Shown piece by piece: positions 1 through 64,000 of a DNA stretch of 64,000 bases. Origin of the DNA: Acidobacteriota bacterium (GTDB lineage Bacteria > Acidobacteriota > Thermoanaerobaculia > Gp7-AA8); contig JAFATB010000005.1 of the NCBI GenBank assembly GCA_019244185.1, positions 112,684-176,683 on the forward strand, given 5' to 3'. Under the pieces are notes generated by a model. The model had not been told where the DNA came from and did no database searches. It saw only the letters and a program-made list of their open reading frames with translations. Numbering within the stretch: the stretch's first letter is position 1; the number at the start of each line of letters is the position of its first letter. Made by a program: the position numbers and the translations under genes.

Positions 1-463
1 CCTCCGCCGCGTCATCGCCGACCCGCACTGCCGCCGCGCGGTGTTCATGCTGCAGAAGGAAGTCGCGGACCGCGTCGTGGCCAAGCCCGGCAGCGATCCG
101 TACGGCTATCTCACGCTGTACGTCGCCGCGTTCGCGAGCGCGCGCATCGCCATGACGCTCGATCCGCGCTCGTTCCATCCGCCGCCGAAAGTACGCAGCG
201 CCGTGGTCGTGCTCGACCCGCGCGATCCGCAGCTGGCCGCCGAGCGCACGCTCGTACTCGATCTCGTCAGCGCGTCGTTCCGCATGCGCCGGAAGAAGCT
301 GGTCAACAACTTGACCGGTTGGCGGAACCTCACGCGCGAGGACGTGCTGTCCTTGATGCAGCGCGCTGCCATCGACCTCGACGTCCGCGCGGAGACGATG
401 TCGCTCGCCGACTTCGACCGCTTCGCCGTCGCCTACTCCGCGCTCGCGTCGCCCGGCTCGTAG
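1..463 (+). CDS. rsmA: 16S rRNA dimethyladenosine transferase RsmA/KsgA, C-terminal part (5' truncated by window)
   Basis: MLQKEVADR...YGYLT...SFHPPPKVRSAVV...SFRMRRKKLVNNL...RAETMSLADF are typical KsgA C-terminal motifs. Confidence 0.9.
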   Translation, partial: LRRVIADPHCRRAVFMLQKEVADRVVAKPGSDPYGYLTLYVAAFASARIAMTLDPRSFHPPPKVRSAVVVLDPRDPQLAAERTLVLDLVSASFRMRRKKLVNNLTGWRNLTREDVLSLMQRAAIDLDVRAETMSLADFDRFAVAYSALASPGS

Positions 464-1491
464 CGCCACTCCGTCTCATGCTTCGCCCCCTCGGCGAACC
501 GTGGGTCGACGTAGTCCTCGAACGCGATGTCATGGTCGAGCACTCCGGTCTCGCGCATCAGCCGGACGATCAGCTCGAAGTCTTTGCGCAGCGGCGTGAG
601 CGGCTGGTACTGCACGCGTTCGAGCGGCTTCGTCAGCGCCCACTTGAGCAGCTTCGGATCCTGGCGATAGTAGAAGCGGCCGACGAAATCGGCGGCGTGC
701 TCGCGGCGCGCGCGGCGCTTCGGCGGGTTCTCGAGCCACAGTCCCGACCGCGCGATGCCGTCGACGAGCACCTGCACCGCCTCCGGCCTGCGGTCGATGA
801 CGTCCTGCCGCACGACGAGCACGCAAGAGATGAAGTCCGGCCAGTACTGCCGCGCGTGGAAGAGCACGCGCCCGAAGCCAGCCGACTCGGCCTGCGACGG
901 ATACGGCTCGCCCATCGAGAACGCGTCGATTGCGCCGGCCGCGAGCGCGCCGGCGACGTCCGGCGGCGCCATCTCGACAAGCCGCAGGTCGCGCGCGCTC
1001 ATGCCGTTCGCCGCCATCGCGCGGAAGAGGATCAGCCGCTCGTCCGAGTAGCGGCTCGGCACGGCCACAATCCTCCCTTTCAGATCGGCGAACGAATGCA
1101 CCGGTCCGTTCTTCTGCACGACCACGGCGCTTCCGTAGCGGTGTCCGAGGTAGACGATCTTGATCGGAACGCCCTGAGCACGCAGGGCAATCGCCATCGG
1201 CGCGACCATGAACGCCGCCTGCATCTGGTTCGAGATCAGCGCTTCCTTGATCTCAGGGAACCCCTGGAACATCCGCGGAATGAACAGATGCCCCGACTTC
1301 GAGTAGGCGGAGATGTAGTCGGTGACCGGGCACGCGAGGTGTCACGTGACCGGGATGTAGGCGACGTTGAGCTTGCGCTCGCGTTCCGGCAATCGATCGT
1401 TGAGCAGCACCTTCCAGTCGACGTTCATCGACAGGTGCGCGGCAGTGATGAACGCCAGCCATGCGGCAACGGCGACTCCGATCTTTCGCAC
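433..1491 (-). CDS. NitT/TauT-family ABC transporter substrate-binding protein, probable selenoprotein (in-frame TGA at 1342-1344, U50-H-L-A-C54)
   Basis: GTG at 1491 follows AAGGAGGAG RBS; hydrophobic N-terminus MRKIGVAVAAWLAFITAAHL; reads ...LNVAYIPVT-TGA-HLACPVTDY... in frame into track ORF 433..1272, which has NMT1/SsuA-like motifs (DLKGRIVAVP, GAIDAFSMGEPY, CVLVVRQD). Confidence 0.85.
1288..1341 (-). promoter_or_regulatory. candidate bacterial SECIS stem-loop immediately 3' of the in-frame UGA
   Basis: mRNA after UGA can pair GUGCC(+9..13)/GGCAU(+50..54) and CCGACU(+20..25)/AGUCGG(+44..49); an alternative short hairpin UCG-C-GUG[CCCGGU]CAC-CGA has a GGU-containing loop. Paired by eye, not folded computationally. 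Confidence 0.4.
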
Positions 1492-1513
1492 GCGACTCCT
1501 CCTTTCGTTCGTG

Positions 1514-2290
1514 TCATTCGTGAAATGCCCAGCGCACCGCGCGCAGCGTCTCGGCGCGGCGGATCAGCGTGTCGAGAATCAGTCCGAGCAGGCCGATGAG
1601 CAGCATGCCGCCGACGACGAGGTCGTAGCGCTTGCCGGCGTTGCGCGCGTCGATGATGAGATAGCCGAGCCCCGAGTCGACGGCGATCATCTCCGCCGCC
1701 ACGAGCACGAGCCACGCGACGCCGAAGGCGATGCGCAGCCCCACCAGAATGCGCGGCAGGATCGCGGGAAAGAGCACGCGCGTGATGAGCGCCCGCGTCG
1801 AGAGCCCGAAGTTGCGCCCCGCCTGCACGTACATCGGCGGCACGTTGCGCACGCCGTTCATCGTGGCCACGATGATCGGGAACACCGAGGCGAGGAAGAT
1901 GAGGAAGATCGGCGCGAGATTGCTGACGCCGAACCAGATCACCGCGAGCGGCATCCACGCCAGCGGCGAGATCGGCCGCAGCATCTGAATGACCGGATTC
2001 GCCGCGCGCGCGAGCGAGCTCCACCACCCCATCGCCAGGCCGACCGGAATCCCGATCGCCACCGCCGCGAGATAGCCGCACGCAACGCGGAACAACGAGT
2101 CGCCCATGTACGCCCACAGCAGTTTTCGTCGTGCGAGCTCGAGCAGTCCGCGCACGACGTCCATCGGCGAGGGAAAGATCTTCGTTCCGCTGACGACGAC
2201 GGCGAGCGCCCAGAACGCGAGCAGCACGAGGCCGAGCACGACCGCACGGATGCGTCCTTCTGCCCTCTGCCTTCTGCCTTCTGCCTTCAT
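1514..2290 (-). CDS. NitT/TauT ABC transporter permease
   Basis: LRPISPLAWMPLAVIWFG, EAA-like loop (VQAGRNFGLS), VAAEMIAVDSGLGYLI. Confidence 0.92.
   Translation of the reverse strand: MKAEGRRQRAEGRIRAVVLGLVLLAFWALAVVVSGTKIFPSPMDVVRGLLELARRKLLWAYMGDSLFRVACGYLAAVAIGIPVGLAMGWWSSLARAANPVIQMLRPISPLAWMPLAVIWFGVSNLAPIFLIFLASVFPIIVATMNGVRNVPPMYVQAGRNFGLSTRALITRVLFPAILPRILVGLRIAFGVAWLVLVAAEMIAVDSGLGYLIIDARNAGKRYDLVVGGMLLIGLLGLILDTLIRRAETLRAVRWAFHE
2256..2288. repeat. heptanucleotide tandem repeat (CCTTCTG)x~4.7 in the first codons of the permease
   Basis: CCTTCTG CCCTCTG CCTTCTG CCTTCTG CCTTC at 2256-2288; encodes KAEGRRQRAEG. Confidence 0.85.
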
Positions 2291-3021
2291 ATCTGATGCG
2301 CCAGCCCGATCTCCCCGAAGATCTCATCGCGCAACGCGATGTATCGCGGATCGCTGAGATCGCGCGGATGCGCGAGATTCACGTCGACGACGCGCCGCAC
2401 GCGTCCGGGCCGCGCTGACAGCACGACCACGCGGTCCGCGAGCTGCACCGATTCCTCGATGTCGTGCGTCACGAAGAGAATCGTCTTCCGCTCCGCCTGC
2501 CAGATCCGAAGCAGTTCGCGCCGCATCTGCAGGCGCGTGATGGAGTCGAGCGCGCCGAACGGCTCGTCGAGATAGAGCACGTCGGGATCGACCGCGAGCG
2601 CGCGCGCCACTTCGAGCCGCTGCTTCATGCCGCCCGAGAGCTCGCGCGGATACGAACGCTCGAATCCCTGCAGGCCGACGAGCTGCACGTACCGCGCGAT
2701 GCGCGCGCGCTTCTCGTCGTCCTTTTGGCGAAAGAGTCCGAAGCCGATGTTCTCTTCGACCGTGAGCCACGGAAAGACGCCGCGCTCCTGAAAGACGAAG
2801 ATGCGCCGCGGATCAGGTCCCGTCACCGGCTCGCCGTCGATGGTGACGCGCCCTTCGGTCGGCGTCACGAATCCGCCCACGATGTTGAGCAGCGTCGACT
2901 TGCCGCAGCCAGAGGGGCCGAGGATGCAGACGAACTCGCCTGCGTTGACCGAGAGGTTGATGTCGTCGAGCACGCGCACGCCGCCGAAGCGCATGCCGAT
3001 CGAGTCGAAGTGAACCTTCAT
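2287..3021 (-). CDS. NitT/TauT ABC transporter ATP-binding protein
   Basis: Start re-chosen at ATG 3021 (MKVHFDSIG), ATGA overlap with upstream permease; Walker A GPSGCGKS, LSGGMKQR, LDEPFGALD, VTHD. Confidence 0.95.
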   Translation of the reverse strand: MKVHFDSIGMRFGGVRVLDDINLSVNAGEFVCILGPSGCGKSTLLNIVGGFVTPTEGRVTIDGEPVTGPDPRRIFVFQERGVFPWLTVEENIGFGLFRQKDDEKRARIARYVQLVGLQGFERSYPRELSGGMKQRLEVARALAVDPDVLYLDEPFGALDSITRLQMRRELLRIWQAERKTILFVTHDIEESVQLADRVVVLSARPGRVRRVVDVNLAHPRDLSDPRYIALRDEIFGEIGLAHQI

Positions 3022-3773
3022 TCCGCGGCGTACCCCCAGCGCACGGATGGCAGCCGTTCGAGCCGGCGCATGAGCAGGTCGAGGCCGATGCCGATGAGAC
3101 CGATGAGCACCATGCCGGCGACGACGAGGTCGTAACGGTTGCCGGCATTGCGCGCGTCGACGATGAGAAAGCCGAGACCGGAGTTCACCGCGATCATCTC
3201 CGCGGCGACGACGACCAGCCACGCGATGCCGAGCGTGATGCGCATGGCGACGATGAGCTGCGGAAGGATGCCGGGGACGACGACGCTCCGCACGAGCTCG
3301 GCGTGCGAGAGTCCGAAGTTGCGCCCCGCCGCGAGATGCACGCCTTCGAGGTTGTGCACCGCTTCGACCGTCGCGGTCGTCAGCGGCAGCACCGAGGCGA
3401 GGAAGATCAGGAAGATCGCCGCCGCGTCGCCGACGCCGAACCAGAGGATGCCGATCGGAATCCACGCGAGCGGCGAGATCGGCCGCAGGATCTGCAGGAT
3501 CGGATTGACCGCGCTGTCGCCGCGTCGCGAGAGGCCTAACGTGACGCCCGCGGGCACCGCGACGGCGACCGCCGCAAGGTAGCCCCACGTCACGCGGAAG
3601 AGCGAGGCCACGACGTAGCGGACGAGGAGCCCTTTCTCCGCGAGCTCGCCGATCGCGCGCAACGTTTGCCACGGCGTCGGCACGAGCGTGCGCGGCGAGG
3701 CCGCGACCGCGAGTTGCCACGCGGCGACCGCAACAGCGATTCCCAGCAATGGAAGGAGTCGTTTCAGACGCAA
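3018..3773 (-). CDS. NitT/TauT ABC transporter permease (second, paralogous)
   Basis: LRPISPLAWIPIGILWFG, AAGRNFGLS, VAAEMIAVNSGLGFLI; TTG start. Confidence 0.92.
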   Translation of the reverse strand: MRLKRLLPLLGIAVAVAAWQLAVAASPRTLVPTPWQTLRAIGELAEKGLLVRYVVASLFRVTWGYLAAVAVAVPAGVTLGLSRRGDSAVNPILQILRPISPLAWIPIGILWFGVGDAAAIFLIFLASVLPLTTATVEAVHNLEGVHLAAGRNFGLSHAELVRSVVVPGILPQLIVAMRITLGIAWLVVVAAEMIAVNSGLGFLIVDARNAGNRYDLVVAGMVLIGLIGIGLDLLMRRLERLPSVRWGYAAE

Positions 3774-3858
3774 ACTCGGGCGAGAGAGTAGCCGGTTTTG
3801 TGACCCCCGTCACGCGCAGCAAATAACCGGCACCTCGTTTGCTCCGAACGCGCCCTCA

Positions 3859-4815
3859 ATGGCGACCCGCTACGAGACACCCGCACGACGACGGAACGAA
3901 CTGGAGCCCCCGACTCCCACGCGCGTTCTCGCCGTTGACGATGACTCCGCTTACCTCCGCCGCCTCGAGGTCGTCCTGACTCGCGCCGGCTTCGACGTCG
4001 TGACCGCCTTCGACGGTCCGACCGCGATCGAGCGCATCCGCGAAGACGGCGACATCGAGATCCTCATCAGCGATCTCACCATGCCCGGCATGGACGGCAT
4101 CGAGACCGTGCGCCAGGCACGCACCGCGTGCGCGTTCCCCGGCCTCTACACGATCCTCCTCACCGCGAACGACGGCGCCGACGTGAAGCTCCGCGCGCTC
4201 GACAGCGGCCTCGATGACTTTCTCACCAAAGCGTCGACCGACTCCGAGATCGTGGCCAAGCTCCGCAGCGCCGCACGACGCCTGGCCATGGAACGCCGCC
4301 TCCAGGTCGAAAACGAAGAACTGCAGACGCTCGCCCTGACCGACGAGCTCACCGGCATCGCCAACCGCCGCGCACTCTTCCGCGCCGCCGAAAGCATCCT
4401 AGGCGCCGGCCGCACGATGACCGTCGTCCTCTTCGACCTCGACCGCTTCAAGCAGATCAACGACAGCTACGGCCACCTCATGGGCGACCGCATCCTCGCC
4501 GACGTCGCCGCCTGCCTCAAAGCCCACACGCGCGTCGGCGACGTGATCGCCCGCTATGGAGGCGACGAGTTCGTCCTCCTCCTCCCCGACACCCCCACCC
4601 CCGAAGCCCGCGCGATCACGCAACGGATCCGCGCCAGAATCGCCGCCCTCCGCTGGACCCATTCCGGCAGCGTCATCTCCATCAACCTCGGCACCGGCCT
4701 CTCCACGGCCGGCTCCGCCAGCACCATCGAAACGCTGCTGGCGGAGTCGGACGCAAAGCTGTACGAGGGGAAGGTGGGGAGGCATCAGGAGCTGGATCTT
4801 TCGATCCAGCTCTGA
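3859..4815 (+). CDS. response-regulator diguanylate cyclase (REC-GGDEF)
   Basis: VLAVDDD...SDLTMPGMDG receiver; TDELTGIANRR, DLDRFKQINDSYGH, RVGD I-site, RYGGDEF; start re-chosen at ATG 3859. Confidence 0.92.
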   Translation: MATRYETPARRRNELEPPTPTRVLAVDDDSAYLRRLEVVLTRAGFDVVTAFDGPTAIERIREDGDIEILISDLTMPGMDGIETVRQARTACAFPGLYTILLTANDGADVKLRALDSGLDDFLTKASTDSEIVAKLRSAARRLAMERRLQVENEELQTLALTDELTGIANRRALFRAAESILGAGRTMTVVLFDLDRFKQINDSYGHLMGDRILADVAACLKAHTRVGDVIARYGGDEFVLLLPDTPTPEARAITQRIRARIAALRWTHSGSVISINLGTGLSTAGSASTIETLLAESDAKLYEGKVGRHQELDLSIQL

Positions 4816-4830
4816 TGCCTTTGGTTCTTA

Positions 4831-5340
4831 CTACAGTTCCACGCCGGTGACCGCCGGTTCGCGGCCTAGCAGCGCAAGGAATACCGCGCCGGACACGTGC
4901 TGTCCCATCGCGTTACCCGTACCGGCAACGATGTAAAGGTCATCGCGGTCCGGATACTTCAGCCAGACCGCCTGAAGCAACTGTTCCGGGACATCGAGGA
5001 TACGAATGAGCACCTCGGGCCGGGAGTCTGCTCCATCCACGATCTCCTCGATTTGCAGCGCCATGAAACCAGCTGCGATCTCGACGACCTGCTCGGTGCG
5101 CGAGCGTGCAAACGCGGACGCGCGCTCGCCGACTCGCACTTGATGATGCCAGCCAGTATGCTCGGCGATCTCTTCGATCCGCGTCGCCTCCGGCGGAACC
5201 TCTCCTTTGTACGTCCACACGGCAATGGATTGCTCGAGTGCGACCCTGCTCTCGCGCAACACGCCGAACAATGACGTAAAGCGTGCGGCGATGTCGTCGC
5301 GCAATGCTTCCGGTACTTCGTAAGTGTCAGTCAGTGCCAT
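4831..5340 (-). CDS. hypothetical protein, last gene of the sigma/CHAT cassette
   Basis: 169-aa ORF, AAGGA RBS, 15 nt downstream of the papain-like gene; motifs GWHHQVRVG and LQAVWL. Confidence 0.7.
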   Translation of the reverse strand: MALTDTYEVPEALRDDIAARFTSLFGVLRESRVALEQSIAVWTYKGEVPPEATRIEEIAEHTGWHHQVRVGERASAFARSRTEQVVEIAAGFMALQIEEIVDGADSRPEVLIRILDVPEQLLQAVWLKYPDRDDLYIVAGTGNAMGQHVSGAVFLALLGREPAVTGVEL

Positions 5341-5355
5341 GATGAGTCCTTCCCT

Positions 5356-5904
5356 TCAGTCGACGATCCACGTCTGGACCCACGTGCCGTAATAGCCGGT
5401 CGGCAGGTGCGGCCGCGGTACGGCTCCAGTGGAGTTGTTCTTTGCGCAGTCGAGAATCATTACCTGGTCCGGAGCCGAGACGCCGACGACCAGCGCCATG
5501 TGACCGGTCACCCTCCGGCCGCTCGCGCGGCGGAAGCCGAGGATCAGGAGCTTATTCTCGTCAACGACGTTTGTTTGTATTTCCGCGAAGGACAGCTGCG
5601 GCTGCGGAGCGGGCGAGACCGTGAGACCTTCGGTGGGGCACACCAGGGTTTCGAAGTCCCGAGAGTCACAGGAAACATTGCACCGGAAGGGTCGGGTGCA
5701 ACAATCAAGGGACGCATCCTGCAGAAACGTCTGCACGATCTCGCACTGGCTTCTCGTGCTTCCACGACTCTTCAGAACCATCTGCACAGTCGCTGCCCAG
5801 CACCATTCGTTTTGCTCTGCGCCGCACCACGTCACGGGAGCGGCATGCAGCCTCGGCGTCGCTGCGAGCGGTTGGGTTAACAGAATCTCATTGTTACGAA
5901 ACAT
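5356..5904 (-). CDS. papain-like (C39/C70-type) cysteine protease
   Basis: EQNEWCWAA (oxyanion Gln plus catalytic Cys), SQCEIV, CCTRPFRCN, GHMALVVG (His), MILD (Asp); AAGGAG RBS. Confidence 0.8.
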   Translation of the reverse strand: MFRNNEILLTQPLAATPRLHAAPVTWCGAEQNEWCWAATVQMVLKSRGSTRSQCEIVQTFLQDASLDCCTRPFRCNVSCDSRDFETLVCPTEGLTVSPAPQPQLSFAEIQTNVVDENKLLILGFRRASGRRVTGHMALVVGVSAPDQVMILDCAKNNSTGAVPRPHLPTGYYGTWVQTWIVD

Positions 5905-5916
5905 GCTGAATTCTCC

Positions 5917-6867
5917 TTATGGCAGCCACAGCGCCGGCGGACAATTGTGTCCACCCGCGGTGCCGTATCGAATGACGGGCGCGGTTCGCACGCCGGCGTC
6001 GTACTGTTGCGCGATCAATGCGAAAGTCATCTCAGCGGGCGGGTTCTCAATCAGATCGACCTGATTGAGCCGGTGTGAATGCGTCTCCTGCGGTGGATGC
6101 GGCAGCCCCACAGGGTCGGTATGGCCATAGAGATAACGCAGCGGCGCCGGCGGGGGCGTGTGGCACATTGTGTAATACAGTGGAAAATGCCGATCGACCT
6201 CGCAGTCCGACATTCCATCGAGCTCGTCGTCGAGGATGATTTCCTCCGAGGGCACGTTGCCGATGCGCACCTCGATTGTATTCAGACCTCCGACCGAGCC
6301 GATCTTCAGCACGTCGGTACCGGCGGCGTCTGTCATGCGCAGTGTGATGAATTCTTTGTCTGTCTGAAAGTTTAGGCAAACGTCCTGCGCGATGAACTGA
6401 TCGAAGGGGCCTTCTTCAGCGAAGCCCCATTTGAATTTGGGCGCGACCCATGTCGCGGATAGATGGCCCCCAGTGAGCTTCAACCGGCCCGAGACGATTC
6501 GAGGGTTGGTCGACGCGAAGACAGTCTGTGAGAAACGGGCGTGCACGGGGTTGGGGACCGCGGCCGTCATCGGCAGGATGTAGAGTGTGTTCATCGAGAA
6601 GCCCGTCTGTGGCATCTCGTCGATCGACAAGGCCTTGCCGTCGAGATAGAACGCGCTGAGTGTAGCTGGTACTTTTTTTAGCCGTCGATGATTGTCGATT
6701 TCGTCCGGCACGCGGGTCGAGCCGGGCTGCAGCGCCGCCGACTCGGCGAGCACATAAGCCTGATGCGGCTCGGGTGCGTCGCTGAAATTTTTGAGTATTA
6801 CGGTCGCGCCCGTGTCATCAGGTACGAGTGCCGTGATACCTGTGAAAATGATGTGTACATCCTTCAT
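5917..6867 (-). CDS. hypothetical protein downstream of the CHAT gene
   Basis: 316-aa ORF with AAAGGA RBS; begins VHIIFTGITALVP, contains HFPLYY, ends GGHNCPPALWLP. Confidence 0.75.
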   Translation of the reverse strand: MKDVHIIFTGITALVPDDTGATVILKNFSDAPEPHQAYVLAESAALQPGSTRVPDEIDNHRRLKKVPATLSAFYLDGKALSIDEMPQTGFSMNTLYILPMTAAVPNPVHARFSQTVFASTNPRIVSGRLKLTGGHLSATWVAPKFKWGFAEEGPFDQFIAQDVCLNFQTDKEFITLRMTDAAGTDVLKIGSVGGLNTIEVRIGNVPSEEIILDDELDGMSDCEVDRHFPLYYTMCHTPPPAPLRYLYGHTDPVGLPHPPQETHSHRLNQVDLIENPPAEMTFALIAQQYDAGVRTAPVIRYGTAGGHNCPPALWLP

Positions 6868-7045
6868 AATCGTTCCTTTGTGTGGTGGTGTGGCAGGGAC
6901 AGCGTGAGCACACGCTCAGCGCGTCGGTGTAGTACCAGTCATAGATTGTTCGCGAATCGACCCGGACCTGCGCAGCAGCGTTGCCGCTTCCTTGCTGCAC
7001 AATGGAGGGACGCGGCGCTCGTTTTCCCGATGAAAGTTCGGGAGG

Positions 7046-10000
7046 TCAGGCGGAGATCGTTTGCGCCGGCAAACGCCGCTCGATCGGCCCAAGGACGCGA
7101 AGTGCGCCCCAATATTGAGGCCTTCGGCGGAGCGGACTTGGGGAATGGAGATATTGCAGTTGTGTGCCGCGCAATGCGTCGGCGGCGGTCATTCCGCCGC
7201 GGATGCGGCGATGAAATGAACTGAAGAAAGTCGCAGCAAACGTATCGTCGATGTCGTACAGAGGAGCGACGACGGCTCCGGCTCCGGCGGCGAGGAAGGC
7301 TCGCGCGAGACTGAGAGAGCCTTCAGCCCTCCGCGTTTTTCCGGTGGCGGTCCTGCAGTTCGCGAGCACGACGAGCGGCTGCCGTCTCAGCGTCCACGAA
7401 CCGACCGTCTCCGGCGACAAGGTCGTCTCCTGCGCGCCGAGCGCAAAACCAGGACCGTCATCGGCACTCGTCGCCGGCTTCGAGTGACCAATGAGGTGAA
7501 TGACGTCCGCGTCCGTAGCCGCGGCGCGAATGACGTCCTGCGTCGCCTGCCGGTCGTAGAAACTGGTCGACCGCGGATAGGCCCCGATCACACCACGAGC
7601 TTCGGCGTCGGCGCTCGCCAGCGGCGTGAGCTGGCGATCGCCGCCGGCAGCACGCTCGGCAACCACAAGGACAGTATCTCGTGCTGACGAGGCAGCCGCA
7701 CCGGAGAGTGCTACCGCCGCACTCGGTGCGACGATCGCCGCGTGCTGCTCGATCAGGTATTCGCCACGACTTCGGTCGTATAACGCCGAAAACGGCACCT
7801 CGTCGTCGAAGGCAGCATCCGGAACCAGGACGAGCATCTCGTTTGGACCCACGCGTGCGCGCAAGGCCAACGGCAAGAGCAAGTCGTGGAGGTCGGCAAC
7901 CGCGCCTTCACACGGCAAGGAGAGCTGGGCCATGCATGTGGCGACTCGATGCACCGCCGCCGCAACCGTCTCCGTCGGCGCTGCGATCCGCACGCCAATC
8001 ACATCGTTCGAAGTCACACACCACACGAGCAGCGCGTCCGGCAAGACGGCCCACTCGAGGAGCGCCGTGTTCGCCGGCACCTGCGCGGCGATTGCGCGTG
8101 CGTCGTTCTGCGGCGCGACATTGCGACGCTCCGCGAGCAGCCGTGCCCGTGAGTGTTCGGCGACGATCAGCGCCTCTCCCCACTCCCCATCGCGCGACAA
8201 TTCTCCTAGCAGCCGCTGACTCGCCTCCGCCGCGACGTCGAGATACGAGATCCGCTCCACGGGATTCAGGAGCTCGCGTCGTTGCTGCTCCACGTACCGC
8301 AGCGCCGTTCGGAAATCGGCACGCGCTGCATGCGAATCGCGCAGTTGCTGGTGCGCGATGCCGCGCGCGAGAAACACGTCGGCGACACGAAACGTGTCGG
8401 AACGCCGCGCCGTGCGGCCGAGGTAGCGATTTGCAGCCGTCATGGCGATTGCAGGTTCGGTGGCGGCAATCGTCCGAGCCAAAACCGCGTCGTAGTTCTC
8501 GACCGCGCGCTCGCGCGTCGACGGGTCGGCGATTGCAGTCGCCGCGTAGGACGCGCGTCGAAATGCTGCCTCTGCACGACCGCGCGCGCCAGAACGATGC
8601 ATAGCGACCGCGTACCAGAGATCGGCGTCCGCGATCGCAGTCGGATCGCCGCTGACGTTCGCGATCGTCTTGAGCCTGCTCGCCACTGCGACCGCAAGCC
8701 GTGGATGCTGGTCATCGCGCAGCAGAGACTGGAGCATCTCCTGCAGGGAAACATGCAGCCGGTCGTGATCGCCCGCTCGGTACAACCCGGCGATTCCCTC
8801 GATGCGCGCCCCCCAACCGTCGTCGGCCGCTCGGAGGTACGATGCTCGCTCGGCGATCATTGCCTGGAGAGCGGCAATCGTGTCGGTTTCGCCGGCCTTT
8901 GTGAGTTGCGCCAGCGCCGAGGCGTAGGGACGGCCGGCGGCGCCGGCGCGGTCTGACGCAACGTACGCCAAGCCTTCGATCCATGACAGCCTCGCGTCAA
9001 GGGTCGGGTACCGTTTCGCGTCGTAGGCTGGCGAACCGCGGACGCGCGCGATCTCGCGCAATGCAACGTCGTAGCGTGCGCAATACCACTGCGCACGGGC
9101 AGTCGCGAGACGCGAAAGCCACTCCAGCCGCGTATATGCCCGCAGATGCTCGCTGGCGGCTTCAAGAAGCGTCGCCGCCCGTTGCACATCGGTTTTCTGA
9201 AGTTGCTGCCCCTGCCGCAGTTCCTGTAAGCCGGACGCCGCGCCCGCGGAACCGTTGCGCCGCAGATCCGCCAATGCCGCGGCGAGAAAAGCATCGCCGC
9301 GGCGTTCGAACGTGGCGGCAGCGGTTCGCAGGGCAAAGTCGTCAGAATCCGCTCCATCGACGATCCGCGCCTCTGCGGCGTCGCGCATTTGTCGTGGATG
9401 CTCGGCCACGAGGCGCGCAATCGCCGCCGCGTCGGATCGCGCGATCGCGCGCGCGAGAAGAGCGCCCCCGTCCCACGAGCTGCTGCTGGTCGGCTCATTG
9501 AGATCGGATAGCTTCTGTCGCGCCTCGGTCGCCCAAGGCGACTGCGGATCGAGGCGGAGGTAATCGGCCCAGGCAACCTTTGCGTCCTCCTGAAGACCGA
9601 CCGCGGTCAGGGCGAGTGCACGATTCCAGGCGATGGGGGGCGAATGCTCGAGGTTCCATGCTCGCTGGACGCACTCCGCTGCGGCGAGATCATCCGTGCG
9701 CGCGCGCGTGTAGAGGGCGCGCGCCGAATAGGCGGCGGAGAGATCGTTGAGCAACGTAGCGTCTTGCGAGGCGGTGATTGCCGCACTTATCGATGACTGA
9801 TGCGTCTCACGCGTCAACGCTTTTTCGAGCGTCGTGACTGCCGCTCGCGGGTCGCCGAGCAGCAACTCGGCAACGCCGACGGCGTGTAGGTTCTTCGGCG
9901 TCGCGTGCGCGTCGGCGGCATGGCGGATGTCCGCTGCCGCAGCCATGAGCGCCCAGCGATGCTCGTCGCCTTTGTCGCTGCCGTCCTGGCCGCCTTCGCC

Positions 10001-10393
10001 ACCGCGCATGTGGTTGTACTCTTTGTACGAGAAACCTCCGCTCAATCGTCCCTCGATCGGGCGACTCTCGAGATCGTCCGCAGCTGCAATCAGCTTGGCG
10101 ATATCCGCCGAGCCGGAACGGCCGGGCAGGAAACGATAGACGTACAAAGCCGCAATCGCCGCGAGCAGCGCCGCAGTTGCAGCCATCCACCAACGCGAGC
10201 GGAAAGGCCGGATTCGAGTGGGCTGAGCCGCGGTGGAGAGCTCGGTCGCCGTCATGAAGACAGAGCGGCACTCGCCGCAAACACTGACGTGTTCGATTGC
10301 CGCGCGGCGGGCGCTCGCGTCCAATGTGCCATCCGCTAAGCCGGCGAGGGTCTCCGGGTCGAGATGATTGGACGGTTCGGTGAGAGTGCTCAT
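7046..10393 (-). CDS. zf-HC2 anti-sigma / TM / TPR / CHAT (caspase-like) domain protein
   Basis: N-term HLDPETLAGLADG...HVSVCGEC (HxxxCxxC), TM WWMAATAALLAAIAALYVY, TPR-like WNRALAL, CHAT motifs LVLVPD, IHLIGH (His), LVVLANC (Cys), AFLAAGA, WGALRVLG. Confidence 0.9.
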   Translation of the reverse strand: MSTLTEPSNHLDPETLAGLADGTLDASARRAAIEHVSVCGECRSVFMTATELSTAAQPTRIRPFRSRWWMAATAALLAAIAALYVYRFLPGRSGSADIAKLIAAADDLESRPIEGRLSGGFSYKEYNHMRGGEGGQDGSDKGDEHRWALMAAAADIRHAADAHATPKNLHAVGVAELLLGDPRAAVTTLEKALTRETHQSSISAAITASQDATLLNDLSAAYSARALYTRARTDDLAAAECVQRAWNLEHSPPIAWNRALALTAVGLQEDAKVAWADYLRLDPQSPWATEARQKLSDLNEPTSSSSWDGGALLARAIARSDAAAIARLVAEHPRQMRDAAEARIVDGADSDDFALRTAAATFERRGDAFLAAALADLRRNGSAGAASGLQELRQGQQLQKTDVQRAATLLEAASEHLRAYTRLEWLSRLATARAQWYCARYDVALREIARVRGSPAYDAKRYPTLDARLSWIEGLAYVASDRAGAAGRPYASALAQLTKAGETDTIAALQAMIAERASYLRAADDGWGARIEGIAGLYRAGDHDRLHVSLQEMLQSLLRDDQHPRLAVAVASRLKTIANVSGDPTAIADADLWYAVAMHRSGARGRAEAAFRRASYAATAIADPSTRERAVENYDAVLARTIAATEPAIAMTAANRYLGRTARRSDTFRVADVFLARGIAHQQLRDSHAARADFRTALRYVEQQRRELLNPVERISYLDVAAEASQRLLGELSRDGEWGEALIVAEHSRARLLAERRNVAPQNDARAIAAQVPANTALLEWAVLPDALLVWCVTSNDVIGVRIAAPTETVAAAVHRVATCMAQLSLPCEGAVADLHDLLLPLALRARVGPNEMLVLVPDAAFDDEVPFSALYDRSRGEYLIEQHAAIVAPSAAVALSGAAASSARDTVLVVAERAAGGDRQLTPLASADAEARGVIGAYPRSTSFYDRQATQDVIRAAATDADVIHLIGHSKPATSADDGPGFALGAQETTLSPETVGSWTLRRQPLVVLANCRTATGKTRRAEGSLSLARAFLAAGAGAVVAPLYDIDDTFAATFFSSFHRRIRGGMTAADALRGTQLQYLHSPSPLRRRPQYWGALRVLGPIERRLPAQTISA

Positions 10394-11292
10394 GGAATTG
10401 CGCCCTCCCCTTTTGTGACCTTCGCCCCTCCGGAAGTCCCACTCGTTGTGGGAGGCCCACCTACGGGATTGGTGGGACGGAAGGCATGGATTTCCCCACC
10501 ATGGGAAAAGAAATCGAAGTGGATGTCCGTGTCGCCGCGATCGAGAAGCGTGGCGACATCGCTCCTTGCGACGCCAGCCCGCTCGAGCGTGCGTCGCATC
10601 GTCCCGTAAAGCCGGTCCAGTCGCTTATAGAGGCGCTTCTGTTCGATGTGCAGCCTTTGCGCGATGTCGGGCACTTTCAGGGCGTGCCAGAAGCGCATCT
10701 GCAGGATGAGGCGGTCCTCGGCGTCGAGAGTGCCGAGGAGCTCGTCGATGGCGCGGGCGGCGGTGCGGGCGGCGCGTTCGCGCTCATGGATCTCGACGCG
10801 TTCGTCGGCGCCGGCGTCGACGGCGGGCGCGTCGGCGCTCACCTCTTCCGAGACGATCGTCGGGCGGGGGGTGCGGGGCGGGAGGCGGACGTAGATCGCC
10901 TCGAGCTCGCAGGCGGTGTATTGCGAGCCGGCCGGGGTGGTCAATACCTTGACCGCCTCGTCGAACGTGTAGCCGTCGCGGGTGACGAGGCGTTCCAGCG
11001 TAATGGCCTTGTCGCCGAGGCGTTTGGCTTCGGCGGAGGGGCGCCATTTCCCCCAGCGTTCGACGCGCCATTGATGCGCGAGGCGGGCGATCACGGTCGT
11101 GAGGTAGGTCGAAAACGAGCTGCGGCCCTCGAACTTGCGGATGACGGCGTAGTCGTCGTCGAGGAGGCGGACGCGGACCTCCTGCATGAACTCGAGGGTC
11201 TCGTCGCGGTTGAGATGGTCCCGGCGCGCGACGAAGGCGGCGATGCGCTCGATCGTGCCAAGGTGCTCGAGGTACGTCTCTTCCGCGTTCAT
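10390..11292 (-). CDS. ECF-type sigma-70 family RNA polymerase sigma factor
   Basis: Region 2 IRKFEGRSSFSTYLTTVIAR; region 4 LDAEDRLILQMRFWHALKVPDIAQRL...LYKRLDR; ATGA overlap with anti-sigma/CHAT gene. Confidence 0.88.
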   Translation of the reverse strand: MNAEETYLEHLGTIERIAAFVARRDHLNRDETLEFMQEVRVRLLDDDYAVIRKFEGRSSFSTYLTTVIARLAHQWRVERWGKWRPSAEAKRLGDKAITLERLVTRDGYTFDEAVKVLTTPAGSQYTACELEAIYVRLPPRTPRPTIVSEEVSADAPAVDAGADERVEIHERERAARTAARAIDELLGTLDAEDRLILQMRFWHALKVPDIAQRLHIEQKRLYKRLDRLYGTMRRTLERAGVARSDVATLLDRGDTDIHFDFFSHGGEIHAFRPTNPVGGPPTTSGTSGGAKVTKGEGAIP

Positions 11293-11437
11293 CGGACCCA
11301 GTGACGCTTAGGCGTCTTACGCAGCCGCGGCGAGCCGCGGGACCTATAGATTTCGGGAACGCCGTCAGTCTAACAGGATCGGTGAGGAACGGAAGGTCGG
11401 ACGCGGCGGACGGAACGTCCACCGTGTCCGAAAGTTT

Positions 11438-11728
11438 TTAGCCGCGGCCTTTGCGGGTGCTTGCGACGTCGTCAGTGCCGTCGAGCCGCTCGACCTGCTG
11501 CTTGCCGCCGAGGCCGTCGTGCGCGGCCTCGCGCGTCTGGCGCTCGTCGAGTTTCGCGCCGGTGCGCTGCGACTCCCACTGTTCGGTGGTCAGTCCGCGC
11601 GGGCGTTCCGCGGCGTCGCCCTGGTACAGGTTGCCTTTCACGATATGGATGACACGGTCACCTTTGACGCGCGTCTTGCGGTCCGGCGAGCCGGCTTTCG
11701 GATCGGGACCGCGTTGGTCGTCTCTCAT
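11438..11728 (-). CDS. small hydrophilic hypothetical protein
   Basis: GGAGG RBS before ATG 11728; 96 aa, charged, no recognised motif. Confidence 0.55.
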   Translation of the reverse strand: MRDDQRGPDPKAGSPDRKTRVKGDRVIHIVKGNLYQGDAAERPRGLTTEQWESQRTGAKLDERQTREAAHDGLGGKQQVERLDGTDDVASTRKGRG

Positions 11729-11785
11729 GGTTGCCTCCGCCTTCGGAAGAGCAAAGGACATGCACGGTGGACGCGAAAAAGAAAC

Positions 11786-11815
11786 TTGACATCATCCCGA
11801 TTAGACTTATTCTAA
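11786..11815 (+). promoter_or_regulatory. sigma70 promoter overlapped by a Fur/PerR-type inverted repeat
   Basis: TTGACA (11786-11791), 16-nt spacer, TATTCT (11808-11813); palindrome TTAGA-CTTAT-TCTAA (11801-11815) covers the -10. Confidence 0.75.
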
Positions 11816-11820
11816 ATTTC

Positions 11821-12243
11821 GTGAACGTCAAACATGAGCCCGGCGAGCAGTTGCGCGAGCATGGCATCCAGCCTTCCGCGCAGCGCGTGGCGGTGGCGGA
11901 TTACGTCCTGCGCACGCTGGAGCATCCGTCCGCCGACCTCGTCTGGAAGCGGGTCAAAGAGAAGTTCCCGTGGATCTCCCGCGCGACGGTCTACAACACG
12001 CTGAACCTCTTCGTCGACAAGGGCCTGCTGCAGCGCCTGACCATCGCCGAGGACTGCGTGATCTTCGACCCGATCACGGAGACGCACCATCACTTCATCG
12101 ACGAGTCCACCGGCGCGATCCACGACGTGCCGTGGGAGCGCGTGCAGGTCTGCAACATCGAGTCGCTGCGCGAGTACGACGTCCACGACTACCAGGTGGT
12201 GATGCGCGGCAAGCTCCGCCGCACGCCGAAACGCACCAAGTGA
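11821..12243 (+). CDS. Fur/PerR family transcriptional repressor
   Basis: LREHGIQPSAQR, HPSADLV, SRATVYNTLNLF, HHHFID; GTG start at 11821 just after the promoter. Confidence 0.9.
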   Translation: MNVKHEPGEQLREHGIQPSAQRVAVADYVLRTLEHPSADLVWKRVKEKFPWISRATVYNTLNLFVDKGLLQRLTIAEDCVIFDPITETHHHFIDESTGAIHDVPWERVQVCNIESLREYDVHDYQVVMRGKLRRTPKRTK

Positions 12244-12295
12244 ATCACCCGCCCGGCCCCGCGCCGGGCACAGTACGCAAAAGGAGAAGATCAAG

Positions 12296-12832
12296 ATGTT
12301 GACTGTTGGAGACAAGTTTCCCGAGTTCAAGGTGACGGCGAACGTCGGCCGCGAAAAAGGCAAAGAGTTCAAGGACGTCACGAACAAGGACTTCGCCGGC
12401 AAGTGGCTGGTCTTTTACGCCTATCCGAAGGATTTCACCTTCATCTGCCCGACGGAGATCGTCGAGTTCGGCCGCCACACGAATGATTTCGCCGACCGCG
12501 ACGCCGTCGTTCTCGGCGGCTCGACCGACAACGAGTTCTCGCACCTCGCGTGGCGCAACGCGCATCCGGACCTCGCCGACATGCCCACTCCGCTCGTGCA
12601 CATCAACCCGAAGCTCGCCAACGAGCTCGGCATCGTGCACAAGGAAGGCGGCGTCGCGCTGCGCGTGACGTTCGTCGTCGATCCGGACGGCATCATCCGC
12701 TCGGTCAGCGCGTACGACCTCTCGGTCGGCCGCAACGTCGGCGAAGTGCTCCGCACCCTCGACGCCCTTCAGACCGACGAGCTTTGCCCCTGCAACTGGC
12801 AGAAGGGCGAAGACACGATCAAGGTGGCGTAG
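12296..12832 (+). CDS. ahpC: peroxiredoxin AhpC
   Basis: YPKDFTFICPTE, GRNVGEVLRTLDALQTDELCPCNW; AGGAG RBS. Confidence 0.95.
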   Translation: MLTVGDKFPEFKVTANVGREKGKEFKDVTNKDFAGKWLVFYAYPKDFTFICPTEIVEFGRHTNDFADRDAVVLGGSTDNEFSHLAWRNAHPDLADMPTPLVHINPKLANELGIVHKEGGVALRVTFVVDPDGIIRSVSAYDLSVGRNVGEVLRTLDALQTDELCPCNWQKGEDTIKVA

Positions 12833-12834
12833 CG

Positions 12835-13383
12835 ATGAGCGCCGCGATGGAAGAGCTGCGCGCCGGAATCCCCGATGCCGCGCGCGACATCAAGCTGAAC
12901 CTGCAGAGCGTTCTGCAGCAGAGCTCTCTCACGCCGGCGCAGCGGTGGGGCGTGGCGATCGCTTCGGCGGTCGCCACCCACAACGCGCGTCTGCGCGATG
13001 CGCTCGTGGCCGACGCGAAACAGGAAGTCGGTCCAGAGGTCATCGATGATGCGCTCGCGTCGGCGGCGCTCATGGCCATGAACAACGTGTACTACCGCTT
13101 CCGCCACATGATCGCGAAGGAGTCGTACGAGCGGATGCCGGCGCGGCTGCGCATGCAGCGCATCGCTCGTCCCGCATCGAACAAGCCGGACTTCGAACTG
13201 TTCTGCCTCGCCGTCAGCGCGATCAACGGCTGCGAGATGTGCATCCGCTCGCACGAGCAGGCGGTGCTGCAGGGCGGGCTGACGGAGGAGCAGGTCCACG
13301 ACGCCGTACGCGTCGCGGCGGTCGTCAACGCCGCGGCCATCGCGATCGAGTTGCCCGCCGACGTCGCCGCTCCGGTCGCGTAA
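12835..13383 (+). CDS. ahpD: alkyl hydroperoxide reductase AhpD
   Basis: ARDIKLNL, MAMNNVYYRFRH, AVSAINGCEMCIRSHE; follows ahpC. Confidence 0.93.
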   Translation: MSAAMEELRAGIPDAARDIKLNLQSVLQQSSLTPAQRWGVAIASAVATHNARLRDALVADAKQEVGPEVIDDALASAALMAMNNVYYRFRHMIAKESYERMPARLRMQRIARPASNKPDFELFCLAVSAINGCEMCIRSHEQAVLQGGLTEEQVHDAVRVAAVVNAAAIAIELPADVAAPVA

Positions 13384-13395
13384 CGCGCGGCACGC

Positions 13396-13788
13396 TCAGC
13401 GCGTCACGCGGATGTTGTTCTCGACTTCCCGCACGCCGCGCACCGACTCCGCGAGATCCTCGGCCAGCCGCTTCGCGTGGCGTTCGTTGACGCTGCCCGT
13501 GAGGACGACCACGCCACCGCTGACCGACACTTCGATGTCGGTCGCGTCGACGTCGTCGTCATCCGCGAGCCGCTCGCAGATGTCCTCGCGGATGCGGTCG
13601 TCGCCTCGCTGATAGTTCTTCGGGCCGCGCCCGCGGTACGACGGGCGCGCGCCGCGATCGTCGGCGTGGCCGACGTTCCAGCTGCGATCGTTCTCGAGAT
13701 CGCGATAGCCGCGCGGCCCCGGCGTGTAGTCGAAGCCCTCGCCTTCATAGCCGAACATGCCGCGGTTCGGCGTGCGGTCGATTCCCAT
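13396..13788 (-). CDS. BON domain protein
   Basis: GRGPKNYQRGDDRIREDICERL...IEVSVSGGVVVLTGSV...VRGVREVENNI; GGAGG RBS. Confidence 0.88.
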   Translation of the reverse strand: MGIDRTPNRGMFGYEGEGFDYTPGPRGYRDLENDRSWNVGHADDRGARPSYRGRGPKNYQRGDDRIREDICERLADDDDVDATDIEVSVSGGVVVLTGSVNERHAKRLAEDLAESVRGVREVENNIRVTR

Positions 13789-13833
13789 CGGAACACCTCC
13801 TGCCCGCGAAGCGAGAGCAACTAAAATGCCGCC

Positions 13834-14226
13834 ATGTGCCGCTGGTGCAAAGGGGCGGTGAGCGGGCGCAGGCGGACGTTCTGTTCCGACGCGTGCGTGC
13901 ACGAGTGGCGGCTGCGGTCGAGCCCGTCGTATCTGCGCGACTGCGTCTTCGCGCGCGACCGCGGCGTGTGCGCGCTCTGCGGCATCGACACGGAAGCTGA
14001 GCGCCGGCGCATCGCGCGCATGCCGTTCGGCACGCGGATGCGCGAGCTGCGCATGCTGCAGGAGCACGGCCTCATTCATTGCGGCCGCAAATCGTGGTGG
14101 GAGGCGGATCACATCATGCCGGTGGTCGAAGGCGGCGACTCGAATCTCGAGAATTTGCGGACGCTCTGCATCCCCTGCCACCGCGGCGTGACGACGGAAC
14201 TACGGCTGCGACGAGCGATCAGATGA
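13834..14226 (+). CDS. HNH endonuclease
   Basis: CRWC...FCSDAC zinc motif, RDRGVCALCG, WEADHIMPVVEGG...NLRTLCIPCH. Confidence 0.85.
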   Translation: MCRWCKGAVSGRRRTFCSDACVHEWRLRSSPSYLRDCVFARDRGVCALCGIDTEAERRRIARMPFGTRMRELRMLQEHGLIHCGRKSWWEADHIMPVVEGGDSNLENLRTLCIPCHRGVTTELRLRRAIR

Positions 14227-14827
14227 CCACGCGCGTCGCGATCGTCGCCGCCTCGAGCGAGCGCACGATCGCCTGCGCGATCTTCCGTCCGCCGCGTCCT
14301 GACGGTTCGATCGGATTCGCGTAGTCCGAGGGCTCCGTGCAGACGAGACGCAGCTCGATGACCGGCAACGCGTGCGCGACCGCGGTGCGCAGGATGACGT
14401 CGTTGAAGAGCAGCAGCGCGATGCGCGCCTCCGCCGGCGGCAGGTTGCCATTGTAGATCGTGCAGAGCGTCACCGGCTTCTTCGCGCGCAGCGCCGTTCC
14501 CACCATCGCCACGTACTCCTTCTCGAATACTTCGCTGCGTTTCCGAAAAATCTCCAGCGCCTCGGTCGTCGATTGCACCGGCAGCGCGAGGAGATCCGTG
14601 TTGCCGAGGGCGTCGTTGCCGCCGGCGGAGATCACGAGGTGCGTGGCGTCGACGGGGACGCGGCGCAGTTGCGCGGAAACGTTCGCGACGACCGCGCCGT
14701 CGACGGCGAGCAGCGTCGCGGTATGGGAGCGCGGCAGGAGCTCGCGCAGGTGCGTGACGACGTCGGGCTCGCCGCGCGTGTAGGACCCGTTGTCGAAGAT
14801 GGAGTCGCCGAGGAGGATGACGTGCAT
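14219..14827 (-). CDS. SGNH/GDSL hydrolase family protein
   Basis: VILLGDSIFDNG, SAGGNDAL, DYANPIEPS. Confidence 0.85.
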   Translation of the reverse strand: MHVILLGDSIFDNGSYTRGEPDVVTHLRELLPRSHTATLLAVDGAVVANVSAQLRRVPVDATHLVISAGGNDALGNTDLLALPVQSTTEALEIFRKRSEVFEKEYVAMVGTALRAKKPVTLCTIYNGNLPPAEARIALLLFNDVILRTAVAHALPVIELRLVCTEPSDYANPIEPSGRGGRKIAQAIVRSLEAATIATRVVI

Positions 14828-14845
14828 GGTGTGCGACGATAGGTC

Positions 14846-16117
14846 GTGAGCAAGGAGCGTGCGCTGCGCGCGGCGATGGGGACGGCGGTGGCGTTGCGCG
14901 TCGTGCTCGCGCTCGTCGCGTGGCGCTCGCACGGCACGACCGCGTTTCTCGCGGTGGACTCCGCGACGTACCTCGCGCCGGCGATGTCGATCGCGACGCA
15001 TGGCGCGTTCGAAAATGCGAACGGACAGGCGGAGCTCTTCCGCACGCCGGGCTATCCGCTGCTGCTCGCGTTTGGATTGATCGCGGGGCATCCGCTGCTC
15101 GTGCCGCTGGCGACGCAGGTCTTGCTCTCCGCGCTGCTCGTCGCGCTGACGTACGCGCTCGCGCGGGAGCTGTTCGACGAGCGCGCGGCGCGGCTTTGCG
15201 CGTGGATCGCGGCGATCGAGCCGACGATGCTGCTCTGGTCGGTGAAGCTGATGCCGGAGACGCTGTTCACGTGCGCGCTCGTGGCGTTCGTGTACGCCGC
15301 GATTCGCGCGCTGGCAACGCGCGACGCGCGTTGGACCCTCGCGAGCGCGCTGGCGTTGTGCGCGGCGATTTACGTGAAGCCGATCGCGTATCCGCTGGCG
15401 TTCGTCGTCGTACTCGCGGCGCTGTTCGTAACCGCGAGGCACGCGCTCGTGTTTCTCGCAATGTGCATGCTGCTGCTCGCGCCATGGCACGTGCGCAATT
15501 ACGCGCGCGCGCGGTACGCCGGCTTCACGACGCTCATGGATCACGCGGTCTATCTCTCCGCGGGCGGCTCCGTCGCGGCGCGGCAGCAGCACGAATCGTT
15601 CGTGGCGATGCGGCAACGGATGCTCGCGGACGCGGCGCGCATCGACGGCCCGGCGCGCTACGCGACGATGCGGCGCGACGGGCTCGCGCTCGTCCGCACC
15701 GATCCGTTCGGCTACGCGCGCACGCACGTCGCGGGCATGCTGCGCACGCTCTTCGATCCCGGCGCGGTCGAATACGCTCGCCTCTTCGGCGCGTATCCGG
15801 AGAACGGCGGCGCACTCGCGGGCATCGTCGATCGTGGACTCGCGCGCGGCGCGCTCGCGTTTGCACGCGCGCGGCCGGCGCTGTTCGCGGCGGCCCTCGC
15901 GCTTGCGTTGCTGCTCGCGCCGCTCGTGCTGCTGCCACTCCTCGGCATCGCGCGCGATCGACGCGTACCGTTGGTGTTCGTCGCGCTGGTCGTCGCGTAT
16001 CTCGTCGTCGCGAGCGGCGGCGTGCCGGGGTCGAGCCGCTTCCGCGCGCCGATGGTGCCGCTGCTCGCGCTGCTCTCCGGCGCGGCGCTGCGCGATCGGG
16101 TTACACTCCAAAACTGA
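14846..16117 (+). CDS. GT-C fold (ArnT/PMT-like) membrane glycosyltransferase
   Basis: DSATY, RTPGYPLLL, MPETLF, PWHVRNY, SRFRAP; many TM helices. Confidence 0.75.
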   Translation: MSKERALRAAMGTAVALRVVLALVAWRSHGTTAFLAVDSATYLAPAMSIATHGAFENANGQAELFRTPGYPLLLAFGLIAGHPLLVPLATQVLLSALLVALTYALARELFDERAARLCAWIAAIEPTMLLWSVKLMPETLFTCALVAFVYAAIRALATRDARWTLASALALCAAIYVKPIAYPLAFVVVLAALFVTARHALVFLAMCMLLLAPWHVRNYARARYAGFTTLMDHAVYLSAGGSVAARQQHESFVAMRQRMLADAARIDGPARYATMRRDGLALVRTDPFGYARTHVAGMLRTLFDPGAVEYARLFGAYPENGGALAGIVDRGLARGALAFARARPALFAAALALALLLAPLVLLPLLGIARDRRVPLVFVALVVAYLVVASGGVPGSSRFRAPMVPLLALLSGAALRDRVTLQN

Positions 16118-17235
16118 TGATCCTGCTCCTCGCCGCGCTGCTGCTCACGACCGCGGTGTGCGTCGTCGGCGGCTACGCGGCCTGGCTGCTCACGGCGCCG
16201 CGACCGCGCGCGCAGCGAGCCGCGGCGCACGAGTTGCCGCACGTGCTCATCGTCGTGCCGGTGTTCGACGAGGCGGCGCTCATCGAGCGGAAGCTGGAGA
16301 ACCTCGCCGCCCTCACCTACGCGCCGAAGAGTGTGGTCCTCGTCGACGGCGGCTCGTCCGACGGCAGCGTCGAGCGCATCGCGCGCTGGATCGACGGCCG
16401 CGACGACTTCGCGCTGCTCGCGACGAACCTCCGCGACAAGACCGCGCAGATCAACGAGGCGCTGCGCGTCCACCGCGGAGCCGAATGGATCCTCGCCACG
16501 GACGCCGACGCGTTGCTCGCGCCGAACGCGCTCGACGAGCTCGTCGCCGTCGCGGCGTCCGACGCGTCCATCGGGGTCGTCGGCACGCGTGTGCGTCCCG
16601 CGTCCGCGCACGCGCTCGAGGCATTGCACTGGCGCGCGACGGACTGGCTGCGCGAGCGCGAGTCGGCGCGCGGTTCGGCCGGCATCGTCGCCGCGCCGTG
16701 CTATCTCGCGCGACGTGCACTGCTCGCCGATTTGCCGTCCGACACGATTGCCGACGACGTCCACGTCGCTTGTCGCGCGATGAGCGAAGGGCTGCGCGTC
16801 GGCCACGGCGCGACGCTCGTCGTCGAGCTGCGCTCGCCGCGCACGCTGCGCGCGCTCCTGCGCCACAAGTACCGCAAGGCCGACGCGTATCTCCGCGAGA
16901 TCTTCCGCTTCCTCCCGCGCGCGCGGCAGTTGCCCGCGGTGTTCCTCTGGCGCGCGGCGCTGCTGACGCTCGTGCCGCTCCTCGCCACGCTCGCCGGCGT
17001 CGCGCTCGTCGTCGACGCCGCGCAACGCGCGTACGCGACCGACGCCGCCGCGCTGCTGACGATCGCGCTCGCATTCGCGCTGCTCTTCACCGCGCGTCCG
17101 CTGCGTCATGCCGCGCGCTTCGCCGCACTCGCGTTTCTCCTCATCGCGGTCTCGGCGGCGGCACTCCTCGCCTATCCGTGGTCGCGGCAGATCGCATCGT
17201 TCCCCAAAATCCTGTCGTCCGACGAGCTCTCATGA
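16117..17235 (+). CDS. glycosyltransferase family 2
   Basis: IVVPVFDE, VDGGSSDGS, TDADA (DxD), ADD; TGATG overlap with upstream gene. Confidence 0.85.
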   Translation: MILLLAALLLTTAVCVVGGYAAWLLTAPRPRAQRAAAHELPHVLIVVPVFDEAALIERKLENLAALTYAPKSVVLVDGGSSDGSVERIARWIDGRDDFALLATNLRDKTAQINEALRVHRGAEWILATDADALLAPNALDELVAVAASDASIGVVGTRVRPASAHALEALHWRATDWLRERESARGSAGIVAAPCYLARRALLADLPSDTIADDVHVACRAMSEGLRVGHGATLVVELRSPRTLRALLRHKYRKADAYLREIFRFLPRARQLPAVFLWRAALLTLVPLLATLAGVALVVDAAQRAYATDAAALLTIALAFALLFTARPLRHAARFAALAFLLIAVSAAALLAYPWSRQIASFPKILSSDELS

Positions 17236-18254
17236 AAAATCGCGACAAGCTGCGCATCGGCGGCAGCATCCTCGCCTCGAAACTCACCGGCCGCCCGCGG
17301 CCGTTCTTCGTGCAGTACTCGCTGCTCAACGCCTGCAACGCGTCGTGCGGCTACTGCAACTGCCCGCAGCGCGAAGATCCGCGCGCCGATCTCGCCACGC
17401 ATCTCCGCACGCTCGCCGACTTCTCCCGGCTCGGCGCCGTCCGCATCAAGTTCCTCGGCGGCGAGCCGCTGCTCCACGGCGACATCGCGCAGCTCGTCGA
17501 CGTCACGAAACAACACGGCATGCGCGCGGCGATGGTCACGAACGGCTTCCTCATCCCGCAGAAGATGGACGTCGTGCGCCGTCTCGACGAGGTCGTGATC
17601 TCGATCGACGGCAGCGAGGCCGCGCACGACGCGCAACGCGGCCGCGGCACGTGGAAGAAAGTCATGAACGCGATCGATGCGTGCGCCGCCGAGGGGCTCG
17701 ACTTTTTTCTCAGCGCCGTCGTCACGCGCGACACCGTTGGCGAGATCGACTGGCTGCTCGACACCGCGCGCCGCTACCGCGTGATGGTCAACTTCCAGAT
17801 CCCGCAGTTCAACCCGGAGATGTACGGCAGCGGCGCGAAATCCTGGATGCCGATGCCCGACGAGATCCGCAACGTGATCGCGCGCATCATCGCCGCGAAA
17901 GAAGACGGCGCGCCGGTGCTCTTCTCGACGCGCTCGTACGGCCGCACGCTGCAGTGGGAAGACTTCTCGCGCGAGCGCGACGAGCGCAGCGGCGAGGCCT
18001 CGCCGTGCACCGCGGGCAAGTACTTTCTGCAGCTCGAGCCGAACGGCGACATCTATCCGTGCGTCCTGCAGATCGGCTCGTTCCAGCCGAAGAACGCGTT
18101 CCGCGACGGCGTCGAAACGGCGTGGCGTCACGCGTCCGCGCATTCGTGCTTCAGCTGCTACAACACGTGGCTGAACGAGAACCGCGGCATCTTCGAGCTG
18201 CATCCGTCGATCCTGCTGAACTTTTGGCAAAACTATCTCCGCGCGCGCGGCTGA
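17232..18254 (+). CDS. radical SAM protein with SPASM/twitch-like C-terminus
   Basis: CNASCGYC (CxxxCxxC), GGEPLL, TNG, ISIDG, CTAG...GDIYPC...CFSC; ATGA overlap. Confidence 0.9.
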   Translation: MKNRDKLRIGGSILASKLTGRPRPFFVQYSLLNACNASCGYCNCPQREDPRADLATHLRTLADFSRLGAVRIKFLGGEPLLHGDIAQLVDVTKQHGMRAAMVTNGFLIPQKMDVVRRLDEVVISIDGSEAAHDAQRGRGTWKKVMNAIDACAAEGLDFFLSAVVTRDTVGEIDWLLDTARRYRVMVNFQIPQFNPEMYGSGAKSWMPMPDEIRNVIARIIAAKEDGAPVLFSTRSYGRTLQWEDFSRERDERSGEASPCTAGKYFLQLEPNGDIYPCVLQIGSFQPKNAFRDGVETAWRHASAHSCFSCYNTWLNENRGIFELHPSILLNFWQNYLRARG

Positions 18255-18284
18255 TGCGCGCGACGATGTTTATCCTCGCGCCGG

Positions 18285-20009
18285 ATGCGCAGGATTCTCA
18301 TCGTCATCGCTCTCGCGTTCGCGACTCCGGCGTTCGCCGCGAATGACGTTTCCGCGGCGTGGATCAGCCGTCTGCCGGCCATCGACTACGTGTGGGACAG
18401 CGCGAATCCGCGCGTCGAAGGCTGGCCAGCCGAGGGCTCTTCGGTCACCTGGCAAGGCCACATCCGCAACCTCGGCGACAGCGACGTCACCATCGACTAT
18501 CAGTGGCGCCTCGACGGTCACGTCGAACGGCGAGGCGTCGTGACGATCGCCGCCGGCGCGCTGGCCACCGTCGACTTCCCGTGGACGTGGACGTTCGCGC
18601 GTCACCGCCTGCAGCTCGAGCTCGATCCGGCGAACGAGCTCGTGGAAACGGAAGAGCGGAACAACGACCTGCTCGTCTACACCGACTCGATCGCGGCCGG
18701 CTTCTGGATCGAGCAGAGCGTCTGGGACTACCTGCGCGGCCGTCTGCCGCAACTGCACGCGGGAGTGGCGTCGTTCGACGACTGGATCCAGCTGCGGATG
18801 CGCATGTTCAACGACATGGCGGCGGTCGCCATCTATCCCGAAACGCCGGACGGCGTGCTCGATCGCATGCGTGTCGAGAAGATCGTCGTCGTTCCCGACG
18901 GCACGCTGCCGCTCGGCGTTCTCCAGAACCCGCAGGGGAACGACCTCGCGGGACAGGCCGTGCACTTTCCCGATCCGAACGACCGCACCATCGACCTCGA
19001 ATGGGGCTACCCCGTCAAGCCGTCGCTCGCCAGCCTGCAGCATTTCAACGACGAGGCGTTCTTCGACGACTCGCTGCTGCACGAGCTCGGGCACGCGCGG
19101 TATCTCGTCGACGTCTACGGCTGGTACGTGCTCGACGCGCCGCCGCTGCACGTGGTCGATCTCGACGTGCCGCGCCAGAACGCGCAGGTGCACGACGTGT
19201 CGGAGCACGGGCTCATGGTGCAGCACTACACGTTCCTCGACCGCTACAGCGCGGCCGCGCTCAACCGCATCGCCGGCGCGCGCGCCACGCGCGGCCACTA
19301 CAACGAGCCCGAGAACCTCGGCAGCTTCCTCAACGATCTCCCCGCGCAGAACCGCGTCACGTTCGTCGACGCACAGGGACGCCCGCTCGCGAACAGGCAG
19401 GTGAAGATCTATCAGGCCACGGCACCGTCCGGACACTACGACGGCACCAATAGCCCGTACGGCAAGCACTACGACAACAACGCCGATCTCACCGTGCAGA
19501 CCGACGCGAACGGCGCGGCACTCGTCGGACGTAATCCGTTCTCGCACGGCGCGATCGTGCACACGAACGACTTCTCGAACGTGACCGCGATCATGCGCGC
19601 CGGCGATCAGTACGGCTTTCTCGAGTCGCTCGACTTCAACCTCGCCTGGTGGCGCGGCGAGCAGGAGCTCGCGAACCATACCGTCGTCGTCGGCGGCCCG
19701 AACTGCGCCGTGTCGCTGCAACCGTTCGTGACGTCGCCCAATCACGAATCGATCGTCGCGACGAACCGCGTGACGCTGACGTGGAGCCGCTCGACGATGC
19801 CCGGCACGACCTACACGCTGTTCGTGTCCGAAGACGATCAGAAGCCGCGCGTCGCCGGCACGACGACCGCGACGACGTTCACCGCCACGCTCGGCGGCGA
19901 CGTGCAGTGGTGGGTCGAGGCGAAGTATCCGAACGGCTGCGTGGAGCGTTCCGACACCGGCCGCTTCTCCGCGCCCCGCGCGCCGCGCCGGCGTGCTGTG
20001 CGGCCTTGA
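18285..20009 (+). CDS. secreted CARDB-domain zincin-like metallopeptidase with C-terminal PRRRAVRP tail
   Basis: Signal peptide (AFA-A), LDPANELVETEERNN (CARDB), LLHELGH (HExxH). Confidence 0.7.
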   Translation: MRRILIVIALAFATPAFAANDVSAAWISRLPAIDYVWDSANPRVEGWPAEGSSVTWQGHIRNLGDSDVTIDYQWRLDGHVERRGVVTIAAGALATVDFPWTWTFARHRLQLELDPANELVETEERNNDLLVYTDSIAAGFWIEQSVWDYLRGRLPQLHAGVASFDDWIQLRMRMFNDMAAVAIYPETPDGVLDRMRVEKIVVVPDGTLPLGVLQNPQGNDLAGQAVHFPDPNDRTIDLEWGYPVKPSLASLQHFNDEAFFDDSLLHELGHARYLVDVYGWYVLDAPPLHVVDLDVPRQNAQVHDVSEHGLMVQHYTFLDRYSAAALNRIAGARATRGHYNEPENLGSFLNDLPAQNRVTFVDAQGRPLANRQVKIYQATAPSGHYDGTNSPYGKHYDNNADLTVQTDANGAALVGRNPFSHGAIVHTNDFSNVTAIMRAGDQYGFLESLDFNLAWWRGEQELANHTVVVGGPNCAVSLQPFVTSPNHESIVATNRVTLTWSRSTMPGTTYTLFVSEDDQKPRVAGTTTATTFTATLGGDVQWWVEAKYPNGCVERSDTGRFSAPRAPRRRAVRP

Positions 20010-20020
20010 GCGAACGACGA

Positions 20021-20163
20021 GGAGCGCCTCCGGCGGGGCGGCGCGGCCGCCTGCGCTTAGGCTGGCACGTGCGGCTGCTCTGAACGACGTTCCCGGCAGC
20101 AACACGTGCGTCTAGGCTAGGCCCTGAGCGCAGGCGGCCGCGCCGCCCCGCCGGAGGCGCTCC
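20021..20163. repeat. MITE/REPIN-like long inverted-repeat element, copy 1
   Basis: 37-bp perfect terminal inverted repeat GGAGCGCCTCCGGCGGGGCGGCGCGGCCGCCTGCGCT between convergent genes; homologous to 26654-26806. Confidence 0.85.
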
Positions 20164-20175
20164 CGGTCGCTCCCG

Positions 20176-21051
20176 TCAACGCCCGAATGTGTCGCAGTCG
20201 CTGATCTTGCCGGACTCAAAGCCGCGGCGGAACCATTGGGCGCGTTGTTCGGACGAACCGTGCGTCCACTTCTCCGGGTTCACGGCGCGTCCGGACATTC
20301 GCTGGATGCGATCGTCGCCGACGGCCGCGGCGGCGGCGAGACCTTCATCGACGTCGCCTGACTCGAGGATGTTGCGTTGTTCGGTGGAGTGGCCCCAGAT
20401 GCCGGCGAAGCAATCCGCCTGCAATTCGAGGCGCACCGAATATTCGTTCGCGCGGGATGGATCGTTCTGTTCGGCGTTGTGCACCTTGTCGGAGATGCCG
20501 ATCAGATTCTGGATGTGATGTCCGACTTCATGCGCGAGGACGTACGCCTGCGCGAAGTCGCCCGACGCGCCGAAGCGCTGCTGCAGCTCGTCGTAGAACC
20601 CGAGATCGATGTAGACCTTGCCGTCGTTGGGGCAGTAGAACGGACCGGAGGCGGCTTGACCGTAGCCGCAGCCGGTATCGGTCGCGTCGCGGAAGAGCAC
20701 GAGCGTCGTCTTCTGATACCGGACGCCCTTCTGATCGAGCGTCTGCGCCCACGTCTTCTGCAGATCGTCGAGCACGAACGAGACGAACTGCACTTCCTTC
20801 GCCTCGGCGGGCGACTGGTTCGCGGGCGGCGTCTGTTCGCCCGGCGCGCGTTGTTGCTGTTGTACCGCGCCGCCGCCGCCCGAGCCGTCGAAGAGGGCGA
20901 AGAAATTCTTGCCCGTCAGAAGGCTGAGCACGAGCAGCACGATTGCGCCGCCGCAGCCGATCGTCGGTCCGCGGCCGAAGCCGAATCCGCCGCCGCTGCT
21001 TCCGCGGCGATCTTCGATGTCCGAGCTGACTCCGCCTGGTGTCCATCGCAT
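20176..21051 (-). CDS. neutral zinc metallopeptidase (YpfJ family)
   Basis: SSDIEDRRG, GPFYCPND, GDFAQAYVLAHEVGHH, ELQADCFAG, THGSSEQR. Confidence 0.92.
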   Translation of the reverse strand: MRWTPGGVSSDIEDRRGSSGGGFGFGRGPTIGCGGAIVLLVLSLLTGKNFFALFDGSGGGGAVQQQQRAPGEQTPPANQSPAEAKEVQFVSFVLDDLQKTWAQTLDQKGVRYQKTTLVLFRDATDTGCGYGQAASGPFYCPNDGKVYIDLGFYDELQQRFGASGDFAQAYVLAHEVGHHIQNLIGISDKVHNAEQNDPSRANEYSVRLELQADCFAGIWGHSTEQRNILESGDVDEGLAAAAAVGDDRIQRMSGRAVNPEKWTHGSSEQRAQWFRRGFESGKISDCDTFGR

Positions 21052-21132
21052 GACGGAACGCTCTAGCAGAAGCGAGGCCAGCTGGCGTGTTTCTCTTCGG
21101 ACGAGCCGCGCGTCTAAGCGTGCAAAAGGAGA

Positions 21133-22770
21133 ATGACCATGCGACGAATGGCTCTCGGGCTTGTGGCAGCGGCGGCGCTGCTGCTGGCGTCCTGTCAGAA
21201 GAATACGGCGGTCACGGACGTGCCGATGAGCGCGGAGAACGGCGGATACGCGTATCCCGTCGCGGCGCCGCCACCGCCGCAGCAGCGGGCGGCGAACGCG
21301 GGCGACACCGCGTTGTTCGACGCGAAAGAGCGCGACGTCCCGATGAAGACCGAAGAGTACGGCCGCATCGAGGAGAACACCTTCCTCCGTCCCGCCGACA
21401 ACCCGCTCTCCACCTTCTCCATCGACGTCGACCGCGCGTCGTACGCGAACGTGCGCCGGCTGCTGACGGCCGGCGAGCGTCCGCCGCGCGATGCCGTGCG
21501 CATCGAGGAGATGGTCAACTACTTTACGTACGATTATCCCGATCCTTCAGGCAGCGATCCCTTCTCCATCACCACCGAGCTCGCGGCGTGTCCGTGGCAG
21601 AAGGACCATCGCCTGCTCCTCATCGGCCTGCAGGCGAAGCATCTCCGCACCGAGAACCTGCCGCCGAACAATCTGGTCTTCCTCATCGACACCTCGGGAT
21701 CCATGGACGAGCCGGACAAGCTGCCGCTGGTGCAGAGCGCGATGAGCCTTCTCGTCGATCAGCTGCGTCCGCAGGACCGCGTGGCCATCGTCACCTACGC
21801 GGGCAGCGCGGGACTCGTGCTGCCGTCAACGCCGGGCTCGGAGAAAGGCGCGATCCTCTCCGCGCTCGAAAACCTGCAGGCCGGCGGCTCGACCGCGGGC
21901 GGACAAGGCATCGTGCTCGCCTACGAAACCGCGAAAGCGAACTTCCTTCCGAAGGGCAACAACCGCGTGATCCTCGCCACCGACGGCGACTTCAACGTCG
22001 GTGTCACCAGCGACGGCGAGCTCGAACAGCTCATCGAATCGAAGCGCAACGACGGCATCTTCCTCACCGTCCTCGGATTCGGCACCGGCAACATCAAAGA
22101 CTCGAAGATGGAGCTGCTGGCCGACAAGGGCAACGGCAACTACTCGTACATCGATACGATCGCCGAGGCGCGGAAATCGCTCGTGCAGGAGATGGGTGCG
22201 ACGCTCTTCACGGTCGCGAAAGACGTGAAGATTCAGGTCGAGTTCAATCCCTCGCAGGTCGGCGCGTACCGGCTCATCGGCTACGAGAATCGCCTGCTCC
22301 GCGCCGAAGACTTCAACAACGACAAGAAGGACGCGGGCGAGCTCGGCGCCGGACATTCGGTGACCGCGCTCTACGAGATCATTCCTCCGGGCGGCGACAT
22401 CCCGAACGCGAGCGTCGATCCGCTGAAGTACCAGAGCATCTCCGCGCAGCACTCCGGCGGCAGCGAGCTCGCGACCGTGAAGCTCCGCTACAAAGAGCCG
22501 GACGGCGACACGAGCAAGCTGCTCACCGAAGTCGTCGGCGCGGCGCCGGAACCTGCGCTGTCGGACAACCTGCGCCTCGCCGCGTCGGTCGCCGAGCTCG
22601 GCATGATCCTGCGCGGCTCGACGAACAAAGGAGACGCGTCGTTCGACGACGTCGAGCAGCTCGCGCGCTCGATCCGCGCGCGCGACGACAACGGCTATCG
22701 CGCCGACTTCCTCCAGCTCGTCGCGAAGGCGAAGGAAACCGGCGGCGTCGAACGCGTCGCATCTCAGTAG
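21133..22770 (+). CDS. VWA-domain lipoprotein (YfbK-like)
   Basis: Lipobox LASC; PLSTFSIDVDRASY, LIDTSGSM (MIDAS), ATDGDFNVG, YRLIGYENR. Confidence 0.9.
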   Translation: MTMRRMALGLVAAAALLLASCQKNTAVTDVPMSAENGGYAYPVAAPPPPQQRAANAGDTALFDAKERDVPMKTEEYGRIEENTFLRPADNPLSTFSIDVDRASYANVRRLLTAGERPPRDAVRIEEMVNYFTYDYPDPSGSDPFSITTELAACPWQKDHRLLLIGLQAKHLRTENLPPNNLVFLIDTSGSMDEPDKLPLVQSAMSLLVDQLRPQDRVAIVTYAGSAGLVLPSTPGSEKGAILSALENLQAGGSTAGGQGIVLAYETAKANFLPKGNNRVILATDGDFNVGVTSDGELEQLIESKRNDGIFLTVLGFGTGNIKDSKMELLADKGNGNYSYIDTIAEARKSLVQEMGATLFTVAKDVKIQVEFNPSQVGAYRLIGYENRLLRAEDFNNDKKDAGELGAGHSVTALYEIIPPGGDIPNASVDPLKYQSISAQHSGGSELATVKLRYKEPDGDTSKLLTEVVGAAPEPALSDNLRLAASVAELGMILRGSTNKGDASFDDVEQLARSIRARDDNGYRADFLQLVAKAKETGGVERVASQ

Positions 22771-22781
22771 AATCACGCGCC

Positions 22782-23975
22782 ATGCGCGCGCTGATCGCTG
22801 CCCTGCTCTTCGCCACGAACCTTCTCGCCGCGCCCGTCGTCATCCGCGCTCCGCGCGTGATCGACGGGCGCGGTCGTCTGCTGCAGAACGCCGCGGTGGT
22901 CGTCGACGGCGGAAAGATCGTCGCCATCGACGAACATCCGACGCGCGCCGATATCGACCTGAAAGACGCGACGCTGATGCCGGGCGGCGTCGACACGCAC
23001 GTGCACATCGCGTGGCACTTCGACGCCGACGGCCGCTCGCACGATGACGAAACGGACCGCAACGAGACGCCGGCGGAGAGCGCGCTGTTCGCGGCCGAGA
23101 ACGCGTATCGCACGGTGATGGGCGGCATCACGACGGTGCAGTCGCTCGGCGCACCGATCGACAAGCCGCTGCGCGACGCGATCGCGCGCGGCACGCTGCC
23201 CGGGCCGCGCATCCTCACGGCCATCGATCCGCTGTACGACGAGAAGCTCTCCGTCGCGGAGCTGCGCACGCAGGTCGACAAGGCCGCGGACGAAGGCGCG
23301 GACGTGATCAAAGTGTTCGCGTCGCAGAGCATCCGCACCGGCGGCGGACCGACGATGTCGCAGGAGCAGATGGACACGATCTGCGCCGAGGCGAAGGCGC
23401 GCGGGCTGCGCGTGGCGGTGCACGCGCATGGACCGGAGAGCGTGAAACGCGCGGTGCTCGCGGGCTGCACGTCGATCGAGCACGGCGCGCTCATCGGCCA
23501 GCCCGAGCTCGATCTCATGGCGGCGCACGGGACGTACTTCGATCCGAACACCGACCTCGTCTTCCGCAATTACTTCGAGAACAAGTCGCACTTCCTCGGC
23601 ATCGGCAGCTACACCGCGGAAGGTTTCGCCGCGATGGAGAACGCGGTGCCGCGCGTCCTCGACGTCTTTCAGAAAGGGCTGAAGACGAAAGGGCTGAAGA
23701 TCGTGTTCGGCACCGACGCCGTCGCCGGCGCGCACGGCCGCAATTTTCAGGAGCTCGAATACCGCGTGCGCACCGGCGGCCAGAATCCGATGGACGCGAT
23801 CACGTCCGCCACGTCACTCTCCGCCGAGTCCCTCGGCCTCGGCAATCGCATCGGCACGCTCGCGCCGGGCTACGACGCGGACCTGATCGCGGTCGCGGGT
23901 GATCCGCTGAAGGACATCGGCGCGCTCGAGCACGTCGTCCTCGTGATGAAGGGCGGCCAGATCTTCAAGCGCTGA
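22782..23975 (+). CDS. secreted amidohydrolase family protein
   Basis: PGGVDTHVH, VAVHAHG, SIEHG, FGTDA, GTLAPGYDADLIAV; start re-chosen at ATG 22782. Confidence 0.9.
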   Translation: MRALIAALLFATNLLAAPVVIRAPRVIDGRGRLLQNAAVVVDGGKIVAIDEHPTRADIDLKDATLMPGGVDTHVHIAWHFDADGRSHDDETDRNETPAESALFAAENAYRTVMGGITTVQSLGAPIDKPLRDAIARGTLPGPRILTAIDPLYDEKLSVAELRTQVDKAADEGADVIKVFASQSIRTGGGPTMSQEQMDTICAEAKARGLRVAVHAHGPESVKRAVLAGCTSIEHGALIGQPELDLMAAHGTYFDPNTDLVFRNYFENKSHFLGIGSYTAEGFAAMENAVPRVLDVFQKGLKTKGLKIVFGTDAVAGAHGRNFQELEYRVRTGGQNPMDAITSATSLSAESLGLGNRIGTLAPGYDADLIAVAGDPLKDIGALEHVVLVMKGGQIFKR

Positions 23976-23984
23976 CGCGCGCGC

Positions 23985-26129
23985 TCACGCGAGATCCTCG
24001 GCACGGATCGGCAGCTTGCGCACGCGCTTCCCCGTCGCGGCGTGAATCGCGTTCACAAGCGCCGGCACCATCGGCGGCACGGGCGGCTCGCCGGCGCCGA
24101 ACGGCGTGTCGCCGTGGCTCGGGATCAGATGCACTTCGATCTTCGGCGCCTCGTCGATGCGCAGCACTTCGAAGTCGCGATAGCTCGACTGCTCGGCGCC
24201 GCCGTTGCGGAACGTGAGCTCGCTCTTCAGCGCCGACGAGAGACTCCAGATCACGCCGCCTTCGACCTGCGCCTCGATGCCCGCGGGATTGACGACGACG
24301 CCGCAGTCGAAGACGCAGACGACGCGATCGACGCGAATCTTTCCTTCGCGCACGGTGACTTCGGCGCTGTACGCGACGTGCGTGTCGCCGTCATAGACGT
24401 TGCACGCCATCCCGCGGCCGGAGCCTTTCGGCAGCGGCTTGCCCCAGTCGGATTTCGCGCGCAGCGTTTCGAGCACGCGGCGCAGACGCGGGCGATCGAT
24501 CGTGACGTCGCCGGCCGTGAGCTTCTCCGCGCCGCCGAGGTGCGCGAGCCGGAACTCGATCGGATCGAGGCCGGCGGCGTGCGCGAGCTCGTCGAGGAAA
24601 CTCTCTCGCGCGAAGGTCGACGACGGCGAGAACACCGCACGCCACGGTCCGATCGGCACCGGCGTCGCGACGGGAAGGTACGCGGTCTCGATGAACGGGA
24701 TGTCGTACGGCACGTCGTAGACGCCCCACGAGATGTCGCGGAAGAACGTCGGATCCTGCATCTGCTCGGCGGTCGGCTTCGAGCGCGCGTTGTGCGGCGA
24801 CGAGACTTTCTTGTGCGACCACGAGACGAGCTTGCCGTCGGCGTCGAAGCCCGCGCTCATCTGATGCAGCGACGCCGCCTGGAAGTAGCCGTGCTTCATG
24901 TCGTCCGCGCGGCTCCAGAGCACCTGCACCGGACCACCGCCGGCGGCTTTCGATACTTCCGCCGCTTCGACCGCGTAGTCCCAGCCGAGGCGGCGACCGA
25001 AGCCGCCGCCGATGAGCGTGACGTGCACGGTGACGTTGTCCTGCGGGATGCCGAGGAGCGTCGCGACGTTTTTGCGGACATCCTGCGGCGCCTGCGTCGG
25101 TGACCAGAGCTCGCAGCGATCGCCGCGCACATCGGCGACGGTGTTCATCGTCTCGACCGGCGCGTGCGCGTAGAACGGATACTGATACGTGCTCTCGATG
25201 CGCTTCACGACCGGCGACGAAATGCTGCCGTCTTTGCGCGTCGTGAAGCCGGGCTGCGCCGCCGCCTCGCGCATGCGCTGCGCGTGGAGCGCGGAGCTGA
25301 ACTCCGCGTTCGGTCCCGCGTCGAAGACGACGTCGAGCGCTTCGCGTCCTTTGAGCGCGGCCCACGTGTGGTCCGCGATGACCGCGACGCCGGTCGAGAC
25401 CTGCACGACCGCGCGGACGCCGGCGATTTTCTTCGCGCGCGTCGCATCGAACGACTTGACCGAGCCGCCGAGCACCGGCGGACGCACGACGGTCGCGTAA
25501 CGCATGCGCGGCACGCGCACGTCGATGCCGTACCGCGCGCGGCCGGTGACGATGTCGTGGCCATCGAGACGTCGCGTCGCTTTGCCGATGATGCGGAACT
25601 CGCTCGCGTTCTTCAGCGGCACGTTTTCCGGCACCGGCAACGCCGCCGCTGCGGCAACGAGTTCGCCGTACGGAATGCGCTGCTGCAGCACATCAGACAC
25701 GACAAAGCCGCGCTCCGCGCGCAGCGACGCGCGCTCGACGCCGAGACGCGCCGCGGCCGCGGTCAGCAACAACTCGCGCGCGGTCGCGCCGGCCTGCCGC
25801 AACGGCTTCCACTGCGACTGCACGCTGAAGCTGCCGCCGGTGCCGAGACTGCGATACTGCGGCCCCGGCGAGGCCTGCTCGAGCCGGACCTTGGTCCAGT
25901 CGGCTTCCAGCTCTTCCGCGAGAATCATCGGCAGCGACGTCCGCACGCCCTGCCCCATCTCCGACTTGCCGACGACGATCGTCACCGTGCCGTCCGCCGC
26001 GATGCGTACCCACGCGTTGGGCTGGAACACCTTCCCGTCATCCGCATCGGCCTCGTCAAACCGAAACCCGATCGCGAGCGCGGATCCCGCGAGCAGCGAC
26101 ACTTTCAAAAACTCGCGGCGCGTGGTCAC
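23985..26129 (-). CDS. xanthine dehydrogenase family molybdopterin subunit (IorB-like), Tat signal
   Basis: TRREFLK twin-arginine, KSEMGQGV, TGGS, GGGFGRR, GAGEPPVP; GTG start 26129. Confidence 0.9.
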   Translation of the reverse strand: MTTRREFLKVSLLAGSALAIGFRFDEADADDGKVFQPNAWVRIAADGTVTIVVGKSEMGQGVRTSLPMILAEELEADWTKVRLEQASPGPQYRSLGTGGSFSVQSQWKPLRQAGATARELLLTAAAARLGVERASLRAERGFVVSDVLQQRIPYGELVAAAAALPVPENVPLKNASEFRIIGKATRRLDGHDIVTGRARYGIDVRVPRMRYATVVRPPVLGGSVKSFDATRAKKIAGVRAVVQVSTGVAVIADHTWAALKGREALDVVFDAGPNAEFSSALHAQRMREAAAQPGFTTRKDGSISSPVVKRIESTYQYPFYAHAPVETMNTVADVRGDRCELWSPTQAPQDVRKNVATLLGIPQDNVTVHVTLIGGGFGRRLGWDYAVEAAEVSKAAGGGPVQVLWSRADDMKHGYFQAASLHQMSAGFDADGKLVSWSHKKVSSPHNARSKPTAEQMQDPTFFRDISWGVYDVPYDIPFIETAYLPVATPVPIGPWRAVFSPSSTFARESFLDELAHAAGLDPIEFRLAHLGGAEKLTAGDVTIDRPRLRRVLETLRAKSDWGKPLPKGSGRGMACNVYDGDTHVAYSAEVTVREGKIRVDRVVCVFDCGVVVNPAGIEAQVEGGVIWSLSSALKSELTFRNGGAEQSSYRDFEVLRIDEAPKIEVHLIPSHGDTPFGAGEPPVPPMVPALVNAIHAATGKRVRKLPIRAEDLA

Positions 26130-26590
26130 TTCGTGCCTCCGAGCTTCGCCGCCGTATGCACCGCGCGACGAATGCGCACGTACGTTCCGCACCGGCACAC
26201 GGAGTCGCGCAACGCCGCGTCGATGTCCGCATCGCTCGGCTTCGGCGTCCGCCGCAGCAGCGCACACGCGTTCATGATCATCCCCGCCTGGCAATAGCCA
26301 CATTGCGAGACGTCCTCTTCCAACCACGCGCGCTGACACGGATGCGTGCCGTCGCTCGACAATCCTTCAATCGTCGTGAACCGCTTCCCCTGCGCCTCCG
26401 CCGCCGTGACCTGACACGCCCGCACCGCACGATCGCCTTCGAGCACCGTGCACGCGCCGCACACGCCAACCCCACACCCGAACTTCGTCCCGGTCATGCC
26501 GAGCAGGTCACGCAGGATCCATAACAACGGCATCGCGCCGTCGACATCGACCGCCTCGTCCCGCCCATTGACGCTGAACCGGATCGTCAT
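26126..26590 (-). CDS. (2Fe-2S)-binding subunit (IorA-like)
   Basis: GTKFGCGVGVCGAC, QCGYCQAG, CRCGTY. Confidence 0.93.
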   Translation of the reverse strand: MTIRFSVNGRDEAVDVDGAMPLLWILRDLLGMTGTKFGCGVGVCGACTVLEGDRAVRACQVTAAEAQGKRFTTIEGLSSDGTHPCQRAWLEEDVSQCGYCQAGMIMNACALLRRTPKPSDADIDAALRDSVCRCGTYVRIRRAVHTAAKLGGTK

Positions 26591-26653
26591 GCGCCAACGG
26601 TAGCGAACGTTGCACGGACGGTGTGCGCAACATCTGGTGAACGGATGTGACGA

Positions 26654-26806
26654 AGAGCGCCTCCGGCGGGGCGGCGCGGCCGCCAGCGCTAAGGGCTTAG
26701 CCAGTACGCACGTGCGGCTGCAGTCAACGTCGTTCAGCGCGACCGCACGTGCGTACTGGCTAAGCCCTTAGCGCTGCCGGCCGCGCCGGCCCGCCGGAGG
26801 CGCTCT
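26654..26806. repeat. MITE/REPIN-like long inverted-repeat element, copy 2
   Basis: ~64-bp arms (AGAGCGCCTCCGGCGGG...GCACGTGCGG) with two mismatches around a ~25-nt spacer; same termini as copy 1. Confidence 0.88.
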
Positions 26807-26812
26807 AGGTCG

Positions 26813-27157
26813 TTACTCCAATAACAGCGTAACGAGTGCAGCCGCGTCGTACGTGTCGCCGAGTAGTTCACGCACGATGGTGCGGGTGTCGTCGTTTTCC
26901 TGGGCTTCACCGATCAGCGACGCGAGCACGCGGCGGAGGTCGCCGTGGAGCAGGTCGGTTTCGCCGCGGAGCACGTCGGCGACGAGGGCGGCTTTCGAGG
27001 GCCAGCGGCGGTAGATCGTCGTTTTCGCGACGCCGGCGCGGCGGGCGATCTCGTCGAGCGTGATTGCGCCGTAGCGTTGCGTGCGGAGGAGCTCCGCGGC
27101 GGCGCCGAGGATGTCCGCGTCCGATTCGGCGCGACGGGGGCGGCCGCGGGGTGCCAT
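26813..27157 (-). CDS. short TetR/AcrR family regulator
   Basis: RGRPR...ITLDEIARRAGVAKTTIYRRWPSK HTH; only 114 aa. Confidence 0.8.
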   Translation of the reverse strand: MAPRGRPRRAESDADILGAAAELLRTQRYGAITLDEIARRAGVAKTTIYRRWPSKAALVADVLRGETDLLHGDLRRVLASLIGEAQENDDTRTIVRELLGDTYDAAALVTLLLE

Positions 27158-27161
27158 CGCG

Positions 27162-29726
<2,565 letters not shown>

Positions 29727-29787
29727 ACTCCCAGCTTCTTCGACGCGAGTGTAGCACGCACGACGCGTGCCGTGATGCAGTCAACGC

Positions 29788-29822
29788 GCGGCCGCGCGCG
29801 AGTTCAATGCGCGCGCGGCCGC
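29788..29822 (-). terminator. GC-rich hairpin downstream of the cupredoxin-domain gene
   Basis: 13-bp perfect stem GCGGCCGCGCGCG/CGCGCGCGGCCGC, 9-nt loop; no U-tract. Confidence 0.4.
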
Positions 29823-29831
29823 AGCATGCGA

Positions 29832-30941
29832 TCAATAGTGAGGAGGATCGACCGTCGGTCCGCCGATGTCGAACGAGCCGTTCATCGTCGTGTGTCCTTC
29901 GCCGCACGTCTCGTGCGTGCAGAAGTAGATGTACGTCCCTTCGCTCGGCAGCGTGATCACGCGCTCGACGGCGTTCATCGTGACCGGATCGACCTGGATC
30001 AGCAGTTCGTCGTGCGGTCCGACGAGCGTGAAGCCGTGTACGTCTTCCGACGTGCGGATGATGAACTTCACCGTGTCGCCGGCGTGCAGCGGCTTCGACG
30101 GCGTCACCGTGTAATCCCAGTTGCGCGCGACGACGTCCACCGTCGTCTGCTGCGGCGGCTGATTCGTCGGCGCCACGCCCGTATCTTCCGACGCCGTGAC
30201 GAACGTCGGATCCTCGGCACCGTTGTCGACGATCGAGCCCCACACGAACAGCGGCTGATCCGAGTCGTAGCTGATCCACGAGTCGGTGAGATCGGCGGTT
30301 GGCGCATCGAACGTGTCGGTGATGCGCGTCGGCGCGATCGCGGCGAACGGCGGCATGTCGATGGTGGCGGTGGCGACGACGGCGTTCAGCTTGTCGTACA
30401 GCTTCATCGTCATGTGCGCGGCGGTCGCGTTCGGATTCACCGCGCCCCAGTTCGTGCGGAACGACGCCGGCGAGCCCGCGAGCGTGGTGTCGCCGTTCTT
30501 GAGCTGCAGCAGCGCGCCCTTGCGCTTCGCGTCGGTCGAGGTGAGTCCCGGCACGAACTGGCCGAGCGTGCCGTGCTGGTGATCGGCGCGCTTGTCGGCG
30601 TAGATGCGCTCGGTGGCGAGGAAGTCGTCGTCGGACGTGAGGCGGATCGCGCCGAGCGCCGGGCCGCCGCCGAACATCGAATGCACGACGTCGTCGTAGA
30701 TCGCCATCGACCGCTTCGGGACCGTGATCGTCTTCGTCGCGACGCCGCTGTTGTCGCCGTTGCCGGTCGGCAGATAGCGCGCGGTGATGGTGATGTCTTT
30801 GTCGAACGACGGATTCAGGATGCGCGCGTCGGCGAAGAAGCCGTTCGCGCTGCCGCCGATGGAAATGTAGATATCTTTAGCAAAGGCGGATGTTGCAAAA
30901 ATCAGAGTAGTCAGAAGTAACGTCCGTGCACGCATCGTCAT
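29832..30941 (-). CDS. secreted protein with C-terminal cupredoxin (CuA-like) domain
   Basis: Signal peptide AFA-K; beta-rich domain ending SIVDNGAEDPTFV; DVHGF...YFCTHETCGEGHTTMNG. Confidence 0.75.
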   Translation of the reverse strand: MTMRARTLLLTTLIFATSAFAKDIYISIGGSANGFFADARILNPSFDKDITITARYLPTGNGDNSGVATKTITVPKRSMAIYDDVVHSMFGGGPALGAIRLTSDDDFLATERIYADKRADHQHGTLGQFVPGLTSTDAKRKGALLQLKNGDTTLAGSPASFRTNWGAVNPNATAAHMTMKLYDKLNAVVATATIDMPPFAAIAPTRITDTFDAPTADLTDSWISYDSDQPLFVWGSIVDNGAEDPTFVTASEDTGVAPTNQPPQQTTVDVVARNWDYTVTPSKPLHAGDTVKFIIRTSEDVHGFTLVGPHDELLIQVDPVTMNAVERVITLPSEGTYIYFCTHETCGEGHTTMNGSFDIGGPTVDPPHY

Positions 30942-31025
30942 CCTCCCGGTTTACGGATGGACGGATCATAGTCGCGAAGCGCTTACATCGGAGCAGGTTG
31001 TTACCGATTCGTGACGGCGAAATCG

Positions 31026-32612
31026 TCAGGCCGCACGGACGCGGGAGAGCCCGAGCATGCCGAGGATCACGGCGGCCGCGCGCTCGCCCGACTCGACCGC
31101 CGAGTTCATGAAGCCGGACTCGTCGACGGTGTGCTCGCCGGCGAACACGAGGCGCCCCTGCGGCCGCGCGAGCGCGCCGTAGTAACGCTGATACTGGCCG
31201 GGCTCGTAGCAGGTGTAGCTGCCGAGGGACCACTCGTACTTCGGCCAGATCTGCCGGACGGCTTGTCCGGTGTACGCGGAGGCGACGCCGGGAAAGACCT
31301 TGTCCGCCATGCCGGCGAAGTCGCGCGCGCGATCCTGCAGCGCGCCTTCGCCGACGACGAAACCCTGGCGTCCGCCGGTGAAGTTCGTGAGGATGCCGTG
31401 CGTGCCGGCCTGGCCGCGGCTCGTTTCCCAGCACGCCTGAAACGCGAGATCGGTGAACGTGTACGCGCTGACGTTCATCTGCACCCACGGCCGCGCATTG
31501 GTGCCGATCATCAGCTTCGAGTTCGTGCCGTAGCCCTGCTTCTGGATCGCCTCGCGCTGGATGGGCGTGAGGTCGAGGCGCGTGAGATCGAGCTTGCGCA
31601 TGACCGGAAGCGGAATCGTCGTCACGAGGATGTCGGCCTTGATCGTCGCGGGCGCGGAGCCGCGGCGCACGGCGACGTCGAACCCGCCGTCGCGGCTGCG
31701 GATCGCTTCGACCGCGGTGCCGAGTTGCACGGACGCGTCGAGCTCCTGCGCGAGACGAATGGGAATCGTGGCGTTGCCGCCGCGCGTGCGATAGCGCTCG
31801 CTGCTGCCGCCGAAGAGCTCGAACATGCCGGGCGCGGTGCCGACCGAGCAGAGGAAGTTCAGCGCGCTCTGGCGATCGAGCTCGAGGCCGAACTCGCCGA
31901 CGTACGCCGCGTTGATGAGGTTGCGGATCGTGCCGGTGACGCCGTTCTTGTCGAGCCACTGCGCGATGCTCATCGCGTCGAGCTCCTTGCCGCGTTCCGT
32001 GCCGCTGTTCCACGTCACGTCGCAGTTCGCGCCGTCGTCGCCGATCTCGCGCCGCACCAGCGCCGCGATCGGACGGAACGCCTCGATCCAGTCGGCGTCG
32101 ACTTTCGAGAGCTTGCCGTCGAAGTAGTAGTCGTGTCCCGCCGAGCCGTCGAGATACGCGAGATCGAGCAGCTCGATGCCGAGCTCCTTCGCGAGATTGC
32201 GGATCGCGTGATGTTCGGTGTCGATGAGCTCTCCGCCGAGCTCCGCGATCTGATCGTCGGGAAAGTAGTTCGCGAGCGAGTACATGCGCCCGCCGACGCG
32301 CGGCGCGGCTTCGACGATGAACGACGCGACGCCACTCTGCTGCAGGCGATACGCGCACGTGAGTCCCGCCGCGCCCGCGCCGAGAATCACGACGCGCCCG
32401 GCGTCCTGCGCGCGTGCGACGCGTGGGAAGAGCAGCGGCGCGACCGCGGCCCCGGCGGCCGCCGACGCGGACGCGCGCAGAAACTTGCGGCGGCTCCACG
32501 CCGCTTCCGCGGCGCGTTCGATCGCGACGTCGGTCGGCGTGCCGCTGCGCTCGAGCGCATCGGCAGCGCGCATCGCAACGCGAAGGCGGGAGAACAGCTC
32601 GCTTTTCGGCAT
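31026..32612 (-). CDS. flavin monoamine oxidase family protein
   Basis: SRRKFL Tat-like motif, GAGAAG, EAAPRVGGR, ELGGELID, FAGEHT...GFMNSAVESG. Confidence 0.9.
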   Translation of the reverse strand: MPKSELFSRLRVAMRAADALERSGTPTDVAIERAAEAAWSRRKFLRASASAAAGAAVAPLLFPRVARAQDAGRVVILGAGAAGLTCAYRLQQSGVASFIVEAAPRVGGRMYSLANYFPDDQIAELGGELIDTEHHAIRNLAKELGIELLDLAYLDGSAGHDYYFDGKLSKVDADWIEAFRPIAALVRREIGDDGANCDVTWNSGTERGKELDAMSIAQWLDKNGVTGTIRNLINAAYVGEFGLELDRQSALNFLCSVGTAPGMFELFGGSSERYRTRGGNATIPIRLAQELDASVQLGTAVEAIRSRDGGFDVAVRRGSAPATIKADILVTTIPLPVMRKLDLTRLDLTPIQREAIQKQGYGTNSKLMIGTNARPWVQMNVSAYTFTDLAFQACWETSRGQAGTHGILTNFTGGRQGFVVGEGALQDRARDFAGMADKVFPGVASAYTGQAVRQIWPKYEWSLGSYTCYEPGQYQRYYGALARPQGRLVFAGEHTVDESGFMNSAVESGERAAAVILGMLGLSRVRAA

Positions 32613-32651
32613 GGGGAAAGAATACCCGATGCCGTCAGCGCGTCGCTCACA

Positions 32652-34418
<1,767 letters not shown>

Positions 34419-34434
34419 CTGGTTCTCCCGGACC

Positions 34435-34920
34435 TCAACTATATGTCGGCTTCACCTTGGCGAGGAACGCGCCAAGTCCCTTCTGCGGCTCGCCGATGGC
34501 GAAGAGGCGTGCGAACGCGGCGCGTTCGAGTGCGTCGCCGCCGCGCATGCGCACGAGCGCCGCGGCGGTATCGAGAGCGATAACGCTGCGGCCGCGCATC
34601 CATTCCGCGAGCCACGCGTCGGGCGCGACGCTGGTCACGTCATCGCACAGCCCCGCGTCGCGCGCCTCGGCCGCGGTCAGCGGCGACGTCACGCGCACGA
34701 CCCCGCGCCCGAGCCGCCACGCCGCCCCCGCCCACCCTTCCGGCGCATCGAGCATGAGCCGCGCGTCTTCATGCAACACCGCAAAGTCGGCGAACAGCAA
34801 CGCCGCCGCGGCGAGGCCGCGGACGTCGCCATCTGCGTACGCGACGACGAGGCCGGACGTCGCGAAGAGGTCTTCGAGCGAGGTCAGCGCGCGGAGCGCG
34901 GCGGGATCGAGAAAGCGCAT
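34435..34920 (-). CDS. short enoyl-CoA hydratase/crotonase-like protein
   Basis: [13 protein letters not shown] and ERAAFARLF...[14 protein letters not shown] resemble the crotonase C-terminus. Confidence 0.6.
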
Positions 34921-34957
34921 CGCGTGGCGATTTTACGGCGGCTACACTGACGGCATC

Positions 34958-35608
34958 ATGTTCGAGCGCTACGACGACTGCGCGCGCCGCGCGATGTATT
35001 TCTCTGTCTACGAGGCCTCGCGCGCCGGCAAGAGCGCCCTCGGGTCCGAGCCCATCCTCCTCGGCATCCTGCGCGAGGACGACGTCGTCACGCGCGAGCT
35101 GTGGAAGGGTTTCCGGATCTCGGCCGACGCCTTGCGCGCACGATATCCCGCGGTCGTCAGCGACGTCCCCGCGTCCGCCGAACTGCCGCTCGAAGACGAC
35201 GCGAAGACGATCCTCGCCTACGCCAGCCATGAAGCAGAGGAACGGCAGGATCGCAACGTCTCGCCGCATCATCTGGTGCTGGCGATCCTGCGCGTGCCCG
35301 AGTGCGCGGCGGCCATCGTGCTCGCGGAACACGGCGTGGAGTACGAGGTCGTCTCGGAGATCGTGCGCGAGGTGCGCGTGCCAGCAGCGGACGCGCAATT
35401 CGACCCGGTGGAATTGCGCGCATCGCACCACGAACTGCTCGCCGCGATCGCGCGTTCGATGGTGTTTGCGCCGGCGCGCGAAGAACTCGTGCTCGCCGTC
35501 TTCGACGCGCTCGCTGCATCGGGGATTCGCAACGCACGCTTTCACGACGCGGCCGCGTTCGAGTCCGCGCTCGCGGAGCTCTTCGCGGCGTGCTGGCCGC
35601 CGTCTTAG
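34958..35608 (+). CDS. Clp protease N-terminal domain protein
   Basis: MFERYDDCARRAMYFSVYEA...EPILLGILRE...HHLVLAILR; no AAA domain. Confidence 0.8.
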   Translation: MFERYDDCARRAMYFSVYEASRAGKSALGSEPILLGILREDDVVTRELWKGFRISADALRARYPAVVSDVPASAELPLEDDAKTILAYASHEAEERQDRNVSPHHLVLAILRVPECAAAIVLAEHGVEYEVVSEIVREVRVPAADAQFDPVELRASHHELLAAIARSMVFAPAREELVLAVFDALAASGIRNARFHDAAAFESALAELFAACWPPS

Positions 35609-35625
35609 CGAAATCGCCGACTAAA

Positions 35626-36180
35626 ATGTCGAGCGTGTCCGCAGCGTCCGACGAGCTCCGCAAACTCCGCGATGATTTTCGCGGCGCTTCGCTGTTTCGC
35701 GTGCTCTCGCAGCCGGGCTACTGGGGCGTGGTGAATCACCGCATCGCGGCGGCGCTCGTGCGCGCGCGGCTCTTCAAGCCGCTGTATTACGTCTACGCGC
35801 CGGTGTGGCGCGCGATCACGCTCATCACCGGCATCGAGATCTCGCCGCGCGCGACCATCGGCGCGGGGCTGCGCATCATGCATCACGGCCAGATCTTCGT
35901 GAACTCCGGCACGACCATCGGCCGCAATGGCTTCCTCTACAACAACGTGACCATCGGCATCTCCGGCTTCGAAGGCAACGCCGGTCCCACCATCGGCGAC
36001 AACCTCCGCGTCGGCGTCGGCTCCCGCATCCTCGGACCGATCACGCTCGGAGACGACTGCACCGTCGGCGCGAACTCGGTCGTCACGCGCTCGTACGGCT
36101 CGCACGTCGTGCTGGTAGGCGCGCCGGCGAAACCGGTCGAGCGCGACATCGGGAACGCTACGTCTTCTTCCGCGCCGTGA
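35626..36180 (+). CDS. serine O-acetyltransferase-like hexapeptide acyltransferase
   Basis: TGIEISPRATIGAGL, NVTIG, PTIGD, VGANSVV, GAPAK. Confidence 0.85.
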   Translation: MSSVSAASDELRKLRDDFRGASLFRVLSQPGYWGVVNHRIAAALVRARLFKPLYYVYAPVWRAITLITGIEISPRATIGAGLRIMHHGQIFVNSGTTIGRNGFLYNNVTIGISGFEGNAGPTIGDNLRVGVGSRILGPITLGDDCTVGANSVVTRSYGSHVVLVGAPAKPVERDIGNATSSSAP

Positions 36181-36898
36181 GCACGAGGCCGACGCCGATC
36201 GGCAGCCAGCGAAACCACTGGTCCGTTGCAAAGAGACCAGCCACCGCGCGCACGAGTCCGCGCATGCGACCCGCGGTCGCGACCGCGCGCAGCCCCGCAT
36301 CGCTCTGCACCGGACGCCGCGCGCGGCGCAGGTTCAGCGGCAGCATGAAGAGATAGTCGTACGCGACGACGAACGGAAAGCCCCAGTAATCCGCGCGTTT
36401 CACCACGAACCCGCGCGACGCGACGAGCCGCACGAGCTGCGCGCGCGTGTAACGACGCAGGTGTTCGTAGTACGTGTCGGAGAACGTGCGCAACGCCTCG
36501 AGCGCCGGCACCGTGACGATCAGCGCGCCGCCGTTCTTCAGCACGCGCGCGAACTCCCCTGCCGCCGCGCCGTCATCGGGCACGTGCTCGAGCGTCTCCG
36601 CGGACGTCACGCAGTCGAACGCCGCGTCGCGGAACGGCAGGCGCGTGACGTCGGCGAGGACGAGCGGCGCGGAACTGCGCGTGCGCGCGCCGAGGAGCAC
36701 GTCGAGCGAGAGATCGGCACCGATGACGCGATGTCCGCCGCGGCGCAGACGCTCGGCGACGTCACCGAGGCCGACCGCGGCCTCGAGCACGAGCGAGTTC
36801 GGCGAGAGCTCGCGCAACTCGCGGAACATCAGCCCGACGCGATGGGCGTTGCGCGGACCGAACATCTCGGTCTGCGTGCCCCACCACGTGCCGGCCAT
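36158..36898 (-). CDS. class I SAM-dependent methyltransferase
   Basis: VLEAAVGLG, LPFRDAAFD, ETLEHVPDD, HLRRY. Confidence 0.85.
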   Translation of the reverse strand: MAGTWWGTQTEMFGPRNAHRVGLMFRELRELSPNSLVLEAAVGLGDVAERLRRGGHRVIGADLSLDVLLGARTRSSAPLVLADVTRLPFRDAAFDCVTSAETLEHVPDDGAAAGEFARVLKNGGALIVTVPALEALRTFSDTYYEHLRRYTRAQLVRLVASRGFVVKRADYWGFPFVVAYDYLFMLPLNLRRARRPVQSDAGLRAVATAGRMRGLVRAVAGLFATDQWFRWLPIGVGLVLTARKKT

Positions 36899-36904
36899 CA
36901 GTGG

Positions 36905-38218
36905 CTAGTGCACCGTCACGAACGCGGGCGCGCTGTCCGTCGAGCCGCACGGCGTGGTCACGCGGACCCAGAACGGCGTCGTCTCTCCGAGCGGCGGCGT
37001 GATGAGCGTCGGTCCGGTGGCGCCGGTGATCGGGCTGAAGGTCATGCCCGTGTAGCCGGTGTACCACTGGTACGTCTTCGGACTGCTCCCCTGCGCGGTG
37101 ACGTTGAGCGTGGCGCGCGTGCCGCTGGCGACGCTCTGGCCGACCGGCTGGCCCGTGCCGAGGATGACCGGCGGGGTGCAGTTGACGACCACGTTCACGA
37201 TCGACGACGACGTCGCCTCGCCGGCGTGCGAGGTGATGGTCACGACGTACGTGCCGGCCGGCGTGGTCGGCCCGACGTTCACCGTCATGGTCGAATGGAT
37301 GAAGCCCTGCGCGTCCTGCGTGAACGGCGTGAACGAGACGCTGGAGTCTTCCGGCAGTCCGCTGCTGGTGAGCTGCGCCTGCGTGTTGACGTTCGCGTAG
37401 AAGACGTCGAGCGGCACCTGCACGCTCTCGAGGTTGTTGACGGTAACGAGGTTCGTGGTCGGGACGATCACCGGCGCGATCTGCACGCCGGAGATGCCGC
37501 CGCGGGCGATGATGACGGCGGAGTCGAGAATGTCGTCGGACGTGTCGGCGATGGCGATGCGCACGTGATGCGTGACGTTCGGCTCGACCACGGCCACCGC
37601 GGTGAGCACGGTGGTCATGCCGTCGAACTGCGTGTCGATCGACGCGTCGCCGTTGTCGCGATAGAGGTTCGTGTTGCGCAGATGGTTGATGGTGTTGATC
37701 GTGATCGGCGTGATCGCGCCGGGCGTCAGCGCGATGTTGCCGCCGTCGACGAAGAACGCGAACACGTCATTGAACTCGGAGTCCACATACTCCCGGTACT
37801 CCTCGGAGGCAAAGACGTATTGAATCGAGAACGTCGGCGTGGCGGTGATGACGTCGAACTCGATGACCGCCGCGTCGTGCGTCTTGAACGGAGCGACGAT
37901 CGCGTCGAGCGCGGGATGGCCGGGGGCGCCGAGCCCCACGCCCGAGCCGGTGTTGCCGTTCGGACCGGCCGCGTCGCTGATGTTGCCCGTGCTGAGGATG
38001 ATGCCGTCCGAGAGGCCGAGGTTGCCGCCGTTCGTGAACGTGCCGATGGCGCTGCCCGAGCCGGTGAGGGTGACGTTGGAGATCGTCGCGCCCGGCCCGG
38101 TCATCATCGCCGCGAGCTCCGCAACGGACAGCCCGTCCGCCATGCTCTTCGTCGTGATCGCGTACAGCGGAGCCGCCAGCACGAGGACCACAATCGCCGA
38201 TAAGACGCGTCGCACCAT
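36905..38218 (-). CDS. secreted choice-of-anchor L domain protein with C-terminal Ig-like domain
   Basis: GIILSTG, YVFASEEY...FNDVFAFFV, FDGMT, IAIADTSDDILDSAV; QP...YQWY...FWVRVT Ig; start re-chosen at 38218. Confidence 0.8.
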   Translation of the reverse strand: MVRRVLSAIVVLVLAAPLYAITTKSMADGLSVAELAAMMTGPGATISNVTLTGSGSAIGTFTNGGNLGLSDGIILSTGNISDAAGPNGNTGSGVGLGAPGHPALDAIVAPFKTHDAAVIEFDVITATPTFSIQYVFASEEYREYVDSEFNDVFAFFVDGGNIALTPGAITPITINTINHLRNTNLYRDNGDASIDTQFDGMTTVLTAVAVVEPNVTHHVRIAIADTSDDILDSAVIIARGGISGVQIAPVIVPTTNLVTVNNLESVQVPLDVFYANVNTQAQLTSSGLPEDSSVSFTPFTQDAQGFIHSTMTVNVGPTTPAGTYVVTITSHAGEATSSSIVNVVVNCTPPVILGTGQPVGQSVASGTRATLNVTAQGSSPKTYQWYTGYTGMTFSPITGATGPTLITPPLGETTPFWVRVTTPCGSTDSAPAFVTVH

Positions 38219-38293
38219 ACATTCCTCCCGTTCACCCGTGGCACGGATGCGCAAGAGGTTACCGGAGAGCGGAGGAGCCGTCAAAGACGCGCG

Positions 38294-39847
38294 TCAGAAG
38301 GCGCGCCGCACGATGTCGAGAATCTCGTCGCCCGGTGCATTGCGTCCCATCGCCGTTTCGACGGCGAGGCTGACGTCGTCGCGGAACAGCGTGGCCACGG
38401 CGTCGACGCTGGTGCCGTTGCGGAAGACGAGCGCCGCGTTGTGCTCGTCGAGCGAGCCGAACGTCAGCACGTCGTCGGCGCGCTCGGCGTGACCGACGTA
38501 CGAGAAGACGAGGTCGTAGTGCTGGCTCCAGAAAAACGGCACGGCCGTGAACGCGTCGCGGCGACCGGCGGCGTTGCGCGCCGCCGTCTGACCTTGTCGC
38601 CCGGCGACGACCCAGTGCTCGACGCGTAACGGACGTCCGCTGCGCGCGTCGGGAAAGCGCGCGGCGTCGCCGGCGGCGAAGATATTCGCGACGCTGGTCT
38701 GCAGAAATTCGTCCACGACGATCCCGCGGTCGATGGTCACTCCCGCGCTCTCCGCGAGCGCGAGCTCCGGCTCGACGCCGGCGCCGATGACCACCACGTC
38801 GCACGCGACGCTGCTGCCGTCGTCGAGCGCAACACCATCGCCCTCGATCGCGACCGGCTTGCGCCCGAGGCGGAAGCGAACGCCGTGCGATTCATGCAGG
38901 CGCTGGATGAAGGCACCCGCTTCGCGGCCGAGGACGCGTTCGAGCGGCAGCTCCTCCATGCCGACGACGGTGACGTCGACGCCGCGCTCGCGGAGCGACG
39001 CCGCGGTTTCGAGACCGATGAAGCTCGCGCCGATCACGACGGCGTTGCGCGCGCCGTCGGTGGCTTCGCGCAGTGCGTCGGCGTCGGACCACGTGCGGAG
39101 GTAGTGCACGCGCGCACCGTCGGCGGTCGGGACGTCGAGGCGTCGCGGACGCGCGCCGGGCGCGAGGATCAGCCGGTCGTATGCGAGCGGTTCGCTGCCG
39201 GCGAGCACGAGCTCGTTTCGCGCGGCATCGATGCGCTCGACGGTCGCGCCGAGGCGCAGGTCGATGCGATCGTTCGCGTAGTCCGAGGATTCGCGCAGCG
39301 GAATCCATTCCTGCGGCGCGCGGCCGGCGAGATAGTCCTTCGACAGATTCGGCTTGTCGTACGGCAGGCGATCCTCGCGCGTGATGAGCGTGACGCGGCC
39401 CGCGTAGCCGATGCGGCGCAGCTCCATCGCCGCGAACGAGCCCGCCGCGCCGGCGCCGAGGATGACGATGTGCCCCGCGGCGACGTCACCCGACGATTGC
39501 GTCGCCGGCGCGGCCGCGTCCTGCGGCAGCACGCGCACGACGTCGCCTTCACGCTCGATCGCGTACACGCGCAACGCGCGCATGGCCGGCGCGCTCCCGT
39601 GGCCGGTGCGCAGTTCGAAACAGGCGTGATGCCACGGGCAACGCAGCGTCTCGCCGAGGAGCGCGCCTTCAGCGAGCGGGCCGTGATAGTGCGTGCAGAA
39701 GGCGTCGACGGCGAAGAACTCCTCGCCCTTGCGCACGAGCAGCACCGCGTCCTCGCCGACGTGGCCGGCGAGCATCGCGCCGTCGGCGACGTCGGCGATG
39801 CGCACGCCCTGTTGCAGATCGGGACCGGGGGCCGCGTCGTCGCTCAT
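38294..39847 (-). CDS. Rieske (2Fe-2S) / FAD-dependent reductase fusion
   Basis: CTHYHGPL...CPWHHACF Rieske; GAGAAG, PYDKPNLSK, GASFIGLE, VPFFWSQH. Confidence 0.92.
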   Translation of the reverse strand: MSDDAAPGPDLQQGVRIADVADGAMLAGHVGEDAVLLVRKGEEFFAVDAFCTHYHGPLAEGALLGETLRCPWHHACFELRTGHGSAPAMRALRVYAIEREGDVVRVLPQDAAAPATQSSGDVAAGHIVILGAGAAGSFAAMELRRIGYAGRVTLITREDRLPYDKPNLSKDYLAGRAPQEWIPLRESSDYANDRIDLRLGATVERIDAARNELVLAGSEPLAYDRLILAPGARPRRLDVPTADGARVHYLRTWSDADALREATDGARNAVVIGASFIGLETAASLRERGVDVTVVGMEELPLERVLGREAGAFIQRLHESHGVRFRLGRKPVAIEGDGVALDDGSSVACDVVVIGAGVEPELALAESAGVTIDRGIVVDEFLQTSVANIFAAGDAARFPDARSGRPLRVEHWVVAGRQGQTAARNAAGRRDAFTAVPFFWSQHYDLVFSYVGHAERADDVLTFGSLDEHNAALVFRNGTSVDAVATLFRDDVSLAVETAMGRNAPGDEILDIVRRAF

Positions 39848-39856
39848 CGCCTCACC

Positions 39857-40438
39857 TCACGCCGTTCCGCAGAGACGCAGAAACTCGGAGCGCGTCTCCG
39901 CATTGTTGCGCAACGTGCCGAGCATGGCCGAGGTCACGAGCTGCGTCGCCGGCAGCCGCACGCCGCGGCAGCCCATGCACAGATGATGGGCGCTGACGAT
40001 CACGCCGACGCCGCGCGCCTCGAGATGGGTTTCGACCGCGTGCGCGATCTGCTGCGTCATGCGCTCCTGAATCTGCAGCCGTTTCGCGAAGCAGTGGACG
40101 AGCCGCGCGAGCTTGCTGATGCCGACGACTTTCCCCGGTAAGTAGCCAACATGCGCGACTCCCTGGAACGGCAGCAGGTGATGTTCGCAGATCGAGTGAA
40201 AGTCGATGCCGCGCAAGATGATCAGCTCGTCGGAGCGCTCGTCGAACGTCTTCGAAAGGATCTCGGCCGGCGATTCGTCGTAGCCGGTGGTCATCTCGAG
40301 CAACGCCTTCACCACGCGCTGCGGCGTGTCGAGCAGGCCGTCGCGCTCGGGATCTTCGCCGATGTGGCGGAGCAGCGCTTCGACGGCGCGCTCCGCGTCG
40401 CCGGTGTCGGGTCGTTCCACGGTTCGAATGTTCTGCAT
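39857..40438 (-). CDS. folE: GTP cyclohydrolase I
   Basis: REGL-like [39 protein letters not shown]. Confidence 0.95.
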
Positions 40439-40492
40439 GTCCGATTAGAGCGCGCGCCGCGCGATCGGTGACAGCGAACGCGCGTCCGCGCG

Positions 40493-40645
40493 TCAGCGCG
40501 GAGGCTTCGGCGGCGGCGACGGCGCTGCGCCCGCTTTCTCCGGAAGCGGTCTCGCTTTGGCGAGCGAGAGGCAGAGGCGGCGGAGTTGGGAGACCTGGCG
40601 AAGCCGCATGGTGATCGCCGCTTCCGAGTAATCGACCGGCGTCAT
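40493..40645 (-). CDS. 50-aa small protein coupled to the nucleotidyltransferase (not in ORF track)
   Basis: ATGA overlap with stop of 40642..41091; MTPVDYSEAAITMRLRQVSQLRRLCLSLAKARPLPEKAGAAPSPPPKPPR. Confidence 0.55.
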   Translation of the reverse strand: MTPVDYSEAAITMRLRQVSQLRRLCLSLAKARPLPEKAGAAPSPPPKPPR

Positions 40646-41091
40646 GACAGCCGCTCGATATCGGCGAGATCCTGATAGCTATTGCGAAAGCGCTTCAGCG
40701 CGATGAGCCCCTCGCGCGATACGACGGAGATCATGCGCCCGCTCCACGGAAGGCGTTCGCGCGAATCCCAGACGTGTTGCGTCGGCGGGGTGACGAGCAG
40801 GAGATCGAGCATCAGAGTCTCTCCATCGTGCGGGTCGATCTTGGTGACGCGATGAATGCGCACCGCGCCGTCCGCGAACGTCATCGGATGCGCGCGAAAC
40901 GTGTATCCAAACGTCGCGGCGAGTTCTTCGATGCGATCGGCATCTTCCGCGCGCACGAAGAGGTCGATGTCGATCGTCGCGCGCGGCGCTCCATGCACTG
41001 CCATCGCCAGGCCACCGCAGACCGCGTACTCGATCATGGAATCGTCGAGCGCTTTCACGAGCTTCCGAAGCTCGTCCTCGAGATCCAGCAC
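40642..41091 (-). CDS. nucleotidyltransferase (AbiEii/MNT-like fold)
   Basis: YAVCGGLAMAVHGAPRATIDIDL...LIALK...QDLADIERL. Confidence 0.8.
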   Translation of the reverse strand: MLDLEDELRKLVKALDDSMIEYAVCGGLAMAVHGAPRATIDIDLFVRAEDADRIEELAATFGYTFRAHPMTFADGAVRIHRVTKIDPHDGETLMLDLLLVTPPTQHVWDSRERLPWSGRMISVVSREGLIALKRFRNSYQDLADIERLS

Positions 41092-41109
41092 CGCACCAGT
41101 CTACCGCCT

Positions 41110-42729
41110 CTACCACTGCGCGAGCTGCAGCGGCCCGCCCTCCCACGCCGCCCGGAATGCCGCGCGTGTTCGCGCCACCGGCTTCTTCTGCGCGGCGAGC
41201 GATTCCGCGAGCCCGTACAGCGAGCGCGGATTCCTCGGATTGCGCCGGAGGTCGTCGCGGAACACGCGCTCCGCGCCTGCAGCATCGCCGCTGCGCAGCA
41301 GCGCGGCGCCGAGCGTCTCGCGTGTCGGATAGAACCAGTCCGCCGGCTCGTTGTAGTCGAGCGCATCTTCCGCTTCGACCGCGCGCCGATACGCGGCAAC
41401 CGCGGCCGCACGATCGCCGGACGACGCCGCGACCGCGCCGTCGAGCAATGCGCCCGCGACCGTCGCGAGTTTCTTCGGCGAGTTCTGCAGGAAGCCGACG
41501 TCGTCGCCGAGCTGCGCCGAAGCCGTCGCGAATGCCGCGCGCTCGCGCTCCGCGCCGGGGACGTTGCCGAGGTGCGCGTACGCGAGGCCGCGCGCAAAGT
41601 GGAGGAACGCCGTCGACAGCGGACCGGGCGCGGTCTCCGGCACCTTCAGGATGTCCGTCCAGCGTCCGAAGCGGATGAGCACCTTGAGCGTCGCCGACGC
41701 GAACGCCTCGACCGGCGGGATCTGCGCCGCGACCATCGTCGCGTTCGACGTCATCTCATCCGCCATCTTCTTCGCCTCGGCGAACTTGCCCGCCATCGCG
41801 TACGACGCCGCGCCGAAGTCGAGGTTGTGGTTGTAGTACATCGCCATGTACATGCTCTCGTTGCCGTACTTTTTGGCGAAGTCGCGGTCGCGGTCGGCGC
41901 CGTGCGCGTTCGCTTCTGCCGCGAGCGCGTAGTCGCCGGTGCGCTGGAAGATGTGCGCCGGCATGTGCACGAGATGTCCCGCCGCGGGCGCGAGCGTGCG
42001 CAAACGCTCGGCGCTCTTGCGCGCGCGCCCGGGATCGTTCGACGCCTCGACCGCGTGGATGTAGTAATGATTCGCGCCGACGTGGTTCGGCGCGCGGCGC
42101 AGCACGGACTCGAGCGTGCGCACGATCTCCTCGGTGTCCTCGTTCGGCGTGCCGTCGTGCGACCAGAGCTTCCACGGATGCAGATCCATGAGGCTCTCCG
42201 CGTAGAGCGTCGCGAGATCGAGATCGTCGGGATACTTCGCCACGAGCGCGCGCATCGCCGCGCTGTACTCGCGAGAGAGCTGCTTGAGGTCCGCGCCGGA
42301 ATCCGTCGAGTAGCGCTTCGCCAGCGCCGCGATCGTGTCGCGCTCTTTCTCCGATGCGTGCGACGCGTGCGCGAGCGCGGCCTGCACCGCGTCGTACGCC
42401 TGCTTCTCGCGCGCGGGATCGACGTCCATGTTGATGTTCGGACCGAGCGCGAGCGCCGCGCCCCAGTACGCCATGGCGAGATCGGGATCGAGCTCCGACG
42501 CGTGCTGGAACGACGCGACCGCCTGCTCGTGATTGAACGCGTAGACGTAGCGCAGTCCCTGATCGAACCACCGCTGCGCCTCGGCATTCGACGTCGTCAC
42601 CGGATGATGCAGCGTGCCGAGCCCGGCGTCGATCGCCGGCGGCGGCGCGTGGTGCTCCATCGAATGCTCCTGCGCCACCGCAGGAAGAGAAAGGAGAGCC
42701 GCGGCCACGAGAGCGGACGTGATGCGCAT
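41110..42729 (-). CDS. secreted TPR-repeat protein
   Basis: Signal peptide; AQRWFDQGL...FNH, HYYIHAVE, HLVHMPAHIF, YNEPADW. Confidence 0.85.
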   Translation of the reverse strand: MRITSALVAAALLSLPAVAQEHSMEHHAPPPAIDAGLGTLHHPVTTSNAEAQRWFDQGLRYVYAFNHEQAVASFQHASELDPDLAMAYWGAALALGPNINMDVDPAREKQAYDAVQAALAHASHASEKERDTIAALAKRYSTDSGADLKQLSREYSAAMRALVAKYPDDLDLATLYAESLMDLHPWKLWSHDGTPNEDTEEIVRTLESVLRRAPNHVGANHYYIHAVEASNDPGRARKSAERLRTLAPAAGHLVHMPAHIFQRTGDYALAAEANAHGADRDRDFAKKYGNESMYMAMYYNHNLDFGAASYAMAGKFAEAKKMADEMTSNATMVAAQIPPVEAFASATLKVLIRFGRWTDILKVPETAPGPLSTAFLHFARGLAYAHLGNVPGAERERAAFATASAQLGDDVGFLQNSPKKLATVAGALLDGAVAASSGDRAAAVAAYRRAVEAEDALDYNEPADWFYPTRETLGAALLRSGDAAGAERVFRDDLRRNPRNPRSLYGLAESLAAQKKPVARTRAAFRAAWEGGPLQLAQW

Positions 42730-42794
42730 GAAACGCCTCCTGTCGATGTGACGAGCATCATAAGCGGAGCCCGCTCGTTTGCTAGCATCGCGCG

Positions 42795-43235
42795 ATGCGC
42801 GTGCTTTCTGCCGTTCTCTTCTCGCTCGTTCTCGCCGCGTCCCTGCACGCCGCGACCGATCTCGTCACCGCCGCCGACATCGAGAAAGCCACCGGCCTCA
42901 CCGGCGTGCACAAGGTCGCGAAAGATCCGGCCAAGGGCGCGGGCGGCGAGCTGAATTTCGCGGGCAAAGACGAGAAACTCGTCGCCATCGTGATGATCTC
43001 GCCGTCGATGTTCGACTTCTGGAAGAAGAAATACGCGCCGAAATGCGAGAGCGTGAGCGGCATCGGCGACGAGGCCTACCGCACGAAGCGCAGCGCGACC
43101 ACGCAATACCTCTTCTTCCGCAAGGGAGCGAACGCCGTCTGGATCCAGTCGATGGGCTGGACGAAAGACTACGCGCCCGTGCCCGACGCGGCGCAGCTGA
43201 CGACGCTCGCGAAAGTTGCGGCGTCGCGCATGTAG
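42795..43235 (+). CDS. secreted hypothetical protein
   Basis: Signal peptide; VSGIGDEAY motif. Confidence 0.7.
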   Translation: MRVLSAVLFSLVLAASLHAATDLVTAADIEKATGLTGVHKVAKDPAKGAGGELNFAGKDEKLVAIVMISPSMFDFWKKKYAPKCESVSGIGDEAYRTKRSATTQYLFFRKGANAVWIQSMGWTKDYAPVPDAAQLTTLAKVAASRM

Positions 43236-44714
<1,479 letters not shown>

Positions 44715-44723
44715 CTCGCGCCG

Positions 44724-46886
44724 TTACTTGCGTACGGCGCGTCGCCGCGGCGGCGCAGGCGCCTGCGTCGACTTCCACGCGCGCAGCAACGCGCGCAGCG
44801 CCTCGGGCGCGTTCTGCGGCGGCGGCGCGCCGAGCTGGTCGTGCGTGTTGACGCCGTGGCACGCGCCGCAGACGCGCACCTCGCCCGGCTGGAACGTGAG
44901 CCAGTAGCGCTCGCGCACGACGGGCGTTCCCGCGGGATCCGTCAGTTGCCAGCTCATCGCACGATGCGCGGGCACGAACGCGGCGACGGAGCCGTCGGCG
45001 GCGACCTGCACGCTGCCCGCCGGTCCCGACGTCGGCGCGTTCTTCACCGCCGGATCGTGCATCGGCCGCGCGAGCACGCGGCGTCCCGCGCGCGGCGAGG
45101 CCGTGCCGCCGAGGCCGCGGAGTTGATCGGCCTGGAAGAGTTGAAGGTGCGCGACGTCGAAAATCTTCGACGTGCCGGTGATCTTCTGCGTCGCGCTTCC
45201 GGTGACGCGCAGGTTGTACGGCTGCTGCTTGTCGGCGAGGTCGCGCGCGGTGACGTTGCGGCTGACGATGACCGCGAGATCGTGTTGCGCGAGGCTGGCG
45301 CGGAACGCCGCGGGATCGACGCCTTCCTCGCGGAAGACGCGCGCCTCCGGCTCTTCGAGCGGCGTCGTGCGCCGCGCGGGCCGCGGACGCGCGCGCACTT
45401 CGACGGGGCTGAGCTCCCACATCGTGCCCGACCACGTCACGAGCTCGTCGGGATCCCAGTACGAAACGTTGCCCTGGATTCCCGACGTGAGCGTCTCGCC
45501 GGGAACGTACGTGCCGCCCTGCGCGGCGAGCGTGCGGATCCGGAACGCGTAACGCGACTGCGGCGCCGTGCGCGTGCCGTCGTTCGCGTCCGCGCGCATC
45601 TCGCTCGTCTGCACGGCGAGCAGCGTGCCGTCGGTGAGCGGCAGCGGTTCGCGGTAGTGTCCCGTCGCGTCGGCGGGCGGCGTGCCGTCCGCAAAGTCGC
45701 GCGTCGAGCGCGGCGTGATGTACTCGACCGCGATGCGATCGGCGGGCAGCGACGGCGGCGCGCTGAAGCGCACGATCTGTCCCGCCGCGTGCGTGTAGAA
45801 CTCCGGCGCGTCGACGCCGAAGTAGACGCCGGGATGCGCCGGGTCTTCGCGCAGCTGCAACAGGTTCTCGACGACGTTCGCGTTCGCGCGGTCGACGTTG
45901 ACGTCGTAGAACTCGGAGAGCCCCGCGTCGTTCATGCTGCGATCGAAGTACGAGAACAGCTCGTGGCGTCCGACGTGGTTCAGCGTCTCTTCCGACGTGC
46001 CGTCTTCGTTGATCTCCCACGGAAAGAAGTGGTTGATGCTGACGCCCTGCAGGTTCGTGCCGTTGAGCAGGTCCGTGCGGCTGCTGCGCGGCTCGGGAAA
46101 GACTTCGACGCGGTCATTGAGACGCGCGGCGTTCGCCGATTCGTCGGCGTAGTCGAACGTACCGTACGAGCCGCCTTCGACCGCGTCGCTGTCCGCCTGC
46201 TGGTCGCGCTGCAGATGGTCCCAGCGCGTGAAGACGATGCGTCCGAAGCTGTCGATGGACGGCGAGAAAAGGCCCGACGGCGCGTGATTCAGCATGCGCA
46301 GGTCGCCGGTCTCGGGATCAAGGCTCCAGAGTCCCGTGACCGTCGGCGCTTCCTCGTATTCATCGAGCTGCGGATAGAGATGCGCCTCGCCGCCGCGCGG
46401 TCGATCGGAGGTGAAGAGAATGCGATCGTCGGTGCCGTAAAACGGACTGACGTTGTTGTACTCGGCGGGCTGGTTCGCAATCTTATGAATCGCCGGCGTG
46501 TCGTGCTCGCCGAGTCCCGTGATCTCGTAGATCTGCCAGCGATACGTTTCCCAGACGTAGCGGCGCGTCGGTGCGCCGATGACCATGCTGAAGAGCGCCT
46601 TCGTGCCGCTCCAGTGCACCGACGGCTCGCGCACCGCGATCGACGTCGCGCCCTGCATGCCGTCGCCGCCGAACCCCGCCGCGCGCGTGAGGTTCTTCAG
46701 CGTTCCGTCGGGATAGCGGATCCACAGATCGCCGCCGCGCGGCGCCTCCGCCACCGCCGCGTTCTGATTCCCGAACGTCGACGCAACGGCCGTGAAGTCC
46801 CCAGGCACCGGCACCTGCGTCACGAACAGAATCGGATTGCGCAGCTGCACGGCAGCTACGACCGCGGCCAACAACAAAGCATGCAT
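44724..46886 (-). CDS. secreted hydrazine-synthase-alpha-like beta-propeller protein with heme c motif and PRRRAVRK tail
   Basis: TolB-like repeats (REPSVHWSG, DRILFTSDR, GRIVFTRWDH), DGSVAAFVPA...WLTFQPGEVRVCGACH (CxxCH). Confidence 0.7.
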   Translation of the reverse strand: MHALLLAAVVAAVQLRNPILFVTQVPVPGDFTAVASTFGNQNAAVAEAPRGGDLWIRYPDGTLKNLTRAAGFGGDGMQGATSIAVREPSVHWSGTKALFSMVIGAPTRRYVWETYRWQIYEITGLGEHDTPAIHKIANQPAEYNNVSPFYGTDDRILFTSDRPRGGEAHLYPQLDEYEEAPTVTGLWSLDPETGDLRMLNHAPSGLFSPSIDSFGRIVFTRWDHLQRDQQADSDAVEGGSYGTFDYADESANAARLNDRVEVFPEPRSSRTDLLNGTNLQGVSINHFFPWEINEDGTSEETLNHVGRHELFSYFDRSMNDAGLSEFYDVNVDRANANVVENLLQLREDPAHPGVYFGVDAPEFYTHAAGQIVRFSAPPSLPADRIAVEYITPRSTRDFADGTPPADATGHYREPLPLTDGTLLAVQTSEMRADANDGTRTAPQSRYAFRIRTLAAQGGTYVPGETLTSGIQGNVSYWDPDELVTWSGTMWELSPVEVRARPRPARRTTPLEEPEARVFREEGVDPAAFRASLAQHDLAVIVSRNVTARDLADKQQPYNLRVTGSATQKITGTSKIFDVAHLQLFQADQLRGLGGTASPRAGRRVLARPMHDPAVKNAPTSGPAGSVQVAADGSVAAFVPAHRAMSWQLTDPAGTPVVRERYWLTFQPGEVRVCGACHGVNTHDQLGAPPPQNAPEALRALLRAWKSTQAPAPPRRRAVRK

Positions 46887-46966
46887 ATGCGCGGCATTAT
46901 CGGGCGTGCCGTGCACGAACGGACGTGCGTTGGATCACGCGTCCAACGCACGTCCGAAGCAACCGC

Positions 46967-48496
46967 TCACTGCCCGCCCTGGAAGAGGGTCGCCAGTTTG
47001 TTGATCTGGAAGAGGAAGCCCGCGAAGATGCGGATGTCGTCGGGGCCGCGCCCCGCGTTGATGTGGAGCCCCACGTAAAACGGAATCGCATCCCCGCCGA
47101 AACCCGGGAACCTCGTGCCCGCGTCAACCACAATGCGATTCGCGTCCCGCTCGTTCGCAAACTGTTCGAAGCGCCCGTATGAGAGCTCGACAAAGCGGAG
47201 GGGCACGATGTTCTCGACATCGGTTTCCGCAGTTTCAGCTGCGGTCTGATGCTGCGTGAATCGGAAGCCGATCTGTGCTCGGTAAATCGTCGTATCGCCG
47301 TTGGCCTCCTGCTTCTGGCGCGTGGTGAGGCCCGTGCGCGTGAAGACGCCCAGGCGCAACGCATCTGTCGGCACGCCGGTCTTCATCGACGTCTGGGTGT
47401 AGCTCGACCAGCGTTCCGGCTGCCAGAGCATGAAGTAGGTCCCGGAGAACGCGTTCTCCAGGCCTTTCGGACTTTTGTCTGTCGTCGGCGCCGGATCGTC
47501 GGCAGATGCATGCGCCTTGCTCGCGGCGGTGCCAGGCGTCTTCGTCGCGTCGCCGAACGGGAAGCTCGATACTTCCATGTCGATGCCGGTGTGGAAAAGC
47601 GAACGACCGAGAGGGCGGCGGTCGAGAGGCTCTTTGCTGTTGTACCAGATGGTGTCGAACGTGGCGCGCACGAGCGGGTCCGTCTGATTGAATCCGGTGC
47701 TGTTGCCGTCCTGATCGTAGTCGTTGGTGAACGTGCCGCCCATGAAGAGTTCCGTATAGAGGCGCCGGCTGTGGAAGGTGTCGAACGTGCGGATCGCCGT
47801 CAGCTGAAACGTCTGTTCGTGCTGCGTGTTGAGCGCGCCGCTATCGTCGAGCGGCGTGACGAGGAGCTCGAGCTCCGTATCACTGCCGGTCTGCAGTGAA
47901 AACGGTGCGCGCCCGTTCGCGTCGGTCACGACGTCGACTCCGGCGTCGCTTCGCGCCGCTTTCGGATCGCTGAAGACGAAACCGTCCTTGTTGCCGAGGA
48001 TGCGGATGTGAAGTTTCTGAAATCCGGCGGGATCTCCGTTCTTTCCGGTGGCGACGACCGCGAGCAGATCGTTGCCGTAGATCCGCTGCGGCTGGAGGGC
48101 GCCGGTCTTCTGATCGAGCACGACTTTCGTGATGTGCCGCAGCGGAAAGACCTGCGTCAACGCGCCGTCTTTCGTCGAGACGGTGAGCACCACATCGGCC
48201 GTAGTCCCGAGCTTCATCGTGAAGTCGTTCGTGCCCGGTGCGAGCTCGAGGGACTGGGCGAAGGCCGCGCCGCCTTTCGGTCCGACCCCCGCATCGGGCG
48301 TCACCTGCAGGACGATGGGCTGCGCGGGCGGGGCGCCGGTATCGGTCTTCACCACGATGGCGAGATCGTGGTTCTGTCCCGTTTTGAGCGGGCCGTCCGC
48401 GCCCGTGAGCTCGATGGACTTGACCGTTTGCGCGCTGAGGCTCGAAGCCCACAGCACCGCTGCTGCGCCGATCAGGCGGATGGCTCGTGATTGCAT
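46967..48496 (-). CDS. secreted / outer-membrane hypothetical protein
   Basis: AAGGAG RBS, signal peptide, Ig-like N-half (TDANGRA), amphipathic beta-strand C-half. Confidence 0.7.
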   Translation of the reverse strand: MQSRAIRLIGAAAVLWASSLSAQTVKSIELTGADGPLKTGQNHDLAIVVKTDTGAPPAQPIVLQVTPDAGVGPKGGAAFAQSLELAPGTNDFTMKLGTTADVVLTVSTKDGALTQVFPLRHITKVVLDQKTGALQPQRIYGNDLLAVVATGKNGDPAGFQKLHIRILGNKDGFVFSDPKAARSDAGVDVVTDANGRAPFSLQTGSDTELELLVTPLDDSGALNTQHEQTFQLTAIRTFDTFHSRRLYTELFMGGTFTNDYDQDGNSTGFNQTDPLVRATFDTIWYNSKEPLDRRPLGRSLFHTGIDMEVSSFPFGDATKTPGTAASKAHASADDPAPTTDKSPKGLENAFSGTYFMLWQPERWSSYTQTSMKTGVPTDALRLGVFTRTGLTTRQKQEANGDTTIYRAQIGFRFTQHQTAAETAETDVENIVPLRFVELSYGRFEQFANERDANRIVVDAGTRFPGFGGDAIPFYVGLHINAGRGPDDIRIFAGFLFQINKLATLFQGGQ

Positions 48497-48599
48497 GGCA
48501 GTCTCTCCTTGCTCGGTGAGAGAGACTGGGGCGGCGAATTCCCTCGTGCGCTTGCGTGGCGGCGCTCAGCCGCGCGCCGAGGCGCGCCGGCTGCAGCGC

Positions 48600-49175
48600 C
48601 TACTTCGCCGTGAACGTCACGCTCGGGTGATCGTTCGCGCTGACGGTCACGATCTGCGGCTCCGGCTCTTTGCGCATCTCGGGATACCAGACGTGCAGGG
48701 TGTACTGGCCGGGCTCGAGTCCCGCGATCGAGGCGCGGCCGGCTTCGGTCTTCGCGAAATACGGCGTGTCCACCACCACGACGTAGGCGCTCATCTGCTC
48801 GTGGATGTTGCAGCCGAGGAAGACGACGCCGGGGGTGCCGAACTGCACCGGGTAGGCGGGCTTGCCGGCGTAGAGCGGCAGTTGGAAGCGCTTCGCGGGC
48901 GAGAGCGAGTAGACCTGGTGCCGCACGTTGTCGCTGTTCGGGAATTCCACCCAAGTGCCGGTCTGGATCGGCAGGACGTGCGGAATGAAGGTTCTATCCC
49001 GCTGATCCATCGACGCCACCTTGTGTCCGACCGGGATCGGATGCGGCGGAATCGCGTAGACCACCGCGTCGGACATCGCGGCGCCGCCGGCGTTCGAGAC
49101 CTGAACGTCGATCGTCGCGGCGGCGAGGGGAAGAGCGAGCAGGAGCGCGAGCACGGCCGTCACAGAACGGTGCAT
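48600..49175 (-). CDS. periplasmic cupredoxin-fold protein ('methylamine utilization protein'-like)
   Basis: MDQRDRTFIPHVL, FPNSDNVRHQVYS, GCNIHEQM, TPYFAKT. Confidence 0.8.
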   Translation of the reverse strand: MHRSVTAVLALLLALPLAAATIDVQVSNAGGAAMSDAVVYAIPPHPIPVGHKVASMDQRDRTFIPHVLPIQTGTWVEFPNSDNVRHQVYSLSPAKRFQLPLYAGKPAYPVQFGTPGVVFLGCNIHEQMSAYVVVVDTPYFAKTEAGRASIAGLEPGQYTLHVWYPEMRKEPEPQIVTVSANDHPSVTFTAK

Positions 49176-49215
49176 GCCGCTCGCAAACAGGAGCGCCGCG
49201 AGTATCCTTCCCCCG

Positions 49216-50316
49216 ATGCGTTCGGCTTCCGTTCCCGCCGCGGTGCTGCTCGCGCTCCTGCTCGTTCCCGTTTCCGCCGGCGCCGCGGACAGCGTGCAAT
49301 GGAACGGCTTCGCGCTCGTGCGCCCCGAGACGCCCGCGAGCGGCGTGCCGCTCGACGACGACTCCTTCTCCGCGCAACTGCAGGCCGGCATCGACTGGCG
49401 CCCCTCCCCCACGTTCGGCACCCATCTCCATCTCCTCGCGCGCAACGAGAGCGACGGCTCGCGCCGCGGCCGCGTCGGCATCGTCGAGGCGTTTTTAGAA
49501 CAAAACATCCAGACGCGCGGCGGACGCCTGCATCTGATGGAAGGCGCGTTCTTCCTCCCCACCTCGCGCGAGAACATCGACTCGCTCTGGGAGACGCCGT
49601 ACACGATCACCTCGTCCGCGCTGAACAGCTGGCTCGGCGAAGAGCTCCGTCCCGTCGGCGTCGACGCGTCGTACGCGCATCGCCTGCATCACGCCGGTCT
49701 GCTCAACGGCACCGTCATCGGCGGCGCGACGCTCTTCACCGGAAACGACACGTTCGGCGCGCTTCCCATCGATCGCGGCTGGGCCTTGCGCGATCACTGG
49801 GCGCTCCTCGGCGAGCACCTCCCCGTCAACGCCACGGGCACGCTCTTCACCTCCGTCTCCGCCGAAAACGATGACCGCCTCGGCTGGTCCGCGCGCGCGA
49901 AGTGGAACAACGACCACGCCACGCTGCAGCTCACGCACATCGACAACCGCTCCGATGCCTTGCGGTACGGAGAGCTCTTCAACTGGGCCACGCGCTACAA
50001 CATCGTCGGCGCCGACTACACGTGGCATCACTGGACCGCCGTCGGCGAGACCAGCTGGGGCACGACCGCGATCCAGCCCGCGCGCGGACGTTTCTCGTTC
50101 GACCTCCGCGCGAGCTACCTCCTGCTCTCGCGGCAGTTCTCCGACTTCCGCGCGAGCGTCCGCGCCGATCAGTACGAAAGCGGCGCCGATCACGGACACG
50201 CATTCACCGCCGCGTTCTTCTGGGAACCGCCGCACGGAAAGCTGCGCACCGGACTCGAAGGCATCACCGCGGACGGCGAGAAGCGCGCCGCGCTCGAATT
50301 CCGCTACCGGTTCTGA
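49216..50316 (+). CDS. putative outer-membrane beta-barrel protein
   Basis: Signal peptide; GAFFLPTSREN, SSALNSWLGEELRPVG; C-terminal YRF. Confidence 0.7.
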   Translation: MRSASVPAAVLLALLLVPVSAGAADSVQWNGFALVRPETPASGVPLDDDSFSAQLQAGIDWRPSPTFGTHLHLLARNESDGSRRGRVGIVEAFLEQNIQTRGGRLHLMEGAFFLPTSRENIDSLWETPYTITSSALNSWLGEELRPVGVDASYAHRLHHAGLLNGTVIGGATLFTGNDTFGALPIDRGWALRDHWALLGEHLPVNATGTLFTSVSAENDDRLGWSARAKWNNDHATLQLTHIDNRSDALRYGELFNWATRYNIVGADYTWHHWTAVGETSWGTTAIQPARGRFSFDLRASYLLLSRQFSDFRASVRADQYESGADHGHAFTAAFFWEPPHGKLRTGLEGITADGEKRAALEFRYRF

Positions 50317-52748
50317 GCGCGCCGGTTCTGACCGCGAGACGCCAGCACGCGCAGCACCGCCGCCGCGACCTCGTGCGGCTCGACCGGCTTCGCGAGATGC
50401 GCCTGGTATCCCGCCTCCAGCGCGCGCTCGCGATCGCGCGCGTCGGCGTACGCGGTCACGGCGACGGCGGGGATGCGCGCGTGCGCGTCGGACGTCGAAC
50501 CTCGCAAGTGTCGGATGAACGCGTAACCGTCTTCGTCCGGCATGCCGATGTCGCTCACGAGCACGTCGGGCCGCGCGTCGCCGAAGCGTTCCATTGCTTC
50601 CGCGGCGGACGCCGCGTGCGTCACGCGCGCGCCGAATGCGGCGAGCATCGTGGCGATGATCTCGCGCGCAGACGCGTCGTCATCCACGAGCAGCACGTGC
50701 ACGCCGTCGAGCGCATCGCCGTCGACCGCAACGTCATCGCCGCGCATCGACGGCAACGCCGCTTCCGCGAACGCGCGCGGCAATCGCACGACGAACAGCG
50801 CGCCGCGATTCGTCCCCTCGCTCGACGCGGCGACCGAGCCGCCATGACGCTCGACGAGATGCTGCACGATGGAGAGGCCGAGCCCGAGGCCGCCGAAGCG
50901 ACGTGTGAAGCCGCCGTCGCTCTGGCGGAAACGTTCGAAGACGTGCGGCAGGAACTCCGGCTCGATGCCGACGCCGCTGTCGCGCACGTCCACTTCGATC
51001 GCATCGGGCTCGTGCCGCAGCGTCACGTGCACGGCGCCGCCGGCGGGCGTGAACTTCACCGCGTTCGAGAGCAGATTCCAGACGACTTGCTGGAGACGCG
51101 TCGCGTCGCCGGTGACGAACGCGGGGATGCCGCCGAGGTCGGAGGTGAGGCGGATCGAGGCAGCGTGGGCGGCGGGCTGAATGACGTCGATCGCGTTGCG
51201 CACGACAGTCGTGAGATCGAGCAGCTTGCGGTCGAGCGTCATCTTGCCGGTGACGATGCGTGAGACATCGAGGAGATCGTCGATGAGGCGCGACTGCGTG
51301 CGGCTCGCCTGCTCGATGCTCTCGATGCCTTTCTTCGCCGTCGCCTCGTCGGCCATGCCGCTGCGGATGAACGTCGCCCAGCCGTAGATCGTCGTCATCG
51401 GTGTGCGCAGCTCGTGCGAGAGCAGCGCGAGGAAATGATCCTTCGTGCGGCTCGCCTCGTCCGCTTCCTCGCGCAGGCGGCGCTCGCGCGCGAGCAGCCC
51501 CTCGCGCTCGAGCTCGAGCGTCTTGCGGCGCGTGACGTCGATGGCGATACCGGCCATGCGCACGGGCGTGTCGCCGTCGAAGCTCACGCGTCCCTTGCCG
51601 TGGATCCAGCGCACGCTGCCGTCGGGTGCGAGCGTGCGGCATTCGATCTCGTAGTGGCCGGCGCGGCGTTCGAACGCGTCGCGCACGGTCGCTTCGACGC
51701 GCGCGCGATCGTCGGGATGCACCGTCGAGAGGTAGTCGGCGAAACCGAACGTCGTTCCCTGCGGCACGCCGTGCAGAAAGTGGGAGACCGCGGACCAGAC
51801 GATCTCGTCGCGGGCGATGTCCCAGTCCCAGTAGCCGACGCCCGCGCCTTCGCCGATGAACTGCATGCGCGCTTCGCTCTCGCGCAGCGCGGCGTTGACG
51901 CGCAGCTTCTCGACCGCGGTCCACGCGCGCTCGGCGATGGCGTGCATGAGCGCGACGTCCTGTTCGCTCCACTGCCGCGGCACGTCGTCGCTGACCCAGA
52001 ACTCGGCGACCCACCGCCCGTCGCGCAGGAGCGGCACGGCGACGTACGCGCGCTCGCCGACCGGCTCGTAGGTCTTCTCGTATTCGCGTTCGGTGCGCGG
52101 ATCGAGCTTCGCGTCGCGGTTGACGACGATGCGCCCTTCTTCCATCTCCCGCCGCGTCGACTCCGCGTAGTCGCTGATGCGATACACGCCGGCGACGCTC
52201 GGCACGCCGCGGCAGTAGTCGCGCCGCACGATGCCGCGGTCGTGCTCGTGATCGAGCTCGGTGAAGAGCGCGCGCCGCGCGAAGAGGTGCTCGCCGACCG
52301 CGCACGAGACGTCGTAGAGCAGCTCCGCCGGATCTTCTGCGACGCCGATGGCCTCGCTGACGCGCGCGATGAGCGCGAGCCGCGCTTCCGTGTCGCGCTG
52401 CGGCGTGAGATCGGCGAGGACGCCGCGCACGCGTACGAGCACGCCGGCGTCGTCGAACGTTCCGCGCGCGGCATCGCGCACCCAGTACGTGCGGTGGCCG
52501 GACAGCACGCGATATTCGCGCACGAGCTCGGGCTGTTCGGGACGCAGCTCGTCGAACGCCGCGCGCAACGCGTCGCGGTCGTCGGGATGAACGCGGGCGA
52601 AGAAACGGTCCGCGGTGTCGCCGAGCTCGCCGGCGATCGGCGTGCCGGTGCGGGTCACGCGGCCGGTGACCACGTCCCAGTCGTACGCGTGCATGCATCC
52701 GGCGGCGAGCGCCGTGCGCAGCAACGCGTGGAGCTCGGCGTCAGACAT
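50304..52748 (-). CDS. hybrid sensor histidine kinase (PAS-GAF-PAS-HisKA-HATPase-REC)
   Basis: VHPDDR PAS x2, [36 protein letters not shown]. Confidence 0.95.
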
Positions 52749-52843
52749 TTCCCGATCTTTATAGCAGAGCGCCGGAGTGGCAGGTTTTGCGCAGTGTGCA
52801 AACGCGCGCGCGGCCGAAGCTCGGGCGCCGCGAAGGAGAATAC

Positions 52844-54016
52844 GTGAAAGCACTCTGCTGGTATGGCCACGGCGACGTCCGTGTCGAAACCGTTTCCGAT
52901 CCGACGATCCAGGAGCCGACCGACGCGATCATCCGCATCACCTCGACCGCGATCTGCGGCTCCGATCTCCACCTCTACGATCACTACATGCTCACCATGC
53001 AGAAGGGCGACATCCTCGGACACGAGCCGATGGGCGTCGTCGTCGAGGTCGGCAGCGCGGTGAAGAAACTGAAGAAAGGCGACCGCGTCGTCATCCCCTT
53101 CACCATCGCCTGCGGCGAATGCTTCTTCTGCAAAAAAGGGCTGTGGTCGTGCTGCGACGTCTCGAACCCGAACAAGGAGATCGCCGAGAAAGCGATCGGC
53201 CATTCGCCGTCCGGCCTCTTCGGTTACTCGCACATGATGGGCGGCTTCCCCGGCGGCCAGGCCGAGTACCTGCGCGTGCCGTACGCCGACGTCGGTCCGT
53301 TCAAGGTGCCCGACAGTCTCACCGACGAGCAGGTGCTCTTTCTCTCCGACATCTTCCCCACCGGCTACATGGCCGCGGAGAACGCGGAGATCGAGGCAGG
53401 CGAGACGGTGGCGGTGTGGGGCTGCGGCCCGGTCGGGCAGTTCTCGATCAAGAGCGCGTGGATGCTCGGCGCGGGACGCGTCATCGCCATCGACAACGTG
53501 CCGGAGCGTCTGGCGATGGCGCGCGAGCACGGCAAGGCCGAGACGATCAACTTCGACGACGGCAGCGTCTACGATCGCCTGCAGGAGCTGACGAACGGCC
53601 GCGGTCCCGACCGCTGCATCGACGCCGTCGGCGCGGAGGCGCACGTCGGCGGCAGCATCGACTCGTACGTCGACAAGGCGAAGGCGATGGTCATGCTCGC
53701 CACGGATCGCGCGCATGCGCTGCGCGAGGCGATCTACTGCTGCCGCAAAGGCGGCACCGTCTCGATCCCCGGCGTCTATCTCGGATTCCCCGACAAGCTC
53801 CCGTTCGGCGCCGTCGTGAACAAGGCGCTCACGCTGAAGTCGGGCCAGACGCACGTGCACCGCTATCTCGCGCCGCTGCTCGCGCGCATCGAGAAGGGCG
53901 AGATCGATCCGTCGTTCGTCATCACGCACACCGTGCCGCTCGACGACGCGCCGAAGATGTACAAGACGTTCCGCGACAAGGAAGACGGCTGCATCAAGGT
54001 GGTGCTGAAGCCGTAG
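52844..54016 (+). CDS. zinc-dependent alcohol / glutathione-independent formaldehyde dehydrogenase family
   Basis: [34 protein letters not shown]; AAGGAG RBS, GTG start. Confidence 0.93.
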
Positions 54017-54045
54017 CGTTACCCGCGCTCGCTATCGCTGCGCGC

Positions 54046-55026
54046 TCAGGCGCGCTCGCTATCCAACGCCTTCATTTGACGTTCGTCGTAGCGCGTGCCG
54101 GCCACCGCGTCGGCCGGCACCGCGCTCTCGATCTCGCGCAGCTCGTCGTCGGTCAGCGCCACGTCGAGTGCGCCGAGCGATTCGTCGAGTTGCGCGCGCG
54201 TGCGGGCGCCGATCACCGGAACGATGTTCGTTCCGCGCGCGAGCACCCACGCGATGGCGAGCTGCGTCGCGGTGATGCCGCGCTCGGCGGCGACGCGCTG
54301 CAAGGCGTCGATGAGCTTCTGGTTCTGCGCGCGGTTCTCGTCGCGGAAGCGCGGCATCGCGGCGCGAAAGTCGCCCTTGCCCGGCACCGAGCCAGCGAGC
54401 AGGCCGCGCGACAGCACGCCGTACGCCGTCACGCCGATGCCGAGCTCGCGCAGCGCGGGAAAGATCGCGCGCTCCGGCGTGCGGCTGATGAGCGAGTACT
54501 CGATCTGCAGGTCGGTGATCGGATGCACGGCGTGCGCGCGGCGGATCGTTTCCGCGCCGACTTCCGACAAGCCGATCGACCGCACGTAGCCCGCCTTCAC
54601 GAGCTCGGCGATCGCGCCGACCGTCTCTTCGATCGGCACGTTCGGATCGAGGCGCGAAGGTCGATAGAGATCAATGGAATCCACGCCGAGGCGCGTGAGC
54701 GAGTACGCGAGGAAATTGCGGATGGCGGCGGGACGCGTGTCGATGCCACCCCACGCGCCGTCGGGTCCGCGCATCGCGCCGAACTTCACGGAGAGCAGCA
54801 CGCGGTCGCGGCGGTCGCGGACCGCGCGGCCGACGAGCAGCTCGTTGTGGCCCATGCCGTAGAAGTCGCCGGTGTCGATGAGGTTGATGCCGCGGTCGAT
54901 GGCGGCGTGAATCGTGGCGATGGACTCGCGCTCGTCCGCGGCGCCGTACATGCCGGACATGCCCATGCAGCCGAGGGAGAGCGGGAAGACGTCGTAGCTG
55001 CCGAGGCGGCGGGTGGCGGTGGTCAT
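54046..55026 (-). CDS. aldo/keto reductase
   Basis: SLGCMGMSG, DTGDFYG, SVKFG, LQIEYSL; start re-chosen at ATG 55026. Confidence 0.93.
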   Translation of the reverse strand: MTTATRRLGSYDVFPLSLGCMGMSGMYGAADERESIATIHAAIDRGINLIDTGDFYGMGHNELLVGRAVRDRRDRVLLSVKFGAMRGPDGAWGGIDTRPAAIRNFLAYSLTRLGVDSIDLYRPSRLDPNVPIEETVGAIAELVKAGYVRSIGLSEVGAETIRRAHAVHPITDLQIEYSLISRTPERAIFPALRELGIGVTAYGVLSRGLLAGSVPGKGDFRAAMPRFRDENRAQNQKLIDALQRVAAERGITATQLAIAWVLARGTNIVPVIGARTRAQLDESLGALDVALTDDELREIESAVPADAVAGTRYDERQMKALDSERA

Positions 55027-58000
55027 GAGGATGAGTGCGATGGAAAGGCGGGGCTCACGAGCACCCACGCGTTGCGGCCGTTGTGCTTGGCCTCGTACAG
55101 CGCGCCGTCGGCCATGTCGACCACGCGCTCGAACGACACCTCGCGCGGCGCGCGGTGCGAGACGGGCCAGGCCGCAACGCCGATCGAACAGGTGCGGCGC
55201 AGCGTCGCGCCGTCGGGCAACGGAAACGCGTGCGCCTCGACGGCGACGCGGACTTTTTCGGCGATGTCCGGCGCGAGCGCGCGGTCGACGAAGCGGATCA
55301 CGATGAGGAACTCCTCACCGCCCCAGCGCACGATGACGTCGGACGCGCGGACGCTCTGCTTCAGCACGCGCGCGAGCTCGGCGAGGACCATGTCGCCCGC
55401 CGCGTGGCCGTGACGGTCGTTGACGCTCTTGAAGTGATCGAGGTCGATGAGCAGCACGACGAGGTCGGTGCGTCCGCGCATCGCGAGCTCGAGATCGGCG
55501 TCGATGGTCTGCTCGAGATAGCGGCGGTTGCGCAGCTGCGTGAGCGGATCGGTGAGGCTCGCCTCTTCGATGCGCCTGAGGCAGTCGACAGCTCGCTCGT
55601 GCGCTCCGCGACGAGCGTCTCGAGCTGCAGCTGCCGCGCGCGCAACTGGCGCACGCGCAGGCGGTACGCGAGGTAGATCAACGCCGCGAACGCAAGCGCC
55701 GCGAGCGCGCGGAACCACGCGGTCTGATAGAACCGCGGGATGACCGTGACGGGCAGCCGCAGCTCGCGCGCGCTCCAGCGGCCGTCGCGCGTCGTGACGC
55801 CGGCGCGCAGGACGTAGTGGCCGGGCGGGAGGCGGCTGTACGTGATCGAGCGTTGCGAGGCGCCGGCGAGCGTCCAGTCGGCGTCGAGGCCGTCGAGCTT
55901 GTAGCGGTATTGCTGGCGCGCCGCGTCGGCGAAATCGAGCGCGGCGAGATCGAGCGTGAAGCTGCGCTCGCGCGGCCTCAGCGTGAGCGCGTGCAGCACT
56001 TCCGCGCCGGCGCGTTCCTTCCCTTCGACGCGCAGCGCGGTGGCGACGATCGGCGCGTCGTCGCTCGCGCGCGGGAGCTGCGCGGGATCGACGAGGAGCA
56101 GGCCTTCCGGCGAGCCGAAGAGCAGCCGCCCGTCGCGCGTCCGCGCGCGGCTGGCGATGAAGAAGTTGCGGAAGGTGACGCCGTCGGCGGCATCGAACGT
56201 CGTCACGGCGAGTGTGCGCGGTTCGACGCGCGTCCGCGGGCCGATCCAGACGTGGCCGCTCGCGTCTTCGATGAGCGCCTCGGCGGACGACGAGGTTACC
56301 GGTGTAAACCGTGCGGTGTGTCCGTCCCACGACTCGAGGATCGCCGCGCCGCCGGCGGTGCCGGCCCAGAGGCGGCCGTCGCGCGCGAGGAGCAGGTCGG
56401 GCACCCAGTTGTCCGGCAGCGTGTCGCGCCGCGAACGATCGCGCGCGATGCGCGTCGCGATCTCCGTCCGCGGATCGAATGCGTAGAGGCCGTTGTCGCT
56501 GCCGATCCAGAGCGTGCCGTCGGGCGCGGCGACGATTGACTCGATCGCCGGCGACGACTTCGCCGCCGCCCCCGGCCAGCGTTTGTACGTGCGCGCGGCC
56601 AGCGTGCGCGGATCGATGCGCGCCATCCCTTCCGCCGCGCCCGCCCAAACGATGCCGTCGCGCGTGAAGGCGATGCTGCGGATCGGACCGCCCGCGAGCT
56701 GCGCGGCGGCGATGCGCTCGAAGCGCGTCGCGCCGGGACGCAGCCGGTGCAGCATCGAGTTGAGCGTTGCCACCCACATGCTGCCGTCGTCGGATTGCGC
56801 GAGACAGGTGATGCTCCCGTCGGCGAGCGCGCCGGGATCGTTCACGTTCGGACGGAAGCCGCGCACGCGATGCAGGTCGCGATCGAAGACGTCGATGCCG
56901 TTGCCGTTCGTACCGACCCACAGCGAGCCGTCGCGCAGCTCGAGCGCGCGCACGGCGGCGCGGTGCGTGAGTCCGTCGATGCGATTGGGACTGAAGCGCA
57001 GCGCGCGGAACGCGCGCGTGCGCGGATCGTGTCGCGCCAGTCCTTCGCCCCACGTGCCGACCCACACGATGCCTGAACGGTCGCGGAAGATCGCGCCGAT
57101 GCGGTCGTCGCGCAGCGTGTCGTCGAGCAGCGGATCGGGACGCAGCCGGTCGACGATCGCCAACGTTGTTTCGTCGATGACGTCGATGCCGCCGCCGAAC
57201 GTCGCCACCCACAGCTCGCCCGGCGCCGCTTCCGCGAACCCGTAGACCCAGTAGTGACTGAGGCCGTTCGGATCCCGCGGCCGCGGCATGAACGGATGCA
57301 CGGCGCCCGTCGCCGGATCGAGCATCGCCGCGCCATGCTCCTCGGTGCCGATCCAGATCCGCCCGCGCGCGTCTTCGAAGAGCTTCGTGACGTACTGCCC
57401 CGCGAAGCCGAAGCGATCGAAGCCACGTCCGTCGGCGCGCTGGCGCTGCAGCCCATCACGCGAGCCGATCCAGAGCTTGCCGTTGCGATCGACGAGCAGC
57501 CCGCGCACGCGGTCGTCGGCGAGGCTCTGCGGATCGTTCGAATCATGGCGGAAATGCGTGATGCGCTTCGTGCGCGGATCGAAGCGGTCGAGTCCCGCGC
57601 TCGTCGCGATCCAGGTCGCGCCGTCGCGCGTCTCCGCGAGTCCTTCCACGCGGTCGTACGCGATCGTGTTCGCGTCGCGCGGATCGTGCTGCATGCGCGT
57701 GAAGCGTTCCGTGCGCGGATCGAAGATCGAGATCCCGCCGCTGAAGCTGCCGGCCCACAGCCGTCCGTCCGACGCCACGAGCAGCGCGCGCACGTAGTTG
57801 CCGGCGAGCGTCGACGGATCGGACGGCGTCGCGCGGAAGACGCGGAAGTCGTAGCCGTCGTAGCGCACGAGACCGCCCTGCGTGCCGAACCAGAGCAGCC
57901 CCGCGCGATCCTGCGCGATGGCGCTGCACAGATGCGCCGGCACGTCGGGCGGAACGGCGACGCGCTGGAACGACACGAGCGCGACGCGCGATGCATCCGC

Positions 58001-58063
58001 GAACGCGGAACAAGCCCACGCGCAGGCGAGCGCCATCACGACGCGGCGGAGGTTGCGGACCAC
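55023..58063 (-). pseudogene. propeller-repeat / Y_Y_Y sensor diguanylate cyclase, frameshifted near 55578
   Basis: Frame 1 (58063 to ~55580): signal peptide, Reg_prop repeats (LWFGT, GLDRFD), YRYKLDG, TM; frame 2 (~55577 to 55023): TDPLTQLRNRR, DLDHFKSVND, RWGGEEF. Confidence 0.85.
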
Positions 58064-58108
58064 GGGCGCGATTTTACGCGCGGTGTCGCGGTCCGCTGAA
58101 CGCCCTGC

Positions 58109-60784
58109 CTACGCGCTCAGCAGCTCGCGCAGCGCGCCGGTGGCGCGGTCGAGCGCCTCGTTCAGCTTGTCCGCGTCCTTGCCGCCGGCTTGCGCGAGGT
58201 CGGGCTTGCCGCCGCCTTTGCCGCCGACGATCGGCGCGAGCTTGCCGATGAGCGTGTTCGCCTGCACGCGGTCGAGGAGGTCCTTCGTCACCGCGGTGAG
58301 GAGCGTGACCTTGCCGTCCGCGGCGCTGCCGAGGACCACGACGCCGGACTTCAGCTTCGAGCGGAACGTGTCGGCGAGGTTGCGCAGGTCGCCGCCGGAC
58401 ACGTCGTCGACGCGGCGCGCGATGAGCTTCACGCCGTCGACGTCGACAGAATCATCCGAAGGCTGCGCGCCAGCCGATGCGCCGCCGCCGGTGGCGAGGC
58501 GCACCTTCATCGTCTTCAGCTCTTTCTCGAGCTGCTTCTGCTTCTCCTGCAGCGAGCGCACGTACGCGGGCAGCTCGTCGAGCGCGACGTTCGCCTGCGA
58601 GGCGAGCGTGTGCGTGGCGTCGTCGAGCTTCTGAAAATACGCGAGCGCGCCGGGGCCGGTGAGCGCTTCCATGCGCCGCACGCCGGCCGCGAGCGAGCGG
58701 TCGGAGGTGATCTTGAAGACGCCGATGTCGCCGGTGCGGTTGACGTGGCAGCCGCCGCAGAACTCGCGCGAGTAACCGCCCGCGGCGACGATGCGCACCA
58801 TGTCGCCGTACTTTTCGCCGAACATCGCCACCGCGCCGCTCTGCTTCGCGTCGGCGATCGGCATCACGGTCTTCGTCACTTCGAGATTCGCGCGGATCTG
58901 CTCGTTCACCGCGGCTTCGATCTGCTTGAGCTGCGCGTCGGTGAGCGGCTGGTGATGCGTGTAGTCGAAGCGCAGGCGATCCGGCGCGACGAGCGAGCCG
59001 GCCTGCTGCACCGTCGGCCCGAGGATGTCCTTGAGCGCCTTGTGCAAGAGGTGCGTCGCGGTGTGGTTCGAGGTGGTGGCAAGACGCACGGGTACGGGCA
59101 CGGAGGCTCGGATGTTCGCTCCGACAGAAAGCGAGCCTTCGTCGACGCGCACGCGCGCGACCGGCAGCTCGCCGACCGGTTTGAACGTGTCGAGCACGGT
59201 GGCGCGGCCGCCGTCCCACACGAGCGTGCCGGTGTCGCCGATCTGTCCGCCCGACTCCGCGTAGAACGGCGTCGGCGAGAGCACGACCTCCCCTTCGCTG
59301 CCGTGATGCAGCGCGTCGCGCTCGGCGCCGTCGATGACGATGGCCTTGACTTGGGAGTCGACGTCGGTGAGGCGTTCGTAGCCGACGAACTCGACGGGAC
59401 CGGCTTTCTCCGCAATCGCGGCGAAGGTGCCGGCATCCGCGGAGGTCTGGAACTTCGACGACGCCTTCGCCTTCGCGCGCGCGTCGCTCATCATCAGCTC
59501 GAAGCCGGCGCGGTCGAGCGTGACGCCTTCCTCTTCCGCCATCTCCGCGATCAGGTCGATCGGAATGCCGTAGGTGTCGTAGAGGCGGAAGACTTCCGCG
59601 CCGCCGAGGGTCGTCTCGCCGCGGTGGCGGACATCGTCAAGCACTTGACCAACGCGCTCCATGCCGGTGGTGAGCGTGCGGGAGAAGCGCTCCTCTTCTG
59701 ATTCGAGCGTCTTCACGATCGCCTCGCGGCGGTCGCGCAGTTCGGGATACGCGTCGGCCATCGCATCGATCACGGAGTCGACGAGCTGCGTGAGCAGCAC
59801 GGCGTTCGGCAGCTTGCGGCCGAAGCGGATCGCGCGGCGAATGATGCGGCGCAGCACGTAGCCGCGCCCTTCGTTCGACGGGATGACGCCGTCGCTGATG
59901 AGGAACGTCGACGCGCGCGCGTGATCGCAGAGCACGCGCACGGCGGTGTCGAGGTCGTCCTCCATGTCGCCGCCGTACGTGTAGCCGCTCAGCGACTCGA
60001 TGCGGCGCAGGATCGGCGTGAAAAGGTCGGTGTCGTAGTTCGTGCCGGCTTTCTGCAGCACGAGCGCGATGCGCTCGAGTCCCATGCCGGTATCGACCGA
60101 CGGCGCGGGCAGCGGATGGAGCACGCCGTTCTCGTCGCGGTCGTACTGCATGAAGACGAGGTTCCACACCTCCATCGTGTCGTCGCCGGGACCGTTCACG
60201 AGCTCGGGGACGTTCTTCGAGAGATCGTCGCCGCGGAAGTAGTGGATCTCCGAGCACGGGCCGCACGGACCCGTGTCGCCCATCTGCCAGAAGTTGTCTT
60301 TCTTGCCGAAGCGCAGCACGCGCTCGGGCCGCGCGCCCGCCTGGATCCAGAGCTGCTCCGCTTCCTCATCCGCCGGCACGCCGTCGGTGCCTTCGAAGAC
60401 GGTGAACCAGAGGCGCTCGACTTCGAGGCCGTAGACGTTGACCAGGAGGTCCCACGCGAAGCGGACCGCGTCCGCTTTGAAGTAGTCGCCGAAGGAGAAG
60501 TTGCCGAGCATCTCGAAGAACGTGTGATGGCGCGCGGTGCGGCCGACGTTCTCGAGGTCGTTGTGCTTGCCGCCGGCGCGGACGCATTTCTGCGAGGTCG
60601 TGGCGCGGTTGTAGTCACGCGGCTCGCGGCCGAGGAAGACGTCCTTGAACTGATTCATCCCGGCGTTCGTGAAGAGCAGCGTCGGATCGCCCGCGGGGAC
60701 GAGCGACGAGCTGGCCACGCGGCGGTGGCCGTGCTTCTCGAAATAGCGGAGGAACTCTTCACGAATCTGGCTGGCGGTCAGCAA
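58109..60784 (-). CDS. alaS: alanine--tRNA ligase
   Basis: DPTLLFTNAGMNQFK, HHTFFEMLGNFSFGDYFK, DTGMGLER, NHTATHLL, EFCGGCH, GGKGGG. Confidence 0.98.
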   Translation of the reverse strand: MLTASQIREEFLRYFEKHGHRRVASSSLVPAGDPTLLFTNAGMNQFKDVFLGREPRDYNRATTSQKCVRAGGKHNDLENVGRTARHHTFFEMLGNFSFGDYFKADAVRFAWDLLVNVYGLEVERLWFTVFEGTDGVPADEEAEQLWIQAGARPERVLRFGKKDNFWQMGDTGPCGPCSEIHYFRGDDLSKNVPELVNGPGDDTMEVWNLVFMQYDRDENGVLHPLPAPSVDTGMGLERIALVLQKAGTNYDTDLFTPILRRIESLSGYTYGGDMEDDLDTAVRVLCDHARASTFLISDGVIPSNEGRGYVLRRIIRRAIRFGRKLPNAVLLTQLVDSVIDAMADAYPELRDRREAIVKTLESEEERFSRTLTTGMERVGQVLDDVRHRGETTLGGAEVFRLYDTYGIPIDLIAEMAEEEGVTLDRAGFELMMSDARAKAKASSKFQTSADAGTFAAIAEKAGPVEFVGYERLTDVDSQVKAIVIDGAERDALHHGSEGEVVLSPTPFYAESGGQIGDTGTLVWDGGRATVLDTFKPVGELPVARVRVDEGSLSVGANIRASVPVPVRLATTSNHTATHLLHKALKDILGPTVQQAGSLVAPDRLRFDYTHHQPLTDAQLKQIEAAVNEQIRANLEVTKTVMPIADAKQSGAVAMFGEKYGDMVRIVAAGGYSREFCGGCHVNRTGDIGVFKITSDRSLAAGVRRMEALTGPGALAYFQKLDDATHTLASQANVALDELPAYVRSLQEKQKQLEKELKTMKVRLATGGGASAGAQPSDDSVDVDGVKLIARRVDDVSGGDLRNLADTFRSKLKSGVVVLGSAADGKVTLLTAVTKDLLDRVQANTLIGKLAPIVGGKGGGKPDLAQAGGKDADKLNEALDRATGALRELLSA

Positions 60785-61262
60785 CCTGGATCTCCTTCAG
60801 CGCCTGGGCAATGAGCCCGGCATCGTAACCTTGATTCAACAGATAAATCGTCAGTTTGTTTCGCCCCTCCGCCGTCCGCAGGTACTCCTCGCCGTGGCGG
60901 CGGACGAGCTGTCGCGCGCGGCGTGCGGCGACGGAGGCCAGCGCCTCGCGCTCGCGCTCCTCGTCGACGTGCTCGGCCACGGCGCTGGCGGCGAGGCCGG
61001 CGTCGACGCCGGCCGCTTCGAGCGCGCGGCGGATGCGGTTGCGTCCGACTTTCTTCAGCGCCTGCGTGCGCACGAACGCGCCCGCGAAGCGCTCGTCGTC
61101 CAGCCAGCGCTCCGCGCGCAGCTTCTCGATGGTGGCGTCGATGACGTCGCGCCCGAACTTTTTCGCGCGCAGCTTCCGCCGCAGCTCCCCCTCGCTGTTG
61201 AAGCGGTACTGCAGGATGCGCAGCGCGGCCAGATGGCAGGCCTCGACGGTGTCCTCGGGCAT
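60759..61262 (-). CDS. recX: regulatory protein RecX
   Basis: ALRILQYRFNSEGELRRKL, WLDDERFA, GRNRIRRAL, YLLNQGY; directly upstream of alaS. Confidence 0.85.
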   Translation of the reverse strand: MPEDTVEACHLAALRILQYRFNSEGELRRKLRAKKFGRDVIDATIEKLRAERWLDDERFAGAFVRTQALKKVGRNRIRRALEAAGVDAGLAASAVAEHVDEEREREALASVAARRARQLVRRHGEEYLRTAEGRNKLTIYLLNQGYDAGLIAQALKEIQVADRQPDS

Positions 61263-61287
61263 GACCGGAAGTGTAGCGGATGGACCG

Positions 61288-61345
61288 ACATTCAGCCGCG
61301 ACGCTGAATATCCGTTGACAAACATTCAGCCGCGTGGCTGAATGT
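61288..61345 (+). promoter_or_regulatory. two tandem palindromic operators flanking a TTGACA -35
   Basis: ACATTCAGC-CGCGAC-GCTGAATAT (61288-61311); TTGACA (61315-61320); ACATTCAGCC-GCGT-GGCTGAATGT (61322-61345, perfect 10-4-10). Confidence 0.8.
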
Positions 61346-61353
61346 CGCACGGG

Positions 61354-61656
61354 ATGGCGGGGCGGGAGTCGAAGTCGCGTCTGGACGCGTACGAGGCGGT
61401 GTTCGGCGCGCTGGCACATCCGGCGCGGCGGCGCATCCTCCTCGCGGTCTACTTCGCCCACGGCGAGATGAGCGCCGGCGAGATCGCGGCGATGTTCCCG
61501 CACGCGTGGCAGACCACCACGCGGCATCTGCAGGTACTGGAGGCGGCGGGGCTGCTCAGTCACGAGCGGCAGGGGCGGAACCGGATTTACCGGCTCGAAC
61601 GGAAGCGGCTGACGCTGGTCACGGAGTGGCTCGCTACGTTTTTCAGAAAACCTTGA
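61354..61656 (+). CDS. ArsR/SmtB family regulator
   Basis: VFGALAHPARRRIL...GEIA...TRHLQVLEAAGLL...QGRNRIYRL; start at 61354 or 61342. Confidence 0.88.
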   Translation: MAGRESKSRLDAYEAVFGALAHPARRRILLAVYFAHGEMSAGEIAAMFPHAWQTTTRHLQVLEAAGLLSHERQGRNRIYRLERKRLTLVTEWLATFFRKP

Positions 61657-61667
61657 CGGAGGATTCC

Positions 61668-62078
61668 ATGACCCAGAAATCGAACCCCGACACGCCGCAG
61701 CTGTTCCGCCTGAACATCGAGGTCGCCGATCTCGAGAAAGCGATCGCGTTCTACGGCGAGCTTCTCCGTCTCGACGGACGCCGCCAGCCCGGCGCGCGCT
61801 GCTACTTCCAGTGCGGCGCGGTGACGGTCGTCGTCCTCGACGTCTCGTCGGTGCGGCCGCCGCAGATCGCTCCGAAGGCGCTCTACTTCACGGTCAAGGA
61901 TCTCGACGCCGTCTTCGCGCGCGCGCAGAACCTCGGCTGCCTCTCGCAGGAGTCGGTGCACGACGCGCCCGGCGGCGGCATCGTGGTGCGGCCGTGGGGC
62001 GAGCGCTCGTTCTACGCGGAAGACCCGTGGAAGAACCCGCTCTGCTTCGTCGAGGAAGGCACCGTCTACCCCGGCTGA
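61668..62078 (+). CDS. VOC/glyoxalase family protein
   Basis: VADLEKAIAFY, LYFTVKDLD, PWGERSFYAEDPWKN; GGAGG RBS. Confidence 0.88.
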   Translation: MTQKSNPDTPQLFRLNIEVADLEKAIAFYGELLRLDGRRQPGARCYFQCGAVTVVVLDVSSVRPPQIAPKALYFTVKDLDAVFARAQNLGCLSQESVHDAPGGGIVVRPWGERSFYAEDPWKNPLCFVEEGTVYPG

Positions 62079-62096
62079 GCGGCGTACCATCGCGAC

Positions 62097-62960
62097 ATGA
62101 AGCGTTGGCTCGCGCTCTCGCTGCTCGTGCTCGCGCCGGTTCTGTTCGCAGCGCCGGTGACGATCGCCGTCGACATCACGAAGAGCGGCCAGGTCTTCGT
62201 GCCCGTGCGCCTCAACCGCTCGCGCGCGCTTTCGTTCATCCTCGACACCGCGGCGCCGACGTCGGCCGATCCGTCGATCCTGAAGGAACTGCAGCTCCCG
62301 GTGCAGCGCGGCTATCGCGGCCAGGGCACCGGCTCCGCGCCGGTCGATCTCACGCGCACGGCGGACGTCGACCTCACCGCCGGCGCGTACACGCTGCGCA
62401 TGCCGCTCTTCGGCACGCGCGTCAAGCCGCTCGAAGCGAGTCTCGGTCACACCATCGACGGCATCCTCGGCGCGGAGCTCTTCGCGCGCACCGCCGTCGA
62501 GATCGACTACGAGCATCGCCTGCTGCGCATCGGCGTCGCGCCGCCGAAACGCGGCGTGCGCATCCCGATCGCGATGAAGCACCAGTTCCCGCACGCGGAC
62601 GTGACGCTCGACACCGGCAACGGTCCGGTGAAGGGCACGTTCCTCATCGACACCGGCGCGAACACCACGTTCGACATCTACAAGCCATTCGCCGACGCGC
62701 ACGCGATCACGCCCGCGACGGCGCTCGGCACCACGACCGGCGCGGGCACCGGCGGCCAGTCGCAGCTTCTGAAAACGACGATCAGGACGGCGACGCTCGG
62801 CTCCATCGCGCTGCACGATCTCACCGTCTATCTGCCGCAGGACACGCAGGGACTGCTCGCCGTCAACGACGTCGCCGGTCTCCTCGGCACGCTGCTGCTG
62901 CAGCGCTACGACGTCGTCATCGACGAGCCGCGGCAGACGATGATCCTCTCGCCCCGCTGA
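62097..62960 (+). CDS. secreted retropepsin-like aspartyl protease (two domains)
   Basis: FILDTAA and FLIDTGA; DGILG and GLLG motifs. Confidence 0.85.
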   Translation: MKRWLALSLLVLAPVLFAAPVTIAVDITKSGQVFVPVRLNRSRALSFILDTAAPTSADPSILKELQLPVQRGYRGQGTGSAPVDLTRTADVDLTAGAYTLRMPLFGTRVKPLEASLGHTIDGILGAELFARTAVEIDYEHRLLRIGVAPPKRGVRIPIAMKHQFPHADVTLDTGNGPVKGTFLIDTGANTTFDIYKPFADAHAITPATALGTTTGAGTGGQSQLLKTTIRTATLGSIALHDLTVYLPQDTQGLLAVNDVAGLLGTLLLQRYDVVIDEPRQTMILSPR

Positions 62961-62972
62961 CGGCGCATCGGA

Positions 62973-63416
62973 CTATCGCGCGAACCACGGCGTCCAGACG
63001 ACGTAGCCGTAGTCGTGGCTGCGCACACCGATGCGCACGTTGCCGGACGCGCCGGTGATGCTCGCCTTCAGCTGCACGCGCTCGCCGGCGGCCACCTCGT
63101 ACGTCTCCGAATGCCGCCACCCCGCTACGGCGTGCCGCGCGTGCGTACTGCCCGACTGCACCTCGACGATGAGATACGGATGCTCGAGCGTGCCGCCGAA
63201 GACGAACGGCTCCTGCGAGTAGTTGCGCAACTCGAGGATCACGTCGCCATTCGTGGTGACGGAGCCGACCGAGAGCGTCAGCCCGATCGGCGGATCTTCG
63301 CCGTCGTCAGCGCCGTTGTCGCGCGGCGCGAAGACGCCGGTGCCGGTGCGCGTGGAGGACGTCGTGGTGACGCAGGCAGAGGCCAGCACGAGCAGTGCAA
63401 TCGCAGACCATCGCAT
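62973..63416 (-). CDS. hypothetical lipoprotein
   Basis: MRWSAIALLVLASAC lipobox. Confidence 0.65.
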   Translation of the reverse strand: MRWSAIALLVLASACVTTTSSTRTGTGVFAPRDNGADDGEDPPIGLTLSVGSVTTNGDVILELRNYSQEPFVFGGTLEHPYLIVEVQSGSTHARHAVAGWRHSETYEVAAGERVQLKASITGASGNVRIGVRSHDYGYVVWTPWFAR

Positions 63417-63504
63417 CGAAACGTCCTCGCTGTTTCGAGCGATTGTAGAAGCGCGCGGCGCGCGAACGCGTTCGCGGCGCGCGAATGTCACCACTCCGTC
63501 ATCG

Positions 63505-64000
63505 CTACAGCGAGTTGCTGAAGTCGAACGGGCTCTCGTCGCCGAACGGATCTTCCGGCGCGCCGGAGATGGTGAGCTTCTGCTCCATCTCCTCGCGCGA
63601 CATGTCGGACGTCGACTGGATGCCCGACAGCTTGAGGCGGAACTCGTCGGGATTCGACGCGCGACGCAGCGCTTCGTCGAGCGTGATCAGGCCGTTCTTG
63701 TACAGCGTGTAGAGCGACTGATCGAACGTCTGCATGCCGTACTGCGACGTGCCGGCCGCGATCGCGTCCTTGATCAGCTTCGTCTTCTCCTTGGTCTCGA
63801 TGCAATCCCGGATGTAGCCGGTCGAGATCAGCACCTCGGCCGCCGGGACGCGGCCCAGGCCGTCGGCGCGTGGCAGAAGGCGAAGGGAAATGACGGCCTT
63901 GAGCACGGCCGCGAGCTGGAGGCGGATCTGTTTCTGCTGATGCGGCGGAAAGACCGCGATGATTCGGTTGATCGTTTCCGTCGCGTCCATCGTGTGGAGC
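63505..64000 (-). CDS. pilT: type IV pilus retraction ATPase PilT/PilU, C-terminal part (5' truncated by window)
   Basis: ATETINRIIAVFP, GRVPAAEVL, YGMQTFDQSL. Confidence 0.85.
   Translation of the reverse strand, partial: LHTMDATETINRIIAVFPPHQQKQIRLQLAAVLKAVISLRLLPRADGLGRVPAAEVLISTGYIRDCIETKEKTKLIKDAIAAGTSQYGMQTFDQSLYTLYKNGLITLDEALRRASNPDEFRLKLSGIQSTSDMSREEMEQKLTISGAPEDPFGDESPFDFSNSL

Follow-up and report, generated by a model that had tools for sequence, protein, structure and literature searches.

A predicted selenocysteine-containing ABC substrate-binding protein of soil bacteria with a putative metal site in its ligand cleft

Selenocysteine (Sec) is rare in transporters. According to Haft and Gwadz, no ABC binding protein with Sec was known before SaoB (bioRxiv 10.1101/2022.07.06.499078), and in the accessible sections of a 2026 inventory of 119 prokaryotic selenoprotein families, SaoB, SaoX and BtuF are the sole binding proteins (PMC13188914). 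SaoB (NF040727), a selenoprotein of the SAO system, carries its Sec in the ligand pocket, presumably as a ligand to a substrate that is a metal or organometallic compound (bioRxiv 10.1101/2022.07.06.499078). SaoX (NF040735) is an extra substrate-binding lipoprotein of the SAO system (bioRxiv 10.1101/2022.07.06.499078; J Bacteriol 2023) and, according to the review table, is occasionally a selenoprotein with a UxP motif (PMC13188914). The same table gives the cobalamin-binding protein BtuF (CxxU), another ABC binding protein for which a Sec variant exists, but of the SBP class cd01144, and TsoA (LULAxC). NitT/TauT binding proteins are also encoded beside clade-B CODH, and their substrate is described as an open question in the sections available (PMC6344411, PMC13592312). 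In a published AF3 model, related binding proteins hold a metal through two Cys together with one or two His (PMC13592312). A further relative, 3UN6, is the ligand-binding component of a Staphylococcus aureus ABC system and was crystallised with zinc, the bound zinc being named in the title of the entry.

The binding protein described here is encoded in a stretch of 64,000 nucleotides from an Acidobacteriota genome (the window) and would represent a fourth family of Sec binding proteins beside SaoB, SaoX and BtuF. The 2026 inventory with its 119 families does not, in its accessible form, contain this one (PMC13188914), the parts of the deep-Sep paper that are available contain nothing relevant to it (PMC12013277), and a search of the literature on selenoprotein ABC substrate-binding proteins found no paper on this family. 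The window protein shares with SaoX the SsuA/NMT1-like type, and in the sections available SaoX is described with conserved Cys that converge in the cleft, among them one around position 50 and a CC pair around 224-225. The two proteins are weakly homologous: the SaoX model NF040735 scores only 58.2 bits against a cut-off of 300 and covers only residues 79-247. SaoX has a lipoprotein signal and the UxP motif, whereas the window protein has a membrane helix and U-H-L-A-C; the SAO hosts are strict anaerobes such as C. difficile, whereas the window's family belongs to soil Acidobacteriota and Myxococcota. No other member of the nine-gene SAO set (SaoA, P, B, X, C, L, T, E, D) was seen near the gene, either in Pfam searches on its neighbours in the window, which show only ABC genes, a KsgA-like gene and a GGDEF response regulator, or among the genes conserved across 22 loci. 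SaoB is also an ABC binding protein whose database entries are truncated at the UGA, but it belongs to another SBP lineage (related to 3VVE and 4ZV2) and carries a CU dipeptide motif, as far as the available text describes it. The spacing of the U-x-x-x-C motif is the same in TsoA. Neither SaoB (NF040727) nor TsoA (NF045695) is among the 7 NCBIfam families matched at E <= 0.01. The window's family is thus neither SaoB nor SaoX.

The gene (433..1491, minus strand) encodes a membrane-anchored ABC substrate-binding protein with an NMT1/SsuA fold and consists of 352 codons followed by a TAG stop (435-433). Direct translation of the frame from 1491 to 433 meets a single internal stop, the TGA at 1344-1342, which is codon 50 and lies in the context ...NVAYIPVT-U-HLAC-PVTDY. 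This codon (1342..1344, minus strand), the proposed Sec codon, is matched by TGA or a Cys codon in the same column of relatives. The ribosome-binding site AAGGAGGAG (1496..1504, minus strand), read from the sequence, contains GGAGG and is separated by a 4-nt spacer from the presumed GTG start (1489..1491, minus strand), the first start codon past it; relatives start with ATG, 1-5 codons upstream of the position of this GTG. The N-terminus, VRKIGVAVAAWLAFITAAHL, is hydrophobic, and both the sequence and the AlphaFold2 model indicate a helix at residues 2-23 (1423..1488, minus strand), either a signal anchor or a signal peptide, through which the protein is presumably exported. A Trp and a TAAH motif are conserved in the N-terminal region of relatives.

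The gene stands last in an operon of the order permease, ATPase, permease, binding protein, all on the minus strand. Permease 1 (3018..3773, about 251 aa, start codon uncertain) and permease 2 (1514..2290, 258 aa) match Pfam BPD_transp_1 with 67.5 and 79.5 bits, respectively, and the ATPase (2287..3021) matches ABC_tran with 116.5 bits. Each of the three ABC genes terminates in TGA, and their stop and start codons overlap: the ATG of the ATPase gene overlaps the stop of permease 1 and that of permease 2 the stop of the ATPase gene (ATGA in both cases). The permeases contain no conserved Cys pair, with one Cys in permease 2 and zero in permease 1. The neighbours of the operon in the window are a KsgA-like gene, a GGDEF response regulator, CHAT, a sigma factor, Fur and AhpC; no CODH gene is found near it. 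Conservation across 22 close loci is limited to the ABC genes and to synteny on the KsgA side, and in a third subfamily (32 loci) the adjoining TrpD-like and glycine-cleavage genes represent housekeeping synteny. None of these neighbourhoods (window, 22 close loci, 32 third-subfamily loci) provides a clue to the substrate.

The read-through protein passes the cut-offs of Pfam NMT1_2 (PF13379, 108.1 bits against 24.7, over residues 37-261 and thus across the TGA) and of PF09084 (62.4 bits against 20.5); the narrower model TIGR01728 (SsuA_fam) stays below its cut-off on this protein (120.3 against 163.5). Together with the two-lobe SBP fold, these matches make it a member of the NMT1/SsuA-type (NitT/TauT) family. 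The protein on record is the 279-aa product of the listed ORF at 433..1272 (minus strand). Of the 120 best database matches, 91 by our count are 293-301 aa long and begin directly after the TGA, which points to systematic mis-calling of these binding-protein genes. The window has GTC, which is no start codon, at codon 56, so that the called product starts at M74 and does not have strand 1, helix 1 or the export signal. The earlier note had described the upstream extension of this ORF from 1272 to a GTG at 1491 with a strong ribosome-binding site and a hydrophobic N-terminus, the single TGA at codon 50 with a Cys four residues on and just past the first β-strand, the operon with two permeases and one ATPase, the annotation as a truncated protein and the precedent of SaoB (correctly cited, as far as the available source goes). 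That observation is confirmed as a whole, and each of its sequence statements holds, the pairable stem-loop after the UGA being the one part that is only weakly borne out.

The position of the TGA goes beyond chance. It occurs at the identical codon in 21/21 related genome loci and in all 26 distinct loci of the Sec group, which share 68-90% identity, and a scan with a degenerate pattern finds the TGA form in at least 119 species-representative genomes of several phyla; the phylum labels among the matches listed include Acidobacteriota, Myxococcota, Planctomycetota, Armatimonadota and others. At the same column, Cys is present in 13/13 full-length homologous proteins, and TGC or TGT occupies codon 50 in 15 loci. 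Cys opposite Sec in homologues is the classic Sec/Cys pairing. Within the close subfamily no residue other than Cys (or TGA) is seen at position 50, and D, H or S appear only in remote relatives of 25-35% identity. Synonymous changes account for 67% of codon differences in codons -24 to -1 and 63% in codons +1 to +120, as against 2-13% in shifted frames; purifying selection therefore acts on both sides of the TGA in one frame. Homologues with Cys or TGA at codon 50 and conservation on both sides, a TGA that recurs beyond this assembly and the presence of the Sec machinery in the genome had all been named in the earlier note as support for a selenoprotein, and each was found.

The source genome encodes the machinery for Sec insertion, with all hits above curated cut-offs: selA (479.5 bits), selB (378.1), selD (371.8) and tRNA-Sec (71.1). 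Its selD is itself of the Sec type and has its own in-frame TGA (TTGG-U-ACKLG). Among the genomes tested, selA is above the cut-off in 6/6 with the TGA form, the source genome included, and in 8/10 with the Cys form. On this comparative evidence the UGA at codon 50 is very probably decoded as Sec by SelB and tRNA-Sec, and the interpretation offered in the earlier note is thereby supported. If the UGA is read as Sec, the database products of 279 and 297 aa are truncation artefacts.

The weakest point of the Sec case is the SECIS element, which in the window's subfamily is a candidate only and not established. The candidate region (1300..1336, minus strand), which runs from +8 to +44 counted from the U of the UGA, can form a weak hairpin with an invariant 5′ arm, UGCCCGGU. 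A pairable stem-loop after the UGA, as previously noted, can thus be drawn, and 82.4% of its cells are paired across 68 sequences, but the hairpin reaches only -1.8 kcal/mol in the window, and the local fold after the UGA is no better than that of shuffles in single-sequence folding (z = -0.15). Its covariation does not exceed that of shuffled alignments either, since the score is reached by 68/500 shuffles with 68 sequences and by 363/500 with 24 sequences. RNAalifold on 24, 26 and 69 sequences of the subfamily gave weak, inconsistent structures, no covarying helix emerged when pairs between -30 and +150 were scanned without bias for covariation, and there is no Rfam match at E <= 10. Sec and Cys forms are about equal in their folding energy (MFE of -7.5 vs -7.2 kcal/mol). 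A shifted alternative hairpin, similar to that of sister subfamily B, is weak as well, with 78.7% of cells paired, 8/500 shuffles reaching its score and one pair changed on both sides.

In sister subfamily B, which has the same motif, a hairpin begins 10 nt past the UGA; 95% of its cells are paired, 6 of its pairs have changed on both sides, and its score is reached by 0/500 shuffles. Subfamily B therefore has a covariation-supported SECIS at the same site as the window's UGA. The UGCCCGGU arm, invariant in the window's subfamily, is common to this SECIS, and the codons at its synonymous positions are fixed only in Sec forms. The codon for Cys54 is TGC in 87/88 Sec forms and CCG is likewise kept in 87/88, as against 10/15 and 11/15 of the Cys forms, counts in which kin are not independent, so that Fisher p-values overstate the difference. 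Several other structures were discarded. The structure of subfamily B does not transfer in register to the window's subfamily. A hairpin that includes the UGA (CACGUGA/UCGCGUG) loses two pairs in half of the relatives, and its correlated changes (C/C vs G/G) reflect a lineage signal and not base pairing. In the hairpin CCGACU/AGUCGG, taken from the fold centroid, third-position changes oppose pairing.

The AlphaFold2 model of the binding protein (pLDDT 96.2) places U50 directly after the first β-strand (42-45), and C54 opens the helix formed by residues 53-61. The closest solved relative by both fold and sequence is 3UN6 (Foldseek E = 7e-27, target-normalised TM 0.91, rmsd 2.0 Å; sequence match E = 3.1e-27 over residues 24-334). 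Other fold matches are SsuA, TauA, NrtA and CmpA, as well as the SBP-fold enzymes DszB and Thi5. In the alignment to 3UN6, the His of its GH(R/H) motif (LGHHEGN) coincides with H117, its CC pair with C223 and the His of its ITH with U50. The two proteins nevertheless share only 22% identity, and 3UN6 differs in having His at position 50 and CC instead of S-C plus the extra Cys54. In addition, 3UN6 is lipid-anchored or secreted, in contrast to the helix-anchored window protein, and no Sec forms are reported for it. Among 45 aligned family members, position 50 is C, D, H or S, H117 is kept in 40/45 and C223 is Cys in 38/45. Across these members C54 is present exactly where C222 is absent, and the reverse, giving the joint pattern CHCHSC vs DHLHCC or HSLHCC.

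These alignments suggest that Sec50, Cys54 (codon TGC at 1330..1332, minus strand, invariant in the subfamily), His117 (LGHRYGS, 1141..1143, minus strand) and Cys223 (ISCVLVVR, 823..825, minus strand), the last two aligned with both the family and 3UN6, could act together as a four-ligand cleft site that holds a thiophilic metal and is homologous to the site in Zn-bound 3UN6; we judge this to be on a near-even balance that tips slightly in its favour. The uptake system liganded by Sec and Cys that the earlier note had envisaged is accordingly kept in its Sec part, which the data support, and restated in its other part as a putative Sec-Cys-His-Cys metal site.

Three other explanations have to be weighed against Sec as a metal ligand. 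The least probable, which would come as a great surprise, takes the TGA as a true stop, the result of a pseudogene, a sequencing error or a split gene that yields a 49-residue membrane peptide and a truncated binding protein. Gene callers do treat the TGA in this way, as the 279 aa on record and the 293-301 aa of most relatives illustrate. Yet the same TGA recurs in 26 distinct assemblies and at least 119 genome stretches, which excludes a sequencing error; purifying selection is equal on both sides and in one frame, relatives show no variation in residues 51-55, which lie after the TGA and before any later start, and the product called from M74 would be without strand 1, helix 1 and the export signal. 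Scarcely more probable is a read-through of the UGA without Sec, either by near-cognate suppression (Trp, Cys, Arg) or by a lineage-specific codon reassignment. The failure to find a strong SECIS in the window's subfamily would fit this explanation. However, TGA is an ordinary stop in the source genome, as the three neighbouring permease and ATPase genes end in it, and the TGA forms span several phyla without a common altered code. The Cys at this site in homologues, the selA gene in 6/6 of the TGA-form genomes tested and the covariation-supported SECIS of sister subfamily B at this position also speak against it.

The third explanation accepts Sec but gives it a different task: Sec50 would be redox-active or catalytic, forming a selenenylsulfide with Cys54 or acting as a nucleophile on a substrate, and would not ligate a metal. 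We consider this unlikely, though clearly less so than the two preceding explanations. It draws on the position of C54 at a helix N-terminus, as for the resolving Cys in thioredoxin-like motifs, and a catalytic role finds some support in the SBP-fold enzymes DszB and Thi5 among the fold matches. Cys27 of DszB is a nucleophile. According to the accessible sections of the 2026 review, redox proteins with UxxC or CxxU motifs make up the majority of the prokaryotic selenoproteins known (PMC13188914), and possible catalysis by Sec-bearing transporter subunits is raised by Haft and Gwadz in the available text (bioRxiv 10.1101/2022.07.06.499078). On the other hand, the D, H or S found at position 50 in remote homologues fits a ligand better than a redox nucleophile, and the exchange of C54 for C222 across subfamilies keeps the number of ligands constant. 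The nearest structure is that of a Zn-bound binding protein, and the gene belongs to an operon for a complete ABC importer, near which no redox partner is encoded.

Sec as a ligand in the cleft thus remains the preferred reading, and the explanation as a whole, a 352-residue Sec binding protein with a cleft metal site that serves ABC import, appears probable. In this mechanism the binding protein would be held at the membrane by its N-terminal hydrophobic helix, with Sec50 in the loop after β-strand 1, at the floor of the ligand cleft. The four-ligand site would be homologous to the metal sites of 3UN6 and of the binding proteins of clade-B CODH. The transporter may import either the metal of the site itself or a small ligand captured on a metal held by the protein. 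Replacement of S by Se might tune the affinity, the exchange rate or the oxidation resistance of this extracytoplasmic site.

A wider joint reading is more tentative, and we place it somewhat short of an even chance: the proteins would form a large, uncatalogued selenoprotein family of soil bacteria, present in at least 119 species genomes, with Sec as a direct metal ligand, and would establish metal-centred NitT/TauT importers as a new class. As part of this joint reading, and with the same reserve, the substrate could be a thiophilic metal or metalloid, or a small S or Se species caught on the metal. Equally tentatively, the logic might be common to the clade-B CODH transporters, with a Sec/Cys switch that would have arisen repeatedly at a single position, in three or more subfamilies.

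Through its conserved site (U/C50, C54 or C222, H117, C223) the family is linked with Zn-bound 3UN6 as well as with the clade-B CODH transporters, and the Sec forms point to what would be the most important residue of this site. Because the family is common in soil Acidobacteriota and also found in other phyla, a noticeable part of the selenium that soil bacteria need may go into it. Nearly all of its database entries are N-terminally truncated, and annotation pipelines require a model specific to the family that makes an exception for Sec. Cultured carriers are among the hosts of the TGA form, namely the non-pathogens Myxococcus sp. RHSTA-1-4 and Archangium gephyra PVMSAZ, and these strains make the question testable at the bench.

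The binding-protein gene runs on the minus strand of the window from a GTG (1491-1489) to a TAG (435-433), in a frame with a single internal stop: a TGA at 1344-1342 that forms codon 50 of a 352-aa read-through product (context NVAYIPVT-U-HLAC-PVTDY). The ribosome site AAGGAGGAG (1504-1496, same strand) ends four bases ahead of the GTG, and the N-terminus, VRKIGVAVAAWLAFITAAHL, is hydrophobic. On re-translation of the frame, the TGA, ribosome site, GTG and hydrophobic N-terminus were all present where an earlier note, proposing a hidden selenoprotein from the sequence alone, had placed them. That note also took the gene to be mis-annotated as truncated, and rightly so: the mechanical ORF list holds only 433..1272 (279 aa), the database protein is the same 279-aa product (P0006; identity 100%, coverage 79%) and N-terminal loss in databases is family-wide. 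Among the best 120 protein-database matches, 91 (manual count) are 293-301 aa long and start just past the TGA; annotation therefore cuts the family short systematically. In profile searches with C substituted for U, Pfam NMT1_2 aligns to residues 37-261 of the read-through product at 108.1 bits (cut-off 24.7), and one domain is therefore continuous across the TGA; the NMT1 match reaches 62.4 bits. A confident AlphaFold2 model made from a 45-sequence alignment (pLDDT 96.2, pTM 0.91) places a membrane helix at 2-23, β-strand 1 at 42-45, U50 in the loop after this strand and C54 as the first residue of helix 53-61.

A protein-guided scan of species-representative genomes found TGA at codon 50 in 21 of 21 related loci (68-90% identity, upstream frame intact). 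A homologue at E <= 1e-60 occurs in 21 of 401 genomes sampled from the phylum: six of them (the genome of the window, G000, included) carry one in-frame TGA and 15 carry none. After duplicate removal there are 26 distinct loci with TGA (Sec form) and 15 with TGC/TGT (Cys form), the Cys-form counts including an unpublished genome (G024, locus L045) that is one of the 15 without in-frame TGA. The codon is thus not peculiar to one assembly, a doubt that the earlier note had raised, and the Cys that it expected in homologues occupies position 50 in 13/13 aligned full-length proteins. Across the 26 Sec-form loci, synonymous changes make up 67% of codon differences before the TGA (codons -24 to -1) and 63% after it (+1 to +120), against 2-13% in the two shifted frames; one frame is under comparable purifying selection on both sides. 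The genome also carries the decoding machinery that the note had asked for, all over curated cut-offs (selA 479.5, selB 378.1, selD 371.8 and tRNA-Sec 71.1 bits); selA exceeds its cut-off in 6/6 tested TGA-form genomes and 8/10 Cys-form genomes. TGA is an ordinary stop in G000, where it terminates three adjacent genes, and a reassigned code is therefore excluded. Sequencing error, a pseudogene and a split gene are ruled out by conservation of the TGA in independent assemblies together with the invariance of residues 51-55 and the identity of codon 56, which in the window is GTC and no start. The gene is very probably a genuine, mis-annotated selenoprotein gene.

The motif PVT-[U/C]-[HQ]-L-[AT]-C-PVTD-[YF] is kept at identities as low as 39%, and a degenerate DNA pattern found its TGA form in at least 119 stretches of species genomes. 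Among the 80 matches listed (manual count), 63 bear Acidobacteriota-type labels and 17 others: 6 Myxococcota, 3 Planctomycetota, 2 Armatimonadota, 1 Sericytochromatia, 1 Actinomycetota, 2 'Heliobacteriaceae', 1 'Comamonas sp. KCTC 72670' and 1 Ca. Gilichinskyi. Two isolates, Myxococcus sp. RHSTA-1-4 and Archangium gephyra PVMSAZ, are among the Myxococcota carriers in these listed matches. The binding-protein fragment in the 'Comamonas sp. KCTC 72670' record (L117) is almost identical to that of Myxococcus sp. RHSTA-1-4 (L077), and the organism name on the record may be out of keeping with its content. Beside the window gene's own subfamily (A) and a sister subfamily (B), a third (C) occurs in Verrucomicrobiota and Planctomycetota, with the operon order SBP-permease-ATPase beside housekeeping genes. 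TGA stands at the same codon in 2/31 subfamily C loci with a readable site, so the same position has acquired Sec in three subfamilies or more. These two loci are L181 and L210 (Planctomycetia and an uncultured bacterium). The L210 site reads U-N-L-T-L, with no second Cys, and Sec therefore occurs also without a U-x-x-x-C partner.

The SECIS is the weak point of the selenocysteine case and the main structural question for subfamily A, in which local folding, drawn hairpins, a covariation scan and Rfam gave no convincing element (68 distinct sequences). Of the pairable stem-loop that the earlier note saw after the UGA, a hairpin can indeed be drawn at +8 to +44, the best of those drawn for the subfamily (82.4% of cells paired), but its covariation score was matched in 68/500 shuffles, its energy in the window is only -1.8 kcal/mol and shuffles fold equally well over the local region (z = -0.15). 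A second, shifted structure brought no improvement, no helix emerged from the search for covarying pairs and Rfam returned no match at E <= 10. The 20 distinct sequences of subfamily B (VGFLPVT-U-HLTC...RFESQRF), with about 45-50% identity to the window protein, share a three-part hairpin from 10 nt past the UGA, plus a second hairpin. In this structure 95% of cells are paired and 6 pairs are changed on both sides, at synonymous sites; 0/500 shuffles matched the observed values. The second hairpin (L064-L136, +49 to +65 past the UGA) is a 7-bp GACUCGG-UUC-GAGUC, nearly invariant and with 99.3% of cells paired. It overlies the R-F-E-S codons directly past the SECIS hairpin and could be a SECIS part, a ribosome pause site or mere codon conservation. 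Subfamily A likewise shows no variation in the 5′ arm of the subfamily B element, UGCCCGGU. The two synonymous positions of this arm are TGC and CCG, each in 87/88 Sec forms, against 10/15 and 11/15 Cys forms, a comparison whose p-values overstate the difference as kin are not independent. We read this as nucleotide-level constraint that would be specific to the Sec form, with a 3′ partner in subfamily A yet to be defined.

Among solved proteins, 3UN6 is nearest in both sequence (E = 3e-27) and fold (TM 0.91, rmsd 2.0 Å); it is an S. aureus ABC ligand-binding component without known function, crystallised 'with Zin[c bound]'. HMM alignment sets the His of its ITH opposite U50, LGHHEGN opposite LGHRYGS (H117) and CCVLV opposite SCVLV (C223). 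An alignment of 45 family members shows C (19), D (16), H (8) or S (2) at position 50, a His at the H117 column in 40 members and a Cys at the C223 column in 38. Positions 50, 51, 54, 117, 222 and 223 read CHCHSC in subfamily A (16 sequences) and DHLHCC, HSLHCC and similar in other subfamilies; Cys54 occurs in just those sequences that lack Cys222. A four-ligand metal site (U/C50, C54 or C222, H117, C223) would give this pattern, and residues 50, 54, 117 and 223 would converge in the binding protein. NitT/TauT binding proteins beside clade-B CODH genes are described as resembling 3UN6 (PMC6344411, PMC13592312), and one of these papers models zinc or another metal with two Cys and with one or two His as its ligands, leaving the substrate open. 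A redox selenenylsulfide formed by Sec50 through the U-x-x-x-C motif remains a rival; the D, H or S at position 50 in remote relatives argues against it. Sec50 is probably a metal ligand, a reading held with about even confidence.

In their authors' account, the first Sec-bearing ABC binding proteins, described in 2022-23, were SaoB (CU motif) and, rarely, SaoX, with no prior example known to them (10.1101/2022.07.06.499078). The window protein differs from these: the NCBIfam scan of the read-through product stayed below cut-off throughout (SsuA_fam 120.3 vs 163.5 bits, SaoX 58.2 vs 300) and gave no match to SaoB or TsoA, and Pfam on the genes around the window gene gave no sign of the nine-gene SAO neighbourhood. 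No dedicated model for its family exists in NCBIfam release 20. Table 1 of a 2026 review (PMC13188914), with 119 families and subfamilies, has SaoX, SaoB and BtuF as its only binding-protein selenoproteins and no NMT1/SsuA-type U-x-x-x-C family; the strings PF13379, PF09084, NMT1 and UxxxC are absent from the review's text. Within the literature searched, the family is not in print, and the window protein is a new family among Sec-containing ABC binding proteins.

Three further genes of the ABC operon lie directly upstream of the binding-protein gene on the minus strand: one permease (3773-3018), the ATPase (3021-2287) and another permease (2290-1514). These three overlap one another stop-to-start as ATGA. 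Around the operon, the window has a KsgA-like gene and genes for a GGDEF response regulator, a CHAT protein, a sigma factor, Fur and AhpC. Across 22 close loci, conservation is confined to the ABC genes, and gene context in the window, the close loci and the third subfamily gave no substrate hint. The response-regulator/GGDEF diguanylate cyclase (3688-4815, plus strand) is divergent from the operon, its called start overlapping the first permease ORF. The same pairing occurs in just 3/22 related loci, so a functional tie to the operon is improbable. Farther along (7046-11307, minus strand; 11668-12832, plus strand), translational coupling joins the gene of a 1115-aa TPR/CHAT-domain protein to that of a sigma-70 region-4 protein (ORF overlap 10390-10393); a Fur-family regulator and then an AhpC/1-Cys peroxiredoxin gene adjoin them.

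Outside the window, the selD of G000 (L008; contig C6:611614-612546, minus strand) is itself a selenoprotein gene with the classic Sec site TTGG-U-ACKLG. Its small canonical hairpin, GGUC-AGGAU-GACC, begins 15 nt past the U of the UGA and is a useful in-genome SECIS reference, quite unlike the region 3′ of the binding protein's UGA. A second unannotated selenoprotein candidate (L213; contig C26, 45692-47005, minus strand; TGA at 46847-46849) encodes a 437-aa exported protein that combines thioredoxin-like and TPR parts and carries the motif WAPW-U-HTC. Its Pfam Thioredoxin_7 domain (residues 27-108) runs across the TGA, past which there is a strong hairpin (-27.6 kcal/mol over 60 nt), and the protein appears to belong to the known UxxC kind of thioredoxin-like selenoproteins.
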